The notes beneath the pieces were generated by a model. That model was given only the letters and a program-made list of their open reading frames with translations, had not been told where the DNA came from and searched no databases. DNA of 64,000 bases from the IMG/VR virus record IMGVR_UViG_3300027806_000001, positions 1-64,000 of that record. One strand, written 5' to 3'. The stretch's first letter is position 1. The number at the start of each line of letters is the position of its first letter. This document shows, in pieces, positions 1-64,000 of this stretch. This DNA is from a virus. The translations under genes were made by a program, and so were the position numbers.

Positions 1-523
1 GGGTGACGGGGATGAAGCTCTCGGCGCCGAACTCCTCGGCGAAGAACGCCTCCGGCGTGGTGTAGTCGTCGAAGTCGGGCCCGAGGTTGCCGATGCGGTA
101 GCCCCTGCCGAGCGAGGTGTAGCCGCAACCCGTCTTCACCAGGGGGTTGCTGGTGCCGCCGCCGAGCCACGGCGGGGTCTTCAGGGTGAGGTTCAGCCGC
201 GGAAGGCAGGCGTCGCCGGCGATGTAGTCGACCGTGCCCTCGAGCCTCAGGCTCTGGTCCTCGTCCTCCGGCTCGACCGGCTGGTTGCTCACGTCGACCG
301 TCACGGGGCTGCAGCCGGTCTCGGCCGGCGGCGGGCTCGGCCACGGCCGGCGCACGTTGTCGTTGACGCAGCGCTGGCCCGGCGGATCGACGATCACGGG
401 AGGGCACAGGCTCACGCCGACGCAGGAGGTCGAGCAGCCGGGATCGACCTCGTCGTCGGCGCAGCCGCCGCAGACCACCGGCCTGACGGGGATGCAGGGA
501 TCGAGGATGTTAGGAATCGGCAT
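1..523 (-). CDS. Cys/Pro-rich putative virion protein, partial (runs off the left edge)
   Basis: Not in the ORF track. ATG at 523 with GGAGGA upstream; reads MPIPNILDPCIPVRPVVCGGCADDEVDPGCSTSC... with no stop before position 1. Confidence 0.7.
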   Translation of the reverse strand, partial: MPIPNILDPCIPVRPVVCGGCADDEVDPGCSTSCVGVSLCPPVIVDPPGQRCVNDNVRRPWPSPPPAETGCSPVTVDVSNQPVEPEDEDQSLRLEGTVDYIAGDACLPRLNLTLKTPPWLGGGTSNPLVKTGCGYTSLGRGYRIGNLGPDFDDYTTPEAFFAEEFGAESFIPVT

Positions 524-764
524 CCCCGTCCTCCTTCAGCCTGATCGTGCCGGGCTGCGGCTCCGGGGTCGGGTCGTCGCGCCGGCCCTGCAGGACGATG
601 TAGTCGTCGTAGGTGTCCTCGGGATTGCGGGAGGCGCGGCGCCTGGCCTCCTCGACCTCGTGGGCCGTGAGCAGCAGCTCCCAGACCACGCCTTCCGAGG
701 TCACGTGCGTGCAGAAGAAGTACTCGGACGCCTCGCTGTGCTTGCGGTTCCTGTTCTCCGCCAT
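510..764 (-). CDS. hypothetical protein, 84 aa
   Basis: Fills the gap between neighbours; protein-like composition; 14-bp overlap with the next gene. Confidence 0.6.
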   Translation of the reverse strand: MAENRNRKHSEASEYFFCTHVTSEGVVWELLLTAHEVEEARRRASRNPEDTYDDYIVLQGRRDDPTPEPQPGTIRLKEDGDADS

Positions 765-765
765 G

Positions 766-1704
766 TCACACCCCCTCGCAGTCGAAGACGCTCGCGTTGT
801 TCGGCCCGGCGGGCAGCCCCACGTGGATGACGAACAGGACCTCGGGCGGGACGGTCTGCATGACGCCGGCGAAGTCGGCCGACTTCTCGAGCAGCTGCTC
901 CCGCGACAGCGTGCCGACCGCCAGGGGCTGCTCCGTGGAGATCCGCAGGTTGCCGCCCGAGTCGGGGACGGCTCCGGAGATGCCGTAGACGACGTCTCCG
1001 CAGAGGACGTCCTTCGGTCCGACGGAATCGGCCCAGGCTCCGCACCGCTCCGCCTGGGTGTCGTTCACCAGGGGCTGGGGAGAGATCGAGATCAGGTTGG
1101 AGACGTCCTGGACGGATATCGAGCAGTTGGCGCCCGCGACGAGCTTCACGTGCCCGTCGATGACGGCGCTGGTGGCCTGGTACCGGCTGCCCGCGGTCTG
1201 CATCAGCAGCGGCTTGGCGTTGCGGCAGCGCAGGCCGGAGACCTTGTGCATCGAGAAGACCGAGACGGTGGCCGGCTCCAGCTCCAGGGAGAACGCGGTT
1301 CCGCTCAGGATCGCGGCGAACACGGCCACGAGGTCGGTCAGCTCGTCGGTGCAGATCCAGCCCTCGAGCGCCAGGCCCGGCGCGACGTAGGCGAAGTCCG
1401 AGGTGTCGAAGTGGTACCGGACCAGGTTCTCCGAGGCCGGGGTCGTCGGAGTCAGGACGAGGTATTCGGCCCGGGCCAGCTCGACCAGGCCGTCCATGAC
1501 CACCAGGCCGATCTTCAAGGCGCCTGCGTCGTGGAAGATCCGGGTGACCGTGGCGCGCGGGTGGCCCGACAGGGCCGCCGGCGAGTGGACCTGCAGCCTG
1601 AAGTCGACCAGGCAGCGCCTCAGGACGTCCCTGGTGTTTCCGGAGGCCTGGACATGCGGTATGTCGATGAACGGGTAGGAGATGGACTTCAGGGTCTCGT
1701 ACAT
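766..1704 (-). CDS. baseplate/fibre-associated paralogue 5, 312 aa
   Basis: N-terminal ..SYPF and internal YGISGAVPDSGGNLRI motifs resemble the four upstream paralogues. Confidence 0.55.
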   Translation of the reverse strand: MYETLKSISYPFIDIPHVQASGNTRDVLRRCLVDFRLQVHSPAALSGHPRATVTRIFHDAGALKIGLVVMDGLVELARAEYLVLTPTTPASENLVRYHFDTSDFAYVAPGLALEGWICTDELTDLVAVFAAILSGTAFSLELEPATVSVFSMHKVSGLRCRNAKPLLMQTAGSRYQATSAVIDGHVKLVAGANCSISVQDVSNLISISPQPLVNDTQAERCGAWADSVGPKDVLCGDVVYGISGAVPDSGGNLRISTEQPLAVGTLSREQLLEKSADFAGVMQTVPPEVLFVIHVGLPAGPNNASVFDCEGV

Positions 1705-1705
1705 G

Positions 1706-2548
1706 TCATCCTCCCGCCATGCTGAAGACGAGCGAGTTGTCCTCGACCGTGATGCGGAACGCCGGCCTGAAGTCCAGGGCGGTGGTGCCCGCCGGCAGCG
1801 GGTCCGGCATGCCCTGGGTCCGCAGCACCAGGGCTATGGATCCGTCCGGGCGGGACTGCAGCCTGCTGGCGAACGGGCCGACGAGCTGGCCCTGGGCGTT
1901 CTTGACGTAGTGCACGACGGTCAGCTGCTGCAGGAACGTGCCCTGCAGGTCCAGCGCCTGGTTGCCCTCCGAGGACGGCTCCTCCTGGATGCAGTCGTAC
2001 CTGGTCGGATGCGGGTCTCCCACGATGTCGACCCTGAGCGTCGAGGAGTCGACCCGGGTCAGCGAGATGCCCTCCGAGGCCGAAAGCAGCACGTCGCCCG
2101 AGGCTCCGCCCAGAGACGTCACCTGGGGGTAGGGCATGGCCTCGACGCAGCAGGACAGGAAGTCGGCGGTGCCGGGCGGCAGCTCGTACTCGCCTTCGTC
2201 GATGGCCTGCAGGAACTGGGTCCGCGCCGGGTCGACGACCAGGCAGCCGGCGGGGACCGCTCCAGCCAGCACGGTGATTAGCGAGTCCTGGCCTCCGAGC
2301 AGGATCCTGGCCGTGCCGACGACGACCGAGCCGGTGACCAGCTCGAGCACGACCGCGTCGTAGGCGCGGATCAGCCGGCCGATGCGGCAGGGCTCCTCGG
2401 CCTGGTACTGGCCCCGGGGGTAGACGCGGGCGTCCAGGATCCAGCCGGTCGGCAGGGCTCCTCCGTCGAAGAACAGGCTGGATCCGTCCGTGAACGGATG
2501 CCTGCGCAGGGAGTTCAGGTTGCGCCACTCGAGGTTCTGGATGCTCAT
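1706..2548 (-). CDS. baseplate/fibre-associated paralogue 4, 280 aa (start re-called inside track ORF 1706..5215)
   Basis: ATGA overlap at 2545-2548; N-terminus MSIQNLEWRNLNSLRRHPF; VTSLGGASGDVLL motif. Confidence 0.65.
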   Translation of the reverse strand: MSIQNLEWRNLNSLRRHPFTDGSSLFFDGGALPTGWILDARVYPRGQYQAEEPCRIGRLIRAYDAVVLELVTGSVVVGTARILLGGQDSLITVLAGAVPAGCLVVDPARTQFLQAIDEGEYELPPGTADFLSCCVEAMPYPQVTSLGGASGDVLLSASEGISLTRVDSSTLRVDIVGDPHPTRYDCIQEEPSSEGNQALDLQGTFLQQLTVVHYVKNAQGQLVGPFASRLQSRPDGSIALVLRTQGMPDPLPAGTTALDFRPAFRITVEDNSLVFSMAGG

Positions 2549-4092
2549 GACTGCACCGCCGATACTCCGATGGTGCGGATGGACGATTCGCCGGAGGGTC
2601 CGACGTACTGCTGCACCTGGGTGCCCACGCCGTCGGGCTGGATCGGGCCGGCCGCCAGGACCTTGCCGCCCTGGAGGATGGCCCAGGAGGAGTCGGGAGA
2701 TCCGCGCAGCTGCAGCTCGTAGGACTGGTCGGTCGACAGGAGGTAGCGCCGGTATCCGACGCGGTCGTAGGTTCCCGCAAACGGGAAGGCGTCCGCGGCG
2801 TCCACGGCGACCAGCAGCTGGGAGACTCCCTGGAGGTCGTAGGCGGTCGGCAGGCCCAGCTCGAGCCGGTGCTGGTTCGCCAGGTACTCCACCGTGCGGG
2901 ATCCCCTGAAGTTGGAGTCGACCGGCCCGTAGGCCAGCAGGCTGGCCCCCTGGCCGCTGTACAGCTGCCACTCCTTGGACACCTGGTCGATCTCCAGCCG
3001 GGTGAACATCTCGCCCAGGGCGGAGACGGGCAGCCCGGACTCGAACACCGCGATTCCCGGCCGGCCGGCCTTCTGGCTGACGTAGGTGAACACGCCCGAG
3101 GCGCAGCCCGAAGGGCCGCAGGACTCGAAGTAGAGCGCCGCTCCCAGCGAGGGTGGCTGCACGTCGCCCGTGCCCGAGACGGGGGATATGGCCTGGCCGA
3201 CGTCCGACGTCTCGCAGCCCGAGGGCGGCCGGGGCCGGCCTGCGCAGAACCGCTCGAGCGGAATGTCGGACGACACCTGCAGGCTCTCGGAGCCGCCGGA
3301 GCCTGCGATGGTGGCGTAGAAGGGGCGGTCGAGCACGACCACGATCTCGCTGGCGGGGCCGGCGGGGTACACGCCGTTGATCCTGCGGATGGGGTCTCCG
3401 CCGCACGATCCGGCCTCGGGCCGGCCTCCGCACTCCCCGACGTACTGGGCCAGGTTGCGCCTGACGGTGGTGGAGTCTCCGGAGAACTGCAGCCGCAGCT
3501 CCGACGGACCGGCCTGGACGATCTCGAGGCCCTGCTGGCCCTCGAGCAGCACCGCGCCGTCGAGCGCCGTCTCGAATCCCTGCCTGCCGATGCTGAGCAC
3601 GCCGGAGTAGTCCAGCCTGGTGACGCAGCGGTCGGAGAGCATGGAGGCCGAGGGGCCGGAGAAGTGCCAGGAACCGGCCTCGAGGATGCCCGGGCCGAAG
3701 ACGACCCAGCCGCCGACGCCCGGCTCCACCGGGATCAGCGGGACGACCGCGCCGGGAAGGACGTCGTCGCGCAGCGCCTGGACCCGGGCCAGGACGATGG
3801 CCCCCAGCGCCGCGTAGTCGGCCGAGTGCAGGGTCGTCGCAGGGGCTCCCTGCATGAAGGGATGGGTCGCCGAGCCCATGATGGTCATGGTGACCAGGCG
3901 GTCGGTCACGTTGATGCTGGACACGAAGGCGCACGCCGCGGCGGCCTTGGGGATGCACATGCTGAGGTCGGCCAGCAGCGAGCTGACGCGCTCGAGCAGG
4001 GGCCCGGAGTAGGGCTCCATCGTGGCCGCGTCGTCCACCGGGTAGTTCCGGTAGGCGTTCTCGTTGAGGAAGTCCTTGGTGACGACTCGCAT
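2545..4092 (-). CDS. baseplate/fibre-associated paralogue 3, 515 aa
   Basis: N-terminus DFLNENAYRNYP; internal IRRINGV motif. Confidence 0.65.
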   Translation of the reverse strand: MRVVTKDFLNENAYRNYPVDDAATMEPYSGPLLERVSSLLADLSMCIPKAAAACAFVSSINVTDRLVTMTIMGSATHPFMQGAPATTLHSADYAALGAIVLARVQALRDDVLPGAVVPLIPVEPGVGGWVVFGPGILEAGSWHFSGPSASMLSDRCVTRLDYSGVLSIGRQGFETALDGAVLLEGQQGLEIVQAGPSELRLQFSGDSTTVRRNLAQYVGECGGRPEAGSCGGDPIRRINGVYPAGPASEIVVVLDRPFYATIAGSGGSESLQVSSDIPLERFCAGRPRPPSGCETSDVGQAISPVSGTGDVQPPSLGAALYFESCGPSGCASGVFTYVSQKAGRPGIAVFESGLPVSALGEMFTRLEIDQVSKEWQLYSGQGASLLAYGPVDSNFRGSRTVEYLANQHRLELGLPTAYDLQGVSQLLVAVDAADAFPFAGTYDRVGYRRYLLSTDQSYELQLRGSPDSSWAILQGGKVLAAGPIQPDGVGTQVQQYVGPSGESSIRTIGVSAVQS

Positions 4093-4095
4093 GGA

Positions 4096-5955
4096 TCAGG
4101 GGCCTGCTGTGAACGACGAGGAGACCTTGAACGGCACGGCGGGGATGTCCACGGGATCGTCGATCGCTCCGTCCACCGCCCTGCACCTGGATGCCAGTCC
4201 GCCGGACGGCGGCAGCACGTACTCGGCCACGGCCTGGTAGGTGCCCGAGTAGCCGCTCGGGATGGATCCTAGCGAAATCTCGGATTCTCCGGCCGCGGTG
4301 ACCGACGCCGTCGACGAGCCGACCTCGATCCACTGGCCGTCGACCAGCCTGCGGTAGGAGATGAGCAGCTGGGCGGATCCGTAGACCGCGTCGTTGAACT
4401 TCATCTTGAGCTCGCCGCCGGAGTACGAGACGTACGAGCCGCGGACGGACGGGCATGGATTGACAGACTGCCGGTTCGGGCCGATCTTGGCCGTGCGGCT
4501 GGTGACCTGGATCTGGCGGTCGGTGGCCGGGCCGCAGGCGGGCAGGCCGGGCTCGGTGCCGCGGTACGAGAGCTCCATGCCGACCGTCAGGTCGACCGGC
4601 TCGTTGCGCAGGTGGACGATCTTGCGGAAGATGGGGTCGACGATCATGGCGCCGGCGGTCATCATGGCGTAGCCGGTGCACGGCTCGAGCTCGTTGGGGC
4701 TCTCGCCGGTCTGGCCGCAGGCCGCCACGCCCTCCAGCTGGGTGAAGTCCACCGAGGTGTCCATCCGGCCCTGCTGGGACGACTCGAAGGCGATGCCCTT
4801 GGTCGTCGGGTTGAGGTTCTTGAAGTAGAGGTACGAGGCGTCCGCCATCGGCAGGATGGCCACCGGCTGGCCTGCCGCCATGGAGTAGGTGACCTGCTGG
4901 TCGCCGGTGCCCTCGGTGGCCGTCAGGGCCGTGGAGGTGCTGAACCGGGCGGTCAGGTTCATGGAGTCGATGCGGATCTTCTCGCTCGTGTTGTTCTCGA
5001 CCATGGCCTGGACCTGCAGCTTGAAGTTCTGCTGCGGCCAGAGCCTGAACCGGGGGTTTAGCGTGTTGGAGGTCGGGCAGCAGGCCTGCCTCGCGGCGAA
5101 CCTGCCGGCGATCGAGTTGTAGCTGCGGGCCGCGGTGTTGAAGTCCGTGGCCGAGGAGTGGTGGCCGACGGCCAGGCCCTTGATGTAGTCCGAGGCGGCC
5201 TGGTAGTCGCCGCACCTGCAGCAGGGGGCGCAGTGCGCGTCGATCTTGACGGTGTTCTCCGCCGGCAGGGCGTCGATCGCGATGCAGTCGCCGGGCGGGG
5301 ACTTGAGCAGGATGTTGCCGCGCTCGTCGGCTCCGGCGCCGGAGATGGTCCTGACCACGCCGGACGGGCCCGACGAGTCGCCGTCGCAGGGCTCCAGGCC
5401 CGCACCGGCGCCGGCCTCAACGGACAGGGCCAGCGAGGAGGCGGCGGGAGCCGCGGCAAGGACGTAGTTGTAGCCTGGGAGCACCAGCACCTGGCCGGTC
5501 AGGGTCGTGCCGCCGACCGACAGGTCGACCGAGCCTCCGTCAAGCTCCAGGCAGCACGGGGCCAGGCGGAAGACCGCCGACGGATCCGACTCGTAGGACG
5601 CGTCCGACGGGAAGACGTAGGTGAGGAACAGGTTCCTGGCAGGCACGGCCAGGGATCCGTGGACGTAGCCGCCGTGCTCGCTCTCGACCACGTGGGCGAC
5701 TTCGGGCAGCCCGACGTAGGCGACGAAGTCCGACGGGGAGGCCAGGATGGATCCGTCGCAGTCGACGGTGCACTCCAGCCGCGGGGAGGTGGGCTTGATG
5801 CGGATGCCTCTCAGCGAGACGTTGCAGGACGGCAGGGGCGCCGAGATGCGGATCGCCGCGATCGGAGGCACGGCCTGGGCGGCGGGCGCCGGCAGGAAGG
5901 GCATCCCCGACCCAAGAGCCTCCTCGAGGAATCCTGCGCCGTAGCTGCTCTGCAT
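4096..5955 (-). CDS. baseplate/fibre-associated paralogue 2, 619 aa
   Basis: VRTISGAGADERGNILL motif, then HCAPCCRC and a helical segment. Confidence 0.65.
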   Translation of the reverse strand: MQSSYGAGFLEEALGSGMPFLPAPAAQAVPPIAAIRISAPLPSCNVSLRGIRIKPTSPRLECTVDCDGSILASPSDFVAYVGLPEVAHVVESEHGGYVHGSLAVPARNLFLTYVFPSDASYESDPSAVFRLAPCCLELDGGSVDLSVGGTTLTGQVLVLPGYNYVLAAAPAASSLALSVEAGAGAGLEPCDGDSSGPSGVVRTISGAGADERGNILLKSPPGDCIAIDALPAENTVKIDAHCAPCCRCGDYQAASDYIKGLAVGHHSSATDFNTAARSYNSIAGRFAARQACCPTSNTLNPRFRLWPQQNFKLQVQAMVENNTSEKIRIDSMNLTARFSTSTALTATEGTGDQQVTYSMAAGQPVAILPMADASYLYFKNLNPTTKGIAFESSQQGRMDTSVDFTQLEGVAACGQTGESPNELEPCTGYAMMTAGAMIVDPIFRKIVHLRNEPVDLTVGMELSYRGTEPGLPACGPATDRQIQVTSRTAKIGPNRQSVNPCPSVRGSYVSYSGGELKMKFNDAVYGSAQLLISYRRLVDGQWIEVGSSTASVTAAGESEISLGSIPSGYSGTYQAVAEYVLPPSGGLASRCRAVDGAIDDPVDIPAVPFKVSSSFTAGP

Positions 5956-5958
5956 GGA

Positions 5959-6936
5959 TCAGTCTCCGTCCTGGGCGCAGCTGCTGGGGTCGAGCGAGGA
6001 GCCGAGGCAGTTCTGCTGCAGGCTGCTCATGCCCGAGCTCAGCTGGGAGATCTTGAGGGCCAGGTCGTTCTGCTGGGTGCGCATGGCGTCGACGTCGTCG
6101 ACCACGACCTGCAGCTCGTTGCAGCCGCAGCAAGGCTTGGCGCAGGAGTCCGAGATCGAGATGCCGGTGTTTCCGTCGGCCGGGGAGACCTCGACGCAGT
6201 CGCCGCCCACCAGGTTGACGTTGCCGATCACGTCGCCCGGCACTCCGTTGATCGTGCGGATGCAGGGGGGCAGCTCGATGCCGCTGCAGGCGCAGCTCTC
6301 GGCCAGGCCGCTGCCGTCGATGGCGTTGAGGGTCAGGGAGTAGCCCGCGCCGCCCGACAGCGTGGTCACCTGGATGGAGTGGTTGGAGCCGCTGGCCAGC
6401 GACACCTGGCCGGACAGCACCGAGGTGATGCCCGACTGGTTGGAGACGCGGAGGCCGCTGACGCGCCGCGGGCCGAACGAGACGGTGCAGGACTCGAGCC
6501 GGCCGCCGTCGACGTCGAAGTCGGCCGTGCCGTACGTCGGCTGGATGCCGGAGACCCGGCCGACGACGGCCATGCCGTTGGCCTGGGACAGGTCGTAGCC
6601 GCCGGACGACAGGACTCCCTTGAGCTGGACGGTCGAGTATTCGGAGAAGGTCGAGAAGGTCACCGGGCTCGACACCGCCACCACGGGGATGGTCAGGTCG
6701 TCGTCCGCGTAGCCGATCGAGAAGACCAGGCCCTGGGGGTAGACCGTGATGGAGCTGACGTGGAACTTGGCCGGGGACAGCGCCGCGATGTACGGCACGT
6801 GCAGCTTGAGGTCGACCAGGAAGTCGTCCGGGATACGCAGCGTGGAGTTGTAGGACTGCAGGGTCGCCGACTGCGACAACGGGTAGTTGCGCAGCAGATT
6901 GGAGTTGAGCCAGCCTGTTCCTACGGTCTGGGGCAT
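5959..6936 (-). CDS. baseplate/fibre-associated paralogue 1, 325 aa
   Basis: N-terminus GWLNSNLLRNYPL; IRTINGVPGDVIGNVNL; SCAKPCCGC followed by a heptad-like C-terminus. Confidence 0.65.
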   Translation of the reverse strand: MPQTVGTGWLNSNLLRNYPLSQSATLQSYNSTLRIPDDFLVDLKLHVPYIAALSPAKFHVSSITVYPQGLVFSIGYADDDLTIPVVAVSSPVTFSTFSEYSTVQLKGVLSSGGYDLSQANGMAVVGRVSGIQPTYGTADFDVDGGRLESCTVSFGPRRVSGLRVSNQSGITSVLSGQVSLASGSNHSIQVTTLSGGAGYSLTLNAIDGSGLAESCACSGIELPPCIRTINGVPGDVIGNVNLVGGDCVEVSPADGNTGISISDSCAKPCCGCNELQVVVDDVDAMRTQQNDLALKISQLSSGMSSLQQNCLGSSLDPSSCAQDGD

Positions 6937-6946
6937 GGGTCACCTG

Positions 6947-9166
6947 TCAGCTGATGTTCCGGACGAACCTGTAGCGCATGGAGAGGATCCCGAGCTTGCC
7001 GGGGTATCCGTCGGTCGCCGAGCGCAGCAGGTTGAAGAAGAACGATCCGTCGTTCGTGAGGGTCGTGAGCGGGGTGGCCGTGATCTTGAAGAACGTCCTG
7101 GCGGGCTGGCTGAGGGGCAGCGTCAGGCTGCTCGATCCCTCGACGACGTTCGTGGCCGACGCCAGGCTGCCCGGCGGGGTCTTGATCCAGGTCCAGTTCA
7201 GGCTCAGCGGGGGCGTGTTCTCGCTGCCCGAGGCGTGCAGGGCCACGAAGACGAACTCGAGCTGCACCGTGTAGGTCGCCGGGCTGGCGACCAGGTAGGC
7301 CGGCACGTCGATCTTGCCGAGGATCGACGAGTTGCGCCCCTGGGGCATCGAGTAGTAGAAGATGGCCTTCTGCGGGTCGCGCTCGACCAGGACGTCGTCC
7401 ACGGCGAGGATGTCGGGGGATCCCTCGAGCTTGCCGTCCAGGCCCTGCACCGAGAGCGTCACCGAGCCCTTGCCGCCCAGGACGGACGACTGGACCAGGA
7501 TGTTGTCCCCGGCGAGGATCTTCTCGACGACGTGGCCGCGCTTCATCACGAAGCCGGTCACGTCCTTGACGACCAGGGAGCCCTCTTCGGTCGAGGTGCC
7601 CTCGAGCACGTCGAAGCCCGCGCGCAGGACGAGCGGGCCGGTGGTGGCGGCGTTGCCCTCCGGGTCGGTGAGGAGCAGCGCGCGGCTCGAAGGGTCGACC
7701 TCCAGGCTGGTGACGACCGCCACTCCGCCGCTGACGAGCTTGGCGTAGCAGAGGCTGAGCTCCGCGGGCTCGACGATCGAGCCGGCCGTGGCGACGGTGA
7801 AGTCCGTGTAGGTGACCTGCGGGTTGGGCAGGATGTCCGAGGCGCCGGCGGTGTTCCACGGCAGCTGGTTCAGGCCGTCGAACCACCAGATTCCGTTGCT
7901 GTCGACCCTGGCGACGTCCGGAGACAGCGCCACGCCGTTCTTGTGCAGGACGTAGGCGCTGACGACGCCCTCGGGGAACAGCTGCCCGAGGAGCGGATCC
8001 CGCTTGAAGTTGTAGCCGTACCGGGCGCCGGCCGGGATGGTGACGCCTGGGAAGTACGTGCCGGTGGCCGGCAGCCAGCCCGGGAGGGTGTCGCTGACGA
8101 GGCCGGTCAGCCCGCTGGCCGTGGTGACGAGCTGTCGATGGGTCGAGCTGGCGTTGATCAGAGGGACGTACGAGGACGTGGAGGAGAGGGTGTTGCCTCC
8201 GGACGGTCCGATGTTCAGCGCCTCGCCGCCGGTGGTCGCGCCGAAGGCGCGGATGACGATCGCCTTGGTGGCGTCCGACTTGAAGACGTCCGCGTAGGTG
8301 GCCTTGCTGGCCAGCCTGGAGACGAGGCCCGGGGCCACGGTCAGGTTCACCAGGGCCACCGTGCCGGGCGACGTGCCGACGAAGGCCCTGACGGTGCCGG
8401 TCAGCAGCAGGGTCTCCGGCGTGTTCAGCGTACCGGCCACCGAGGTGTAGACGTCCACCTTGGAGCCGACCGCGAAGGTCGCCGAGAAGCCTGCCGCGGC
8501 GTCGCTGACCACCTTGGTCAGGATGATCTCGGGCATCGCAGGCTGGGTGGCCAGCTCGAACCTGAGGGCCTGGGTCTCGAGGGCGCCGGCGATCGGCGGC
8601 CGGACGATCAGGTGCCCGCCCTGGCCCGTGGAGTAGTCGGTCAGGTTGCAGACCGGCGCGTTGACCAGCCCTGGCCGGGACGTCAGCCTGCCGGCGTTGG
8701 CGGCGCCCGACGCCAGGTAAAGCACGCCCCGCTCCGAGGAGTCGAGCAGCATGTTGACCGTGATGTCGATGCCGAAGCAGTCGTCGCCGGTGTACTTGGT
8801 CGGGTCGATCAGGCCCTCGATGACGATCGTGCCCGAGTCGGCGGTGTCCTTGGCGACCACGATGCCGACCACGCCCGAGGTCTTGCTCGGCCGCAGGTAG
8901 CCGTCGACGTAGTCGAAGGCGGCGTAGGCCGGGGCGAACTTCAGGACGTCGTCGTCGAAGTAGACCGCGTTGCCGGTCGCCACCGTCGAGGTCAGCGGGG
9001 CTCCGGTCACGACCAGCGCCTGCGCGTAGTCCTGGGAGTCCTGCCGGGTCTTGAGGTGGTCGGTCCGCTGCGCCAGCTGGTAGATGGCGCGGTTCGCGAC
9101 CTCGGCCGTGACCGGCTCTCCGTTGCGAACTGCCTCGATGATGTTCTGCCAGGGCTGGATGGGCAT
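6947..9166 (-). CDS. baseplate-attached tail fibre / fibre-base protein, 739 aa
   Basis: N-terminal GEPVTAEVANRAIYQLAQRTDHLK resembles myovirus fibre attachment segments; lies just after the wedge genes. Confidence 0.55.
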   Translation of the reverse strand: MPIQPWQNIIEAVRNGEPVTAEVANRAIYQLAQRTDHLKTRQDSQDYAQALVVTGAPLTSTVATGNAVYFDDDVLKFAPAYAAFDYVDGYLRPSKTSGVVGIVVAKDTADSGTIVIEGLIDPTKYTGDDCFGIDITVNMLLDSSERGVLYLASGAANAGRLTSRPGLVNAPVCNLTDYSTGQGGHLIVRPPIAGALETQALRFELATQPAMPEIILTKVVSDAAAGFSATFAVGSKVDVYTSVAGTLNTPETLLLTGTVRAFVGTSPGTVALVNLTVAPGLVSRLASKATYADVFKSDATKAIVIRAFGATTGGEALNIGPSGGNTLSSTSSYVPLINASSTHRQLVTTASGLTGLVSDTLPGWLPATGTYFPGVTIPAGARYGYNFKRDPLLGQLFPEGVVSAYVLHKNGVALSPDVARVDSNGIWWFDGLNQLPWNTAGASDILPNPQVTYTDFTVATAGSIVEPAELSLCYAKLVSGGVAVVTSLEVDPSSRALLLTDPEGNAATTGPLVLRAGFDVLEGTSTEEGSLVVKDVTGFVMKRGHVVEKILAGDNILVQSSVLGGKGSVTLSVQGLDGKLEGSPDILAVDDVLVERDPQKAIFYYSMPQGRNSSILGKIDVPAYLVASPATYTVQLEFVFVALHASGSENTPPLSLNWTWIKTPPGSLASATNVVEGSSSLTLPLSQPARTFFKITATPLTTLTNDGSFFFNLLRSATDGYPGKLGILSMRYRFVRNIS

Positions 9167-9180
9167 CGGGGACTACCGGA

Positions 9181-9660
9181 TCAGGATGCGGTGCTGCTGA
9201 AGGTGAACGTGACGAAGATCTCGGAGCTGGCGCTCTTGACCAGCTGGTCGGCCACGAAGTAGGACCTGGCCAGGACGAGATCCTTGGTGGCGTCCGCGGG
9301 ATCTTGCGCCAGCACCAGGGCGGCGCCGTAGCAGCTGGCGTTGGTGCCGAAGGCGGCGCCCCCCGAGTTCATGGGCACGTACGGCGAGGCCGACTGGCCG
9401 AAGAACCGGATGGCCGTCGAGTAGGTGGGGGTTCCGGAGGACGTGTCGGTGCGCACCGGGTCGGCGATGGCCGGCACCCGGAGGTAGTTCAGGGTCGATC
9501 CGAGGCCCGTGTAGTAGGCCCGCGGATCGGCCAGGACGCCGGTCGGCGCCGCGACCACCGGGCTGCCGGCCGCGGTGTACTCCAGGTAGAGGTACATGTC
9601 CGACTTGGAGAGGGCCTCGGCCAGGGCCTTGGGAAGAGCGGATGTCTGCAGAATCGACAT
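9181..9660 (-). CDS. putative baseplate/fibre-junction protein, 159 aa
   Basis: Beta-rich small protein between wedge and fibre genes; function from synteny only. Confidence 0.45.
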   Translation of the reverse strand: MSILQTSALPKALAEALSKSDMYLYLEYTAAGSPVVAAPTGVLADPRAYYTGLGSTLNYLRVPAIADPVRTDTSSGTPTYSTAIRFFGQSASPYVPMNSGGAAFGTNASCYGAALVLAQDPADATKDLVLARSYFVADQLVKSASSEIFVTFTFSSTAS

Positions 9661-9663
9661 TTT

Positions 9664-10815
9664 TCAGTATCCGGCGTGCTTGTGCTTCTTGGACGAGGTG
9701 GACAGGACCGCCGCGGTCACCCCGGTCAGGCTCGGGACGGCGCACTTGCCCGCCTTGGCCGAGCCGCCGAACGTGCCCAATTGTAGCGGCTGCGTGTCGA
9801 CGGTGGTCAGTACCAGCAGGCGTACGTCGGCCGGGAGGACGTCCGGCAGGACCTTCAGGGCGGCGGATGCCTCCCCCTTCACGGCGGCCTTGACGATGAT
9901 CAGGGAATTCCCCTGGGCGTACTCCGAGCCGAACCTCAGCAGGTTGCCGGACCGGTAGGCGGCCGGGACCAGCTCGGAGACGTACTGCTGCTTGTCGTGC
10001 AGGACCTGGATCGTGGAGAAGACAGGGGTGCCCTGGGGCAGGACCTGGCCGCGCGCCAGCGGCAGGGAATACGAGGACGGCCCCACGTGGACCGACTTGT
10101 CCGTGTAGACGGTGGCGACGGCCCGGTCGACCACTACCAGCTCCACGGTCTCGTCCTGCAAGGTGACCGGGGTGCCGGAGGCGCCTCCCAGGATACGCAT
10201 CGTGTCCAGCCAGGTGGCGCCGTAGGTGTACATGCGCCAGATCGCGTCGAACGGCACCTTGCGGTAGATCCTGTCGGCGAGCTGCAGGTTCAGGACGTAG
10301 CCGAGCCGTGAGGTCACGAAGCCGGACTCGCGGAGGACCTTCCTGGCGTGGAAGACCGCGGTCTGGCCGTCGACGTAGGTCAGAGGGGTCCTGAAGACGA
10401 TCTTGCCAGGCAGGACCTTGTAGTCGATGCCCTCGCAAAGGATCCTGGTCGGCTTGACCGGGTCGTCGTAGAGGAACGCCACGGAGATGATCGTCGGATC
10501 GCAGTAGTACTCGCCCTCGTTGGAGGAGTCCTCGCCGTACATGTAGCTGGTGCCGTAGCGGCTGGCGAGGTCTCCGTACTCGAACTTCGCCCGGTTGTTG
10601 GAGGCGAAGACGAACCTCTCCCAGGCGGTCGTGCGGCCGGCCGGCACCTCCTTGGCGGAGACCGAGGAGACCAGTTCGTCGGCGGAGATCTCGGACTGGC
10701 CGTGGACGGACAGCACGCCGCGGAGGAGCTGCCGCAGCAGGGCCGCCGAGCGGAACACCGTGGTCCAGAAGGAGCCGATCAGCGAGAGGAGGGTGCGTGG
10801 GAGGATCTGGTTCAC
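9664..10815 (-). CDS. putative baseplate wedge subunit (P2 gpI / T4 gp7-like position), 383 aa
   Basis: GTGA overlap with the baseplate J-like gene; LLSLIGSFWTTVF N-terminus; synteny. Confidence 0.5.
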   Translation of the reverse strand: MNQILPRTLLSLIGSFWTTVFRSAALLRQLLRGVLSVHGQSEISADELVSSVSAKEVPAGRTTAWERFVFASNNRAKFEYGDLASRYGTSYMYGEDSSNEGEYYCDPTIISVAFLYDDPVKPTRILCEGIDYKVLPGKIVFRTPLTYVDGQTAVFHARKVLRESGFVTSRLGYVLNLQLADRIYRKVPFDAIWRMYTYGATWLDTMRILGGASGTPVTLQDETVELVVVDRAVATVYTDKSVHVGPSSYSLPLARGQVLPQGTPVFSTIQVLHDKQQYVSELVPAAYRSGNLLRFGSEYAQGNSLIIVKAAVKGEASAALKVLPDVLPADVRLLVLTTVDTQPLQLGTFGGSAKAGKCAVPSLTGVTAAVLSTSSKKHKHAGY

Positions 10816-12494
10816 GGGCAGTCGAGGACGCTGATGTCGACCATGGAGGTCTCGAGGAAGAACGCGCAGGTGTTGGCCGTGACGCCCTTGGCCGGGTTGT
10901 CGGGGGCCTTGAGCGCGTCGGAGGAGTAGACGACGCTCTTGGTGAGGTCGGGGTTGATGACCACGCCGTACATGTGGATGGGCAGGTCGACGCTGTAGCC
11001 GTCAGGGATGTTCTGGTAGGCGACGTGGACCAGCGCCGAGCCGAACACCGGTCCTCCCACGGGCGCCGAGTTGAACTTGGACACCAGGGCGGACTTCAGG
11101 GCGGCCAGGTCGGGGTCCTGGGCCCCGGAGGGCTTGATCAGGCGCAGCTGCAGGGAGCAGAGGACCGGGACCGGCGCCCGGACCAGCATGTCGGCGGTGA
11201 GGCTGCGCTCCGCGGCCGAGTCGACGTAGGCCTGGATCTCCCGGATGTTGGGCATCTTCAGGTAGTCGACGTAGAACTGCAGCAGTCCGGCGACGTTCAG
11301 CACGCCCACGGGCGGAGCCGACGTGTCGGAGGTCCAGGTCGACATCGCGCTGTTTCCCGCCTCGGTGCCCGACTCCTTGATGTTCGCGTAGGGCACCAGG
11401 AACCGGAAGGTCGCGCGCTGGTAGGCGGTGAACGGAGGAGGATTGCCTCCCACCTCGTGCATGGTGTTGTTCTCCATGGTCCGGGCGTCGGACACGATGG
11501 CGAACGAGGTCAGCTGCACCTGGGGGTTGGACCGGACGGCCTCGATCAGGTAGAGCCCGGCGGCGCGGTCGGAGCCCATCGAGATCTCGACGGTGCCGAG
11601 CCTGGTGGCCGTGTCGTAGGAGACGAGGACGGCCGGCAGGCGCTCGGAGAGCCTGGAGGGGTAGCTGGCCGACTTGACGTGCAGGTCGACGCGGTTGCCG
11701 GTGTGGACTCCGTCGACCAGGTCCCTGGACATCTCGGGATCCAGGAAGCCGACCACGCCGACGTCCTTGATGCCCGGGAACTGGGTCTTGAGCTTGGCCC
11801 GGATGTGCTCCCGGCCTGACAGCGCCTTGCCGACCACGCCGTCCTTGGCCTTGGCCAGCAGGACCGTGTTGTCGTCGGCGTCGGCTCCGCCCGTGAAGTC
11901 GGAGTCGGCATTGACGGTGACCTGGCCGGGGATGGTCGGAGCCACCGCGGTCGCCTTGGTCGAGGCGCGGATGTTGCCGGCGGAGCCTGGCGAGAGCGCG
12001 GTCACGGGGATGACCGCGCTGAACAGGCTGCCGCTGGGCTCGAGGATCCTCTGGTTGGCCAGGCCGGTGTAGAGCGACTCGGCGACCAGCACGTAGGATC
12101 CGTCCGGGGAGTACCGCACCCCTCCCAGGGTGAAGACCACCGAGGGAGGGATGCTGGCGGTCGCGGAGGAGGACATGAAGATCCGCAGGAGGCCCGACGC
12201 GGTCGAGCCCTCGGACCTGGTGACGTTGTAGTTGGACAGCACCCGCTCGAGCTGGACCGGGTCGACCGCGGACGGATCCTTGGAGATCTCGGACAGCGAG
12301 CTGGACACCAGGGCCAGGTCGATCTGCTCCTGGATCCGGGTCTCGAGGTGGGCGTAGATGCGCACGACCAGGTCGCGCAGGGCGGTGCCCGGGGACAGGT
12401 CCAGGGTCGGATAGGCAGCCTGCACGAAGGCCACGATCTGCTCCTCCTTGGAGTAGACCGTCGATGCGGACTGCGATGCCAGCGGGGTTTCCAT
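10812..12494 (-). CDS. baseplate J-like wedge protein (T4 gp6 / P2 gpJ family), 560 aa
   Basis: AYPTLDLSPGTALRDLV, VTALSPGSAGNI and DFTGGADADDNTVLLAK match Baseplate_J-type motifs. Confidence 0.8.
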   Translation of the reverse strand: METPLASQSASTVYSKEEQIVAFVQAAYPTLDLSPGTALRDLVVRIYAHLETRIQEQIDLALVSSSLSEISKDPSAVDPVQLERVLSNYNVTRSEGSTASGLLRIFMSSSATASIPPSVVFTLGGVRYSPDGSYVLVAESLYTGLANQRILEPSGSLFSAVIPVTALSPGSAGNIRASTKATAVAPTIPGQVTVNADSDFTGGADADDNTVLLAKAKDGVVGKALSGREHIRAKLKTQFPGIKDVGVVGFLDPEMSRDLVDGVHTGNRVDLHVKSASYPSRLSERLPAVLVSYDTATRLGTVEISMGSDRAAGLYLIEAVRSNPQVQLTSFAIVSDARTMENNTMHEVGGNPPPFTAYQRATFRFLVPYANIKESGTEAGNSAMSTWTSDTSAPPVGVLNVAGLLQFYVDYLKMPNIREIQAYVDSAAERSLTADMLVRAPVPVLCSLQLRLIKPSGAQDPDLAALKSALVSKFNSAPVGGPVFGSALVHVAYQNIPDGYSVDLPIHMYGVVINPDLTKSVVYSSDALKAPDNPAKGVTANTCAFFLETSMVDISVLDCP

Positions 12495-12498
12495 GGGG

Positions 12499-12954
12499 TT
12501 ACACCGTAGAGATTGACACTGGGGCCAGGATGGTCGAGGAGTCGGCGAAGGTCAGCCGGATGCGCATGACGGCGGAGTCGAGGCGGACGGAGAACGACTC
12601 CAGCCTGGCGCCGCGGATGCGCTCGTCGTCCGGAGCATCCGAGAACGCGTTCGACAGGTAGTTCAGGATGTCCGGCAGGTCGCGGTGGAACTCCTGCAGC
12701 AGCCTGACCTCGGTCGAGATGGATCCGCCCAGCAGGTTCGAGGCAAACCGCGTGCCGTAGTTCGGCTCGGCGGCCACGGAGCCCCTGGCCGTCATGAGCA
12801 GCTTGAGGAACGCCTGCGCGGCCTTCCAGGGGCCCGAGGAGACTGTGCCGGACCCGGAGATGCCGACGAACACGGCCGCCGCGCCGGGATCGGCCGACGT
12901 CTCGAGGATGCAGAGGTCGACGTTGCGGCCGACGTAGTCCTGGCTGATGGTCAT
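12499..12954 (-). CDS. gp25/gpW-like baseplate wedge protein, 151 aa
   Basis: FLKLLMTARGSVAAEPNYGTRF and DERIRGARL typical of GPW_gp25; directly upstream of the J-like gene. Confidence 0.75.
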   Translation of the reverse strand: MTISQDYVGRNVDLCILETSADPGAAAVFVGISGSGTVSSGPWKAAQAFLKLLMTARGSVAAEPNYGTRFASNLLGGSISTEVRLLQEFHRDLPDILNYLSNAFSDAPDDERIRGARLESFSVRLDSAVMRIRLTFADSSTILAPVSISTV

Positions 12955-13358
12955 GATGGCCCCGCGGCGGCGTCGAGCGCCAGGAAGGAGGCGATGCGGG
13001 TCTCGATGGAGTCGGCGAGGCCGGTGGCCTGGCGCGCGATCGACTTCCTGCGGGCGGTCTCCTCGGCGATCCGGCGGATCCGGGAGGAGTACCTGAAGGC
13101 GGCGTCCCGGTGGATGGCGGCCACGAGGTCGTTCTGCACCTGGTTGCGCATCAGGTCGAAGTCCTTGACGCGGTCCTTGGCGGCCTCCTCCAGGTAGGCC
13201 TGCTCGAGCTCGTTGCGGTCGAAGGCCTCGGCCAGGCCCTGCCGGGTGTTGTCGCCCTCGGTCGGCTCGAACGGGGCGCGGAACACCTTGCCCTCGGACG
13301 AGGAGTCCTTGGCAGCCTTGCGCAGCAGGTCGATGGCCTTGCGGGTCGCCTCGTTCAC
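12951..13358 (-). CDS. hypothetical helical protein, 135 aa (GTG start re-called)
   Basis: GTGA overlap with the sigma stop at 13355-13358; charged helical sequence (V/M)NEATRKAIDLLRK... Confidence 0.6.
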   Translation of the reverse strand: MNEATRKAIDLLRKAAKDSSSEGKVFRAPFEPTEGDNTRQGLAEAFDRNELEQAYLEEAAKDRVKDFDLMRNQVQNDLVAAIHRDAAFRYSSRIRRIAEETARRKSIARQATGLADSIETRIASFLALDAAAGPS

Positions 13359-14107
13359 TGCATGCTCCTGTTGATGGCGGCGTACTCGTCGAGCTTGGCC
13401 GCCAGGCCTGCGGTGAGCTGGCTGACGCGGCCCGGGCTGATCTTGAGCCGGGCGGCGACCTGGGTGTTGCTCAGCAGCGGCTTGCCGTTGTAGCCCAGGC
13501 GGTGGTCGAGGATGACCTGCTCGGTCGGGCTGAGCGACGGGTACATCGTGGCGAGGACGTCCTTGTTGAAGCCGAGGTTCTTGACCGCGGTCATCTCCTG
13601 GGAGCTGGCCGGGGTGTCGCCGCCGGCCACGACCGCGCTCTCGCTGAAGGTGCGCTTGTCCAGGCCGCGGATCTTGCCCAGCTGGCGGACGGACATGCCG
13701 GTCAGGTCGGCCAGCTCCTGCTCCGACGGCGGCCTGCCCTTGTTCTCGTAGAAGTCGGCCTCCTGGCGGCGCAGGGCGCTCAGCTGCTGGTAGACCCGCT
13801 CGGGCATCGGGGACGGCATGATGTCGCGGGCGTACCTGGAGATGGGCTGGAGCTGGGTGTAGACCCAGCTGCGCAGGGCCGAGCCGGAGTCGGGGGAGTA
13901 GTTCTTGATGGCCTTGACGGCCAGGAGCTTGGCCTTGCTGCGGACGGCCGGGCCGGCGTTCATCCCCGAGTAGGCGTAGACCGCCTTGTCCAGGTCCGGC
14001 GACAGGGCGTCCAGCATCTGGTTCATGTACTGCGGATCCTGGGTGCGCGTCCACTGGGCGTGGACGTCGTTCAGGGTGGTCTTCTTGATGGCCGGGGCCG
14101 GGGTCAT
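13355..14107 (-). CDS. phage-encoded sigma-70-family factor (regions 2, 3, 4), 250 aa
   Basis: AVKAIKNYSPDSGSALRSWV (region 2-like), GRPPSEQELADLTGMS (region 3), LSPTEQVILDHRLG...SNTQVAARLKISPGRVSQL (region 4 HTH). Confidence 0.8.
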   Translation of the reverse strand: MTPAPAIKKTTLNDVHAQWTRTQDPQYMNQMLDALSPDLDKAVYAYSGMNAGPAVRSKAKLLAVKAIKNYSPDSGSALRSWVYTQLQPISRYARDIMPSPMPERVYQQLSALRRQEADFYENKGRPPSEQELADLTGMSVRQLGKIRGLDKRTFSESAVVAGGDTPASSQEMTAVKNLGFNKDVLATMYPSLSPTEQVILDHRLGYNGKPLLSNTQVAARLKISPGRVSQLTAGLAAKLDEYAAINRSMQ

Positions 14108-14113
14108 TCCTGG

Positions 14114-14121
14114 ATTGTACC
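14114..14121 (-). promoter_or_regulatory. -10-like element GGTACAAT, 6 nt before the sigma ATG
   Basis: Direct reading; one of 12 similar sites. Confidence 0.55.
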
Positions 14122-15762
14122 TCAGGGGGAATATAGGCCGGTTGAAAAGTCGTACTTATAGTCGAACAGCGTCTGGAACGGAGCGCTGCCGGCCCCGTCG
14201 CCCAGGTCGTCGAACAGCTTGACGTCCGCGTCGTTCATGACGTGCCGCATGCGGAGGATCGTGTTGACGACGGCGCTCTCGGCCGAGAAGTTGTAGGTCA
14301 CGCTCTCCACGATCCCGACGCAGGCGTTGGAGGAGTTGAGGCCCGAGATCTTGTTCGCCGGGAATGTGTACTTCAGTCGCATGCCGGGGGCGAAGTCCAG
14401 GGCGAATCCGAAGATCACGTCCTGGGTCTTCGAGGAGTAGACGGTGTTGAAGTAGGCCTGCTTGGCCAGGGCGTCGCCCAGGGGCTTGACCGAGGCCAGG
14501 TTGGACGCCAGGGCGGCCGAATTTGAGGTCGGAGGCTGGGAGATGGGGAAGAGGCCCTGCCTGGCGTCGAATTCAAAGCCCCCGAAGCCGGGCAGCATGG
14601 TGTTGTACAGATAGGGCGGCGTTGGTATCACAAGCCACCCGCCGTAGGCTTCCTCGTCGCCAGCTGGCACCTTCAGGTTGTACTGTCCTACGAAGCGGGT
14701 CTCTATCTTCGTAGGTTCCTGGGGCGTGTTCGCGACCGACACCCTGCCGGACCCTCCGTACATGATGGTCCCGATCGGAAGCCTGACGGGGTTGGGCGAC
14801 GCGGCCCCCAGGTCGAACGCCGTTGCGTCTATCGTCATGTCGACCTCGCCGACGGGCCTGTAGGGCATCAACTCCGCAATGCTTGCTGAGGAGTTGAGGG
14901 GAGGACGGGGAGACAGGACGACTCCGAACGGAGAAAAGAGCATCAGCAGCTTCTCAAAGGCTGTGGCTCCGCCTTGGCCTGCCGAGATCAAGCTGACGAA
15001 CTGATCGTGCATTTGCGTCAAGACGCCTGCCACTCCGAACGCCGGCTTTACGGAATCCAGCAGCTTCAGGTTTTCCGAACCGATCCGCTCAAGGCCGGAT
15101 TCAACCCTGTCGTTGTTCGAGTCGACGCTCTGACCTCCGAAGAAGTTCGCCAGAGGCGACGTCGCCGCAGTGATCATCGCCGGCTGCAGAATGTCAGTCC
15201 ACCAGTTCGAGCTCAGGTACTCGTCCGTACGGACGATCTTTCCTTCGTTGGGCTCCCTGTAGAGTGCAAACCCGGTCCCCTCGACGTTTCTCTTGACCCT
15301 GGTGGTGAACCAGTCGGAAGGCGTCGACCGGTCGAAGTCACCCGAGCCGAAGGCCGTGATGTCCAGGTCGCTGAGTCTGCCGACGAGGGAGATGACCGTG
15401 CTGGATCCTCCGGTGCTGACGCTGACGGAGGCGCTCTGGATGTAGCCGTCGAACAAAAGCTCCCGGTAGGCGGGAGCCGACGGCTTCAGCTTTATGCCCT
15501 GGGGGTGCGGGTCTCCGGCCTGGCCGATCACGTAGAGCCGGGCCCTTTTCCGGCCCTGCAGGTCTTCCGGCGTCAACAGCACCTCGTTGCCGCTCAGGTC
15601 CGCGGTGACGCCCGACGGTATCTTCACCGTGGCGGAGGGGATCTGGTTCAGCACGTACTCGGCCATGGCTGCGACGACCGGAATCTTCTTGTCGCCCAGC
15701 TCCAGCACCACCTGCAGCTGGTGGATGGTCGCGTTTCTGGGGATGTAGGAGGGGGCCGACAT
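14122..15762 (-). CDS. putative baseplate hub protein (T4 gp27 / P2 gpD-like), 546 aa (start re-called)
   Basis: TGATG overlap at 15760-15764; beta-barrel-like ends (LLFDGYIQSASVSV; GIVESVTYNFSAE); lies downstream of the tape measure. Confidence 0.55.
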   Translation of the reverse strand: MSAPSYIPRNATIHQLQVVLELGDKKIPVVAAMAEYVLNQIPSATVKIPSGVTADLSGNEVLLTPEDLQGRKRARLYVIGQAGDPHPQGIKLKPSAPAYRELLFDGYIQSASVSVSTGGSSTVISLVGRLSDLDITAFGSGDFDRSTPSDWFTTRVKRNVEGTGFALYREPNEGKIVRTDEYLSSNWWTDILQPAMITAATSPLANFFGGQSVDSNNDRVESGLERIGSENLKLLDSVKPAFGVAGVLTQMHDQFVSLISAGQGGATAFEKLLMLFSPFGVVLSPRPPLNSSASIAELMPYRPVGEVDMTIDATAFDLGAASPNPVRLPIGTIMYGGSGRVSVANTPQEPTKIETRFVGQYNLKVPAGDEEAYGGWLVIPTPPYLYNTMLPGFGGFEFDARQGLFPISQPPTSNSAALASNLASVKPLGDALAKQAYFNTVYSSKTQDVIFGFALDFAPGMRLKYTFPANKISGLNSSNACVGIVESVTYNFSAESAVVNTILRMRHVMNDADVKLFDDLGDGAGSAPFQTLFDYKYDFSTGLYSP

Positions 15763-16499
15763 CAGAAGGAGTCCACCGAGAGGATGAATGCCGCGACCGC
15801 GTCCTCGGCGATGTCGCCGGCGACGGCGTCCAGGTACTCCTGGGCGGGCTGCATGCGCAGCAGGAAGTCCTTGTTGGCCTGCACCGCGGCAAGGATGCCC
15901 GAGAAGTCGCCGGAGTACGGGATGCGCAGCTCGGCCGACCACGAGACCGTCGACACGGAGGACGAGGCCACGATGCTGCGGCCCGAGCCGGGGACCGGCG
16001 TGGCCGGAAGGGGCGTCGAGGTGGAGAACGGCGATCCGACCGCGACTCCGTCCACCCTGAGCTGCAGGTTGGGGCTGGTGCCCGAGATGGAGATGCGCCA
16101 GCTGGACCTGTCGGGATCGACCGAGCCGCCCAGCACCAGCCTGACGTTCAGGCCGGAGACGGCGCCCTCGACGTCGACCAGGCCTTCGGGCTCGTCGAAG
16201 ATGGGCGCCAGGGAATCCAGCGCCCCGAGGCCCGACCTCCAGGAGATCCTGTCGGAGAACCGGCTCGAGCGCAGGATGTAGCCCAGGTGCCGGACCCTGC
16301 GCGCCACCTGGCGGGAGTCGGCCGAGTCCAGGCCGAGGATCGCCGCGGCGCGGAGGTAGGTCTCCAGCTTGTCGGAGGGGTAGGAGCCCTGCGATACGGG
16401 CGGGATGCCGGCGATGTCCGCCAGGCCTTGCCTGCCGTGGAGCAGCTTGGCGAACGGACGGTCGACCGGAACCGGATTGGCCGAAGAGTAGGTGCTCAT
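15762..16499 (-). CDS. putative baseplate hub-associated protein, 245 aa (start re-called)
   Basis: ATGA overlap at 16496-16499; synteny only. Confidence 0.5.
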   Translation of the reverse strand: MSTYSSANPVPVDRPFAKLLHGRQGLADIAGIPPVSQGSYPSDKLETYLRAAAILGLDSADSRQVARRVRHLGYILRSSRFSDRISWRSGLGALDSLAPIFDEPEGLVDVEGAVSGLNVRLVLGGSVDPDRSSWRISISGTSPNLQLRVDGVAVGSPFSTSTPLPATPVPGSGRSIVASSSVSTVSWSAELRIPYSGDFSGILAAVQANKDFLLRMQPAQEYLDAVAGDIAEDAVAAFILSVDSF

Positions 16500-17014
16500 G
16501 AATCCCTCACGGGCGGTATGACGGTCAGGGTCATGGTGAACTTGGCCCAGCCGAACGTCGCGGCGTCGGAGGAGATCTGCAGGGTCATGCCGTCGATGAA
16601 CCCCTTGATGGTGACGGGGGGCATGACCACGCTGACGGGATCCTGCAGCCGCTTGAAGCTGGAGGCCCTGTTCTGCTCGTAGAAGTCGAGGATCGTCTGG
16701 GCGCCGTTGTACTGCCGGGGATCCCCGCGGGTGGGTCCGACGAAGTTGCATGCCTGCGACGGGAGGGCGACTCCTGAGATCTGGCACTTCGAGACGTCGT
16801 TGCCCAGCGGGTAGATGTACAGGCTGTCTCCGATGGTCGGGAAGTAGGCCATCTTGATGGCCTGCGACATGGCTACCGACGAGATGAGCATGGGGAACTC
16901 GCCGCCCAGCAGCGAGGTGCCGCCGGCATCCTGGATGTCGACGCTGACCATGCCCTGCTGCGCGCCCTGGACGATGGCGTAGGAACCTTGGGGAGCTGGG
17001 AAGAGGTCCGGCAT
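16496..17014 (-). CDS. tail-tube-like initiator protein, 172 aa
   Basis: LISSVAMSQAIKMAYFPTIGDSLYIYPLG parallels the tube segment LVQNVQIAYQQQISFVYDLAKADDVYYIAG; follows the tape measure. Confidence 0.6.
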   Translation of the reverse strand: MPDLFPAPQGSYAIVQGAQQGMVSVDIQDAGGTSLLGGEFPMLISSVAMSQAIKMAYFPTIGDSLYIYPLGNDVSKCQISGVALPSQACNFVGPTRGDPRQYNGAQTILDFYEQNRASSFKRLQDPVSVVMPPVTIKGFIDGMTLQISSDAATFGWAKFTMTLTVIPPVRDS

Positions 17015-17016
17015 GG

Positions 17017-19764
17017 TCAGTTTCCGTTCGCCTTCGCGAGGGCAGCCTCTACGGTCTTGTTCAGCTTCTCGATGCTTGCATTCATCTTCCTGACCTCCTC
17101 GAGCAGCTCCTGGTTGACCACGGCAGAGCCGGTGCCGGTCGCCGCGCCCGCGGCCGTCGGGTTGGGAGTGCTCTGGGCGCCGCCTCCGGCCGCAGCGCCT
17201 GCCGCAGCGCCCACCACGGGCGTGGAGGCGGAGGTTCCGGCGTTCGTTCCTGGAGCCGCCGCGCCTGACGAGGTTCCGGTCGCGTTGGGGGTGTTCGCCG
17301 GATTGGGCGACGTGGACGAGGGAGTCTGCTGCGCGCCCAGCTTGCTTTTGGCGGCCTCGACCTTCGCCAGGGCGTTGTCGATTATCGCCAGTTCCCTGTC
17401 GTCCGCGGTCGCCGCCTTGTCGCTCTCAAGCTGCTTCTGAGTCTGGTCCAGCAAGCCGCTCTGCTCTTCCGGCGACAGGCCCTGCAGGAGCTTGACCATG
17501 TCCTCCAGGTTCATCTCCGTACCGCCCATGGCCCTGATCTTTTCGGCCAGGTTGCCCTTGGGGGCCAGCTTCGTGAAGACGTCCTTCATGCGCTCCAGGC
17601 CGGCTACATGAAGTCTTGCGTCCTGCTCCGGGACGAACACGGCGCGAACATCGTCGCCTGCCACCTTTATCTTTTTGTTTATGTCGAAGAAGACTCCGAG
17701 GGCAGCGCTCCTGGAGGTGTCTCCCAAGGCGCCTTGAAGCTGCGTCAGCTGGCTTTGGTCCAGTTTCAACAGCTGAGAGACGAACTCCTCGTCGGTCTTC
17801 GCGTTCTTCAGGGCGTCGAACTGGGAGCCGGCCAGTCCTCCGACCGCCGACCTGACGTCGGCGAGACCCGCCCCGCTCTTGCCCATGTACCGGTCGATGA
17901 CCCTGGTCACGTCCGCGCGGGCGCTTGCCCGGGAGGCCTCGCCGAAGACCTGAGGATTGGCCTCAAATCCCATCGCGGCGTTGCTGGAGCCCATGTAGTC
18001 CGACATCATGGCCTGGTTGACGCCGTGCTGCGCCAGGAAGTCCTGCACGTCCTGCTGACCCTTGGTCCCGTTCTTGAGACCCTGCACGAGCTCGGCGTAT
18101 CCGGGCTGCTGCTCGAGCTGCTTGGCCGACAGCTCCCTGGTCGCCTTGAGCAGGTTGCCGAGGCCCATTCCCGAGGACGTGTTCATGTAGACCTGGGAGG
18201 TGTCGACGGCCTGCGCCAGGGCCGCGCCCGGATCCATGGAGATGCCCATGGTCCTCATCCCATGCACCATCGCGCTGGCGGACGTCATGATCTCCACGCC
18301 TGCGCGGCCGCCCAGCCCTATGCCTTTGGCCATGTCGGTGGCGGCCATGATCATGCCCATGGACTGCTTCGAGTCCAGCCCTATCAGGCCTCCGATGGAG
18401 ATGGCCTCGGCGATCGGCTGGAACATTTCCCTGTTGGCGCGCCGGTTGGCCTCGTCGCGGAAGAACCGATCGCTCTGGCTCGCGTTGGTCGGATCGGCCC
18501 GCAGGGCGCGCTCGGCCTCGCCGACCGCCGATCCCAGCTGGCGGCCGAAGTCGTTGCCGTAGACCTGCTTCATCGAGGCCACGGTCTCGGCGATGGTCAT
18601 GTTGACCCGCTTGCTGAGGTCGGAGATGCCCTTGAAGTTCTCGAGCTGCTTGGCGATCGTGTCCTCGAGCTCCTTGACCTGGTTCGTGTCCAGGTTGCCG
18701 AAGGTGTCGACCCCTCCGGTCGTGAGCATGCCCTGCCTGGCCAGCTCGCGGGTCAGCGTCATGCCGCGCACCATGTCCAGGCCCTGGATGTCGCCCTTCA
18801 CCATCCGGTCGGCCAGGCCCATGGCGACGCTTTCGGCCGCGAAGCCCTTGCCTCCGGAGAATCCGGCCATGTTGAGGCCCCCCAGCATCGCCAGGGACTG
18901 GGAGGCCGCGGGCGCGAACAGACGCGGGTCGCTGTCGGCGCCGGTGGCGTTCAGGGCGACCTCCAGCAGACCTCCGACCACCGGGTTGTCCACCGAAATG
19001 CCTGCGCCCATCAGCATCGGAGCCACGGTGGTGGCGAACGCGTTCATCCCGGAGGCGTTGTTCGCGGCCCGGATCGCCTTGTCGACCTCGGCCTGGTTCT
19101 GCTTCATGAACGCGTCGGCCGCGGCCGAGTCTCCGGTCCTGCCGAGCTTGATCGCCTGCTGCAGCACGGGATCGTCCATGTTGACGCCGGAGATGGCGCT
19201 CATGGTGTCGAAGGCGCCCTTGAACCTTGCGTCCTGCCGCAGGGTGTCGGCGTTGGCCAGGCCCTGGAGCATGCGCAGGGACTCGGCGCTGTCGCCGGCG
19301 GTCAGCTCCATGAGCGTCGGCATCGGCGCGTTGCTGAAGTTGGCCTGGTACTGCATGGCGGCCTGGTTGAAGGCCTGGGCCTGCTGGATGTTCACGAAGT
19401 CCGACGGCAGGCTCTGATACGGGGTCATTCCGACCCCCATCTGGCCCATCATCCGGGAGACCATGAAGTTGCCGACGTCCTGGTTCATGCCGATCGGCAT
19501 GGTGCCCATCATGTTCGTGACGGCGCCGCTGAGCCCGGGCATGAGGTTCTTGATGGCCGGATTTTGCGCCATCGCCCCCAGCATGTTCACGATCTGGGCG
19601 GCGCTGTCACCGCCGACCGCCCCCGCCAGGCCCGCGATCTGCCCGAACATGCTCGGGTTCTGAGGCACGTAGGGCGAGAAGTAGCTCCCCTGGTTCAGGC
19701 CGTACCGCTGCATGGCCGCATCGGCCTGGCTGCGCATGGAGAAGTCTGGAGGGAAGGAAGACAT
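17017..19764 (-). CDS. tape measure protein, 915 aa
   Basis: Long Ala/Gly/Met-rich helical protein directly after the G/GT chaperone locus. Confidence 0.75.
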   Translation of the reverse strand: MSSFPPDFSMRSQADAAMQRYGLNQGSYFSPYVPQNPSMFGQIAGLAGAVGGDSAAQIVNMLGAMAQNPAIKNLMPGLSGAVTNMMGTMPIGMNQDVGNFMVSRMMGQMGVGMTPYQSLPSDFVNIQQAQAFNQAAMQYQANFSNAPMPTLMELTAGDSAESLRMLQGLANADTLRQDARFKGAFDTMSAISGVNMDDPVLQQAIKLGRTGDSAAADAFMKQNQAEVDKAIRAANNASGMNAFATTVAPMLMGAGISVDNPVVGGLLEVALNATGADSDPRLFAPAASQSLAMLGGLNMAGFSGGKGFAAESVAMGLADRMVKGDIQGLDMVRGMTLTRELARQGMLTTGGVDTFGNLDTNQVKELEDTIAKQLENFKGISDLSKRVNMTIAETVASMKQVYGNDFGRQLGSAVGEAERALRADPTNASQSDRFFRDEANRRANREMFQPIAEAISIGGLIGLDSKQSMGMIMAATDMAKGIGLGGRAGVEIMTSASAMVHGMRTMGISMDPGAALAQAVDTSQVYMNTSSGMGLGNLLKATRELSAKQLEQQPGYAELVQGLKNGTKGQQDVQDFLAQHGVNQAMMSDYMGSSNAAMGFEANPQVFGEASRASARADVTRVIDRYMGKSGAGLADVRSAVGGLAGSQFDALKNAKTDEEFVSQLLKLDQSQLTQLQGALGDTSRSAALGVFFDINKKIKVAGDDVRAVFVPEQDARLHVAGLERMKDVFTKLAPKGNLAEKIRAMGGTEMNLEDMVKLLQGLSPEEQSGLLDQTQKQLESDKAATADDRELAIIDNALAKVEAAKSKLGAQQTPSSTSPNPANTPNATGTSSGAAAPGTNAGTSASTPVVGAAAGAAAGGGAQSTPNPTAAGAATGTGSAVVNQELLEEVRKMNASIEKLNKTVEAALAKANGN

Positions 19765-19776
19765 GGATTTTCCGCA

Positions 19777-19784
19777 ATTTTACC
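19777..19784 (-). promoter_or_regulatory. -10-like element GGTAAAAT upstream of the tape measure gene
   Basis: 12 nt before ATG; overlaps the GT stop codon. Confidence 0.45.
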
Positions 19785-20121
19785 CGAACAGGGCCTTCCA
19801 CTCCTCGACGAGGGCTTGGTCCGACTGCAGCCTGGAGACGGGCTCCTCCGGCTGCCGCATGTCCATCCTCGCGACGTAGACCTGGGTGGCGTTGTTGAAG
19901 GCGGTCTCGACGTCCCGGTAGATGCCCGCCGCGACCTGGGCCCGGGTGTTGTCCAGGTAGGCCTCGGCGACCGCCCTGTTGCGCAGCTCGAGCCTGTACG
20001 CGATCCTGACGTGCTCGGCAGCGATGCCGAGCCTGGACTTCACGTCATGCGGCCTGGAGAACAGCTGCCGCTCGTACGCATCGGTCAGGATGAGGGACCA
20101 GCGCCCCCATTTGTAAAAAAA
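19780..20121 (-). CDS. tail assembly chaperone GT extension, reached by -1 frameshift
   Basis: The -1 frame opens right after a TGA at the T7 run and continues YKWGRWSLILTDAYERQLFSRPHDVKSRLG... into track ORF 19780..20043. Confidence 0.75.
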   Translation of the reverse strand, partial: FFYKWGRWSLILTDAYERQLFSRPHDVKSRLGIAAEHVRIAYRLELRNRAVAEAYLDNTRAQVAAGIYRDVETAFNNATQVYVARMDMRQPEEPVSRLQSDQALVEEWKALFG

Positions 20122-20918
20122 TCAGGGTTGGCCGCCTCGCTCTGCATCTTGGCCATCTCGGAGTCGAACCGCTGGTACAGGAAGAACAGCATGTTGTACA
20201 GGGGGGCCGAGATGTCCGAGAACTTCTCGACGGCGGCCCACAGCACCCTCTGGCCGGGAACGGCCGGCAGGACGCTCTCGCGGAGCTGCATGCTGCCGTC
20301 CTTCTCCTTGACGTAGTAGGTGTCGCGCTTGGACTGGATGTCGTACATCGACAGCACCGAGTCCCAGCCCTGGCCGCGCATGGTCACGCCTTCCTTGGAG
20401 TGGAACTCCAGGCCGGTCAGCGAGCAGGCCATGCAGAAGCGCAGGTGGGCGCCGGCCACGGCCGTCATGCCGGCGTACGGCACGCGGCCGCTCTGGATGA
20501 CGATCGCCTCGGCGACGGCGTCCAGCTCCGCCATGTTCAGGGACTTGAAGGTCGCCTTGACCGAGCCTCCGAAGAGGTCGAAGCGCTTCGTGTAGGGGTC
20601 GCCCGAGAGGATGGCGCGCAGGAAGTTCTGGCGGTCCTCGTCGCTGACCTGGATCTGCGGCATCGAGGTCGTGGCGCCCAGGTTGTCCTTCAGGGCCTCC
20701 TGCACCTGCCTGAGGTTCTCCACGACGGCCTTGGCGGTGTCCGGCTTGGGCTCCTTGGCGGCGTCCGGCTTGGCCCCGGGCCTGAGGTCCGGAGGCAGGT
20801 CGTCGTCCGGGACCGGGGTCGCGGATTCAGGGGCCGGGGGATCCACCTCGACGAACTTCCCGGACTCGGAGAGCCGGTACGTCCTGCCTGGGGTCAACGG
20901 AGTGATGTCCTCGCTCAT
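20085..20918 (-). CDS. tail assembly chaperone G, 277 aa (start re-called)
   Basis: ATGA overlap at 20915-20918; ends ANPDFFTNGGAGPSS across the slippery site; upstream of the tape measure. Confidence 0.75.
   Translation of the reverse strand: MSEDITPLTPGRTYRLSESGKFVEVDPPAPESATPVPDDDLPPDLRPGAKPDAAKEPKPDTAKAVVENLRQVQEALKDNLGATTSMPQIQVSDEDRQNFLRAILSGDPYTKRFDLFGGSVKATFKSLNMAELDAVAEAIVIQSGRVPYAGMTAVAGAHLRFCMACSLTGLEFHSKEGVTMRGQGWDSVLSMYDIQSKRDTYYVKEKDGSMQLRESVLPAVPGQRVLWAAVEKFSDISAPLYNMLFFLYQRFDSEMAKMQSEAANPDFFTNGGAGPSS
20115..20121 (-). promoter_or_regulatory. -1 ribosomal frameshift slippery heptamer U UUU UUU
   Basis: Minus strand AAC CCT GAT TTT TTT ACA; possible hairpin GGGGGC-GCUG-GUCCCU 6 nt downstream (20093-20108). 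Confidence 0.75.
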
Positions 20919-23659
20919 GTCGTGCTCCTCACCTGGTTTCTGACCGGGATGGTGTACGCGCCCTCGAAGCTCGACGGCGCGCCGATCGGGGCCAGCGCCT
21001 GGCCGAACCCCTCGGACTTCAATCTTAGCTTCTCGTCGACCAGCCTGCCTTCCCCGGCTTGCAGCTGGGCGAACTTTCCCGCCAGGGCACGCGCGCCGGG
21101 CCAGAAGTAGGTCGCCGTCTCGCTGACGCCCGGGGGAGCGGCCCCGGCAGGCATGGATGGGTCGACCCCGCGCAGGATCATGGGGGTGCCGGCGCCCTGC
21201 AGCCGGTACTGCTGCTGCCACTCGCTCTCGAGCAGGGCGTACTGCGTCGAGTCCGGGATGCCGCGGTCAGGCGAGTCCGGGTAGCAGAAGGTCAGGTTGG
21301 CCAGGGACGACCTGGCCGTCTTGAGGACCGACCTGTCGAAGTCCTTGCCGGACGCGGCCGCAGCCTTGGTGACCTGCCCCAGCGCGGTCTGCTGCTGCGT
21401 GATGCCGGTCGTGACCGCCTCGAGCTGGCTGCCGATGCCTGCGGCGTCCAGGACCCCCACCGTCTGCTCCGGGCCGCTGAAGCCCGAGACCGCCGAGACG
21501 GACGTGGAGAAGATGGCGTCGCCCTTGACCCTCAGGGAGATGGTCGACGAGTTGGCCCCCGACGCCAGGATGGACTGGCCCTCGAAGAAGAACGACCCGC
21601 GGCTCTTCATGTAGACGCCGCCCTGGGTCAGGGACATCGACGTCGAGAGCTCGGGCCTGGCCCGGTCGCTGATGAAGGTCGTGGTGGCCGCCTCGAAGAC
21701 CGCCTGGGTGCCTGCGGCCGTGAGGGTTCCCGCGCCGGAGTCCAGGCGGACCGTGGCCGCGTCGGAGGCGTTGCCGGCGTAGACCTCGCGGCCCACCGCG
21801 TAGAAGCCCGACTCCCTGGCCTTGATCCAGACGCCTCCGTAGGCGTTGGCGTTGCTCCTGGGGGCCTTGAACCGCGGCGAGCCCGACTCGTTCTGGCCGG
21901 ACAGGATGGACCCCTGGGCCTTGGTCTCGAGCAGGATGCCGCCTGCGCCGTCGTTGCCGGACAGCACGGAGACGTTCCGGTCGGCATGGACGCGCACGTC
22001 GCCCTGGGTCGCCGCCAGCTCGACGTCGACTCCTCCGACGCACGACACGGACGCCCCGGCCACGACGGCCAGGTTGCGGCCGGGCCGCAGGGTGATGTCC
22101 CCGGGGCACGAGATGTCGATCGAGCCGGCGCGCATGCTGATGCAGCCGCCGTAGCCGTCCTGCAGGTGGACGGAGCCGTCGTCGTTCAACAGGACCATGG
22201 CCCGGCTGGCGTAGTACCTGGCGTCCTGGCCCTCGGAGATGCGCAGCAGGGCCACCTTGGGCAGCCTGGCGTGCATCCGCTGTTCGGAGACGTTCTCGGA
22301 GGCCGGCAGCATGCCGGAGGCGTCGATGCCGGGCTTCAGGCCGGCCAGGTCGACCTCCTCCATGCCCCAGACGGTCCAGTCGTCCTTGCGCACCTTGAAG
22401 TTGACCGTGGCGCGGTGGTTCCTGAAGGCGACCGAGTCGGACGAACTCGCCGCGTAGGCCAGGGCGGCGCCGTCCAGGTTCTCCTCGGCGCCTTCGATCT
22501 CGTAATCTGCCAGTTCTGGCACTATGGCGGCCCGGTCGGCCTCCAAGGTGACGGACTTGGCACCTCTGCTGTCGTCAGGACGCTTGAGCTCCCTGGGGAC
22601 CGGGATCAGGCAGTCCTTGACCAGGGCGATCGACTTGGCCGACACCACGGTGTAGGCGCCGGTGGCGTCCAGATGCTGGCGGAACACGCCGGCCTCGTCG
22701 GGCTCCTCGGCCTTGTCCGCAGTGCGCACCGCGGTCAGGGAGGGCACGGCCACGTAGGTGGAGCTCAGGTTGGGCAGGAAGCCGTCGAAGTCCAGCCGGC
22801 GCCACCAGCCCTGCTGCTCCGGCTCCTGCAGGGCGTAGACACCGGTGTCGTCCTTTTCCTCCGAGTCCGGCCCGCGGGGCGTGCCCGCCTTCAGCGGCAG
22901 GGCTCCGTACTGGTACGGGGCGCCCAGGGACTCGAGGACGTAGGGATTGCGCCGGCGGACCTCGGTGTAGTCGCCGCCGTCGGCGAACATGAGGGTCTCG
23001 GAGCCTGCCGTGGTCTGCTCGAAGTTGTAGGAGTTCAGCCGGACCAGGTCGTCGATGTAGTGGCACTCGATGGAGCAGCCGTAGCCCGAGACCAGGGAGG
23101 CGTGCAGGGCTCCCACCACCAGGCCGCACCCCAGCATGTTCACGGCGTGGTGGTCGCCAGCGTAGGCGTCCAGCATGTGGCCGTTGTTGAAGTTGACCAG
23201 CGGGGAGTTCAGCTGGCCCTGGTCCGAGATGGCGTCCTTGTAGGATCCCGCGGGCGATCCGGGGAACAGCTCGGGGATGCTGGGCAGCACGGTGGGTCCC
23301 ATGGGGTCCGGCAGCCGGCCCAGGATGACCGCCCGGCCAGGCCCCAGCTCGGGGGTGTGCATCACCATGACGGTGCTGCCGACGCCGTACATGGGGATGG
23401 ACCCCACTCCGCAGCCCAGGCCGATGCCCATCGGGCTCAGCGGCACGGCGAGCATGGGGGGCATGCCCTGGACCGACGTCAGGTAGCAGCCCAGCTGCTG
23501 GTTGATCTCCAGGACCTTGGCCACGAAGACCATGCTCGTGACCCGGCTGTTGTCGTGCAGCTCGGACCGCCGCTGGAGGTAGTCGTAGTGCCTGTCCAGG
23601 CCCAGCGGATGGCCTGCCGAGGACGATCGTACCGTGGAGTTGGGATTGGGGATGGCCAT
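20915..23659 (-). CDS. central spike protein (T4 gp5 / VgrG-like), 914 aa
   Basis: OB-fold-like N-terminus (VAKVLEIN...IPMYGVGSTVMVM...AVILGRLP) followed by beta-helix-like repeats (VLLNDDGSVHLQDGYGGCISMRAGSIDIS). Confidence 0.7.
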   Translation of the reverse strand: MAIPNPNSTVRSSSAGHPLGLDRHYDYLQRRSELHDNSRVTSMVFVAKVLEINQQLGCYLTSVQGMPPMLAVPLSPMGIGLGCGVGSIPMYGVGSTVMVMHTPELGPGRAVILGRLPDPMGPTVLPSIPELFPGSPAGSYKDAISDQGQLNSPLVNFNNGHMLDAYAGDHHAVNMLGCGLVVGALHASLVSGYGCSIECHYIDDLVRLNSYNFEQTTAGSETLMFADGGDYTEVRRRNPYVLESLGAPYQYGALPLKAGTPRGPDSEEKDDTGVYALQEPEQQGWWRRLDFDGFLPNLSSTYVAVPSLTAVRTADKAEEPDEAGVFRQHLDATGAYTVVSAKSIALVKDCLIPVPRELKRPDDSRGAKSVTLEADRAAIVPELADYEIEGAEENLDGAALAYAASSSDSVAFRNHRATVNFKVRKDDWTVWGMEEVDLAGLKPGIDASGMLPASENVSEQRMHARLPKVALLRISEGQDARYYASRAMVLLNDDGSVHLQDGYGGCISMRAGSIDISCPGDITLRPGRNLAVVAGASVSCVGGVDVELAATQGDVRVHADRNVSVLSGNDGAGGILLETKAQGSILSGQNESGSPRFKAPRSNANAYGGVWIKARESGFYAVGREVYAGNASDAATVRLDSGAGTLTAAGTQAVFEAATTTFISDRARPELSTSMSLTQGGVYMKSRGSFFFEGQSILASGANSSTISLRVKGDAIFSTSVSAVSGFSGPEQTVGVLDAAGIGSQLEAVTTGITQQQTALGQVTKAAAASGKDFDRSVLKTARSSLANLTFCYPDSPDRGIPDSTQYALLESEWQQQYRLQGAGTPMILRGVDPSMPAGAAPPGVSETATYFWPGARALAGKFAQLQAGEGRLVDEKLRLKSEGFGQALAPIGAPSSFEGAYTIPVRNQVRSTT

Positions 23660-23668
23660 AAGCAGACC

Positions 23669-23694
23669 GGGCTCCGGAGGTCAGTCCGGAGCCC
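23669..23694 (-). terminator. perfect 10-bp hairpin between tube and spike genes
   Basis: GGGCTCCGGA-6nt-TCCGGAGCCC; no U-tract; ends 9 nt before the spike ATG. Confidence 0.45.
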
Positions 23695-23722
23695 AGTATA
23701 GTGACACGGAAGGAGGTGGGCC

Positions 23723-24193
23723 TTACTGGAGCTCCATCGTCGCGAACCGCATGGCGCAGTTCTCGGCGATGAGGGCGGTGTCGACGTTCATGCTGATGCC
23801 GACCTGCACGACGACCGGCTCGCGGATCGTGATGGTCTTGCTGCCGACCGCGGTGCTCGAGCAGCCGCCGAGCCCCTGGAGCTCCATGGCGGTGCCCTTC
23901 ACCTTGCAGACGTCGCCGAAGGTCTTGTAGAACTGGGTCAGGATGCCGGACGAGCCCACCATCTTGCCCATCGAGATGCTGCCCTCGGTGCGGCCTGCGA
24001 TGTAGTAGACGTCGTCCGCCTTGGCCAGGTCGTAGACGAAGCTGATCTGCTGCTGGTAGGCGATCTGCACGTTCTGGACGAGGAGACCGCTGCTGCTCAG
24101 GCCGGGGACGCTGGGAAACTGGATCGTGGCCTTGTCGACGCTGAAGGCGCCGGCCACGTTGCGGGGAGTCTTGTTGAAGATTTCGGTCGCCAT
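23723..24193 (-). CDS. tail tube protein, 156 aa
   Basis: Follows the sheath; size and beta-rich pattern fit a contractile-tail tube. Confidence 0.8.
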   Translation of the reverse strand: MATEIFNKTPRNVAGAFSVDKATIQFPSVPGLSSSGLLVQNVQIAYQQQISFVYDLAKADDVYYIAGRTEGSISMGKMVGSSGILTQFYKTFGDVCKVKGTAMELQGLGGCSSTAVGSKTITIREPVVVQVGISMNVDTALIAENCAMRFATMELQ

Positions 24194-24206
24194 CTAGGGG
24201 TTCCTC

Positions 24207-27020
24207 TCAGATTACGAGCGTGATGTCGATGATGTTCATCGGGAGCGGGACCTCGATCTGGATCTTGACGACCAGGGTGTCCTTGGCTGTCGCCGGGACG
24301 GTCACCGACACCAGGGTGTAGGAGAGCAGCTGGGGACCGGTCGTGACCGCGCCGTTGGTCGCCGTGAACTGGCCGAGGATCTGGCGGATGGTCGCCTCGA
24401 CCAGGCCGCGGGTGCCCTCGGTGATGTTCACGCGGCCGACCAGGTTGCGCAGGCCGTCGGCCAGGGCGAACGCGATCGAGTCGACGTTGGTCGTGACCGA
24501 CTGCTCCTTGCGGTAGATGTCGAGGGTCGAGGTCGACAGCTGGCGCTCGGAGTAGATGCGGCCGTCGTCGCCCTTGCGGACGACCCAGACGCCGCCGTCG
24601 CGGAGGATGTCGAGGTCCGGCTCGTCGAAGAGCTGGTCGACGGTCGTGAGGCCGTCGAAGCCGACGAGCTCCACGTTCGAGAGGGGCTGCTGCGGCACCG
24701 AGCCGGAGCGGAGGCCTGCGAAGGCGCAGGCGACGTACCAGTTGCGGACCGGCACGCCGTCGACGCGGAGGCCGTCGATGCCGCGGTCGGGGACGACCGC
24801 GTAGACGCGCTCCGACGAGAACCCGCCGGCGACCTGGACGTACTTCTGCGCCAGGGCTGCCGACGTGAGGTCGCGGTAGACCTCGATGCGGTCCTGGTTG
24901 ATGAGAGGGTCGGTGGTCGTGTTCAGGAGCAGCGTAGAGTTGTCAAGCACCGCGGCGACCTTGTACTCGACGTAGGTCGAATTGCCGAACTTGTCGAAGG
25001 AGATCTGGGTGCGGACGAAGTCTCCGGGCTGGACGGTCTGCGTGAAGTTAGCCGAGGACACGCCTCCAAGGGCGGTCCTGGCCGCCAGCTGGTACTTGCC
25101 GCTGCCGTGCAGGGACGACACGCCGAAGATGTCGGCGTTGAAGATGTCCTTGTCGAGGGACTTGAAGTGCTGCTCGACCTCGGGTGCGAACCAGAAGATG
25201 CGGAACCGGCCGACGGTCGGATCCGACTCGTCCTTCACATGGCCGGCGAAGGCCGACCAGATCTCGGACGAGGTCGTCAGCGGGACGAGGCCGTAGCAGT
25301 TGCGGTTGCCTTGGGCGAGAGCGAGGGCGTCGGCGAACCCGCGGTAGCCGTTGAGCTCCTGCGAGACGGTGCCGATGTAGTGGACCGTGGCGCCGTTGGC
25401 GTTGGACCAGGCCTTGTAGACGCCGTAGGCCAGGGGATTGTCGGGATCGATCGTGCCGAGCTGGGTGGTGATGTCCGAGAGGGACAGCACCGAGCCGACC
25501 TCGCGGGGGAGCTCGCGGAAGGCCCGGTACTCGAGGTAGAACTTGCCGGCGGTGAGGTTACCCTCGGCGATGCCGGTGACGGCAGGGTCGCTGACCCTGA
25601 TCGAGTTCTCGATGACCAGCTTTCGAAGGTCGGAATCGGAGCCGTTGGTGATCGACCAGTTCGGAGTCGACGCATTCGCCCAGTACTTGGGCAGCAGCAG
25701 GCTGCCGACCTTCTTCGAGAGCCGGACGTAGGTCACCGCGATTCCGAGACCAGTGGAGGGGGTGGGGTCGGCGAAGACCACCTTGTCAAGGTAGGGCACC
25801 GACGCCCCGGTGAGGGTGATCGTGAAGAACTCGCCCTTGACGAAGCCCTTAGCCTTGGTCGCATCGGTCGTGGTCCAGTTGAGCGACAGGTTGTAGCTGC
25901 CGAACGGCACCGCGGCGCCGGTCGGACCGACGGTGATGGTGCTGACGATGTCGGCGCCGTTGGCGGTCGATACTCGGAACTTGGGCTGGAAGTCGGCCGT
26001 CGTGTTGCCCGTCGAGAAGCTGCCGCCGGCGATGCAGGTGAAGATGTAGGTCGTGGTCGGGGCCGTCGAGGTCGGAGTGCCGGTGAAGGTGAGGACCGAG
26101 CCGGCGAGCTGAGGGGTGTGGGCCGCGGCGTAGGTCATCGTGCCGGACAGGGCCGAGGTCAGGGTCGGAACCGAGGCGAAGGTGACGGTGAGCTGGTTGC
26201 CGCTGGGCAGCACAGCGACGCCGGTCGTTGCGACGCCCGTGAAGGTGCCGTCGTCGAGGCCGGTGTCGGAGGTGACCGTGAAGTTGATGGTCGAGGCGCT
26301 CGGCGTTCCGGTGATGGTGACCGTGTAGACCGTCGACTTCTTGCCCACCCGGCGAGGATCCGCGGCGTACTGCGCAGCGGTCGACAGGTAGTTGGTGGCG
26401 GAGAAGGTGAAGGTGACCGTGCTGAGGACGAGCGGCGAGGGGGCGGATGCGCTCTGACTGGTGCTCTGGCCGGAGGTGACCGGCGAGCCGAGCGAAGCCG
26501 ACACGACGCTGCCGTCGAAGCCCGTGACCGTGCTGGAGTGCGCAAGGCCGCTGCTGGTGTAGAGCTGGATGACGTCGCCGACGGCGACATCCTGAGGAAT
26601 GCTGGCGTGGCGGCCGGTGCCCTTCCAGGCGTTGTTGGCGACCAGGGTCAGCGAGTTGGACGAGGTGGCAAGGTTGCTGAACGTGCCGGCCAGGAGGAAT
26701 CCGGTGGGCGCCACGTGCGAATAGGTCAGGCTGGCGTCCTCGACGTAGACCTTGCAGTACGACTCGTCGAGCAACGAGGTGTAGTCGATGCTCGGAATCG
26801 AGTAGAGGAGATCGGCGGCTCGAAGTCGTGGGGTGGCCGTGTTGTCGACGGGATCAGACGCCAGGTCGGCGACCAGGCCCTTGGACTTCTCGCCAGACTG
26901 GCCGTAGCGGACGAGCTGAGCCGACGGGCCGACGATGCACGCCCTCAGCTGCTGGCTGACGACGTCAGGGGTGGCCTCGAATTCGCGGCGGACGATGACT
27001 GCGGGCTTGGGACTGGCCAT
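24207..27020 (-). CDS. tail sheath protein with large insertion, 937 aa
   Basis: C-terminal sheath motifs (LDILRDGGVWVV...IYSERQLST...SVTTNVDSIAFAL...LVGRVNIT); DPDNPLAYGV; precedes the tube. Confidence 0.85.
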   Translation of the reverse strand: MASPKPAVIVRREFEATPDVVSQQLRACIVGPSAQLVRYGQSGEKSKGLVADLASDPVDNTATPRLRAADLLYSIPSIDYTSLLDESYCKVYVEDASLTYSHVAPTGFLLAGTFSNLATSSNSLTLVANNAWKGTGRHASIPQDVAVGDVIQLYTSSGLAHSSTVTGFDGSVVSASLGSPVTSGQSTSQSASAPSPLVLSTVTFTFSATNYLSTAAQYAADPRRVGKKSTVYTVTITGTPSASTINFTVTSDTGLDDGTFTGVATTGVAVLPSGNQLTVTFASVPTLTSALSGTMTYAAAHTPQLAGSVLTFTGTPTSTAPTTTYIFTCIAGGSFSTGNTTADFQPKFRVSTANGADIVSTITVGPTGAAVPFGSYNLSLNWTTTDATKAKGFVKGEFFTITLTGASVPYLDKVVFADPTPSTGLGIAVTYVRLSKKVGSLLLPKYWANASTPNWSITNGSDSDLRKLVIENSIRVSDPAVTGIAEGNLTAGKFYLEYRAFRELPREVGSVLSLSDITTQLGTIDPDNPLAYGVYKAWSNANGATVHYIGTVSQELNGYRGFADALALAQGNRNCYGLVPLTTSSEIWSAFAGHVKDESDPTVGRFRIFWFAPEVEQHFKSLDKDIFNADIFGVSSLHGSGKYQLAARTALGGVSSANFTQTVQPGDFVRTQISFDKFGNSTYVEYKVAAVLDNSTLLLNTTTDPLINQDRIEVYRDLTSAALAQKYVQVAGGFSSERVYAVVPDRGIDGLRVDGVPVRNWYVACAFAGLRSGSVPQQPLSNVELVGFDGLTTVDQLFDEPDLDILRDGGVWVVRKGDDGRIYSERQLSTSTLDIYRKEQSVTTNVDSIAFALADGLRNLVGRVNITEGTRGLVEATIRQILGQFTATNGAVTTGPQLLSYTLVSVTVPATAKDTLVVKIQIEVPLPMNIIDITLVI

Positions 27021-27027
27021 GACTGGG

Positions 27028-27711
27028 TCATGCTCCTAGTTGGATAATCTCGGTTCCGGTGTCCTTCATTATAGCACTTACGACGATTTGCCTCAGGAGC
27101 CTCGAGACCGCAGGCTTCAGCTCCCAGGCGTAGACCATCTCGTAGGACACGACGATCTGGACGATGGCGTTCTCCGACTGCTCCTCGACCTCCTCGGGGG
27201 CGGACATGACGGGTACCTCCCAGCGGTCCACCCCGATCCACTCCCTCAGGAGGGGGCCGAAATGGCTCAGGTAGCCATGGACCTCCCGGGCGATCAGCTC
27301 GGCCTGGGAGACGGTCTTTCCGACCACCTTGACCGTATGGCTGCCCTTGATCCGCTTGTGGTAGAGGTCTCCGACCATCCCGCCGTCGCCGATGCCCATG
27401 CGACCCTCGGTCCACTGGCCGGCCTCGACCAGGATGGCCGGCCGGATGCCGTCCTTGGACAGGTCGAACTTGAATCCGTCCTCGATGACGAGCTGGTAGG
27501 GGGCCTTCAGGGGGTCCGAGGCCATCTCGGGGGCCCAGAAGTACCCCTCCAGCTGGGGGTGCATGATGTTCGAGGAGACGGAGAAGATCTGCCGGACGCA
27601 GTCCAGGATCACCCCCGTGAAGGCCAGCCTGTTCGGAAACTGGTTGCCCATCTCGGCGGTCTGCTGGAGGATCTCCGGCTTGTCGATCTCGGTGACGCCT
27701 GGTTCGGCCAT
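27028..27711 (-). CDS. putative tail terminator/completion protein, 227 aa
   Basis: Directly upstream of the sheath; RPAILVEAG...GSHTVKVVGKTVSQAELIA pattern fits tail terminator folds. Confidence 0.55.
   Translation of the reverse strand: MAEPGVTEIDKPEILQQTAEMGNQFPNRLAFTGVILDCVRQIFSVSSNIMHPQLEGYFWAPEMASDPLKAPYQLVIEDGFKFDLSKDGIRPAILVEAGQWTEGRMGIGDGGMVGDLYHKRIKGSHTVKVVGKTVSQAELIAREVHGYLSHFGPLLREWIGVDRWEVPVMSAPEEVEEQSENAIVQIVVSYEMVYAWELKPAVSRLLRQIVVSAIMKDTGTEIIQLGA
27068..27076 (-). promoter_or_regulatory. extended -10 TGCTATAAT upstream of the sheath gene
   Basis: Inside the 3' end of the upstream gene, 47 nt before the sheath ATG. Confidence 0.55.
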
Positions 27712-27717
27712 GGGCGG

Positions 27718-27725
27718 ATTATAGC
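27718..27725 (-). promoter_or_regulatory. -10 element GCTATAAT, 6 nt before ATG (leaderless geometry)
   Basis: Direct reading; no SD sequence present. Confidence 0.55.
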
Positions 27726-28057
27726 GCCGGAGGCCAGATCACCGCCTGAACGGCGTCGCAGGCCGCTGCGCGGGAGGATTCCTGCCCATCCCAGGTCACG
27801 GCCTCGACCTGCTGCTCGAGCAGATTGGACTGAGCGCGCACCTGGTCTATGTGGGCCTTCAGCGCAGCCGTCTCGGCCGGCGGCAGCAGGCCCAATGCGG
27901 CGTTCATCTGGCGGTACTCCGGAGCCGCGGCCAGGATGCGGCGCCGGGCCTCGGCCCGGATGGCCGCCAGCTGAAACTCCTTCACGCCGGCGAAATCCCG
28001 GTCGTCGACGATCTCGACGGTCCCGTCCAAGGCGTGGTTGATCTCTCGGAAGATCAT
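27719..28057 (-). CDS. putative fibre assembly chaperone, 112 aa (start re-called)
   Basis: ATGA overlap at 28054-28057; AAIRAEARRRILA...ACDAVQAVIW resembles small chaperones that follow fibre genes. Confidence 0.55.
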   Translation of the reverse strand: MIFREINHALDGTVEIVDDRDFAGVKEFQLAAIRAEARRRILAAAPEYRQMNAALGLLPPAETAALKAHIDQVRAQSNLLEQQVEAVTWDGQESSRAAACDAVQAVIWPPAL

Positions 28058-28818
28058 AGGAAGCTCACGCAGATGCCTGGAATGCTGTTTCCGCCGGCCC
28101 GCATCCTGGGAGTCCCGATGGAGGTGGGCAGGGCGTAGCTGCCGGCGTCGACGTAAAGGGCCTGCAGCCCCTCGCCAAGCGAGTAGAAGTCCACCATGCC
28201 CAGCTTGCGCATGTTTCCGGTGGCGCTGGAGTAGCAGTGAACGCTGGGGGTGGCGCTGAAAACAGCGGCAAGCCAGTACCATCCGCGGTCAGGTAGGGTG
28301 TAGTTCAAGGTCACGTTCTGGTACGTAAACCCGCCTGTGAAGACCGCGGTGCTGGCGGTCTGGGCGAGCCTCGTGCCGGGGCCGTATGCTCCGTCGTTGG
28401 CATAGACGCCCAGCGTGAAGTTGCTGGCCGGATTCACCGCAGCCGTGACTATCTGGATCTTGTCGATCGTGCGTCCTATTTCCTCGACGTGAATAGGGAC
28501 CAGGTACACCCTGTTGGCGACCGCATTGGTGGTTCCGCCGGCAAGAATGTTGTTCTCATGGGTGTAGAAGACCGTCTTGCCGGTCAGGACAGTACCGTTC
28601 TGGTCGTAGGTGGCGTTGGTGTCGGTGATGATCTTCGGCCTGGTGCCGGACAGGCCGGAATGGGCCGACAGCAGGACCACCTGGCCGGACGAGTTCTTGG
28701 AGTACAGCCTGCGGTCGGCCAGGTTGACGGCCAGCTCGCCCTGCAGGACCTCGACCGGGTCGGGCACCAGGCCCGCCGTCGATGACTGCCTGAGGATGAC
28801 GCTGTTGAACTCGGGCAT
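28054..28818 (-). CDS. short fibre/appendage protein with Mtd-N-like N-terminus, 254 aa
   Basis: ILRQSSTAGLVP...LQGELAVNLADRRLY N-terminus; jelly-roll-like C-terminus. Confidence 0.6.
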   Translation of the reverse strand: MPEFNSVILRQSSTAGLVPDPVEVLQGELAVNLADRRLYSKNSSGQVVLLSAHSGLSGTRPKIITDTNATYDQNGTVLTGKTVFYTHENNILAGGTTNAVANRVYLVPIHVEEIGRTIDKIQIVTAAVNPASNFTLGVYANDGAYGPGTRLAQTASTAVFTGGFTYQNVTLNYTLPDRGWYWLAAVFSATPSVHCYSSATGNMRKLGMVDFYSLGEGLQALYVDAGSYALPTSIGTPRMRAGGNSIPGICVSFL

Positions 28819-28829
28819 GGACTACCTGA

Positions 28830-28991
28830 TCAGTACCAGGTTCCGGACGGCCTGATGAACGGCGTGGCGAGCTTCCAGACGCCGCCGTCCTTGAAGTAGA
28901 CCGTAGCAAGCTGCCAGGCCCCCGACACCTTGATGTAGGCCAGGGTGCCTGCCGGAGGCGCGCCCTGGTTGGACAGAATGGTCAGGAACAC
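28830..28991 (-). CDS. 53-aa peptide with repeated aromatic-x-K/R-x-x-G-x-W units
   Basis: Not in the track. GTG at 28991; MFLTILSNQGAPPAGTLAYIKVSGAWQLATVYFKDGGVWKLATPFIRPSGTWY. Confidence 0.65.
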   Translation of the reverse strand: MFLTILSNQGAPPAGTLAYIKVSGAWQLATVYFKDGGVWKLATPFIRPSGTWY

Positions 28992-28994
28992 GGA

Positions 28995-29177
28995 TCAGCC
29001 TCCCTGGTTTTCCTGCAGCTGGTGGGTGAGCGAGGCGATGGTGGCCTCGGTTTCGGCCACCTCGTTGTCGATCGCCACCACCTCGTTCAAGTCCCCGAGC
29101 TGATGAAGCACGACCCTCTTGCTCTTGAGGGCCGCGACCTTGTTTTTCAGAATGTCGATCAGCTTGGGTATGGTCAT
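28995..29177 (-). CDS. 60-aa coiled-coil protein
   Basis: Two amphipathic helices; packed 4 nt after the 877-aa gene. Confidence 0.65.
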   Translation of the reverse strand: MTIPKLIDILKNKVAALKSKRVVLHQLGDLNEVVAIDNEVAETEATIASLTHQLQENQGG

Positions 29178-29181
29178 GGTA

Positions 29182-31815
29182 TCACCAGAAGAGCAGGCAC
29201 CTGAAGCACTCGGCGAAGGAGGCGCGGTTCAGCCACAGGTACTTGAGGCCGTCCTTGGTCTCGAAGATCTCCATCCTGTTGCCGAGGATCGCCGTGGGAG
29301 CGGCGTACGGGTAGATCGTGGCGCCGTTGACGTTGGCGGTCACGACGTTGAGGCTGTAGACGCGCTGCGTGTTGTCCTTGTGGAAGTAGATGCGGTCGCG
29401 GCCGTCGTAGGCCGTCATGGTGCCAGTGGTCAGCGTTTCCGTCAGCGGGGACGTCGGCATCAGGGCGAACCGGTCGGTCGTGACGTCCCAGCGGTCGAAT
29501 CCGGTGACAGCGCCGCCGCGGGTGCAGTACATGTACCTGCCGCGGTACTCCGGATCCGAGGTGCCGAAGGCCCAGTTGGCGTTTGCGCCGGTACCCTTGG
29601 CCGTTGGCTCCAGGATGACGTACGTCGTCGCGTTGGCCGTCGGAGCCGTGATCGTTCCGACGGTCAGGGTGTTGCTGGTGTTGGAGGCGATGGCCACCTC
29701 GATCGGACCGCCGGTCGTGCTGGTGATGCGGCAGCGCTTGCCGGCGTGGATGTTGACCACCCAGTTCTTGGTGGTGTCGATCACCGTCGTGGTGGTGCCG
29801 CCGGTCGCGACGCCGGAGTCGGTCGCGCCGATCGCGCTGGTGGAGCAGATGACGTACCTGCTGATGCCGTTGGCGGAGGTCGTGACAGTGTTGGCGAAGG
29901 TGAGCGTGGTCGCCGTGTTGCTGGCGATTCGAACAATCTGGCCTGTAGTGGCGCCTGAGGCCGCCGTCGGCGTCGCGGTGTACATGTAGACCAGGCGGCC
30001 TGCATGTTCGTTCGTACCCCAGGCCTTGCTGGCGTCGGTAAGCGTGGTGGTGGTCTGCGTACCGGGAATGGTCGTGGCAGCCGGAGTGCCGGCCATGGTG
30101 TAGGTGAAGGTGGTGGCCGACGGAACCGTGGCGATCGCAACGTTGGTGACGTTGAAGTTGGCGTCGGTGGCGCCGCGGACCGTGACGAGCTCGCCGACTC
30201 GGAACTGGTGGGGATGAGCGGTCGTGACCGTGGCCGTGGTGGTGGCGTTGGCCAGCGTGGTGATGGCGATCGGCTGGTATCCGGCGACCGAGGCCGAGGC
30301 GCTGCGGGCGATGCCCCAGTCCAGCTGGCGGCCGAAAGTCTGCACCTGGGACGAGAAGTTGATGATCGGAACGGCCGCGATGCCGCCGGTAAAGAGATAC
30401 GCCTTGTCAGGGTCGCCCTGAATGGCATAGATCGAGGTGTTGTCCGGGTTGGTCGCCCAGGCTCCGACCACGGTGATGGCTGTGGATGTGTTGCTGGCGA
30501 TGGGCAGCACCTGGCCGGCGCCGGTGCCGGCGAGGATTCGCACGGCATAGTTGGCCCAGCGGTTGACGCTCCAGCTCTTGGTCGAATCGGTCAGCGTGGA
30601 GGCGCCGCCCGAAGTGGCCGTGCCTGCGTCGAATCCGACGATGTGGTATCGGGTGGTCTCCGTGGGGGCGGTTCCTGCCGTGAGCCAGGTCAGCGTGGTG
30701 CCGGTGTTGCTCGAGATCTCCCTAATCTGGCCTGCGCCGGTGCCGGAGTAGAGGTAGACCCAGTAGCCTGCCCACTCGTTCGTGTCCCATGCCTTTCGGT
30801 CGACACCCATGGAGGCGTCGATAAGCGTGGTGGTGGTGCCTCCGGTGGCCATGCCGTTCGCCCAGATGCTGGCGTTCTCCGACGTGCGCTCCAGCGACAG
30901 GTCGGTGGCGGCGGCGGCCAGGATGTTGGTCATCGTGGGCAGGATGTACCAGGTATCGCGAAGGATGTCGTAGAGCTGGATCGTGTAGAACGGGGCCGTG
31001 GCCGTCGCCGCGTTTGCGGTCGTCAGCATGATCATTCCGGACTGGATTCGGAAGACCGAGGTCGTGTCGGGCGTGACCGCCCACGGCGAGTCGACGGTGA
31101 CGACCTGGGACTCGATCGCGTAGGTCGACTGGGCGCCGACCGCCACGCCGATGGCGGGATTGAAGACGGCCGGGTTGTTGAGACGCATGTTCATCTGCGT
31201 CGAGTCGCCCATGACAATGTTGTTCGAGGTGTTCGACAGGATCTGCCGGTACTGGCCGACGCCGGCGTTCGCGGTGATGCGAAGGTTGTAGCCGGCCCAC
31301 TGGTTTACGGCCCAGGTCTTGACCGTGTCCTGCATGGTTATGTTGCCGAGGACGTTCGACACGGCGGTCGCGATTCCGCTGTCGTGCACGACCGGTTCCG
31401 CCACGTTGACGATCTTGCGGCGCTGGCCTGCGCCGGTGCCGGAGACGATGACGACGTCGTAGTCGAGCATCGCCTCCATGAAGACGGCAGGGACCGTCAC
31501 GGTGCTGGAGCCCGCGGCAATGACCTTACCCTCAGGGCCGTACGCGCCCGCCAGCTTCATGGCCGAGAAGTTGAACGGCGCCAGCGGGGGAGGCGTAAGG
31601 AGCTGGTACATGTCCGTCCACGTGTCGTACCGGACGAACTGCGTCGCACTGATCAGGTAGTAGAGGTATCGCCCGTGCTCGGTCTGCAGGAAGTCGGGGT
31701 TGTCTGCGGAGCAGGTCGAGGACACGGCCGAGGAGACCGCCGGGGCAAAGCGGCACCACTCCCACACGGGGAGATCGACCTGCTTTACGAGAGTGTTGGA
31801 AGTCAGGGCGGGCAT
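29182..31815 (-). CDS. virion appendage protein with six internal beta-repeats, 877 aa
   Basis: Repeats of type ATGGTTTTLID...W..N.WAG..V.I..GTGAGQ.R.I.SNT; flanking YDTWTD / FDRWDVTTD blades suggest a split propeller. Confidence 0.65.
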   Translation of the reverse strand: MPALTSNTLVKQVDLPVWEWCRFAPAVSSAVSSTCSADNPDFLQTEHGRYLYYLISATQFVRYDTWTDMYQLLTPPPLAPFNFSAMKLAGAYGPEGKVIAAGSSTVTVPAVFMEAMLDYDVVIVSGTGAGQRRKIVNVAEPVVHDSGIATAVSNVLGNITMQDTVKTWAVNQWAGYNLRITANAGVGQYRQILSNTSNNIVMGDSTQMNMRLNNPAVFNPAIGVAVGAQSTYAIESQVVTVDSPWAVTPDTTSVFRIQSGMIMLTTANAATATAPFYTIQLYDILRDTWYILPTMTNILAAAATDLSLERTSENASIWANGMATGGTTTTLIDASMGVDRKAWDTNEWAGYWVYLYSGTGAGQIREISSNTGTTLTWLTAGTAPTETTRYHIVGFDAGTATSGGASTLTDSTKSWSVNRWANYAVRILAGTGAGQVLPIASNTSTAITVVGAWATNPDNTSIYAIQGDPDKAYLFTGGIAAVPIINFSSQVQTFGRQLDWGIARSASASVAGYQPIAITTLANATTTATVTTAHPHQFRVGELVTVRGATDANFNVTNVAIATVPSATTFTYTMAGTPAATTIPGTQTTTTLTDASKAWGTNEHAGRLVYMYTATPTAASGATTGQIVRIASNTATTLTFANTVTTSANGISRYVICSTSAIGATDSGVATGGTTTTVIDTTKNWVVNIHAGKRCRITSTTGGPIEVAIASNTSNTLTVGTITAPTANATTYVILEPTAKGTGANANWAFGTSDPEYRGRYMYCTRGGAVTGFDRWDVTTDRFALMPTSPLTETLTTGTMTAYDGRDRIYFHKDNTQRVYSLNVVTANVNGATIYPYAAPTAILGNRMEIFETKDGLKYLWLNRASFAECFRCLLFW

Positions 31816-31824
31816 CTGTTTGTC

Positions 31825-32292
31825 CTATGAGAAGATGAGCTTCGAGCGAATGCCGTTTGCGTAGGCGTTCCTGGCGATGTTGATGTACTGCTCGCGGTCC
31901 ATGCCGGCGACGGTGGTCAGGTTGGTAACGGTGGTGACGCCGGCCAGAATTCCGGTCGAGTCCGTGGGCATGGTGACTCGCAGGACGCCGGCCGTAGTGC
32001 CAGCTCCCGTGAGGGTAAAAGGGGCGTAGCCGGCGGCGTCAACGTTGACTCGCTGCCGCTGGGCGGAGTCCACCGTGGCGTTCGACTCCAGGAGCTTGAC
32101 GATGCGACTCAGCATGACCAGGAGGTTGTCCGTCCGATCGGCCACGGCCGGCATCGGGTTGGCCGAACTGACGTCGACGGCAGTGCCGTCGGGGCCCACG
32201 CCGACCTTGATCCGCTGGTGCAGGACGCCGCCGATCTCGTCTGCCGCGACCGTCGCTCCTGATCCTGGTGTATATCCGACATTATCGGCCAT
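31825..32292 (-). CDS. appendage-cassette protein, 155 aa
   Basis: MADNVGYTPGSGATVAADEIGGVLHQRIKV...VSSANPMP N-terminus; first gene of the cassette. Confidence 0.6.
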   Translation of the reverse strand: MADNVGYTPGSGATVAADEIGGVLHQRIKVGVGPDGTAVDVSSANPMPAVADRTDNLLVMLSRIVKLLESNATVDSAQRQRVNVDAAGYAPFTLTGAGTTAGVLRVTMPTDSTGILAGVTTVTNLTTVAGMDREQYINIARNAYANGIRSKLIFS

Positions 32293-32301
32293 GGTTCATT
32301 C

Positions 32302-35300
32302 CTAGTACTTGAAGTAGAGGTCGCCGTCGGACCCCAGGCCGGCGCCGGGGGTGGTGGTGCCGCTGAAGACCTTTGGAATCCTGTTTCCGTTGTTGTTGAT
32401 ATTACCCGAGGCGCTGACCAGGTTCAAGTCGCCTGCCCCGGTCTCGATGACGCCGTTCGTCGTGTCGTGGTTCAACCGCATGAAGTGGTTGGCATTCGAG
32501 CTGCCCCGGCCGTAGAGGTAAAGCGTCGGGTCGGCGTGGTCGATCGTTGGAACACGGTTCGCGCCTCCTCGCTCGTTGTTCTGAACGATAACGAGCGCGC
32601 CACTGCTTCCTGCGTTCTGACTGCCAAGGAGCAGACCAATCGTCATGCACCCTTGACTGCTTGCCTCTTGATATGAGAGCGTGTACCAGTTCGCGCCGCC
32701 CAAAGCAAAGTCAATCGCGTTTCCCATTCTCCATGGTGTGTTACAAAGGAAGCCACCAGCGGTTGTGCTGCCATCGGAGTTCCTGCGCGTTCCGAGAGTG
32801 ACACCAGAACCCCAGGATGTACCGTCAACCGTCATGGCGAAGTCGGTCGATGCAGTCCCGTTCGTACCGATGCGCACCGTGCCGTTGGTCGAGTTGCTCA
32901 GAAACTCGCCGTTCCCCATCACGATCGCGCCGCTGCCCGCCGTGCCGACCGTGAGGGTTTCGGTCGCAGAGTCGTATGTCAGCCCCGCGTCGCCCGCGAA
33001 CGCACCGGCGTTGTTGAACTGGATCTGCCCGCTGCTGCCGCCAGGGCTGCCGCTGCCGCCGGAGACCGTGGCCCACTGCAAGGTGGCATCGTTTCCGGTC
33101 ACTGATGCGATCTGCAGCACCTGGTTGGCCGTGCCGACGGCAGCAGGCATGGTGTAGATGTTGCTGTTCGTGACCGAGGAGGGGGACCGCAGGGCGACGT
33201 AGGTCGAGGTGCTGCTACCGAGGCGGAGCTGGCCCTGGGAGCCGACCTGCAGGTGACTGCCATCGAAGGTGAACGCCGAGGACGCCGCCAGGGCGCCCGA
33301 GGAATTGTACTGGACCTGGTTGGTCGATCCGGCCACCAGGCCCACCGTGCCGCTGGCGTTGGGCAGGGTGATGGTGCGGTTGGCGCCAGGGTCGGCTGCC
33401 TGCAGCCTGGTGGTGAAGGAATTGGCCGTAGCTCCCTCGAACAGGATGCCGACGTCCAACGAGTCGGTTCCGTCCGTGCTGTAGGTGCCCAGGTAGAGGT
33501 TTCCACCGGTGACGCGAACCTGCCCAGCGCCATCCACAGCGTTGGTGACCTGCAGCTGAGCCATGGTTCCGCCCAGGCTGCCCAGCGAGGTGGTAGGGGC
33601 GATCGTCAGGTTTCCGCCCGGCGAGATCGTCAGGCTGTTTGTCGAGCCGCTGTTGGTGGTGATCGACGAAGTCGTGTTGCCCAGCCGGAGCGTCGGATTG
33701 CGCAGCGCCGCGGTGCCGGTCGTGGCCCCGAGGGTAAGGGCGGTGGCGGCTCCTCCGATGTTCAGATTGGTTACGAACGTGTTGAACAGGTTGCCAAGGC
33801 CGGACGTGACCGTGGTGGCAAGGGTGGCGGTGCCCAGGGAGTTGGCCCGGATCGTCAGCGTAGAGTCGCCGGAGGTCGTGCCGATGTTGACCGATGCCGC
33901 GGCTCCGCCCAGGTTGATGGTGGAGGCGCCGCCGGTGGCCATGTTCAGGGTGCCGGTGGTGATGCCGGTGAACAGGTTGACTATGCCGGTGGTGACGTTG
34001 ACGTCCAGGTTCGACGTGCCTGCGGCGATGCCGTTCAAGGTTACCGTGTTGCCGGTAATGTTCGTGCCCAGCCTGATGGTCGGGGCCGCGGCCGCGGCCG
34101 CGGCGATTCGCACGTCTACCGAGGTGGCAGCAAGATTGAAGTTCGACGAGGAGCTGGTGATGTCTCCGCCGTTGACCGCCAGGTCGCCCGCGACGGTCAG
34201 CTCGGACGTGCCGCTGTTGTAGGTCAGGCCGGAATGCCCTCCCAAAGCGCCGCCGTTGTTGAACTGCACCTGGGTCGTGGAGCCGCTGGCTGTGACGGCC
34301 AGGGTGCCGGCGGACAGCGACAGGTTGGATCCGACGGAGATCTCCTCCACCGAACCTGCGGCAGCCGTGGTCCGGCCAAGGATCCTCGCCGTGTTGATGT
34401 TCTGGAACTTGGCGAAGGTGACGGCCTGGTTGGCGATCGTAGTCGTGTTGGAATTGACGCTGGCGGTGACATCGCCGCTCAAGGCTGCCCGCTCGAACGA
34501 CACCTGGCCGGCGGTCACCCAGTTGGCCGAGACAGTGTTGGAGTTGCCAACCACCCGTTCGTTGGTCAAGGTGGCATCCGCGGTGCGAACCAGGTAGTCG
34601 ACCGTGGTGGGGGCGCCGCCGCCTCCGCCGGAGACCGTGGCCCACTGCAGGGTGGCGTCGTTGCCGGACACCGAGGCTATCTGCAGCACCTGGCCGTTGG
34701 AGCCCACCACATCCGGCAGCGTGTAGATGTTGCTGTTCGCAACGCTGGACGGCGAACGGAGCGCGACGAACGTGGCTCCGCTGCTGCCGAGGCGGAGCTG
34801 GCCCTGGGAGCCGACCTGGACATTGGAGCCGTCGAAGGTGAAGACCGAGGAGGCTGTCAGGGCGTTCGAGGAGTTGTACTGGACCTGGCCCGTCGAGCCG
34901 CTGGCCGTGACGGCCAGGGTGCCGGCGGACAAGGACAGGTTGGCTCCGGCCGACAGCTCCTCGACCACCCCGGCGCCTGCCGTGGTCCGGCCCAGGATCC
35001 TGGCCGTGGCAACGTTCTGGATCTTGGCGTAGGTGATCTGGCTGTCGCCGATGCCGGCGGTCGCGAGGGTGCCGAAGCCAAGGGTGGTGCCGCTGAGCCT
35101 GAGCACCTGGCCGTCGACCGTGGCCTGAATGTCGGCCGGATCTCCAGCAGTGGCTGCAGCGCGCCCGATGACCGAATTTGCAGCGCTGTCTCGGATCGCA
35201 GTATTGGTGACGGCATTGGCGGCAATTCCGGGATCGGGGTAGGTGCCGGTCAGAGAGCCGCCGGCCGCCCCGGTCGGCGTCCTGGAATTGGTGAGCCTGC

Positions 35301-36510
35301 TGTCGTTGCCCTCGCAGAAAGTTCCGGTCGTGGAGCCGAAGGATCCGGCCTGCAAGACGCCGCCGGTGCCGGTGATGATCGGCAGGCTGGCGGTCGAGCC
35401 GATGGCGCCGGCATTGGTGATGTTGCCGTGCGTGTGGCTGGATGCGGCAAGACCGGCCTCGGCCGCGGTCTGGTTCTTCCAGAGGCCGCTCGAAAGGTCG
35501 TAGGCCAGCAGGTCGTTGTCCGCCGGCGAAGCGCCGATCAGGACGTCGTGCAGCTCGTCCAGCTCCTGGCCGTTGATGACCTTGACGTAGGCTCGGCCAG
35601 CTGCGCCGTTGCTGGCGTCTTGCACCCAGCCGAGGAACACCAGGTGCGCGGGCTGGACCGGCTTCGTGGTCGTCCAGTTTCCGGCCGTCTGCGAAAGCCA
35701 CAGCGCGTTGCCGTTGACGAACGTGCCAGTGGGCAGGTTGCTCAGGCCGGTCAGCAGGCCCTGGGTGATGATGTAGCCGCTGACGGTGTTCGTGATCGTC
35801 TCGGCCGCCACGCCGATGGTGGTGGCTGCGGTCAGCTCGCTGTCCGCGTCCGCCAGCTCGACCGTCAGGTGGGTGCCCTGGCTGCCGACGATGTAGACGA
35901 CCTGGCCCTTGGTGATGGTGCCGGCGCTGGCCTTGCGCACGATCTTCATCAGGGCCTCGTTGGCCGGGCTCTGGTAGGTGCCGGTGACGACGTTGACGCC
36001 GGAGATCGTGCCGCCGGTCAGGGCGACGGCGTTGGCGTCCTGGGTGGCGACGGTGCCAAGGCCGAGGGTGGTCCTCTGGGCGACGTTGTCGAGGTCGTCC
36101 AGCAGGGCCTTGCCTGCCGCGGTGATGTCCCCGCCGAGCTTGCTGGTGCCGATCGCACCCGGGGCGACCGTCGGATTGGGGTAGTTTCCGCTGAGGTCGC
36201 CGCCGGCTGCGCCGCTAGGGGATCCGCCGGCGGTCGAGTTGACCCACTTCTGCAGGCTGGCGTTGTAGACCAGGGCCTGGCCGTCGGCCAGGGTGCCGAG
36301 GTTCAGCTGGACGTCCTTGAGGGAGGCCAGGAACGCTTCGGCGTCCATGTAGTCGAGGTCACGCCACGCCGTGATGCCGTCGCCGACCTTGAGCAGGTCG
36401 TTGGTCTCGTCGTAGACAGGCTCTCCCCGCCCGTACACCCGGTTGGTGGCGTACAGGTTGGCGTAGGTGTCCCTGCGGATTCGCAGGCGGGCCAGCAGGG
36501 TGGTCGGCAT
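32302..36510 (-). CDS. long fibre protein with Mtd-N-like N-terminus, 1402 aa
   Basis: RLRIRRDT...GEPVYDETNDLLKVGDGITAWRDLDY N-terminus; Gly/Ser/Thr-rich modular shaft with internal duplications. Confidence 0.8.
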   Translation of the reverse strand: MPTTLLARLRIRRDTYANLYATNRVYGRGEPVYDETNDLLKVGDGITAWRDLDYMDAEAFLASLKDVQLNLGTLADGQALVYNASLQKWVNSTAGGSPSGAAGGDLSGNYPNPTVAPGAIGTSKLGGDITAAGKALLDDLDNVAQRTTLGLGTVATQDANAVALTGGTISGVNVVTGTYQSPANEALMKIVRKASAGTITKGQVVYIVGSQGTHLTVELADADSELTAATTIGVAAETITNTVSGYIITQGLLTGLSNLPTGTFVNGNALWLSQTAGNWTTTKPVQPAHLVFLGWVQDASNGAAGRAYVKVINGQELDELHDVLIGASPADNDLLAYDLSSGLWKNQTAAEAGLAASSHTHGNITNAGAIGSTASLPIITGTGGVLQAGSFGSTTGTFCEGNDSRLTNSRTPTGAAGGSLTGTYPDPGIAANAVTNTAIRDSAANSVIGRAAATAGDPADIQATVDGQVLRLSGTTLGFGTLATAGIGDSQITYAKIQNVATARILGRTTAGAGVVEELSAGANLSLSAGTLAVTASGSTGQVQYNSSNALTASSVFTFDGSNVQVGSQGQLRLGSSGATFVALRSPSSVANSNIYTLPDVVGSNGQVLQIASVSGNDATLQWATVSGGGGGAPTTVDYLVRTADATLTNERVVGNSNTVSANWVTAGQVSFERAALSGDVTASVNSNTTTIANQAVTFAKFQNINTARILGRTTAAAGSVEEISVGSNLSLSAGTLAVTASGSTTQVQFNNGGALGGHSGLTYNSGTSELTVAGDLAVNGGDITSSSSNFNLAATSVDVRIAAAAAAAPTIRLGTNITGNTVTLNGIAAGTSNLDVNVTTGIVNLFTGITTGTLNMATGGASTINLGGAAASVNIGTTSGDSTLTIRANSLGTATLATTVTSGLGNLFNTFVTNLNIGGAATALTLGATTGTAALRNPTLRLGNTTSSITTNSGSTNSLTISPGGNLTIAPTTSLGSLGGTMAQLQVTNAVDGAGQVRVTGGNLYLGTYSTDGTDSLDVGILFEGATANSFTTRLQAADPGANRTITLPNASGTVGLVAGSTNQVQYNSSGALAASSAFTFDGSHLQVGSQGQLRLGSSTSTYVALRSPSSVTNSNIYTMPAAVGTANQVLQIASVTGNDATLQWATVSGGSGSPGGSSGQIQFNNAGAFAGDAGLTYDSATETLTVGTAGSGAIVMGNGEFLSNSTNGTVRIGTNGTASTDFAMTVDGTSWGSGVTLGTRRNSDGSTTAGGFLCNTPWRMGNAIDFALGGANWYTLSYQEASSQGCMTIGLLLGSQNAGSSGALVIVQNNERGGANRVPTIDHADPTLYLYGRGSSNANHFMRLNHDTTNGVIETGAGDLNLVSASGNINNNGNRIPKVFSGTTTPGAGLGSDGDLYFKY
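33060..34890. repeat. internal duplication in the fibre gene, about 260 bp (approx. 33060-33320 and 34630-34890)
   Basis: Both copies encode QVQYNSS.AL.ASS.FTFDGS..QVGSQGQLRLGSS..T.VALRSPSSV.NSNIYT.P..VG...QVLQIASV.GNDATLQWATVSGG. Confidence 0.85.
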
Positions 36511-37814
36511 CAGGCGGCTCCTCCGTCTATGTCCGGAACGTCGTCGACGGTAAAGGCGTCGCCGCCATCGAGATCCAGATCACCGGGGATAAGTATTGTA
36601 CTTGGAACCCAGGTGGAGGTCGCCGAATCCCACGTCAGGGTCTGCCCCTGGGTCGGAGCGACGGCCGACACCGAGCGGTTCTGTATCTTCGCCACCGTGG
36701 GGTTCGGATAGGTGCCGCTGAGGTCGCCTCCGGCCGTGCTCGGAGGAAGCACCGGAGCGGCGGGAACCCAGGACAATCCGTTCCAGGTCAGGACGTTGTC
36801 GACCGCCGGTGCCGTGGGGGACACCAGCCGGCCCTGCAGGCCCACCACGGTCGGATTCGGGTAAGTGCCGCTGAGATCTCCTCCTGCGGCTCCGGAACTA
36901 CCTCCCCCTCCTCCGCCTGTGCCAGGAGTGAACGGCACCTGCGGAGGAATGACCGAGATGCCGGTGGGGCCTGGCAGCGGGGCGGGCTTGATGACGTCGA
37001 CCGAGATGTCCGGATCCCTGGTCGACGAGATGATCAGCGAGATGGTGTCGGTGAGCGGCAGCTCCCGCATCTGCAGCTTGGCCGCCACGGGGTAGTAGGC
37101 CATGCGGCCCACCACCGAGTACTCCCTGACCTCGTAGGCCCGGGACGTGTCGGCCTCGAGCCAGATGTCCTTGGCCTCCGCCACGGGATTGGCCAGGCAC
37201 CGCACCACCAGCTCGCGCACGTCCGCGGTGCCTATCTTGGTAATATTGGCGTGCCTGGTCTCCTGGTTCTCGATCAGCACCGGGAAGGGTACACCGGGGA
37301 AGTACCCGTCGACGTACCCGGTGCCGGCGCACTTCAGGCAGGCCGAGCTGACCAGGATGCCGGTGTTCTTGTCGGTGCACTCGCAGGTCGGGCCGTAGTA
37401 CCTGCGCTTGAACAGGTAGCCCTGGACTCCGCCCCGCTCCTTGCGCAGGGCAAGGTTCTCCTTGCGGACGAGCTCCTTAAGCAGGCCGGCGTTGATCCCG
37501 GGGATGTTGCCCTCGAGGCCCTTGTTCCTCGAGACGTACTCGCCGGCCGGGGTCTTCAGGCGGACCCGATAGTAGGCCTGGCTGGCAATCGACGCATCGC
37601 GGAAGACGCGGTCGGTAAGGAAGGGGACGCGGTCGCCCTCGTCCAGGACCTGGAACTCGCCGGTATCAAAGCCGGACTGGCTGCGGGCGAACTCGAGGCT
37701 GAAGACGTGGGGGAACGGATCGTCGAACCGCGGGTCCAGCTTCCACGAGACCATCGTGCGGCCGAGGCCGTCGTACGAAACCGACAGGTCTTGGAAGGGC
37801 TGGCCCTGGATCAT
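36510..37814 (-). CDS. neck/head-closure protein with C-terminal fibre-type repeats, 434 aa
   Basis: Central YLFKRRYYGPTCEC...CLKCAGTGYVDGY; follows the adaptor; C-terminal AGGDLSGTYPNPTV x2. Confidence 0.6.
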   Translation of the reverse strand: MIQGQPFQDLSVSYDGLGRTMVSWKLDPRFDDPFPHVFSLEFARSQSGFDTGEFQVLDEGDRVPFLTDRVFRDASIASQAYYRVRLKTPAGEYVSRNKGLEGNIPGINAGLLKELVRKENLALRKERGGVQGYLFKRRYYGPTCECTDKNTGILVSSACLKCAGTGYVDGYFPGVPFPVLIENQETRHANITKIGTADVRELVVRCLANPVAEAKDIWLEADTSRAYEVREYSVVGRMAYYPVAAKLQMRELPLTDTISLIISSTRDPDISVDVIKPAPLPGPTGISVIPPQVPFTPGTGGGGGGSSGAAGGDLSGTYPNPTVVGLQGRLVSPTAPAVDNVLTWNGLSWVPAAPVLPPSTAGGDLSGTYPNPTVAKIQNRSVSAVAPTQGQTLTWDSATSTWVPSTILIPGDLDLDGGDAFTVDDVPDIDGGAA

Positions 37815-38671
37815 ACGTCGCTATACGGTCCCGGCAGCCAGACGAAGCCGCCCATGATGTTCGCCTCGAACTTGCGCTCCATGCAGAAGCGTTCGAAGTT
37901 GGCCAGGGCCTGCTCCCCCATCTGGATGTAGGCAGGCCCCTTGTTCTTGTCGTCGACCGAGAGGCCGCCCGAGCTGTAGGCCAGCTGGTTGCGCACGTAG
38001 CTGCGGCCGGCCAGGATCAGCAGGTGGCCGATCGTGGCGGAGATGTGCTGCTGCCTCCAAGGGAAGTCTGCGATGTCGTACTGGCCGACGTCCGGGGTCA
38101 TCTCGTTCCAGATCTCGACGGGCTTGGAGATGCAGTAGGCGATCTCGTTGTCCGAGAACTCCACGTCGCTCAGCAGGCTGTTCAGCTCGGGGTAGTCCCT
38201 GAGGTTGAACCGCACCTCGGCGACCGTGACCGGGCGCTTGACCGAGGTGATCCTGGGGCTGATCTCGAGGTACCGCGGCGACTGGTAGAGCAGCTTGCCG
38301 TCGAGGTTGTACACCTGGATGGCGGCCAGGTGCAGGCCCGGGGCCTGCATGATGCCGTCGGGGATGAAGACCTCGATCTCGCCGTAGTCCGGCCGGACCA
38401 CCGAGCAGTCGACCTCGGCGTAGTCCGCCGAGAACAGGGAGGCCCGCACCACGTAGACGATCCGCATGTCCACGATGTTGAGCGGGTTGTTGTCCGGGGT
38501 GAAGACGTGGGTGCGGAAGAAGGCCGGGCCGTTCTCCGGGACCTGGTCGACCGGAAGCTGGTTGGACTTGGACCGGTAGGGGCTGGCCGGGATGCGGTGG
38601 CGGTTGGCGCCGACCACCACGGCCACCGGGCCCAGGATCACGCTGCTCTGTGTGCTTGGGTACTGAGGCAT
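37811..38671 (-). CDS. head-tail adaptor (neck) protein with N-terminal Ig/BppU-like domain, 286 aa
   Basis: VAEVRFNLRDYPELNSLLSDVEFSDNEI...RNQLAYSSGGLSVDDKNK resembles adaptor folds; position after the capsid genes. Confidence 0.6.
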   Translation of the reverse strand: MPQYPSTQSSVILGPVAVVVGANRHRIPASPYRSKSNQLPVDQVPENGPAFFRTHVFTPDNNPLNIVDMRIVYVVRASLFSADYAEVDCSVVRPDYGEIEVFIPDGIMQAPGLHLAAIQVYNLDGKLLYQSPRYLEISPRITSVKRPVTVAEVRFNLRDYPELNSLLSDVEFSDNEIAYCISKPVEIWNEMTPDVGQYDIADFPWRQQHISATIGHLLILAGRSYVRNQLAYSSGGLSVDDKNKGPAYIQMGEQALANFERFCMERKFEANIMGGFVWLPGPYSDV

Positions 38672-38683
38672 GGCGAACCCGGG

Positions 38684-39202
38684 TCAGACGGTGAGGTTTG
38701 CGGAGGTGAGGACCTTGGCCTGGCAGTTGGCGTCGCCGGGGTAGAAGTTGCCGTCCCAGGTCGGGAACCCCAGGTTGGCCGAGGTGGACGCCGAGGCGGT
38801 GGCCGGGGCCGGGTCGAGCCTAAGCAGGTCTCCGGTCTCGGCTCCGCCCACGGTCAGCTCGGCGTAGCCGTAGAGCTCGCCGCGGAAGACGCTGGAGGTG
38901 GACCCCGGGCGGGCGGCCTCGTAGGCGTCCAGGGCCGAGGAGTAGATCTGGATCGAGATGGACGAGGTGCCGATGGAGAACCTGGCCGGGGTGACGGAGT
39001 AGGTCACCGTCTCGATGATGGCGTTGGGGTTCGGATTTCCGACATTTCCGATCAGCCTGGCGTCATAGAGCTTGAAGACGACGTTCAGGACGTCCGCCGG
39101 CACGATCGTGTGGAAAAAGCGCTCCGTCGAGAAGGACATCTTGAAGTCCTCCCCGACGGGGATCGCCTGAAAAACGGTGTTGCTGGAATTTCCGGCGGAC
39201 AT
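38684..39202 (-). CDS. hypothetical beta-rich structural protein, 172 aa
   Basis: Track ORF in the gene-dense strand, with its own -10 motif. Confidence 0.6.
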   Translation of the reverse strand: MSAGNSSNTVFQAIPVGEDFKMSFSTERFFHTIVPADVLNVVFKLYDARLIGNVGNPNPNAIIETVTYSVTPARFSIGTSSISIQIYSSALDAYEAARPGSTSSVFRGELYGYAELTVGGAETGDLLRLDPAPATASASTSANLGFPTWDGNFYPGDANCQAKVLTSANLTV

Positions 39203-39214
39203 GAGCAGGCCCCC

Positions 39215-39223
39215 ATTATAGCA
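39215..39223 (-). promoter_or_regulatory. extended -10 TGCTATAAT
   Basis: Intergenic, 12 nt before the ATG at 39202. Confidence 0.55.
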
Positions 39224-39244
39224 GCCCCGGCCGGTTGTTTCGGA

Positions 39245-40297
39245 TCAGTGCAGCGGGTGGACCAGGACCTCGATCGACCAGTCTGAGCTGCCGGCCGCGG
39301 TGAACGAGATGCACCGGTACGGGGCGCTGCCCTGGTTGAAGTCCGGCCTGTGCTCGAAGGTGTAGTTGCAGTTGTACCGGGTGGCGGGCGTGCCTCCGTC
39401 AAGCTGGACGTACATCTGACGGCCGTTGGCGGCCAGGGCCGCCGACGAGGTGATGAGCGTGCTCGACGGGTTGATCAGGCCTGCGGGCTTGGGGTCGGAG
39501 CCGGAAGGATCCGGAACGAAGAGTCCGGCCGGGTTGGCCGTCGGGTACGACAGGTTCACGGCAGCCGACAGTGCCGCGGTCCAGTTGCTTGCCGACGACA
39601 CCTGCACCTGCAGGCGGTTGAATGAGAGGCCGACGGGATTGGTGGCCGCACCTGGGGAGGCTCCGGCGAAGAACACCAGGTCGTAGGCCGGCCAGTTGCC
39701 TGAAGTACCTGTGCGGTATCCCTGCACGGCCGTGGTCACGATCGGAACGCTGAACTCGATCACCAGCCGGTCTGGACCGCCCTTCTGCCGGACCGCCGTG
39801 ACGACGGCCACCGAGGTGAAGCCGGCCGCATCGCCGATGTTGCTGCCGACGGTGGCCGCCTGCACCGGATTGGTGAAGGTGAACGTGTCGCCAGGACGAA
39901 CCCAGTAGTTGTTAGACGAAGCGGCCCTGGCCGTGCTCGGCTGGACGTTCTCCAGGGTGGCCGAGTAGACCACGTGGATGCCGAGAGCCGGGGTGGCGTT
40001 GTTGGCGTAGACCGAGTTGCCGCGCAGGAAGATGTAGCTGTCGGCGTCGGACAGGCAGACGTTCGGAGCAGCGACCAGGTTGTTGGGGCTGGCCGTGGTC
40101 TGACCCTTCACTTCGACCTTGTGGCTCGCCGTGGGCCAGCCTGGGGTCTCGAAGAACACCGTGACGTTTCGGCCCAAGGCCTGGCCTGTGGCGGCCGGGT
40201 AGACGCCTGTGGCAGGGACCACCGGAACAGCCGCCGAGGTGGTGTCCCTGGCGACAAGACGAATGAACCTGGCAATAGGCGCCTGGTAGAAATTCAT
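39245..40297 (-). CDS. hypothetical beta-rich structural protein, 350 aa
   Basis: Ala/Thr/Ser-rich; lies between capsid and neck genes. Confidence 0.6.
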   Translation of the reverse strand: MNFYQAPIARFIRLVARDTTSAAVPVVPATGVYPAATGQALGRNVTVFFETPGWPTASHKVEVKGQTTASPNNLVAAPNVCLSDADSYIFLRGNSVYANNATPALGIHVVYSATLENVQPSTARAASSNNYWVRPGDTFTFTNPVQAATVGSNIGDAAGFTSVAVVTAVRQKGGPDRLVIEFSVPIVTTAVQGYRTGTSGNWPAYDLVFFAGASPGAATNPVGLSFNRLQVQVSSASNWTAALSAAVNLSYPTANPAGLFVPDPSGSDPKPAGLINPSSTLITSSAALAANGRQMYVQLDGGTPATRYNCNYTFEHRPDFNQGSAPYRCISFTAAGSSDWSIEVLVHPLH

Positions 40298-40326
40298 GGA
40301 GCTCCTCCTTCAAGGACGGGTCAGGA

Positions 40327-40719
40327 TCAGCTGACGGCGTCGATGTAGGCGACGAGCTCTTCGTCCGAGACGCCTCCGGCGAGGTCGGCCGCGGCCGCCT
40401 TGTTCATCGGGGCGACAGGGATGCCTGCTGCAGTGAGGCCGCCGTCGAGCGAGTGGTTCATCGCGGCGAGCGAGATCTTGATCTGGCCCTCGCTCGCGTG
40501 CTTGACGTTGAGGCCGGAGACGATCGTGTCGACGAGAGCGTCGATCGAGACGCCGGTCGAGACCATCGCCGCGAACTTGCCGTTGAGCTGCAGGGCGTGC
40601 GCAAGGTCCTCGGCGCTTTCGAACTTGAGGCCGTGGTCGGCGCAGGCCTTGACGAAGGCCGGGACGTAGTAGGTGCCAACGAGGGTCTGAACAGCTGCGA
40701 TCTTGGTGGTGTCGGGCAT
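40327..40719 (-). CDS. small head-module protein, 130 aa (start re-called)
   Basis: AGGA SD before the ATG at 40719; four K-x-A motifs. Confidence 0.7.
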   Translation of the reverse strand: MPDTTKIAAVQTLVGTYYVPAFVKACADHGLKFESAEDLAHALQLNGKFAAMVSTGVSIDALVDTIVSGLNVKHASEGQIKISLAAMNHSLDGGLTAAGIPVAPMNKAAAADLAGGVSDEELVAYIDAVS

Positions 40720-40760
40720 CTTGGATTCCTTGTAGGGGCGCATCGGGCGCCGGAGAGTGC

Positions 40761-40768
40761 ATTGTAGC
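40761..40768 (-). promoter_or_regulatory. -10-like GCTACAAT, overlapping a GTGCATT...AATGCAC inverted repeat (40757-40778)
   Basis: Intergenic, just downstream of the capsid terminator. Confidence 0.5.
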
Positions 40769-40806
40769 CGGAATGCACGATGCTGCAAAATCCGGATGGC
40801 AAGGAC

Positions 40807-40832
40807 AAGGGGCCCCCTTGCGGGAGCCCCTT
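40807..40832 (-). terminator. terminator-like hairpin after the major capsid gene
   Basis: AAGGGGCUCCC-GCAA-GGGGGCCCCUU (GNRA loop), 22 nt after the stop; weak U-tract. Confidence 0.65.
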
Positions 40833-40854
40833 GCGGTTCAGGTCAGGTCACCGA

Positions 40855-41832
40855 TCAGGTGAAGTCGACGCGGGAGAGGGCCGCGACGTTCGCGATGCCG
40901 CCGCCGAGCATCTCGTAGGCGTACCACGAGAGCATCGGACCCTTGCGCTCGACGAACATGGTCGTGTCCTCGAGGAAGTACAGGCGACCGAGGTACTCGG
41001 GCGAGCTGAAGAGGAACATCGTGTTGTCGCGGACGAGGTCGTCCTTGATCGTGGTGATCCAGTTGAGGGCGCACCACTTGTTCGCCTCGCCGGCCCAGCC
41101 GTTGACCATGATGTCCTGCGACATATCGCCGCCGACCTCTTCACGGGTCCACTTCTCGAACTCGAGCGCCGTCTTCTGGTTGACGAGGGCCGTCTGCGGG
41201 CGCAGGCGGGCGTTCGCAGCCATCATGATCTTCTTCGCCTCGACGACGTTCTCACGGGTGAGGCCGCCGGAAAGGGTGCGCCAGAGCTTGATGTTCGAAC
41301 CGTTCGGGCCGAACGGAAGGTCGACGTCCGCGACCATCGTGTCGTTCGAAAGGAGCGAGTTGCAGGTCTGGATGAACTTGCCGTCCTCCTCAGCCTGGAG
41401 GTCCTTCAGCGAGTTGTCGCTGATGACCTGGCGGATGTCGAGGTCGTAGTCATGCAGCTCCGCGACGTCCTTGTTGAACATCGGGGTCGCGATGCGGGCG
41501 AAGGTCACGAGCCAACGCTTGCCGTAGATGTAGGTGCCGGTCGGGAACTCGCCGAACGGGATCGACATCGCGCCAGGCGAATCGGGCTCGAGCTCGATCA
41601 CCTTCGACGGCTTGTCGGTCGAGACCTGCTTGGTGAGGTCGTCGCCGGTGATGGTCTGCGCCGGAAGGATCTTCCGGAGGAAACCCTCTTCGCGGAGACG
41701 CATGCGGATGAAGTCGGAAGTCGCCCGGCTGACCTTGATGGCCGACTCGGGGTTGAATTCCATGTCCTGGATGTGCTGGCGAACGACCTGGTTCGCGCGC
41801 TTCTCCATGTCTGTGAGATGCTCAAGGGCCAT
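40855..41832 (-). CDS. major capsid protein (HK97-type fold expected), 325 aa
   Basis: Order protease-scaffold-decoration-this gene-terminator; IRMRLREEGFLRKILP, RIATPMFNKDVAEL, DLQAEEDGKFI fit a capsid pattern. Confidence 0.75.
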   Translation of the reverse strand: MALEHLTDMEKRANQVVRQHIQDMEFNPESAIKVSRATSDFIRMRLREEGFLRKILPAQTITGDDLTKQVSTDKPSKVIELEPDSPGAMSIPFGEFPTGTYIYGKRWLVTFARIATPMFNKDVAELHDYDLDIRQVISDNSLKDLQAEEDGKFIQTCNSLLSNDTMVADVDLPFGPNGSNIKLWRTLSGGLTRENVVEAKKIMMAANARLRPQTALVNQKTALEFEKWTREEVGGDMSQDIMVNGWAGEANKWCALNWITTIKDDLVRDNTMFLFSSPEYLGRLYFLEDTTMFVERKGPMLSWYAYEMLGGGIANVAALSRVDFT

Positions 41833-41868
41833 CTGGTGGTACTCCTGTGTGGATTCGTGGTTGGGGGA

Positions 41869-42546
41869 TCAGATCGCCGGCCACCAGTTGACGTAGAAGT
41901 ACAGCATGGGGACGCCATACTGGTTCTTGACGCCGCCGGAGCTGGTCGCGATGCCGATGACTTGGTTCGTGTTCTTGGCTCCGGTCACCGCGTATCCGTA
42001 CGTGGCATCGGCGCCTGCCGAAGCAGCCCACTGACGGATCTTGCCGCGGCCCGCCGTGGCGATCGCGCCAGTCGAGTCGAACGAGCTCGAGGTGTCCGCC
42101 ATGAGGAGGTCGCCGGCGGCGATTGCCGAGGCTGCAACCTGGAAAGCGGTCGTGCCGAGCTCGTAGGCGCCGGTGCCGACGAGGCACGAGATGCCGACGT
42201 TGCCTGCGTCCGCGTCCGCGCCGGTGCCGCCGGTCAGGGCCGGGGTGCCCTGGGTGCGGGTAGCGCGCTGCGAGGCGAAGTTGCCCTCGTAGCGGACGGC
42301 GTCGTTGTCAAGCGAACCGCCGCGGGCGAAGAGCGGGATCTTGTTGACGCTCGCAGCGCTGACGTTGCCTGCAGCGAAGCGGTTGCTGGAGTCGAGGAAG
42401 CCGACCATGCCGGCCGTGACGGCGTCGACATCGGCCTGGCTGGCGCCTGCCACCGGGCAAACGCGCGAGAGCTGACGCTCGTCCCACCATCCGCGGACGG
42501 GGTCGAGCATGTTCCTGGTCATCTGGGTGAGTGTCTTGTAGGGCAT
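41869..42546 (-). CDS. putative capsid decoration/cement protein, 225 aa
   Basis: Directly upstream of the capsid gene; Gly/Ala-rich beta content; own -10 motif. Confidence 0.55.
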   Translation of the reverse strand: MPYKTLTQMTRNMLDPVRGWWDERQLSRVCPVAGASQADVDAVTAGMVGFLDSSNRFAAGNVSAASVNKIPLFARGGSLDNDAVRYEGNFASQRATRTQGTPALTGGTGADADAGNVGISCLVGTGAYELGTTAFQVAASAIAAGDLLMADTSSSFDSTGAIATAGRGKIRQWAASAGADATYGYAVTGAKNTNQVIGIATSSGGVKNQYGVPMLYFYVNWWPAI

Positions 42547-42577
42547 TTCTGGATCTCCGAATCAAAGGATTCGATGG

Positions 42578-42585
42578 ATTTTACC
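42578..42585 (-). promoter_or_regulatory. -10-like GGTAAAAT upstream of the decoration/capsid genes
   Basis: Intergenic, 31 nt before the ATG at 42546. Confidence 0.5.
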
Positions 42586-42605
42586 GGAAAACGATTTTGT
42601 TCTCC

Positions 42606-42986
42606 TCAGCCGAGGAGAGCCTCGCACCACGCGGCCGAGGACTGCTTGTCGCCGGCCGAGGCCGTCTTGCGAGAGGGAAGGGAGCCGGGACCGCCGACCG
42701 AGAGGTTGCGAGCAGAGTTGAGCTCGGCCTGGAGGCTAGCGATCTTGTTGGTGAGCGAGCCGATCGTCTTGATGGCGCCTTCGTCGGTCTGGATGAACGC
42801 CGCGAACTCATCGCAGCGGTTCGGGTCGAGGCCGGCGTGCTTGACGAGCTCCTGGGCGCAGGCAGCCGCCTGCTTGCGAGTCTCGGGCTTCGCCGGCGCC
42901 GAGATGGCGCTGACGACCGAGGGGACGCTTTCCAGGAAAGAAGCGATCTTCTCAATGGTGGAAGCGGGGATCTGGATCTTGGTCAC
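42606..42986 (-). CDS. small scaffold-like head protein, 126 aa
   Basis: Helical; five K-x-A motifs; C-terminal AWCEALLG resembles scaffold capsid-binding tails. Confidence 0.6.
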   Translation of the reverse strand: MTKIQIPASTIEKIASFLESVPSVVSAISAPAKPETRKQAAACAQELVKHAGLDPNRCDEFAAFIQTDEGAIKTIGSLTNKIASLQAELNSARNLSVGGPGSLPSRKTASAGDKQSSAAWCEALLG

Positions 42987-44494
42987 GACTGGATTCCTTT
43001 GTGGATCAGATTGAGTTCGTTGCGGAGCCGGCTGGCCGAGCGAAGGGTCTGGAACTTGGCCCCTGCCCGCTTGACCGCGCCGTCACAGGTCTGGAGGAAC
43101 GCGGCCTGGGCTGCCGAGAGCCTGCTCGGATGCAGCTTGCCGGACGCCAGGAGGCTGGACACCTTGGCGAACGAGCGGACGTCGGAAGCCTTCATGCCCT
43201 CCTGCTGCAGGAGAGCCATGAGAGCGGCCTCCTCCTCAGGGGCGAGGGCAGGAGCGCCCTCAGGGCCCATGCCGGCCATTTCGGCGTCAGGAGCTCCGCC
43301 GCCGGCCGGCATGGCCGCCATGTCGGCAAGCACCTGCTCGGCGTCGTCCGAGGCCTCCTGGCCACCCTCTTCGGGCGACTCGGCGGTCTCTTCGGCGTCT
43401 TCGTCCTCCGAAGGATCCTCGTCTACCGAGTCTTCTTCGGCGCGCTTACGAAAGGTGCCACCCTTACGGGCAGCAGCTCCCTTCTTCTTGAGGGCCTCGT
43501 TCTCGGCCGCGAGCTTGGCGATGAGACGGATGGCCGCCTCCTTCTCGCCTTCGTCGGCCCAGTCCGGAACGCCGTCGCCGTCCGCGTCGGGCTTCTTGTT
43601 GTCGTCCTTCTTCTTGGCCTTCGGCGGCATCGGGGCCGAACCGCCGGCGCCGCACATCTCGGCGAACTTCGGCATGCCCTCGCGCTCGGCGAGGAGGTCG
43701 TAGAGGGCGATCTTGGTGATCGTGTCGTTGAGTTCGGCGCGCTCCGCGGCCTGCTTCTGAGCCTGGATGGCCGGGAGGACGTGCGGAGCCGCGAACTTGT
43801 CCATGACCAGGGTGACGGTCTGAACGAACGACTCCGCGTCGCGCTCGGCCGCCGACTTCATCTCCTCGCGGGTCGCGACGAGCTCGGCAGTGGCCTGGGC
43901 GCGGAGGGCGGCGAGGTGCTCGGCCGCCATCTTGCCCTCTTCCTCGCTCGAGTCGCCCTCAGGGAGACCGCCGCCGTCGCCGCCGCCGGCCTCGTCGTGA
44001 GGAAGCTTGTTCTTGGCCTTCTCGGGAGCCTTGCCCTGGACGTACGAGTCGCCCTCGGCAGCCTGCTTCACGAGGTTGCGAAGCTCCGCGGCGATGCCGC
44101 TGGCCTGCGCGAGGAAGTCCGCCGCGGCCTTGCCGCTCGGATGCGAGGTGCCCGGGTCGTTGTGGTCGGCGAGGTTGTACTTGCGCTCGACCTCCGGAGC
44201 TCCGCCGGTCGGACGCGGATGAAGACCCTTGTTGTTGCCCGGGTCGCTTTCCTGCGTCCCGTTCTGGATCTTCTTCGCGCTGTCGGTGCCCTTCGGATAC
44301 ATCGTCCGGTTGGCCGACGAGTTCTCGTCGTAGCGCGTGCCGGTCGAGACCGACCGGGTCTGGTCGTCGTCGCCCGAGTCGCTGCCACTGGGGTGAGTGG
44401 TCTTGAGGATCTGCTCACCGGGATTCTCAGCCCGCTTCTGGTTCATGCTGCGGAGCTGCTCGACGAGCGCACGGTGTTCGATGCTGGTTGCCAT
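42983..44494 (-). CDS. scaffold/prohead core-like protein, 503 aa
   Basis: Low-complexity charged and helical; follows the protease; 13 K-x-A motifs by hand count. Confidence 0.6.
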   Translation of the reverse strand: MATSIEHRALVEQLRSMNQKRAENPGEQILKTTHPSGSDSGDDDQTRSVSTGTRYDENSSANRTMYPKGTDSAKKIQNGTQESDPGNNKGLHPRPTGGAPEVERKYNLADHNDPGTSHPSGKAAADFLAQASGIAAELRNLVKQAAEGDSYVQGKAPEKAKNKLPHDEAGGGDGGGLPEGDSSEEEGKMAAEHLAALRAQATAELVATREEMKSAAERDAESFVQTVTLVMDKFAAPHVLPAIQAQKQAAERAELNDTITKIALYDLLAEREGMPKFAEMCGAGGSAPMPPKAKKKDDNKKPDADGDGVPDWADEGEKEAAIRLIAKLAAENEALKKKGAAARKGGTFRKRAEEDSVDEDPSEDEDAEETAESPEEGGQEASDDAEQVLADMAAMPAGGGAPDAEMAGMGPEGAPALAPEEEAALMALLQQEGMKASDVRSFAKVSSLLASGKLHPSRLSAAQAAFLQTCDGAVKRAGAKFQTLRSASRLRNELNLIHKGIQS

Positions 44495-44515
44495 GGATTG
44501 GTGTCCTTGAAAAGC

Positions 44516-45868
44516 CTATTGTAGTTGGTTCTGGCATATCCCGCAAAAGATCATCTCGTCCAGGTCCGCGGCCTCGCACGAGGCCTTGATGCTCCTGAAC
44601 GCCTCCAGCTGGTACCGGAAGTACTCCCGGTGCCACCCCGAGTCGACCCCGCAGGCGGTCTTGGTCTGAGCGCCAGGCGCCGTCGCCTGGCCTACGATCC
44701 TGCCCATGATGGGCTGCACGACGCTCCGATAGGGCCTGAGCCTCGAGCAGAGCTCCGCGATCTTACCTGAAACCTTCATTTCCGAGGGCTCGTACAGCGA
44801 GCTGGAGACCAGCTCCTCGGACTGGAAGGCGGCCGAGCCGCGGTCCATGGCGGCCTTGTCGAAGGACGAGGCCTCGCCGGCCGGGATGCGGTTGCCGGTC
44901 ATCAGCAGGTGCAGCTCGGACGGCCGGAGCACGACGCCGTTGTCCGAAAGGCCCCTCATGACGGAGTCCAGGTGGACGGGGACGTAGGACGCCAGCTTGG
45001 CGACCGTGTCCTCGACCTCGTCGCAGGAATCCAGGAGGACCGGCTTGGCGATTCCCTCGATCTTCTTCTCCATGCGGGAGAGCTTCTCGAGGATCCGGCG
45101 CTTCTGCTCGGAGTGCTTGACGTTCGAGACCAGGGTGGCCTCGAGGAAGGGAATCTGGTCCGCCGAGTAGCCCAGCTCCTCGGCCAGGGCGGCTCCGCCG
45201 ATCGGGCCGGCGCTGGCCGTCTTCAGGGTGTAGGCCACACGGTCGGCCGGGCGGACCACCCTGGAGATGTCGAAGAAGGTCGAGTTGGGGTTGTCCACGC
45301 CGACGATCTTGCCGTCGTCCATGATCTTGCCCAGGGCCTCCTTGACGTGCCAGCAGTACTCCCTGGGGGTCTTGGCCTTGTTCTCGCAGATGGAGCAGAC
45401 GTCGTGGGCGATCTTGCAGGCCATGGAGACCGGGTAGCTGCCCTTCCTCTCCAGGAGGGAAAGCTCCTCGGCGCACTTGGTGTTGTCGAGCTCCATGAGC
45501 AGCTCGACCCGGTCCATGTCGTCGTTGTAGAGGGCGGCCTTGACCGTGCCGTAGCTGGGGTCGAGGGAGGTGTTCTTGTGATGCCGGAAGACCTTGGCGT
45601 GGCTGATGAAGGTCGGATGGTCCCTGAGCAGGTTGGCGCGCTTCCAGCCGTCGCCGTTGCGGTTGAAGCCGAAGCGCTCCGAGGCCGTCATGGCAATCGT
45701 GTGCACGGCGGTCTTGTCCCGGCCGGGGGTGTAGCCGTCGATCAGGCGGGAGAACATGTTGGCCCGCTTGACCTGGCCGGAGTCGAGGCCCCGCGAGGAG
45801 AACCTGAGGATCTCCGACTGGGCCTCGTCGCCGAGGTTGAAGTGGTCCGGGCTGAATGCCTTGATCAT
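44516..45868 (-). CDS. prohead (capsid maturation) protease with Zn-finger-like insert, 450 aa
   Basis: VFRHHKN (candidate catalytic His) and YPVSMAC (candidate Ser), then CSIC...CWH; upstream of scaffold and capsid. Confidence 0.7.
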   Translation of the reverse strand: MIKAFSPDHFNLGDEAQSEILRFSSRGLDSGQVKRANMFSRLIDGYTPGRDKTAVHTIAMTASERFGFNRNGDGWKRANLLRDHPTFISHAKVFRHHKNTSLDPSYGTVKAALYNDDMDRVELLMELDNTKCAEELSLLERKGSYPVSMACKIAHDVCSICENKAKTPREYCWHVKEALGKIMDDGKIVGVDNPNSTFFDISRVVRPADRVAYTLKTASAGPIGGAALAEELGYSADQIPFLEATLVSNVKHSEQKRRILEKLSRMEKKIEGIAKPVLLDSCDEVEDTVAKLASYVPVHLDSVMRGLSDNGVVLRPSELHLLMTGNRIPAGEASSFDKAAMDRGSAAFQSEELVSSSLYEPSEMKVSGKIAELCSRLRPYRSVVQPIMGRIVGQATAPGAQTKTACGVDSGWHREYFRYQLEAFRSIKASCEAADLDEMIFCGICQNQLQ

Positions 45869-45877
45869 GGTTGACCT

Positions 45878-46951
45878 CTATCGCCTGATGACGTTGCGGT
45901 TGTCTTGGGTCGCCTCGCCGCCGAGCAAATAACCAGCTCCAAATCCCGCCGCCGGAATCCCGATGTCAATGCCAAAGTTCAAAAGGCGTCCCGCTGTGCC
46001 GCGAGGTATAGCCCGATTGATCCGTCTGGGATCAAGAGCGTAACCACCTGCAGGGTAACCAGGCCTGAATACGCCGGCCCCGCCTGGCGTGGTTACGGAG
46101 ATACGACCGACATCGGGATTGCTCATATCTCGCACGAATCCCTCGGCAGCATCCGGGACCTTTCCTTGAACCAGGTCCTCGCCAATCACGCCTCCACTCT
46201 GGTTCTTGCTCTCCAAGGAGACGCTGCTATCCGCATCAGGGTTGCCCATCAGCCGAAGAGCTGCAACTCGGCCCGCAGGGCCTCTAGCGGAGGGTGGGGC
46301 CGCCGGAATAGGAGCCGCAGCGCCCTCGCCTGCCAGAGCGGCCAGACTTCCCGGCTGAGGCCGTCCGGGCTCACCATAACCATACATCCAGGCATTCTGA
46401 TCGTCGGCAATCGGGATGGGTCCAGCTGGAGATGAAGGCGGTGGAAGAGGAATGGAGTCCGGCGGCAGGACCGGCACCAGCGAAGGAGCCTTGGAAGCCG
46501 AAATGACCGACGGAGCCCGACCTCCGCTGACCGTAGAGTTGGTGGCTTGCGCAATCAGGTTGCTGAGGAGCGAACGCCCGGTCGGAGATCCAGGGATGCG
46601 GCCAGCTGTTTCCGCCGGAGAGGCGGCAGCGACCGGAGGTTGATCCGTGAAAGCCTCCCTTATCGGCTTCCGCGAAAACGAATTCCTACCCAGGGCCCTA
46701 TTCGTACCGACCCGATGAATCTGCTGTCCCAGGGCTCTGCCTAAGCCTGCGCCCCCTAGTCCGAAACCCCACTGCGCCCACGGGTTCTCCGACCCGGGGA
46801 CAGCCTCTTGCGTCACCGCAAACTCGCCAGGTTTTGGATCGGCTCCAACCCGGCCCTGACTCACGGGAATAGTGCGCCGGCCCTCCTGGGCCCGCTTCGT
46901 GCGGGCCTGGGCGTACTTGGCCATGATGTCGGAGATGTCGTGTCGGCTCAT
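45878..46951 (-). CDS. putative internal/ejection protein, 357 aa (start re-called)
   Basis: ATGA overlap at 46948-46951; Pro/Gly/Ala-rich, two Gly-rich hydrophobic segments; atypical codon usage. Confidence 0.6.
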   Translation of the reverse strand: MSRHDISDIMAKYAQARTKRAQEGRRTIPVSQGRVGADPKPGEFAVTQEAVPGSENPWAQWGFGLGGAGLGRALGQQIHRVGTNRALGRNSFSRKPIREAFTDQPPVAAASPAETAGRIPGSPTGRSLLSNLIAQATNSTVSGGRAPSVISASKAPSLVPVLPPDSIPLPPPSSPAGPIPIADDQNAWMYGYGEPGRPQPGSLAALAGEGAAAPIPAAPPSARGPAGRVAALRLMGNPDADSSVSLESKNQSGGVIGEDLVQGKVPDAAEGFVRDMSNPDVGRISVTTPGGAGVFRPGYPAGGYALDPRRINRAIPRGTAGRLLNFGIDIGIPAAGFGAGYLLGGEATQDNRNVIRR

Positions 46952-48237
46952 CGCGGGGACTCCTTGGCTGAATCGAGGCCGGTAAGCTTCGGCACGACCG
47001 AGTACTCCTTGCGCTGGTCGCGGATCCTGTCCTCCATCGTCAGCATCTGGTTCAGGGAGAAGTCGTCGATCTGCTGGCCGGCCTCGAGCCTGCGGCGAAG
47101 CATGGAGCGGAGCAGGGGCTCGTGCTTGGCGGCCTCCGGGGCGATCGAGACGATCTCCTGGAAGGACTGCTCGATGTCGTTCGGATTGCGGCCGGCCACG
47201 ATCGGATCGGTCTTGATCAGCTTGTGCAGCAGGCGGGCCTTGTCTATCCGCTCCAGCTGGTCCTTGAAGTCGGGCTCCATCAGGCTCTCGAGCACGCCCT
47301 TGCGGATCGCGTCGGAGGACGAGCCATGACTGGGAAACGCCGTCTGGATGGCCGAGCTGGCGGCCTCGGGGGCGATCATGTCCTTGATGCCGGACCGCTT
47401 CACGCCGGCCGCCTGGTCCAGCAGCTCCTGCCGCTCGATGCCGTTGACGTAGGCGTCGTGCTCGGCCTGGGCCACCTTGAGGGACAGGTTCCTGCAGTGG
47501 TCGAGGGTGCCGACGATCGCTCCGAGGGAGTTGACCTCCTCGACTCCGACCGAGAAGACTCCCAGGCGGCTCGAGGCCAGCTTGACGCACTCGTCCTCCG
47601 AGATCCCGGTGGCCAGGGCGACCGCGTCCGCGGCCTCCTTGCCGTGGCGTTCCAAGGCCTCGCGGGCCCACTGGGCCTTGCGGGTCCGGGAAACCGACGA
47701 GGTCTTGCTGCGGAAGTCCTCGACGGACTTGGCCAGGCTGGCCAGGGCCGACTCGTGGGCCGACCTGGCCTGCTCGACGGCAAGGCGCTCGGAGCGGTCC
47801 AGCATCGACGCCTGCCGCTGCATCTGGGCGAAGTCGGGCGCCGACGCCTGCTTGGACTGCAGGACGACGTCCTCGTTCCAGTTCGGATCCTCGAGGTAGC
47901 TGCCGAGCTCGACGGCCGACGCCAGCGGGTCCGACGCGACCTTGGACGGCAGGCTGACCGAATCGACCACCCTGCGCACCGCCTCCTGGGCGTCGATGAG
48001 CGGGAAGGAGTTGCCCCTCGAGTCCGTCGACGCGTGCTTGAAGTGGGCCAGGTGCGCCGCGCCGTTGTACGACTCGGCGGCCCGGAGGATGTACTCGGCC
48101 GGGTATTCGCCGTCGGATGCGGCCTTGACCAGGGCGTCCGTGGGGGCCACGCCCTGGTTGACCAGGGAGGCGGTCTTGCGGACCAGGCCCATGAGGCGCT
48201 CCTTGTTTGCCGAGGAGATGTGCTTCAGGTCGCTCAT
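46948..48237 (-). CDS. helical head-module protein, 429 aa
   Basis: Eight K-x-A motifs, six of them K-x-A-S; own -10 motif. Confidence 0.7.
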   Translation of the reverse strand: MSDLKHISSANKERLMGLVRKTASLVNQGVAPTDALVKAASDGEYPAEYILRAAESYNGAAHLAHFKHASTDSRGNSFPLIDAQEAVRRVVDSVSLPSKVASDPLASAVELGSYLEDPNWNEDVVLQSKQASAPDFAQMQRQASMLDRSERLAVEQARSAHESALASLAKSVEDFRSKTSSVSRTRKAQWAREALERHGKEAADAVALATGISEDECVKLASSRLGVFSVGVEEVNSLGAIVGTLDHCRNLSLKVAQAEHDAYVNGIERQELLDQAAGVKRSGIKDMIAPEAASSAIQTAFPSHGSSSDAIRKGVLESLMEPDFKDQLERIDKARLLHKLIKTDPIVAGRNPNDIEQSFQEIVSIAPEAAKHEPLLRSMLRRRLEAGQQIDDFSLNQMLTMEDRIRDQRKEYSVVPKLTGLDSAKESPR

Positions 48238-49127
48238 TGGCCGTCCATTTTACCTTTGTGCTGGTTTTCCACGAACCGGGGCGGGTTGTCCCCATACAGG
48301 GCAAGCATCTTGGCGTCGTCGGTGCCGGCCCGGAGCGGATCGGCCGGCATGGAGTTCTGGGTCATCAGGCCGTAGGTGAACGACTTGAGCATCACCGACA
48401 CGACCTGGGAGGCGAAGCCGTCCTCCTCCTTCTGGGGACCGGCCAGGGCCTCGATCTTCTTGCGCTCGTTGATGTTGTCCTTGGCCAGGCCGATCAGCTC
48501 GACCGCGTTGCGGGCGTTCGGCGTGACGCCGTTGGCCGCCTGGATGCCCTTGGAGAGGACCAGGTTGTTGAACACGGTCTCGAACATGGACTGCAGCTGG
48601 TGCTCCGAGCAGCGCTCGAGGGCCTCCAGCATCTTCCGGCCGCCGAAGACTGCCATGCGCTTCCACATCGCCTCCGTGCTGAACGGAGCGGACCTCAGGG
48701 TGGGCTCGATGACCCACCGGTTGATGTAGCCGTGGTTGCCCAAGTTGTCCTGGACGTCGAAGAAGCACTTCACGTACTGCTCGATGACCTCGGCCCTGTG
48801 GCCGACCACCGACGCCACCTCGGAGTAGGAGTAGCCGGCCAGGATCCGGGTGTCGACGTCGGTCCGGTAGGCCGGCCCGTGCTCGAACATCATCATGGCG
48901 TCGGCGACGTCCGGGTGCTCGTCCTTGTAGGCCTCGACCTCGTCGACGGGGGCCTGCCGGATCTTCTTCATCAGGTCGAACAGCCCGCGGACGTAGGAGT
49001 CGTCCTCCTTGCGGGGCTCGCGCCACTCGTCCAGGAGCTTGGAGACGTAGACATACCGCCAGTCGGGGCTCTTCAGCCTGCGCGGGGCGGGAGTCTTGTC
49101 GGAAAGCGGGACCTTGGCCTTGCGCAT
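48234..49127 (-). CDS. hypothetical protein with HTH-like segment, 297 aa
   Basis: TRILAGYSYSEVASVVGHRAEVIEQY resembles an HTH; coupled to both neighbours. Confidence 0.6.
   Translation of the reverse strand: MRKAKVPLSDKTPAPRRLKSPDWRYVYVSKLLDEWREPRKEDDSYVRGLFDLMKKIRQAPVDEVEAYKDEHPDVADAMMMFEHGPAYRTDVDTRILAGYSYSEVASVVGHRAEVIEQYVKCFFDVQDNLGNHGYINRWVIEPTLRSAPFSTEAMWKRMAVFGGRKMLEALERCSEHQLQSMFETVFNNLVLSKGIQAANGVTPNARNAVELIGLAKDNINERKKIEALAGPQKEEDGFASQVVSVMLKSFTYGLMTQNSMPADPLRAGTDDAKMLALYGDNPPRFVENQHKGKMDGQ
48247..48254 (-). promoter_or_regulatory. -10-like GGTAAAAT
   Basis: 9 nt before the ATG at 48237. Confidence 0.45.
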
Positions 49128-51307
49128 CAGAACATTTGGTTGAGGTCGGTCTCGACCGCCGAGCCAGCGTCGGACTGGATCTTGCGTTCCTTGAACTTCA
49201 GGATGAGCTCCCCGAGGCTGAGGAAGACGGTGCGGACCGACTCCTCCATGCTGGGCAGGTCTTCCTGGCTGAACCTCTCGGCGAACTTGTCGCCGTGGAA
49301 CAGGATAAGGAAGTAGATCCGGCCGAGGCGGTCGAGGGAGGTCGTGAGGTCCGCCATGTACTGGTCGAGCGGGGTGTCGATGTCCGTCCGGCTGATCAGC
49401 TCGGAGATGTTGGCGACGTCGAACACGTCGCGGTCGCCCGACTGGGCGGCCTGCATGATCGAGTCGACCGACTCCTGGGGCAGGGCCGGCTGCGTCTGGG
49501 CCATGCCGCTCAGGCTGTTCATGATCATCTGGTTCTGGATGTTGCCCGGCTGGCCCGTCGAGGCGCTCATGGTCTGCGCCTGCGGGTACTGCTCCGGCAC
49601 GCCCAGGACGGGGTTCATGCCCATCGGGACCGGCGGGATGTCAGGAGTGGCGACCATGCCGGGGGCGAAGAACGGCTGGGCGCGCTTCTCGTAGCGGGCG
49701 ACCGGCGCCTCCTTGGCGGCGGCCTTGGTCAGCAGCCCGCGGGCGTCCTCGCTCGAGAGGCCGACGTCGCGCACCAGAGCCACGTAGGCCTGCTTCCTGG
49801 GCAGCTGGCTGAAGGCCACCTTGCCGTTCAGCACGGCGGTGAAGCCCAGGGGGTCCGAGGCCATCTTGACCTCGTCGTAGCTGTGAAGGATCTTGTGGTC
49901 GATGTCGCGGGCGGTGCCCAGGCGAAGCTCCGGATCGCCGTAGTCGTGCTTGTAGCTCTTGGCCTTGGCGGTCTCCGGGACGTAGAGGACCCGGTCGACG
50001 ATCTTGATCCGGCGGTGGGCCGGAGAGACGACGACCTCCTCGATGTCGAGGTCCCAGCAGCCATCGGCCTTGTAGGTCTTCGAGCCGCCGGAGCTGACGC
50101 CGGGACTAAGCTTGATGGGACCGATGGCCTGGCTGCCGTCGGCCTCGATGAAGATCGTCCGCTTGGTCTTGGAGTCGGAGGGGTAGGGGTAGCTGGCGTT
50201 GACCTGAGCCTCGCCGGCCGGCTTGAGTCCGTTCAGGAACTTCTGGAAGGCGTCCTTGTCGCCCAAGGTGCCGAGCGTGAACATCTCGGTGCTGGGCGCC
50301 TTGACCGGAGCCTTGGAACCCTCGAGCGGGAAGAAGAACTGGACGGTCGACTGCGGGGTGCTGCCGAAGTTGGGTCCGTGGCCCAGGCTGGAGTCGGTGC
50401 CGGGGGTCTTGCACAGGCGCATGCACTGGATGACGGCGCCCTTCATCAGGTCGCCGCCGCGGACGAGCACGTCGTAGACGCCTGCGCAGTCGCAGACGTT
50501 GAAGGCCATGGGGGCCTGCATCTTGTACGGGATGCGTGGGCCGTTGTCGCGGTTGTCGCGGACGACCACGCCCTCGAAGAGCAGGTCCTTCTTCTGGGAC
50601 TCGGTCAGGGTGTCGAGCACGTCCTGCTCGCAGCAGGCGTCGATGACCTCGACGTCGACCTTCTTCTCGGTGTCGAGGAGGATGTTCTCGGCCTCCTTGC
50701 AGCCGTCGAGGGCCTCGTACAGCCCCGGGCCATACATGTCGGAGGCCAGCTTGTGCAGCTCGGGATGCGCCATCAGGGTGCCGATGTAGGCCTGGGAGAA
50801 CCGGCAGTCGGCCTGCTTGATGAACGACAGGAAGGAGAGCGGCGGGAAGTCCGGCATCTCCATCATCCGGTCCATGCCCAGCTTGGTGTTCATCGTGGGG
50901 TTGTAGATCTTGTTCAGATCCGCCCCGCCCTGCATGTTGGTGAACAGCTGGCCCCGGGTCAGCTCGGACGGGACGCCGAGCTCGGCCGGGTTCGTGTTCA
51001 GCAGGCTGTCGACCCAGTTCTCCTTGTTGGGGACGAACAGGTCCTGGTCCTGGTTGTAGAGCAGCTCGGCGCCCTTGAGCTCGCCGTTCTTGTAGAACAC
51101 CGGCACGTAGAGGGACCTGCCGTTGACGTCGAAGCGGAAGAGGCCGACGGCCTGGGTGCCGTCGTCGTTCTTGTTGACGACCTCGAAGCCCAGCATGTAG
51201 TCCATCAGGTTGGGGATCTTGTCCCTGATGTACGCGAAGGCGAGCTGGAAAAAGTTCTGCTCGAACGTGGCGTCATCAGCCAACTTGATGGAGGTCTTTC
51301 GGGGCAT
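49127..51307 (-). CDS. large head-module protein of unknown function, 726 aa (start re-called)
   Basis: AGGA SD before the ATG at 51307; multi-domain; about 14 K-x-A motifs. Confidence 0.7.
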   Translation of the reverse strand: MPRKTSIKLADDATFEQNFFQLAFAYIRDKIPNLMDYMLGFEVVNKNDDGTQAVGLFRFDVNGRSLYVPVFYKNGELKGAELLYNQDQDLFVPNKENWVDSLLNTNPAELGVPSELTRGQLFTNMQGGADLNKIYNPTMNTKLGMDRMMEMPDFPPLSFLSFIKQADCRFSQAYIGTLMAHPELHKLASDMYGPGLYEALDGCKEAENILLDTEKKVDVEVIDACCEQDVLDTLTESQKKDLLFEGVVVRDNRDNGPRIPYKMQAPMAFNVCDCAGVYDVLVRGGDLMKGAVIQCMRLCKTPGTDSSLGHGPNFGSTPQSTVQFFFPLEGSKAPVKAPSTEMFTLGTLGDKDAFQKFLNGLKPAGEAQVNASYPYPSDSKTKRTIFIEADGSQAIGPIKLSPGVSSGGSKTYKADGCWDLDIEEVVVSPAHRRIKIVDRVLYVPETAKAKSYKHDYGDPELRLGTARDIDHKILHSYDEVKMASDPLGFTAVLNGKVAFSQLPRKQAYVALVRDVGLSSEDARGLLTKAAAKEAPVARYEKRAQPFFAPGMVATPDIPPVPMGMNPVLGVPEQYPQAQTMSASTGQPGNIQNQMIMNSLSGMAQTQPALPQESVDSIMQAAQSGDRDVFDVANISELISRTDIDTPLDQYMADLTTSLDRLGRIYFLILFHGDKFAERFSQEDLPSMEESVRTVFLSLGELILKFKERKIQSDAGSAVETDLNQMF

Positions 51308-51327
51308 CGTGGGTTCCTGGCGGGAAA

Positions 51328-51357
51328 CCCCCGGGCCGGCTTTCGCCGGCACGGGGG
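51328..51357 (-). terminator. terminator-like hairpin
   Basis: CCCCCG-U-GCCGGC-GAAA-GCCGGC-C-CGGGGG then UUUCC; 13 nt after the stop at 51371. Confidence 0.55.
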
Positions 51358-51370
51358 AGGAGAGAAGGGA

Positions 51371-52567
51371 TCAGACCGAGAAGCGGGCGACCGCGAACGT
51401 CACGCGGGCCGCGGAGAGGGGGCCGCCGCCGGCCAAGGTGGCACTCAGACGGCCGCCGGGGAGGATGTCGCACGGATGCATCACATCGATCGAGCGGATG
51501 CGGCCCGAGGTGATCGCCGCGGCGTAGATCGGAGTGCCGACGGCGCCCGAGGTCGTGCCGAGGGTGACCGTCGGCGCAGTCAGGTAGCCGCAGCCCTGGC
51601 TGGCAAGGTTGATCTTCACCGGGGTGATGCGGGTCGAGCCCGAGACGACGTCGGTCGAGAACGTGCCGGTGACCGTGGCGGTCGGCGAGGTGAGGCCGGA
51701 GGCATCGCCGAAGGCTGCGTTCGGAGCAATGACGGTCACGACCGCGCTGGAGGCCGACTGAGCGCCGCCGGTGCCAGCAAGGGCGGCCGCCTGCGTCAGG
51801 TGGATGGTGAAGGTGGTGTTGGCGCCGCTGCGGGTGATGTTGCCAAGGAAGACCACGGTCGTACCCGACGTCACGCCGGTGATCGTACCGGTCGTGTAGG
51901 TCAGGATCACCGCGTCGCCGTTAACGAACGGAAGCGGATCGGTGACGGTGACGACACCCGGGGTCGCATTGGTGACCGCGTAGGTCTTGCCGGTGATGTT
52001 GGCAGGGGCCGAAAGCGTAACCGAGCCGCTCTGGGTGGCGAAGTACGCGGCGGACGGCAGCAGGCCGCTGAGATCCGTCTGCTCGGTTCCGGTGATGATG
52101 CCGTTGGCCGCCGAAATGACGTCCGTGGCGGTGTTCAGAATCGACGAGCCGAGGGTGTTGGCCGCGGCAATGCGGTTCTGAACCTGAAGCGACGCGCGGG
52201 CATCGGCTGGAGTCGGACCGGTGACGTTGAGGTTCTCAGGCTGGTCGACGAAGACGCCGACGAGACGACCCGGGTAAAGGAAGTCGTTCGTGTTCCACGC
52301 AGTGCCCTGGACGACGCGGTTCGAGATGAATTCGATGCCGAAGTTGCCGTACTTCAGGTCGCTGTTGGCGATGTCCCGGAGAATGGCTGCGCGGGTAAGG
52401 AGACCCTGCGGGTGGACGAAGGTGTCCTGGAACGTGGTGCACTCCTTCGGGCCGAGCGTGCGGCCGTTAGGGCCGACGTAGCCGAAGAAGCGCGTCGCGC
52501 CCTCGTTCTTGTAGGAGTGGGTGGCGAGGAGCAGCGAACGGTAGTAGGGCAGTGCGTTGAGTGACAT
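51371..52567 (-). CDS. Thr-rich virion surface protein, 398 aa
   Basis: AVTNATPGVVTVT...FVNGDAVIL and GRIRSIDV modules typical of phage structural proteins; followed by a hairpin. Confidence 0.55.
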   Translation of the reverse strand: MSLNALPYYRSLLLATHSYKNEGATRFFGYVGPNGRTLGPKECTTFQDTFVHPQGLLTRAAILRDIANSDLKYGNFGIEFISNRVVQGTAWNTNDFLYPGRLVGVFVDQPENLNVTGPTPADARASLQVQNRIAAANTLGSSILNTATDVISAANGIITGTEQTDLSGLLPSAAYFATQSGSVTLSAPANITGKTYAVTNATPGVVTVTDPLPFVNGDAVILTYTTGTITGVTSGTTVVFLGNITRSGANTTFTIHLTQAAALAGTGGAQSASSAVVTVIAPNAAFGDASGLTSPTATVTGTFSTDVVSGSTRITPVKINLASQGCGYLTAPTVTLGTTSGAVGTPIYAAAITSGRIRSIDVMHPCDILPGGRLSATLAGGGPLSAARVTFAVARFSV

Positions 52568-52618
52568 GGTGTCTTTTTCCTAAAAAGGGGTGAGAGACGG
52601 GTATGAGCTCGTCCTGGA

Positions 52619-53332
52619 TCAGCCCAGGACGTTCTGTGCGGAGGTTCGGGCCGAGTCCGGCAGGTAGCCGAGGCCCTTGTCGATCATGTTCTTGCCGCCC
52701 TCGGTGCCGTAGGCTCCGCGGAGGCCTGCGCCGGCCAGGCCGCCGACGCCGCCGCCGATCAGGGCGCCCTTGAGGGCCGTCATGAGGTAGCTGGGAAGAT
52801 CCGAGTCCTCCTCATCCTGGGAGAACAGGGCGCGGGCCAGGAGGGCGATCGGAATGCCCGCGAGGGCGCCTGCGCCGGCGCCGTAGCCGATGGACTGGCC
52901 GTAGGAGCCGGTGTTTCCGGTCCAGGGCTCCCCGCCTTCGCGCAAGCCTGCTCCGGTCATTGCCGCCGAGTCGGTCATGGAGCTGGAAACCGAAGGATTG
53001 TTCCTGGTGTCGGTTTCTCGGGCTTTCAAGCGAGCACCGGCGTTGTCGGCGTTGACTCGGGCCTGTGCGGCTTCCAAGTTAGCCCGGTTGACTCTCTCCC
53101 GGGACGAGGTGTTTCGAATGTTTTCGACGTCGTCGTAGCTGCGGTCTGCAGGCGTACCAAGCATCCCCTGGAGCTGCTTTTGCAACTGTGCTGCCTCGCG
53201 CGCCTTCTGGTAGTCCTGTCGGGTACCAATAGGCGCCATACCGGGAGGGAGCGTCTGTGCGATCTTGACCAGGAGGGCCGGCTTGCGGGCCTCTGCGGCC
53301 TTGCTGAGCTGGAGGATGGTTTCACGGAGCAT
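52619..53332 (-). CDS. putative internal/ejection protein with glycine-zipper segments, 237 aa
   Basis: GYGAGAGALAGIPIALLA and GALIGGGVGGLAGAGL; N-terminal K-x-A motifs. Confidence 0.6.
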   Translation of the reverse strand: MLRETILQLSKAAEARKPALLVKIAQTLPPGMAPIGTRQDYQKAREAAQLQKQLQGMLGTPADRSYDDVENIRNTSSRERVNRANLEAAQARVNADNAGARLKARETDTRNNPSVSSSMTDSAAMTGAGLREGGEPWTGNTGSYGQSIGYGAGAGALAGIPIALLARALFSQDEEDSDLPSYLMTALKGALIGGGVGGLAGAGLRGAYGTEGGKNMIDKGLGYLPDSARTSAQNVLG

Positions 53333-53355
53333 GTTGGATTCCTAGGTTGCCCAGA

Positions 53356-53364
53356 ATTGTAGCA
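53356..53364 (-). promoter_or_regulatory. extended -10 TGCTACAAT
   Basis: Intergenic, 23 nt before the ATG at 53332. Confidence 0.55.
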
Positions 53365-53371
53365 TTTGGGT

Positions 53372-55231
53372 TCAATAGGTGCCCTTCGGTCCCTTAGAGA
53401 TCTCGCCCGAGGCGAGGGCCGGGATCCACGACGTGCCGTGCAGCTGGGACGTCGAGCCCCGCTGGACGTTCTCGAGGAAGGTCTTCTTGAGGTTGAAACC
53501 TCCGAGCTGCACCATCCAGTCGCGGTCGCCCACCAGGGACTCCATCGCCCTGGTCATGGTCGGCTTGAACGGCGGCGGGTTCGGATGGGCGATCACCTCG
53601 TTGAAGCCGCTGTCCTTGAGTTCCTTGACGACCGACGGCGTGAGCCTGGTGCCGATCGAGTAGTGCATGACAGGCTTCTCCAGGTACTGGCCCTGGAACT
53701 TGCCGGGCTCGCCCACCTGGAATCCCTTGCGTGGCTCGTACTTGGCCGCCACGTAGTCGTAGCTGACGATGTCCTCGGGGTAGGCCCCTGGGATGGCGTC
53801 GGGCTCGGTGACCTCGACCTGGTTGATCAGGCCGCGGGCCACGACCTCGACGTTCCGCCGGTGGACCGGCAGGCCGTTCTCCTGGAGGGCGGACTTGAAC
53901 TGCTGGACGAACCGGCGCCGGGCCTCGCCGATGCCCTTGAGGTCGGCGATGTCCTTGGGGTTGATGACGCCGTCGGACAGGGCGTCGCCCGCCTCCAGGG
54001 TCTGGCCGGGCTTGACCGTGACGGCCTGCTCGGCCGGCACGTAGTAGCGCTCGTTGTTGACGTAGACGTAGTTGCCGCCCTGGGGAGCCGGCTCGATCTT
54101 GCCGACCGATCCGTCCACCTTGGACACGGGGGCGCCGTCGGTGAAGGTCTTGGGAACCTCGACCAGCTGGTTCAGGTACGCGAAGCCGGTGACGGTCCGC
54201 TTGGCCTTGCCCTTGGCGACGCCGCCTCCGTGCTTCGAGTTGAGCATGCCCTGGCTTACAGGTTCGGCGATGGCCTGCGCCGCGGTGATGCCGACGTTCA
54301 TGCCGGTCTCGGCCAGCTTGCCGTGCTCCCGTATGCCAGCGGCGATCCTGGGCAGGCCTCCCATGGCGCTTACCGCGGCGATCGGGGAGTAGACGAAGGC
54401 GCGCTTGACGCCCTTGGCGTTTAGCGCCTTGAGGACCTTGGAGTCGATGTAGGTGCCGCGCTTGAACTCGCCTTCGTCCCGGGCCAGCACCGAGCCGATG
54501 CTGTCAGGGTCGTCGGTCTCGACCATCAGGCCCTGGCCGTCCGGAATGTCCTCGTCGGTGGCCACCAGGCGGTGCGCGGCGGCGGTGAGGCGCTTGGCGA
54601 AGTAGCCCGCCTCGCCGACCGCCAGCTTGACGTCGATCGAGCCGGCCCGGGCGCCGTAGGATCCAGCCCAGTACTCGACCGGGTCCACGCCCTCGGCGTA
54701 GGAGTTGAGCACGGGAATCGGCACCGGCCGGCCCTTGTTGTCCGAGTAGAGCAGGTCCGTGCCGATCATGGACGCCAGCTGGTTCTTGTTGCCGCGGGCG
54801 CCCGCGAAGACCTGCATGGCGAATGGGTTGTCGTTCTTGAGCGCCTCCTGGTAGACGCCGTCGACCAGGTCGCCCTGGTACTTCAGGGCTGCATCGACGA
54901 TGCGTTCGTTCCGGATCTTCGGGTTCTGCTCGGAGCGGACGATCGCCCGGACCTCCTTGCGGAGCTCGTCGGCCAGCTTCTGCTTGATCTTCGGCGGCTT
55001 CAGGTCCTCGAGCGTGAAGCTGGACCTGGTGGACTGCCGGGCGCTCTTGAGGCCGGTCAGGGTCAGGCGATGGATCATCTCCCGGTACTCGTCCGGGTTC
55101 ATCTTCTGCGCCATGTCCGTGAGGAACTTGCGCATGGACGACTTGTCCCAGACGCGCTCGTAGTCGCGGTGCTCCTCCGGCAGCACGGAGTTGATCACGA
55201 GCTGCCCGACGGTGGTCAGCTTCGGTTCCAT
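53372..55231 (-). CDS. rpoC: RNA polymerase beta-prime subunit, C-terminal half only (split subunit), 619 aa
   Basis: Colinear beta-prime motifs: TTVG; AGARGNKNQL; NSYAEGVDPVEYWAGSYGARAG...AGYFAKRL (bridge helix); VGITAAQAIAEPVSQ...H (trigger helices); RRNVEVVAR; C-terminal clamp. No NADFDGD. Confidence 0.9.
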   Translation of the reverse strand: MEPKLTTVGQLVINSVLPEEHRDYERVWDKSSMRKFLTDMAQKMNPDEYREMIHRLTLTGLKSARQSTRSSFTLEDLKPPKIKQKLADELRKEVRAIVRSEQNPKIRNERIVDAALKYQGDLVDGVYQEALKNDNPFAMQVFAGARGNKNQLASMIGTDLLYSDNKGRPVPIPVLNSYAEGVDPVEYWAGSYGARAGSIDVKLAVGEAGYFAKRLTAAAHRLVATDEDIPDGQGLMVETDDPDSIGSVLARDEGEFKRGTYIDSKVLKALNAKGVKRAFVYSPIAAVSAMGGLPRIAAGIREHGKLAETGMNVGITAAQAIAEPVSQGMLNSKHGGGVAKGKAKRTVTGFAYLNQLVEVPKTFTDGAPVSKVDGSVGKIEPAPQGGNYVYVNNERYYVPAEQAVTVKPGQTLEAGDALSDGVINPKDIADLKGIGEARRRFVQQFKSALQENGLPVHRRNVEVVARGLINQVEVTEPDAIPGAYPEDIVSYDYVAAKYEPRKGFQVGEPGKFQGQYLEKPVMHYSIGTRLTPSVVKELKDSGFNEVIAHPNPPPFKPTMTRAMESLVGDRDWMVQLGGFNLKKTFLENVQRGSTSQLHGTSWIPALASGEISKGPKGTY

Positions 55232-56172
55232 CGCTCAAGCACCTCCGCCCCGCAGGGCATCGTGGCGACGCGCCGGTAGTGGGAGTACGGGTCGACCCTC
55301 GCCGACGCAGGCTTCTCCGTGCCGTAGGGCTGGCCGTTGACCAGGAAGCTGGGCGCCGTGTTGAACTGGATGTTCCCCATCGGCCCGCTTTTAGGCCGGT
55401 CAGGGGTGAAGGAACCCAGCAGGCTGCTGAATCCTGGCACCTTGCTGATCATGGTCAGCAGCCACTGCATGAAGTTGTTGGCCGGCTGGGCAAACCCGCC
55501 GAGGCCGGACGTCCAGTCCTTGAACGTGTTCGACAGGTAGTTCTTCGCGCCAAGGTCCTTGTAGTACCTCATGGCCGGAGAGTTAGGATCGAGGACCTTT
55601 TCCTTCAGCCGGGCTGTCATGGCCTCATGGGTGGCTGCGTTCATGCCGCCCAAGCCAAATGCTTTACCTGCGCGAAGCAGCGCCTGCTCACCCCAGCCTC
55701 TGTCGCCGAGGTCGATCGTCGCCTGCACGTCCAGCTTTTCATTGGGATTCAACGCCACCTGGCGGGCCAGGCCCCCCAGGGCCCTGACGCGGGCGGCACG
55801 GTCGGGATTCAGCCGCTCGAAGAGCCTGAAGCCCGCGTCGTCGTTCTCCAGACGACCTCCCCAGTACTTGAAGTCGGCCGCGGTATCGTCGACGAACTTC
55901 TCCATGCCCTGCCGCCCATCCCAAATTGAGACGTTAAAGTCGCGGGCAGGAATATTAAGGCCATAGACTCTAGGAGCCTGCGGAGCCTGCTGGGCCTGCG
56001 GAACCTGCGGAGCCTTCGGGGCCTGCTGAACCTTCGGGGCCTGCTGGACCTGAGGAGCCGGAACCTGCGGAGCCTGCTGGGCCTGAGGAGCCGGAACCTG
56101 CGGGGCCTGCTGAGGCGAAGCCGGTACGGTCTGGGCCAGCTTGAGGAGGAACGTCCGGGTAAGGTCATCCAT
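55216..56172 (-). CDS. putative internal protein with Gln-Ala-Pro repeats, 318 aa
   Basis: MDDLTRTFLLKLAQT leader, QAP repeats, atypical codon usage. Confidence 0.65.
   Translation of the reverse strand: MDDLTRTFLLKLAQTVPASPQQAPQVPAPQAQQAPQVPAPQVQQAPKVQQAPKAPQVPQAQQAPQAPRVYGLNIPARDFNVSIWDGRQGMEKFVDDTAADFKYWGGRLENDDAGFRLFERLNPDRAARVRALGGLARQVALNPNEKLDVQATIDLGDRGWGEQALLRAGKAFGLGGMNAATHEAMTARLKEKVLDPNSPAMRYYKDLGAKNYLSNTFKDWTSGLGGFAQPANNFMQWLLTMISKVPGFSSLLGSFTPDRPKSGPMGNIQFNTAPSFLVNGQPYGTEKPASARVDPYSHYRRVATMPCGAEVLERWNRS
55973..56115. repeat. degenerate tandem repeats encoding QQAPQVPAP / QQAPKV
   Basis: Recurring GGAACCTGCGGAGCC and GCCTGCTG units. Confidence 0.75.
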
Positions 56173-56404
56173 TCTTCAGGTCCACCACGTGAAGCTTTGC
56201 GTCGTCGACGGCCATGCCGGTGATGCGGCGGACCTCCGCGGCGAACTCGGGCTGGCCGACGTGGGTGAAGGAGTAGGTGCCCGCAGGGGTCAGCGTGACG
56301 GCGAACAGAACCCGGTCCTGGTCGTCGTAGACCAGCACCGAGCCGACGTCCTTCTCGTACTTCGGCGGAACGAGGATGTTGGCCTTCTGCGTCCTGACTC
56401 TCAT
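56165..56404 (-). CDS. hypothetical protein, 79 aa
   Basis: Coupled by overlaps to both neighbours; globular composition. Confidence 0.65.
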   Translation of the reverse strand: MRVRTQKANILVPPKYEKDVGSVLVYDDQDRVLFAVTLTPAGTYSFTHVGQPEFAAEVRRITGMAVDDAKLHVVDLKNG

Positions 56405-56931
56405 CGGAGGAAGTCCATGGCGGCCCTGACCAGGCTGGCCGCGTCGTCGTCGCCTTCGAAGGAAGCCTGGGCGACCATTCCCGGCGGGGGAGCCGCCGGC
56501 AGGCCCATCATCGAGGGATCCATGGGCATTCCCTGCGGGGGAGCGCCCGGGGGCGGACCCATGGGGGGCATGCCGGCGCCCGGCGGCATCATGGTCTGCA
56601 TCATGGCCATCTGGGCGTCCATGAGCTGCTGGACCATCTGCTTGAGGGACTGGACCTCGACGAACAGGTCGGCCGGAGTGGGCTGAGGAGCCCCGCCGCC
56701 CATCATCGAGGGATCCATGGGCATTCCCTGCGGGGGAGCGCCCTGGGGAGGCATTCCGCCCATCATCGAGGGATCCATGGGCATTCCCTGCGGGGGAGCG
56801 CCCTGCGGGGGAGCGCCCTGCGGGGGAGCGCCCTGCGGGGGAGCGGCTGGGACGCCGCCCGGCGCCGCCACGACGGCCTGCTTGAAGGGACCGCCCGGGC
56901 GAAGCATGTGTTGCGTGAAGAAGTCGGGCAT
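56401..56931 (-). CDS. Pro/Gly/Met/Gln-rich low-complexity protein, 176 aa
   Basis: APPQG repeats and GMPMDPSMMG x3 around one helix. Confidence 0.75.
   Translation of the reverse strand: MPDFFTQHMLRPGGPFKQAVVAAPGGVPAAPPQGAPPQGAPPQGAPPQGMPMDPSMMGGMPPQGAPPQGMPMDPSMMGGGAPQPTPADLFVEVQSLKQMVQQLMDAQMAMMQTMMPPGAGMPPMGPPPGAPPQGMPMDPSMMGLPAAPPPGMVAQASFEGDDDAASLVRAAMDFLR
56506..56845. repeat. four tandem 15-bp units (56786-56845) plus three 43-bp copies (56506, 56701, 56761)
   Basis: CCCTGCGGGGGAGCG x4; CATCATCGAGGGATCCATGGGCATTCCCTGCGGGGGAGCGCCC x3. Confidence 0.9.
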
Positions 56932-56940
56932 GGTCGCGCC

Positions 56941-56948
56941 ATTCTACC
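56941..56948 (-). promoter_or_regulatory. -10-like GGTAGAAT
   Basis: Intergenic, 9 nt before the ATG at 56931. Confidence 0.5.
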
Positions 56949-56980
56949 CTTTTCCCGCAAATGGCCCCAACACGAAGCCG

Positions 56981-57769
56981 TCAGGCGGTTCCCGAGAGCG
57001 GATTGTAGGGATTCAAGGGTCCGTCGATCGGGATGATCGACTCGCCCTCGTCCCCCGGGAGCAGTCTGGCGACCTTGAAGTCCGAGACGCAGACGCGGGT
57101 CGAGCATCGGATGGAGACCGGACCGGCCTCCATGCGGATCTCAGGGACGATGAGTCCGGAAAGGTCCCCTGGCCTGGTGGACCTGTCGAAGGCCTGGACC
57201 GAGAGCTGGGCGCCTCCGGCCAGACCCTGGCCTGCATCGAGCGCGGCGCCGGAAGTGGCAAAAGAGAGCCGGCAGGAAGGAGGCCTGTCGGAGAACAGGG
57301 ACTTGGCCGTGCCCAGCGGCGGCCGGGCGGGGGCGGTGGAGCCCGTGTCCAGCGAGGCTGCGGCAGACCCCTGAAGGAAGCAGGGCAGCTCCAACTCGGG
57401 AGCGGAGCCCGGCGGACCTACCTCCAGGCAGCCGTACGGCGTGTCGCAGTCGGCTCCGCCCCGGATGTCCAGCGCCGCGGCGGCCGGATCCGGAGAAATC
57501 GGGAACGCCATCCAGGCGCGGACCTTGGCCGTCTCGAGCTCGGCCCTGGCGGGAGCCGGGATCAGGTTGAACGTGACGAATCCCAGTTCGGCCCGGCCGG
57601 TCGCCGGCAGAGTCTGGGACCCGGTGAAGAGGACGATCTGGGCGGAGCCGTAGAACCCCATGTGGGCCGGGCCCGCCTGGAAGGACACGGTCGCCGTGCC
57701 GTTGAATCCATGCATCGGCCCGGCGGACATGGAGATCGAGGCGTTGGCGAAGAGCGGGATCGTCGGCAT
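56981..57769 (-). CDS. hypothetical protein, 262 aa
   Basis: AGGA SD; fills the gap in the gene-dense strand. Confidence 0.55.
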   Translation of the reverse strand: MPTIPLFANASISMSAGPMHGFNGTATVSFQAGPAHMGFYGSAQIVLFTGSQTLPATGRAELGFVTFNLIPAPARAELETAKVRAWMAFPISPDPAAAALDIRGGADCDTPYGCLEVGPPGSAPELELPCFLQGSAAASLDTGSTAPARPPLGTAKSLFSDRPPSCRLSFATSGAALDAGQGLAGGAQLSVQAFDRSTRPGDLSGLIVPEIRMEAGPVSIRCSTRVCVSDFKVARLLPGDEGESIIPIDGPLNPYNPLSGTA

Positions 57770-57778
57770 CGGTCGTTC

Positions 57779-58189
57779 CTAGGAGTGCCATCGGCCCTGG
57801 GGACAGGTGGCGGCGGGCAGCCGGGCCTTGCGGGAGAGCTCGGCTGCCGGCGAGTCGCCGCAGCCGCACTTGGTGCAGTGCCCGACGGGATCTCCGGGCT
57901 TGCGGTACTCGCACGTCATGCAGGCCGAGATCCGGGCCTGGATCTGCTCCTCCGTGATGGAGGACACCAGGGCGCTGGCCTCGGCCTTTGCCCAGGACGC
58001 CGCGCGCGCAGGCAGGGAGGGGACGGGACGCGGCACCGGCTGGGGCCGGGGGACGCCCTGGTCGCACTCGGAGCAGTTCATGGGGTCGACGCCCAGCCGG
58101 CACAAGGGGGACGTTCCGGCAAGGGACCAGTGCACGCAGTCCGCGCAGTCGACCAGGGTTCCGTTGATGCTCAGCTGGACGATCCTCAT
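57779..58189 (-). CDS. Cys-rich protein with CxxC...CxxCGC...CP..W domain, 136 aa (start re-called)
   Basis: ATGA overlap at 58186-58189; 11 Cys; RISACMTCEY...CTKCGC...RKARLPAATCPQGRW. Confidence 0.7.
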   Translation of the reverse strand: MRIVQLSINGTLVDCADCVHWSLAGTSPLCRLGVDPMNCSECDQGVPRPQPVPRPVPSLPARAASWAKAEASALVSSITEEQIQARISACMTCEYRKPGDPVGHCTKCGCGDSPAAELSRKARLPAATCPQGRWHS

Positions 58190-60705
58190 GTCACGGTTAC
58201 CGTAGAAGGGGGAGTCCAGGCGTTGAAGCAGCCGCAAGCCATGAAGGACCCGTAGCCGGTAAGCGGATCGTAGAGGGAGTTGTCCCAGGCGAGCGGACCC
58301 ATGGACGCCAGAGGCAGCGGCGTTCCGTACACCTCGACCGACGTCGGACCGATGTAGGCCGTCGCGACGGCCCGGCAGGCGTCCACCGAACTGCACGAGC
58401 ACCCCGCAGGCCCGTTGAACTCTCCTCCGTAGCCTGTCCAGTCGGACTCCAGATTCCAGGCAGAGGAGTGCCTGCAGTAGATCTGGGAGACGGTGGTGCT
58501 GACGGGTACGACCTGAACCTCGTCCCCGGGCGCAACGCCGCTCCAGTCGCAGCAATCGGCTCCCGGAGGCAGCGACCTGTAGCGAGGTCCCCACCAGAAG
58601 TTGCCGGCAGCCGAGGCGGTCACCCTGTCGCCCAGGACCTCGTTGATCCTGGCGGCGAACGAGGAGACCCTGCCGCTGCCGTAGAACCTGCAGCCGCTGG
58701 AAAGAGTCGACGAGCCGTCGGCTATCACCACCTCGCCCTCACCGCTGGCCGAGAGCCAGTTGTCGTCGTCGGCAGGGCACGTCCTGGTTATGGTCATGGC
58801 CAGGCTGAAGGAACCCGACGGGACGGCCTGCACGAGGCGCAGGTTGGACTCGATGAGCCGCTTAGGGCAGGTGCAAGGCCAGGTGCACGGATTCGGGTTG
58901 CCCGGTTGGGCGCATATTCCGATCGAGGTGCTGGCCCGGGGAAGATCGCACGGAGGCCCCAGTCCGTTGGCGCAGCCGCACTTGGGGTGGTTGCCGAAGC
59001 ACTGGGGGTGGGACTTGTCGCCTATGGGCGTGCCGTAGAGGCAGGGAGTGCGGTAGACGTGGGGAACAGGACCAGGGGTGACGTTTGGAACGCAGGCCTG
59101 GAACCCGGCTCCGCACCACGGATAGGCTGAGGCGTCCCAGGTGACGGTGCACGAGTCGCCCAGCTGCAGGCCTCCCACGAAGACCTCCGGCCCGACCTCC
59201 CACTCGTTGGGTTCCGCGGACGGGAAGCAGTCCTTGAGCTCCCAGCCTGTGCCGACGTTCCTGGGCAGCGTTTCCGAGGCGGCAGGGCACTCGGCGTTCA
59301 ACGACAGCGAGGTGTACAGGTAGTCGCAGCCCTGGTACTGGACGAAATAGCATTTGCCGGGGTCCGGGGTGCAGACGGGACTGGGAGGCAGCGCCAGGTC
59401 GCGACGGTACTTGTCGCACATGTAGATGAACGGAGGGCAGTTCCCGGAGTCGCATCTGCGGGTGCATAGCCCGGTGCTCGGGGTGGCCTTGGGCAGTTTC
59501 CAGACCCGGCAGCAGTAGTCGCTGAACGAGGTCCAGAATCCGCCGGATAGGTCGCTGGAGGTCACGACGCGGCTGCAGGGCCTCGGAGGCTCGATCTGGG
59601 AGCCCTGGGGATTTATGTAGAACGGCCAGTTCTTGTAGTTGAAGGCTATGAACTGAGGGTTGATGGGATCCGGAACGCAGGGATTGCTCCCCGCCGCGGC
59701 CAGCAGGTTGTCCAGCTGGGTCTGGGTCAGGCAGATGTGCAGGGCGGGCGGAACGCCTGCCGGCATCTCCGGACACGGGCAGTTTCCGCACGCCCTCCAC
59801 TCGAACACGACCCTGCCGTCGAAACCGGAGGTCAGGCCTCCGTCGCCTGTTCCGCGCTGAAGGTTCTTGGAGGTGAACGGACTGGCCTGCGCGTAGCTTG
59901 AAAATCCCTCGTGAGCAAGAAAGATGTTGTTGGTGAGCGAGGAACCCCCCGTCCCGGCTCCCCCATAGGTGACGGCGCCGACGGTCCTGGTGCCGCCTCC
60001 ACCTCCGCCAGCCTGGCCACCTCCGCCTCCGCCTCCGCCTGTAGTCGATCCGCTGGCGCCCGTTCCACCTGAGCCAGGGCTGGGCAGGTTTCCAAGAGAG
60101 CCTGTGCCTCCGAAATCGATTCCGCCTGCGCCTCCGTTGGTGGTCGTGGATCCTCCGGCGACGGCGATGTCGGTGGCAGGTCTTGCCGATGCGGAGATGC
60201 CTGCGTCGCCACCGCGGGATGTCTGGGACGTCTGGCTGGTGAAGTTGGGCGACCCTGCGGCACCGCCTCCCCCGGCGACGAAGTCCGTCGAGGTGTTCAA
60301 CCTGAAGGCGCTGGCTCCGCCGCCCCACCTGGTGTTGGACGCACCCGACGCCCCTCCAAACGGAGCTCCGCCGGAGGTGTTGTCGACCGGCCCGCCCTTC
60401 GCCACCCGCACAAACATCGACGTGGCCGGAAAGGTGACCTGGCTTTCCACGTATGCCCCGGCGCCGCCAGGGTCCGTTCCGTTGCCTGCTCCTCCTGCTC
60501 CAATCAAAACCACCCTGGATACCGTTCCCGAAGGAGGGTTGCTGTCGTCGGTCGAGGCTCCGCTGGCTATGAACGTCTGCGCGTTCCCCGGATTCTGACT
60601 GTTTATGAAGAACGTCCGCTGCTGCCTGTTCCAGCAGGGGTAGGCGATGTACATCTGCTCCGGACCCCCGCAGCAGCAGGGGGCGGCCATGATGGTCTGA
60701 GGCAT
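58186..60705 (-). CDS. Gly-rich / Cys-rich putative virion fibre protein, 839 aa
   Basis: PCCCGG N-terminus; Gly-rich domain (VVLIGAGGAG...GGGGGGQAGGGGGG...DGRVVFEW); about 43 Cys by hand count. Confidence 0.7.
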   Translation of the reverse strand: MPQTIMAAPCCCGGPEQMYIAYPCWNRQQRTFFINSQNPGNAQTFIASGASTDDSNPPSGTVSRVVLIGAGGAGNGTDPGGAGAYVESQVTFPATSMFVRVAKGGPVDNTSGGAPFGGASGASNTRWGGGASAFRLNTSTDFVAGGGGAAGSPNFTSQTSQTSRGGDAGISASARPATDIAVAGGSTTTNGGAGGIDFGGTGSLGNLPSPGSGGTGASGSTTGGGGGGGGQAGGGGGGTRTVGAVTYGGAGTGGSSLTNNIFLAHEGFSSYAQASPFTSKNLQRGTGDGGLTSGFDGRVVFEWRACGNCPCPEMPAGVPPALHICLTQTQLDNLLAAAGSNPCVPDPINPQFIAFNYKNWPFYINPQGSQIEPPRPCSRVVTSSDLSGGFWTSFSDYCCRVWKLPKATPSTGLCTRRCDSGNCPPFIYMCDKYRRDLALPPSPVCTPDPGKCYFVQYQGCDYLYTSLSLNAECPAASETLPRNVGTGWELKDCFPSAEPNEWEVGPEVFVGGLQLGDSCTVTWDASAYPWCGAGFQACVPNVTPGPVPHVYRTPCLYGTPIGDKSHPQCFGNHPKCGCANGLGPPCDLPRASTSIGICAQPGNPNPCTWPCTCPKRLIESNLRLVQAVPSGSFSLAMTITRTCPADDDNWLSASGEGEVVIADGSSTLSSGCRFYGSGRVSSFAARINEVLGDRVTASAAGNFWWGPRYRSLPPGADCCDWSGVAPGDEVQVVPVSTTVSQIYCRHSSAWNLESDWTGYGGEFNGPAGCSCSSVDACRAVATAYIGPTSVEVYGTPLPLASMGPLAWDNSLYDPLTGYGSFMACGCFNAWTPPSTVTVT

Positions 60706-60866
60706 CAGAAGAACCTGGGAATGGCCTTCTCGGCCACGGGCGGCTGCGCTTCGGGCGCCGGGAGGCTGTCAGGAACCTGCACCTGTTCCTCTGACACGGA
60801 GGCGGTCTCCGGAGGCTGCTCCGGAACATCGACCTGATCTTCGGGATTCTGCTTCTTCTTGGCCAT
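60705..60866 (-). CDS. acidic Pro-rich peptide, 53 aa
   Basis: Not in the track. AGGAG SD; MAKKKQNPEDQVDVPEQ...AIPRFF; TGATG overlap with the next gene. Confidence 0.55.
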   Translation of the reverse strand: MAKKKQNPEDQVDVPEQPPETASVSEEQVQVPDSLPAPEAQPPVAEKAIPRFF

Positions 60867-60885
60867 GCTGCGTCTCCTCATGACA

Positions 60886-60909
60886 AGGGCCGCACCTGCG
60901 TGCGGCCCT
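60886..60909 (-). terminator. perfect 10-bp hairpin
   Basis: AGGGCCGCAC-GCAG-GUGCGGCCCU; intergenic; weak U-tract. Confidence 0.5.
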
Positions 60910-60940
60910 GTGTTCGTTCAAGGCCGGAGGCCTGGTCCTG

Positions 60941-61069
60941 TCACTTCTTGTTCCACGGAAGCTTCGGCGAGATCCAGTCGTACAGCGGACGGCCTGCGAA
61001 GCCGCCGGCGATGAAGACGACGGCTGTGTAGAAGATGGTTCCGAGGATCGACGAGAAGAAGAGTTCCAT
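60941..61069 (-). CDS. single-pass membrane peptide, 42 aa
   Basis: Not in the track. GGAG SD; MELFFSSILGTIFYTAVVFIAGGFAGRPLYDWISPKLPWNKK. Confidence 0.7.
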   Translation of the reverse strand: MELFFSSILGTIFYTAVVFIAGGFAGRPLYDWISPKLPWNKK

Positions 61070-61128
61070 TGCTGTTTTCTCCAGTGAACCGGTCCGCTCC
61101 TGCCGCGCAGGCCGCGGGTGCCGGGGTG

Positions 61129-61362
61129 TCAGTTCTTTTTCTGCTCCAATGCTCGAAGACGGATCTCGAGCTCCCGATACTCCCCCTCGAGCCTGGTGAC
61201 CCTGCCGTCGGTGTTGTTCTGGCCCTGCTGGATGGTGCCCAGGATGCCCTTCAACTCCGCGATCTCCAGCTGGATCGAGGTGGCGATACGCCCCAGCTTC
61301 CAGCCGACGCCCAGGATGGCGCCAACGATCGCGACAAGGGATCCGAACTGCTCAATCGACAT
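61129..61362 (-). CDS. membrane anchor plus coiled-coil protein, 77 aa (holin- or XhlA-like architecture)
   Basis: AGGAG SD before the ATG at 61362; LVAIVGAILGVGW then heptads ending RLRALEQKKN. Confidence 0.65.
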   Translation of the reverse strand: MSIEQFGSLVAIVGAILGVGWKLGRIATSIQLEIAELKGILGTIQQGQNNTDGRVTRLEGEYRELEIRLRALEQKKN

Positions 61363-61376
61363 CGCATTGCTCCTGA

Positions 61377-62063
61377 TCAATCGAGGGTGATGACGACCGC
61401 CTGGCTCGTGAACGACGGGGTGTCTCCCTGGGAGACGGTGCGGGCGAAGCTGAGGTCGCCGTATGCCAGGATGGTGGGGATGCCGGGGCTGCCGGTGACC
61501 ATCTGCGTGGCGCTGGTCGGAACGCTAGGGTTTCCGGCCGACGCGGCGTTGGCGGTGACGCACCAGCCCCAGATGTGAATGGCGGTGCTTCCATTGAAGG
61601 TCGGGAAGGTGATCGGGCCGTTGTTGACCGCCTGACCCTTGTTGCTAACAGTGCTCAGGGTCCAGCCGTTCCAGTTTCCCGCGCCCGAGTTCATGGCGAC
61701 ATTTCCGCCGTTGGTGCCCGAAAGAGCCAGGTATTTGACGTTGGTGCAGAACTCCAAGGTGCCTGCGCTTGGCGTGGGCGTGCCGGCGGCCAGGGTGTTG
61801 GCAAGAACGTGGGTGTCGTTCAGACCAACACCTGGAGCCGGATTGCCCGTGGCCGAGGTGCTGCCGGCGATGAGGGTCATCTGATGGATGACGTTGGACG
61901 TCACCCTGGAGTAGATGCCGACGGTGTCCGCCGACGTGGTGTTGTAGATCCGCAGACTGCCGGCGGTAGCACCTCCTCCGGTGATCGGGGCAAGGCCGGT
62001 GATCGAAGCCGGAAACAGGGCCTGCATGATGTTGAGGGAGGCGGTGTTCGTCAGGGAACCCAT
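61377..62063 (-). CDS. virion structural protein (small tail-associated beta-protein), 228 aa
   Basis: AVNNGPITFP...ILAYGDLSFARTVSQGDTPSFTSQAVVITLD C-terminus is a pattern common in phage tail proteins. Confidence 0.6.
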   Translation of the reverse strand: MGSLTNTASLNIMQALFPASITGLAPITGGGATAGSLRIYNTTSADTVGIYSRVTSNVIHQMTLIAGSTSATGNPAPGVGLNDTHVLANTLAAGTPTPSAGTLEFCTNVKYLALSGTNGGNVAMNSGAGNWNGWTLSTVSNKGQAVNNGPITFPTFNGSTAIHIWGWCVTANAASAGNPSVPTSATQMVTGSPGIPTILAYGDLSFARTVSQGDTPSFTSQAVVITLD

Positions 62064-62091
62064 GTGGTGTCAACTCCAGGTTTGGAACTCG

Positions 62092-62120
62092 ATTCTAGCA
62101 AAAGGTGCCCCGGCGGGCAA
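62092..62120 (-). promoter_or_regulatory. sigma70-like promoter at the start of the structural region
   Basis: TTGCCC-17nt-TAGAAT with TG extension. Confidence 0.6.
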
Positions 62121-62169
62121 CTGAAGGCGGACAAAGGAGAAATCAACGTGATCCAGGGACCTGACGGCT

Positions 62170-62203
62170 AAGAAAAAGGCCAGGGCCCCGAAGGGCCCCG
62201 ACC
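62170..62203 (-). terminator. canonical intrinsic terminator
   Basis: GGUCGGGGCCC-UUCG-GGGCCCUGGCC followed by UUUUUCUU; 9 nt after the stop at 62213. Confidence 0.85.
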
Positions 62204-62212
62204 CGGAGGAAA

Positions 62213-62587
62213 TCACGCTTTCCTGAACCCGCGCTCCCGGAGGACCCGGGCGACGGCCTCGAGGGACGCCTCGACGTTCCGCTCCATGGCCTTGCTGTCC
62301 TGCAGCTGCTTGCGCGCCGCCGCCGCCAGCACCGGGTCTTCCTGCTCCATCGCCAGGGCCACGTTGACCAGGGACAGAGATCCACTGACCTGGTTCAGCA
62401 GGGCGTAGCAGGCCAGCAGGTCGTTGAACCGCTGCAGGTACGCCCACTCGGCCGTCACCGGCCTGAGGTGCAGCTCCAGCAGGACGGTCAGCTCCGGCCG
62501 GCCCGAGACCTCCTCGATCCTTCCGTCCTTGAGGACCACGGTGCAGTCCTCCTGTGCGCCCTTGGGCAGTTTCTTCGTCCTCGGCAT
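62213..62587 (-). CDS. hypothetical protein, 124 aa (start re-called)
   Basis: GGAG SD and GC3-rich codons from the ATG at 62587. Confidence 0.55.
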   Translation of the reverse strand: MPRTKKLPKGAQEDCTVVLKDGRIEEVSGRPELTVLLELHLRPVTAEWAYLQRFNDLLACYALLNQVSGSLSLVNVALAMEQEDPVLAAAARKQLQDSKAMERNVEASLEAVARVLRERGFRKA

Positions 62588-62697
62588 TCCAGCTCCAATC
62601 CGAATTCCACGATCATCTCGTCCATGTGCTCGGCCAGCGCGGCGTGCAGCCCCTCGAGATCCTCGGTCATCATAGCCCCCTTGGTTGAAAAGTCCAG

Positions 62698-63024
62698 TCA
62701 CGCGTTCGAACCCTTGGACGGCCCTCCCCGACGCAGGGCGCCGTCCGCCAGCTTCCACTTGACGAACTCCTGGATCATCCGCTCGGCCCGGACCAGATGG
62801 TCGGCCTGGGCCTGCGGCTCCAGGGCGTGGAATGGCACGAAGAGCTTCCTGAGGGGCTCGACGTACTCCTTCGCGATCACGCCCTGGTCGATCATCGAGG
62901 CCGCCCACTCGGCCCACATGCCGTGGATCTCCGCGGCGACGGTCTGCCTGAGGATGTCGTGCTGCAGCCTGTCCCGGACATGGGGATCCCTGGGGTCGTA
63001 GAGGTCCTTCGGATCATGCTTCAT
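62698..63024 (-). CDS. hypothetical helical protein, 108 aa
   Basis: GC3-rich codons; protein-like composition. Confidence 0.6.
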   Translation of the reverse strand: MKHDPKDLYDPRDPHVRDRLQHDILRQTVAAEIHGMWAEWAASMIDQGVIAKEYVEPLRKLFVPFHALEPQAQADHLVRAERMIQEFVKWKLADGALRRGGPSKGSNA

Positions 63025-63286
63025 CCGGCGATCCCCCTGCCATCCGCTGAACCGCGGCCATCGACCGCTCCGGAGTCATGCCGCCGAACGGGTCGGGCGT
63101 GGCTCCGCTGTCGGCGAACTGGTAGCCCTGCCTCTGCGGCGAGTACGAGGGAGTCCTGCCCTGCAGGCCCTCCGTCCAGATGCAGCCGCAGCACGCGCAC
63201 CTGTAGGCCCGCCGTCCATCGGTGGCCCTGCCCTTGTCGTAGGACCTGGCCCGGCACTGCCCGCAACTCCGCCTATCGCTCGTCAT
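63014..63286 (-). CDS. Zn-ribbon-like protein, 90 aa
   Basis: CGQC...CACCGC; GC3-rich codons; short overlaps with both neighbours. Confidence 0.55.
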   Translation of the reverse strand: MTSDRRSCGQCRARSYDKGRATDGRRAYRCACCGCIWTEGLQGRTPSYSPQRQGYQFADSGATPDPFGGMTPERSMAAVQRMAGGSPDEA

Positions 63287-63851
63287 TCGTCCTCTCCTTT
63301 CGAAACGGCTTGAAGTCCTTCCCCGCCATGATCTGCCGCACCTTGGCCAGAGACACCGGGGCGTAGCCGTTGCAGTCGACCCCGACGTCCCAGGACAGAG
63401 CCTGGGGATCGTCAGGCAGCCTGCCGTGGCTGTGCCCGTACAGGTGCCAGGAGCCGTAGTGGGACTTGTTCCACCTGCGCATGGCGTAGTGGCACAGCAC
63501 CACCGGCTGCCGCCTGCCGTCGACCGTCAGGTTCCGCTCGACCAGGGGGCAGACCTCCGTGAACAGCCCGGCGAAGGCCTTGCCCCTCGAGTTGCCCGCC
63601 GGCCACGGATCGTGGTTGCCGGGCACCAGCACGATGTTTCGGCACCGGATCCTGTTCCGGTAGTCCGCGGCCTGCTCCGGCCTGAAGCAGAAGTCGCCCA
63701 GGTGGAACAGCACGTCCTCCTCCCTGACGGACCTGTTGATCGAGTCGATCAGCGCGGCGTCCATCTCCTCTGCCGACGTCCACGGCCTCGAGCAGTGCCT
63801 CAGGATGTTGGCGTGACCGAAGTGCGTGTCCGCTGTGAACCAGTAGGCCAT
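63273..63851 (-). CDS. calcineurin-like metallophosphoesterase, 192 aa
   Basis: All motifs present: DTHFGH, LGDF, GNHD, LCHY, GHSH, DVGVD. Confidence 0.9.
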   Translation of the reverse strand: MAYWFTADTHFGHANILRHCSRPWTSAEEMDAALIDSINRSVREEDVLFHLGDFCFRPEQAADYRNRIRCRNIVLVPGNHDPWPAGNSRGKAFAGLFTEVCPLVERNLTVDGRRQPVVLCHYAMRRWNKSHYGSWHLYGHSHGRLPDDPQALSWDVGVDCNGYAPVSLAKVRQIMAGKDFKPFRKERTNDER

Positions 63852-63857
63852 GGGTGC

Positions 63858-63865
63858 AGTGTACC
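63858..63865 (-). promoter_or_regulatory. -10-like GGTACACT, 6 nt before ATG
   Basis: Direct reading; leaderless geometry. Confidence 0.45.
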
Positions 63866-63891
63866 TCCTTCGAACCCGGCTCGAAACCGTG

Positions 63892-64000
63892 CTATTTCTT
63901 TTAAGAAATAGGCCTCGACTCCTGCGTACGTTAGATGGCCTCTATATACCTAGGGGTTCTACCTATGGGTATACCTATTAGGTTAAACAATCATCTAACG
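63892..64000. other. AT-rich non-coding region with inverted and direct repeats
   Basis: CTATTTCTT-TT-AAGAAATAG (63892-63911); CGTTAGATG (63929-63937) / CATCTAACG (63992-64000); TACCTA x3 between them. Confidence 0.6.

Follow-up and report, generated by a model that had tools for sequence, protein, structure and literature searches.

A gene for the C-terminal half of an RNA polymerase (RNAP) beta-prime subunit, lying inside the head module of a phage, raises the question of which enzyme this fragment belongs to and when in the infection that enzyme would act. We analysed a window of 64,000 nucleotides (64 kb), which is positions 1-64000 of a complete 183,468-bp phage genome, so that window and genome numbering are identical. 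The gene (53372..55231, minus strand; the corresponding plus-strand frame is not open) encodes a protein of 619 aa, P0001, identified by Pfam, PDB and Foldseek matches. The Pfam domain RNA_pol_Rpb1_5 was detected at 75.5 bits (E 6e-21, cut-off 28.5) and scored 69.8 bits in a whole-genome search. In the PDB, phmmer retrieved bacterial beta-prime chains with E-values of 1e-31 to 2e-35: P0001 residues 6-484 aligned to residues 665-1181 of M. smegmatis beta-prime, and residue 6 to residue 570 of a 1417-aa beta-prime chain in E. coli-like numbering. An AF2 model of P0001 (mean pLDDT 77) was matched by Foldseek to T. thermophilus beta-prime over about 620 columns (E 5e-30), so that the colinearity reaches the C-terminus. 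An earlier, sequence-only reading of this DNA had described the protein as colinear with bacterial beta-prime from a TTVG motif to the C-terminus and as missing the NADFDGD motif; the phmmer and Foldseek alignments upheld the former, and P0001 indeed has no NADFDGD. P0001 would contribute the bridge helix, the trigger loop, the jaw and C-terminal clamp elements.

The bridge and trigger helices, also recognized in that reading, were confirmed by alignment, by helices in the AF2 model and by invariant residues. The bridge helix region (54575..54682, minus strand; about residues 184-219) aligns to the bacterial bridge helix and is modelled as two helices, 184-197 and 205-219; Y192, G193, R195 and G197 are invariant across the P0001 family. 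The trigger loop and its helices (54158..54295, minus strand; about residues 313-358, placed by alignment) carry no SI3 insert, and E323, Q327 and H334 are invariant across the family, the loop tip (333-346) having low pLDDT. While His334 is kept, Leu330 and Asn331 stand where bacteria have Met and Arg. The four-Cys structural zinc site between bridge helix and trigger loop was not found in P0001: in this region (54347..54553, minus strand), I227, A284, P292 and A295 replace the four Cys ligands. There is no cysteine anywhere in P0001, and the beta-prime zinc site is therefore lost. The four columns are Cys in 5/5 bacterial rows, in the phages Arash and D69 (see below), in TM30, RP13 and five family members, but are not kept in P0001 and its subclade. 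With the zinc site lost and the Leu/Asn replacement in the trigger loop, the catalytic properties of P0001 may differ.

We searched the whole genome with Pfam for the DFDGD-bearing half of beta-prime and for beta. After the hit was read and annotated, both were found in one chain of 2034 aa, P0002 (genome 91779-97883, minus strand, beyond the window). Rpb1_2 and Rpb2_6 matched only at 91.9-94.4 kb, in agreement with the earlier remark that the window holds no other core subunit. P0002 contains the Pfam domains Rpb2_3, Rpb2_6 (9e-43), Intein_splicing, LAGLIDADG_3, Rpb1_1 and Rpb1_2, arranged as beta, into which a LAGLIDADG intein of 407 aa is inserted (aa 762-1168; genome 94380-95600, minus strand), followed by beta-prime-N with NADFDGD at aa 1941. 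Thus, complementary subunits are present in the genome, and the proposal that P0001 is part of a multisubunit RNAP was borne out, the DFDGD part and all of beta being in P0002. Once its intein is spliced out, P0002 would supply both catalytic double-psi barrels and, together with P0001, encoded ~36 kb away, would rebuild a complete bacterial-type catalytic core. The genome carries a single match each for Rpb1_2, Rpb1_5 and Rpb2_6, hence one RNAP set, and phmmer over all six frames of the genome found no RNAP paralogue. Searches for alpha (PF01193) and omega (PF01192) found neither in the genome at E<=1, with 14/14 control genomes positive. Since neither is encoded, the beta/beta-prime-N fusion would stand in for the alpha-dimer assembly platform. 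We consider with good confidence that P0001 is the beta-prime C-terminal chain of a phage-encoded RNAP made of two polypeptides only.

The fission point is marked by the TTVG motif (55205..55216, minus strand; P0001 residues 6-9, five residues after the start), and all 18 family members tested begin at most 8 residues from it. A single-chain relative, P0235 (2033 aa), aligns by its residues 1-1462 to P0002, up to the very end of the latter, and by residues 1466-2029 to P0001 residues 6-617; it covers both chains with no segment absent and none duplicated. P0235 to P0240 are single-chain phage RNAPs of about 2000-2125 aa, encoded on metagenomic contigs of 26-140 kb. They share the beta/beta-prime junction of the present phage and are colinear with both its chains (27-31% identity), but their beta-prime is unsplit. 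In our tree, single-chain and split forms made up one clade (support 100/100). The split forms, namely Arash, Vibrio D69 and the P0001 family, were grouped with support 95/89, Arash/D69 being sister to the P0001 family, and the single-chain forms were not resolved as a clade (55/52). The split would have arisen a single time, when a single-chain beta-beta-prime ancestor underwent fission, a direction suggested by a tree whose outgroup comprised only 4 bacterial sequences and one CPR sequence.

Among the scored candidates, at least 420 homologues of P0001 were found at E<=1e-10. Of the 120 listed, most are free-standing proteins (about 611-621 aa), and the contigs that encode them reach about 200 kb. 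Many relatives carry 500-700-aa C-terminal extensions on beta-prime-C; the two ORFs downstream of the P0001 gene (52619-53332 and 51371-52567) were considered as split-off versions of such extensions and rejected, BLASTP giving nothing (E>1). Across 15 members with 43-82% identity, the bridge-helix and trigger-loop residues are invariant, and family size and invariant catalytic residues together argue for function and against a relic.

These data bear on two simpler explanations of the locus. As the only core fragment inside the window, P0001 could be viewed as a lone piece of beta-prime, acting as a decoy or modulator of the host polymerase or decaying as a relic of a captured rpoC. This is contradicted by an exactly complementary partner in the same genome, and catalytic elements kept over a family of hundreds speak against both relic and modulator. 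Moreover, the gene shows the codon-position GC pattern expected of an ordinary expressed gene in this genome (GC3 0.94), at odds with a relic, and we hold the lone-fragment explanation to be very improbable. Even less credit is due to a cellular rpoC fragment, brought in by host contamination or recent horizontal capture. MAG bins from many bacterial phyla do include related contigs; however, these contigs are phage-sized (115-226 kb) and the same bins hold an ordinary full-length rpoC elsewhere. In the tree, a long branch with full support also separates the P0001 family from the bacterial sequences, which argues against a cellular origin, and the genome carries phage structural genes and has direct repeats at its termini, features that argue against a cellular contaminant.

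The sequence-only reading had set the protein beside the split RNAPs of phiKZ/AR9-type phages. Like these, the present phage has a multisubunit RNAP without alpha and omega and with beta-prime split after the catalytic barrel, and one phiKZ/AR9 set is packaged in the virion (PMC7598289, PMC7824862). However, the phiKZ/AR9 enzymes have beta in 2-3 pieces, come as two paralogous sets, use no sigma and are highly diverged from cellular enzymes (PMC7598289, PMC7824862). The present phage keeps beta in one piece joined to beta-prime-N, encodes a single set and has a sigma-like gene; its enzyme is not of the phiKZ/AR9 type. The further suggestion that the enzyme is still near the bacterial one fared better, P0001 being far nearer to it than are the phiKZ-type subunits: it matches bacterial beta-prime at E 1e-35, and no phiKZ/AR9-type record was found among the phage records listed at E<=1e-5 (30/34), nor in the organism tally.

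Beta-prime of the phage is broken in the hinge behind the NADFDGD barrel, where RpoC1 and RpoC2 of cyanobacteria and plastids are also separated; a review notes that phiKZ and cyanobacteria share this hinge (PMC7598289). The exact positions differ, as had been anticipated: TTVG is in the C-terminal piece here and in gamma there. According to PDB alignments, the phage split precedes the cyanobacterial rpoC1/rpoC2 break by about 14-20 residues: RpoC2 residue 7-13 corresponds to P0001 residue 27, and cyanobacterial gamma extends about 65 residues past the P0002 end, including the TTVG region. The first 63 residues of P0001 alone gave only noise against the PDB (e.g. calmodulin, E>0.1). The best PDB match of the beta-prime-N part of P0002 is cyanobacterial gamma (3e-50); nevertheless, gamma is unfused to beta, whereas beta-prime-N of the phage is fused, and RpoC2 has an SI3 insert in its trigger loop, unlike P0001. 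The mReC phages (Weinheimer and Aylward 2020, PMC7481178) are similar in being uncultured and tailed, with beta and beta-prime alignable to cellular enzymes. Most of those listed have a separate beta of about 1000-1380 aa and a beta-prime of about 900-1010 aa, frequently as two sets, and that paper mentions no fusion or split in its own phages (PMC7481178). Judged by listed lengths alone, the mReC entries of 1563+1038, 1425+1036 and 1487+1303 aa could share the fused-and-split layout. Our literature search found no paper describing this layout.

Among cultured phages, the nearest relatives are Salmonella phage Arash (OQ632216, PMC10585845) and Vibrio phages D69/D148/D181; the fused-and-split layout is common to Arash and to many, mostly uncultured, phages. 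The Arash RNAP consists of gp206 (1525 aa) and gp216 (606 aa), with the sigma factor gp10; the chains are labelled beta and beta-prime in the Arash paper, without remark on fusion or split (PMC10585845), and both are annotated as hypothetical in the D69 record. Arash and D69 share the two-chain layout and the split site with the present phage. Both chains align end to end, the ends of P0002 and P0001 coinciding with those of gp206 and gp216, at only 26-28% identity (26% for gp216). Unlike in Arash and D69, the large chain of the present phage carries an intein and the RNAP genes are 36 kb apart instead of about 0.6-5 kb; moreover, Arash and D69 keep the four-Cys zinc site that P0001 has lost.

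The placement of the P0001 gene inside the head module, already noted from the sequence, was confirmed by synteny with Arash, which identifies its neighbours as head-module genes. Downstream lie, all on the minus strand, a homologue of Arash gp218 (49127..51352; tblastn 1e-10, C-terminal part only), a prohead-protease-like gene homologous to Arash gp222 (44516..45868; tblastn 1e-35, with a weak match, 1.7e-5, to the PHROG head maturation protease) and the major capsid protein gene, homologous to Arash gp226 (40855..41832; tblastn 2e-31, 30% identity). Arash gp218 is a virion protein by mass spectrometry (PMC10585845). The order portal, beta::beta-prime-N, beta-prime-C, gp218-like, protease-like and major capsid protein, on one strand, is that of Arash and D69, and a beta-prime-C gene that precedes the head genes and lies on their strand is an Arash-type feature, which the present phage shares. 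The layout is nevertheless less compact than in Arash and D69, the P0002 gene being 25 kb from the portal gene. ORFs between 46.9 and 60.7 kb gave no usable Pfam or PHROG match, the sole Pfam match being a weak XYPPX repeat in one ORF. No terminator-like site was found on the RNAP gene strand from 50.5 to 61.5 kb, nor a sigma-70-type promoter around the P0001 gene, although the promoter scan carries no information for a phage that encodes its own polymerase. In Arash, beta-prime-C is followed by a helicase gene, which is not the case in the present phage, and an SNF2 helicase directly follows the RNAP gene in the P0235 contig. We considered an SF2-like ORF (82915-84864) as an RNAP-linked SNF2 helicase, by comparison with Arash, the P0235 contig and the fusion protein P0202; it was rejected, as its ResIII match stayed below threshold and BLAST showed no similarity to the helicases of these three.

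A candidate sigma-70-like factor of 250 aa is encoded at 13355..14107 (minus strand), with Sigma70_r3 and a C-terminal HTH. Its Sigma70_r3 score (25.9 bits) lies 0.6 bits over the cut-off of 25.3, with a weak r2 match and no match in the PDB. BLASTP aligned it to the Arash sigma factor gp10 at E 3e-11, modest sequence evidence that the two genes are homologous, as the RNAP chains are. This sigma-like protein would supply promoter recognition.

Mass spectrometry of Arash virions detected gp206 more than any other protein (3516 spectra), gp216 on par with the capsid protein (1210 spectra) and the sigma factor gp10 with 100% coverage (PMC10585845). Because both chains and sigma are abundant there, we lean towards the view that the RNAP of the present phage is packaged in the virion as well, on the strength of the Arash homologue (gp216, 26% identical) and of gene position. 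The enzyme would be made late with the head genes and then packaged; after injection it would transcribe early genes without the host polymerase, as the Arash virion proteome suggests. Alternatively, it may be a genuine two-chain RNAP that is not packaged and serves middle and late transcription only, like the phiKZ non-virion RNAP, while the host polymerase reads the early genes, perhaps redirected by the phage sigma-like factor, which could equally serve the host core enzyme. Indeed, the Arash preparation gave 116 of 252 proteins, including RNA ligases, a helicase and ribonucleotide reductases; the latter indicate that abundant non-structural proteins were carried over, and carry-over of abundant infection proteins is raised by the Arash authors themselves (PMC10585845). 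Moreover, one RNAP set is encoded here, whereas known packagers of multisubunit RNAPs have another set with which later genes are transcribed (PMC7598289). Against an unpackaged enzyme, the large chain was the most detected Arash protein and beta-prime-C was level with the capsid protein. In addition, three distant phages have both RNAP genes within their array of structural genes, a position that fits late expression and makes little sense for an enzyme used only within the same infection cycle. All together, an unpackaged enzyme seems rather unlikely to us. Starting from the packaged enzyme, a broader scenario can be put forward tentatively: a widespread clade of tailed phages might have as sole transcriptase a two-chain, minimal bacterial-type RNAP without alpha and omega, packed in the capsid as a holoenzyme with the sigma-like factor; this holoenzyme would be injected, so that the whole infection could proceed without host polymerase. 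In this subclade the zinc sites would have been lost, and the two chains would stem from one fission at the hinge common to cyanobacteria, plastids and phiKZ-type phages.

Phage multisubunit RNAPs are known mainly through the highly diverged, fragmented phiKZ/AR9 enzymes. The lineage described here aligns readily to bacterial RNAP yet is without alpha and omega, and this subclade is without both zinc sites; a two-chain RNAP of this type would be a minimal core provided by nature, in which the roles of the assembly platform and of the zinc sites could be studied. It would also add a third independent instance in which beta-prime is split at this common hinge, and single-chain relatives in the same clade make the direction of change testable. 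Packaging and host independence can be tested directly in cultured Arash (Salmonella) and D69 (Vibrio).

Finally, P0001 does contain the six K-x-A sites counted in the sequence-only reading, but 4.1 are expected (Poisson p 0.24). A K-x-A cleavage or packaging code was rejected for P0001, since the count is at chance level and one site falls within the bridge helix. K-x-A is enriched in several neighbours: the product of the gene at 49127..51352 has 15 such sites, against 3.6 expected.

The virus record spans 183,468 bp, carries direct terminal repeats and is rated complete; the window covers its bases 1-64000, has a G+C content of 66% and bears nearly all of its genes on the minus strand. The open reading frame at 53372-55231 (minus) proved real: it opens with an ATG, overlaps the stop of the upstream gene by 16 nt and encodes a 619-aa protein, P0001, the C-terminal half of a beta-prime subunit. 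P0001 matched Pfam RNA_pol_Rpb1_5 far over the cut-off, and PDB searches returned bacterial beta-prime chains at E values from 1e-31 down to 2e-35; the alignment to M. smegmatis beta-prime pairs P0001 residues 6-484 with 665-1181. An AlphaFold2 model with 15 homologues as input (mean pLDDT 77) matched T. thermophilus beta-prime in Foldseek (E 5e-30) over ~620 columns; P0001 is thus colinear with beta-prime through its C-terminus, as the sequence-only reading had proposed. Confidence was low in the middle of the bridge helix, at the tip of the trigger loop and in the final 40 residues; in the bacterial enzyme, the bridge-helix middle, the trigger-loop tip and the C-terminal end abut other subunits or nucleic acid. 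P0001 contains no SI3-type insert.

P0001 had been taken for part of a phage multisubunit RNA polymerase (RNAP), a view that an absence of complementary subunits from the genome would have refuted. A whole-genome Pfam search instead identified a partner, and the assignment stands. The only match to the NADFDGD domain (91.9-92.4 kb) lies in a 2040-codon open frame encoding P0002 (91779-97883, minus; 2034 aa), a beta subunit fused to the N-terminal part of beta-prime, with Rpb2 domains 3 and 6, an intein, and Rpb1 domains 1 and 2. The 407-aa intein (residues 762-1168; 94380-95600, minus; locus L004), which carries a LAGLIDADG endonuclease, sits in the beta module immediately ahead of Rpb2 domain 6, begins with Cys1 and ends in His-Asn, followed by Thr. 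NADFDGD is at residue 1941 and P0002 ends ~90 residues past the catalytic loop; P0001 starts five residues ahead of TTVG. Residues 1-1462 of P0235, a single-chain beta-beta-prime relative from a metagenome (2033 aa), align to P0002 and reach its last residues, and residues 1466-2029 align to P0001 6-617. The two genes are thus clean, complementary parts of a single beta-beta-prime polypeptide, and no segment is lost between them. Rpb1_2, Rpb1_5 and Rpb2_6 each matched once in the whole genome, phmmer against all six frames found no paralogue, and alpha (PF01193) and omega (PF01192) had no match in the genome at E<=1, with control genomes positive (14/14). A 250-aa sigma-like ORF (13355-14107, minus), barely over the cut-off for Pfam Sigma70_r3 and with a C-terminal HTH, is homologous to gp10, the sigma factor of Salmonella phage Arash (E 3e-11).

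The best PDB match of the beta-prime-N part of P0002 is cyanobacterial gamma (RpoC1), to which it aligns at residues 187-550 of 624, leaving only nine P0002 residues past the alignment; P0001 residue 27 pairs with residues 7-13 of cyanobacterial RpoC2. Together these alignments place the phage break ~14-20 residues ahead of the cyanobacterial one, so the two break points do differ, as the sequence-only reading had proposed; the TTVG region lies within gamma in cyanobacteria but within the C-terminal chain, P0001, in the phage. Both breaks fall in one hinge, after the catalytic barrel. According to a review, the phiKZ-type beta-prime split coincides with the cyanobacterial split (PMC7598289). 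The split between P0002 and P0001 is a third use of this hinge.

P0001 belongs to the Arash-type two-chain lineage, not to the phiKZ type. The full-length matches in the phage collection are gp216 of Arash, at 26% identity, and, at 28%, Vibrio phages D69, D148 and D181; no phiKZ/AR9-type phage is among the matches listed from that collection, and Arash and D69 have a two-chain layout and chain ends identical to those of P0002 and P0001. Among the candidates scored, at least 420 metagenomic homologues were found at E<=1e-10; the 120 listed (>=43% identity) are mostly stand-alone proteins 611-621 aa long, on contigs of up to ~200 kb. Longer relatives carry inteins or low-complexity C-terminal extensions of 500-700 aa, coiled-coil-like in P0122, P0123, P0129 and ~100 others. 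P0003 (1000 aa), a nearly identical allele of P0001 (100% identity over the matched 54%), contains a LAGLIDADG insert, and Hint or LAGLIDADG inserts are common among more distant relatives, so intein presence is polymorphic in the family. In one case, P0202, beta-prime-C is fused to an SNF2 helicase and NUDIX; in Arash and on the P0235 contig, the gene directly after that of the RNAP encodes an SNF2 helicase, with no clear RNAP-linked counterpart in the phage genome of P0001. Fifteen loci (L016-L030) come from MAG bins assigned to many phyla, where they sit on contigs of phage size (115-226 kb); ordinary rpoC genes occur elsewhere in these bins. Such lineage contigs bear labels including Gemmataceae, Dependentiae, Sediminibacterium, Aquaspirillum and Planctomycetia; they are probably binning contamination, and the labels are unusable as host evidence.

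Single-chain beta-beta-prime proteins of ~2000 aa form six clusters. In a tree of 33 rows and 615 columns (IQ-TREE, LG+C20), rooted on four bacterial beta-prime sequences, single-chain and split forms made one clade (100/100), the split clade of Arash, D69 and the P0001 family was supported at 95/89, and the P0001 family by itself at 100/100; branching of the single-chain forms at the base was poorly supported (55/52). Taken with the identical split site, the tree favours a single fission of a single-chain ancestor, though only tentatively given the thin outgroup sampling.

The gene order portal (122529-124451), beta::beta-prime-N, beta-prime-C, gp218-like (49127-51352), protease-like (44516-45868) and capsid (40855-41832), all minus, is colinear with that of Arash and D69, but in the genome of P0001 the series is interrupted by stretches of other genes, 25 kb and 36 kb long. 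The coding strand has no terminator-like site from 50.5 to 61.5 kb, and the immediate neighbours of the P0001 gene are kept in close relatives (94% identity). In mass spectrometry of Arash virions, the RNAP chain gp206 ranked top by detection (3516 spectra), the other chain, gp216, gave 1210 spectra vs 1333 for the capsid protein, and coverage of gp10 was 100%; but 116 proteins were detected, metabolic enzymes among them, and carry-over is a possibility that the authors acknowledge (PMC10585845). It is reasonable to suppose, with somewhat better than even confidence, that the RNAP is packaged in the virions of P0001's phage. Six K-x-A sites, a putative head-protein cleavage motif, had been pointed out in P0001; the count is right, but it carries no signal, being at chance level (4.1 expected), with one site in the bridge helix. 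The motif is truly enriched in several head-module neighbours, at 15 vs 3.6 expected (p 5e-6) and 12 vs 2.6 (p 2e-5), with further counts of 14 vs 6.2, 8 vs 3.1 and 14 vs 4.6 in head-module proteins. The enriched genes are the gp218-like and protease-like genes and those at 42983-44494 and 46948-48237 (minus), plus genome 177946-179334, and the enrichment is compatible with a putative prohead-protease site.

P0001 contains no Cys at all. The four zinc-ligand columns of the alignment hold I227, A284, P292 and A295 in P0001; every bacterial row has Cys there, as do Arash, D69, Rhizobium phage TM30, Ralstonia phage RP13 and five family members. Loss of the four Cys is common to the P0001 subclade and occurred more than once in the family; the site is also lost in P0120, whose sister P0091 retains it, and in the single-chain P0235-P0237. 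The beta-prime-N part of P0002, read directly, is likewise free of Cys, and only nine residues are present at the position expected for the N-terminal zinc ribbon. In the trigger loop, His334 is kept, but Leu and Asn stand in place of the bacterial Met and Arg, which the single-chain relatives, unlike P0001, retain.

The fused-and-split layout is one version of an already known kind of RNAP, but we found no description of the layout itself in the literature. The Arash paper names the chains beta and beta-prime and leaves fusion and split unremarked (PMC10585845), both chains are annotated as hypothetical in the D69 record, the mReC paper, in which beta and beta-prime genes are for the most part listed as separate, says nothing of such a layout (PMC7481178), and jumbo-phage overviews do not contain it. 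What the phage of P0001 adds to the layout is a cysteine-free beta-prime-C without the zinc site and two RNAP genes lying far apart.

Elsewhere in the genome, the large terminase (171241-174339, plus; L015:7241-10339) is 1032 aa long vs 532 aa in Arash; a LAGLIDADG_3 match at residues 378-438, upstream of the ATPase domain, probably marks a second intein or a homing-endonuclease insert. A 965-aa family A DNA polymerase (152709-155606, minus; L014:8709-11606) carries an N-terminal domain of the uracil-DNA-glycosylase superfamily.
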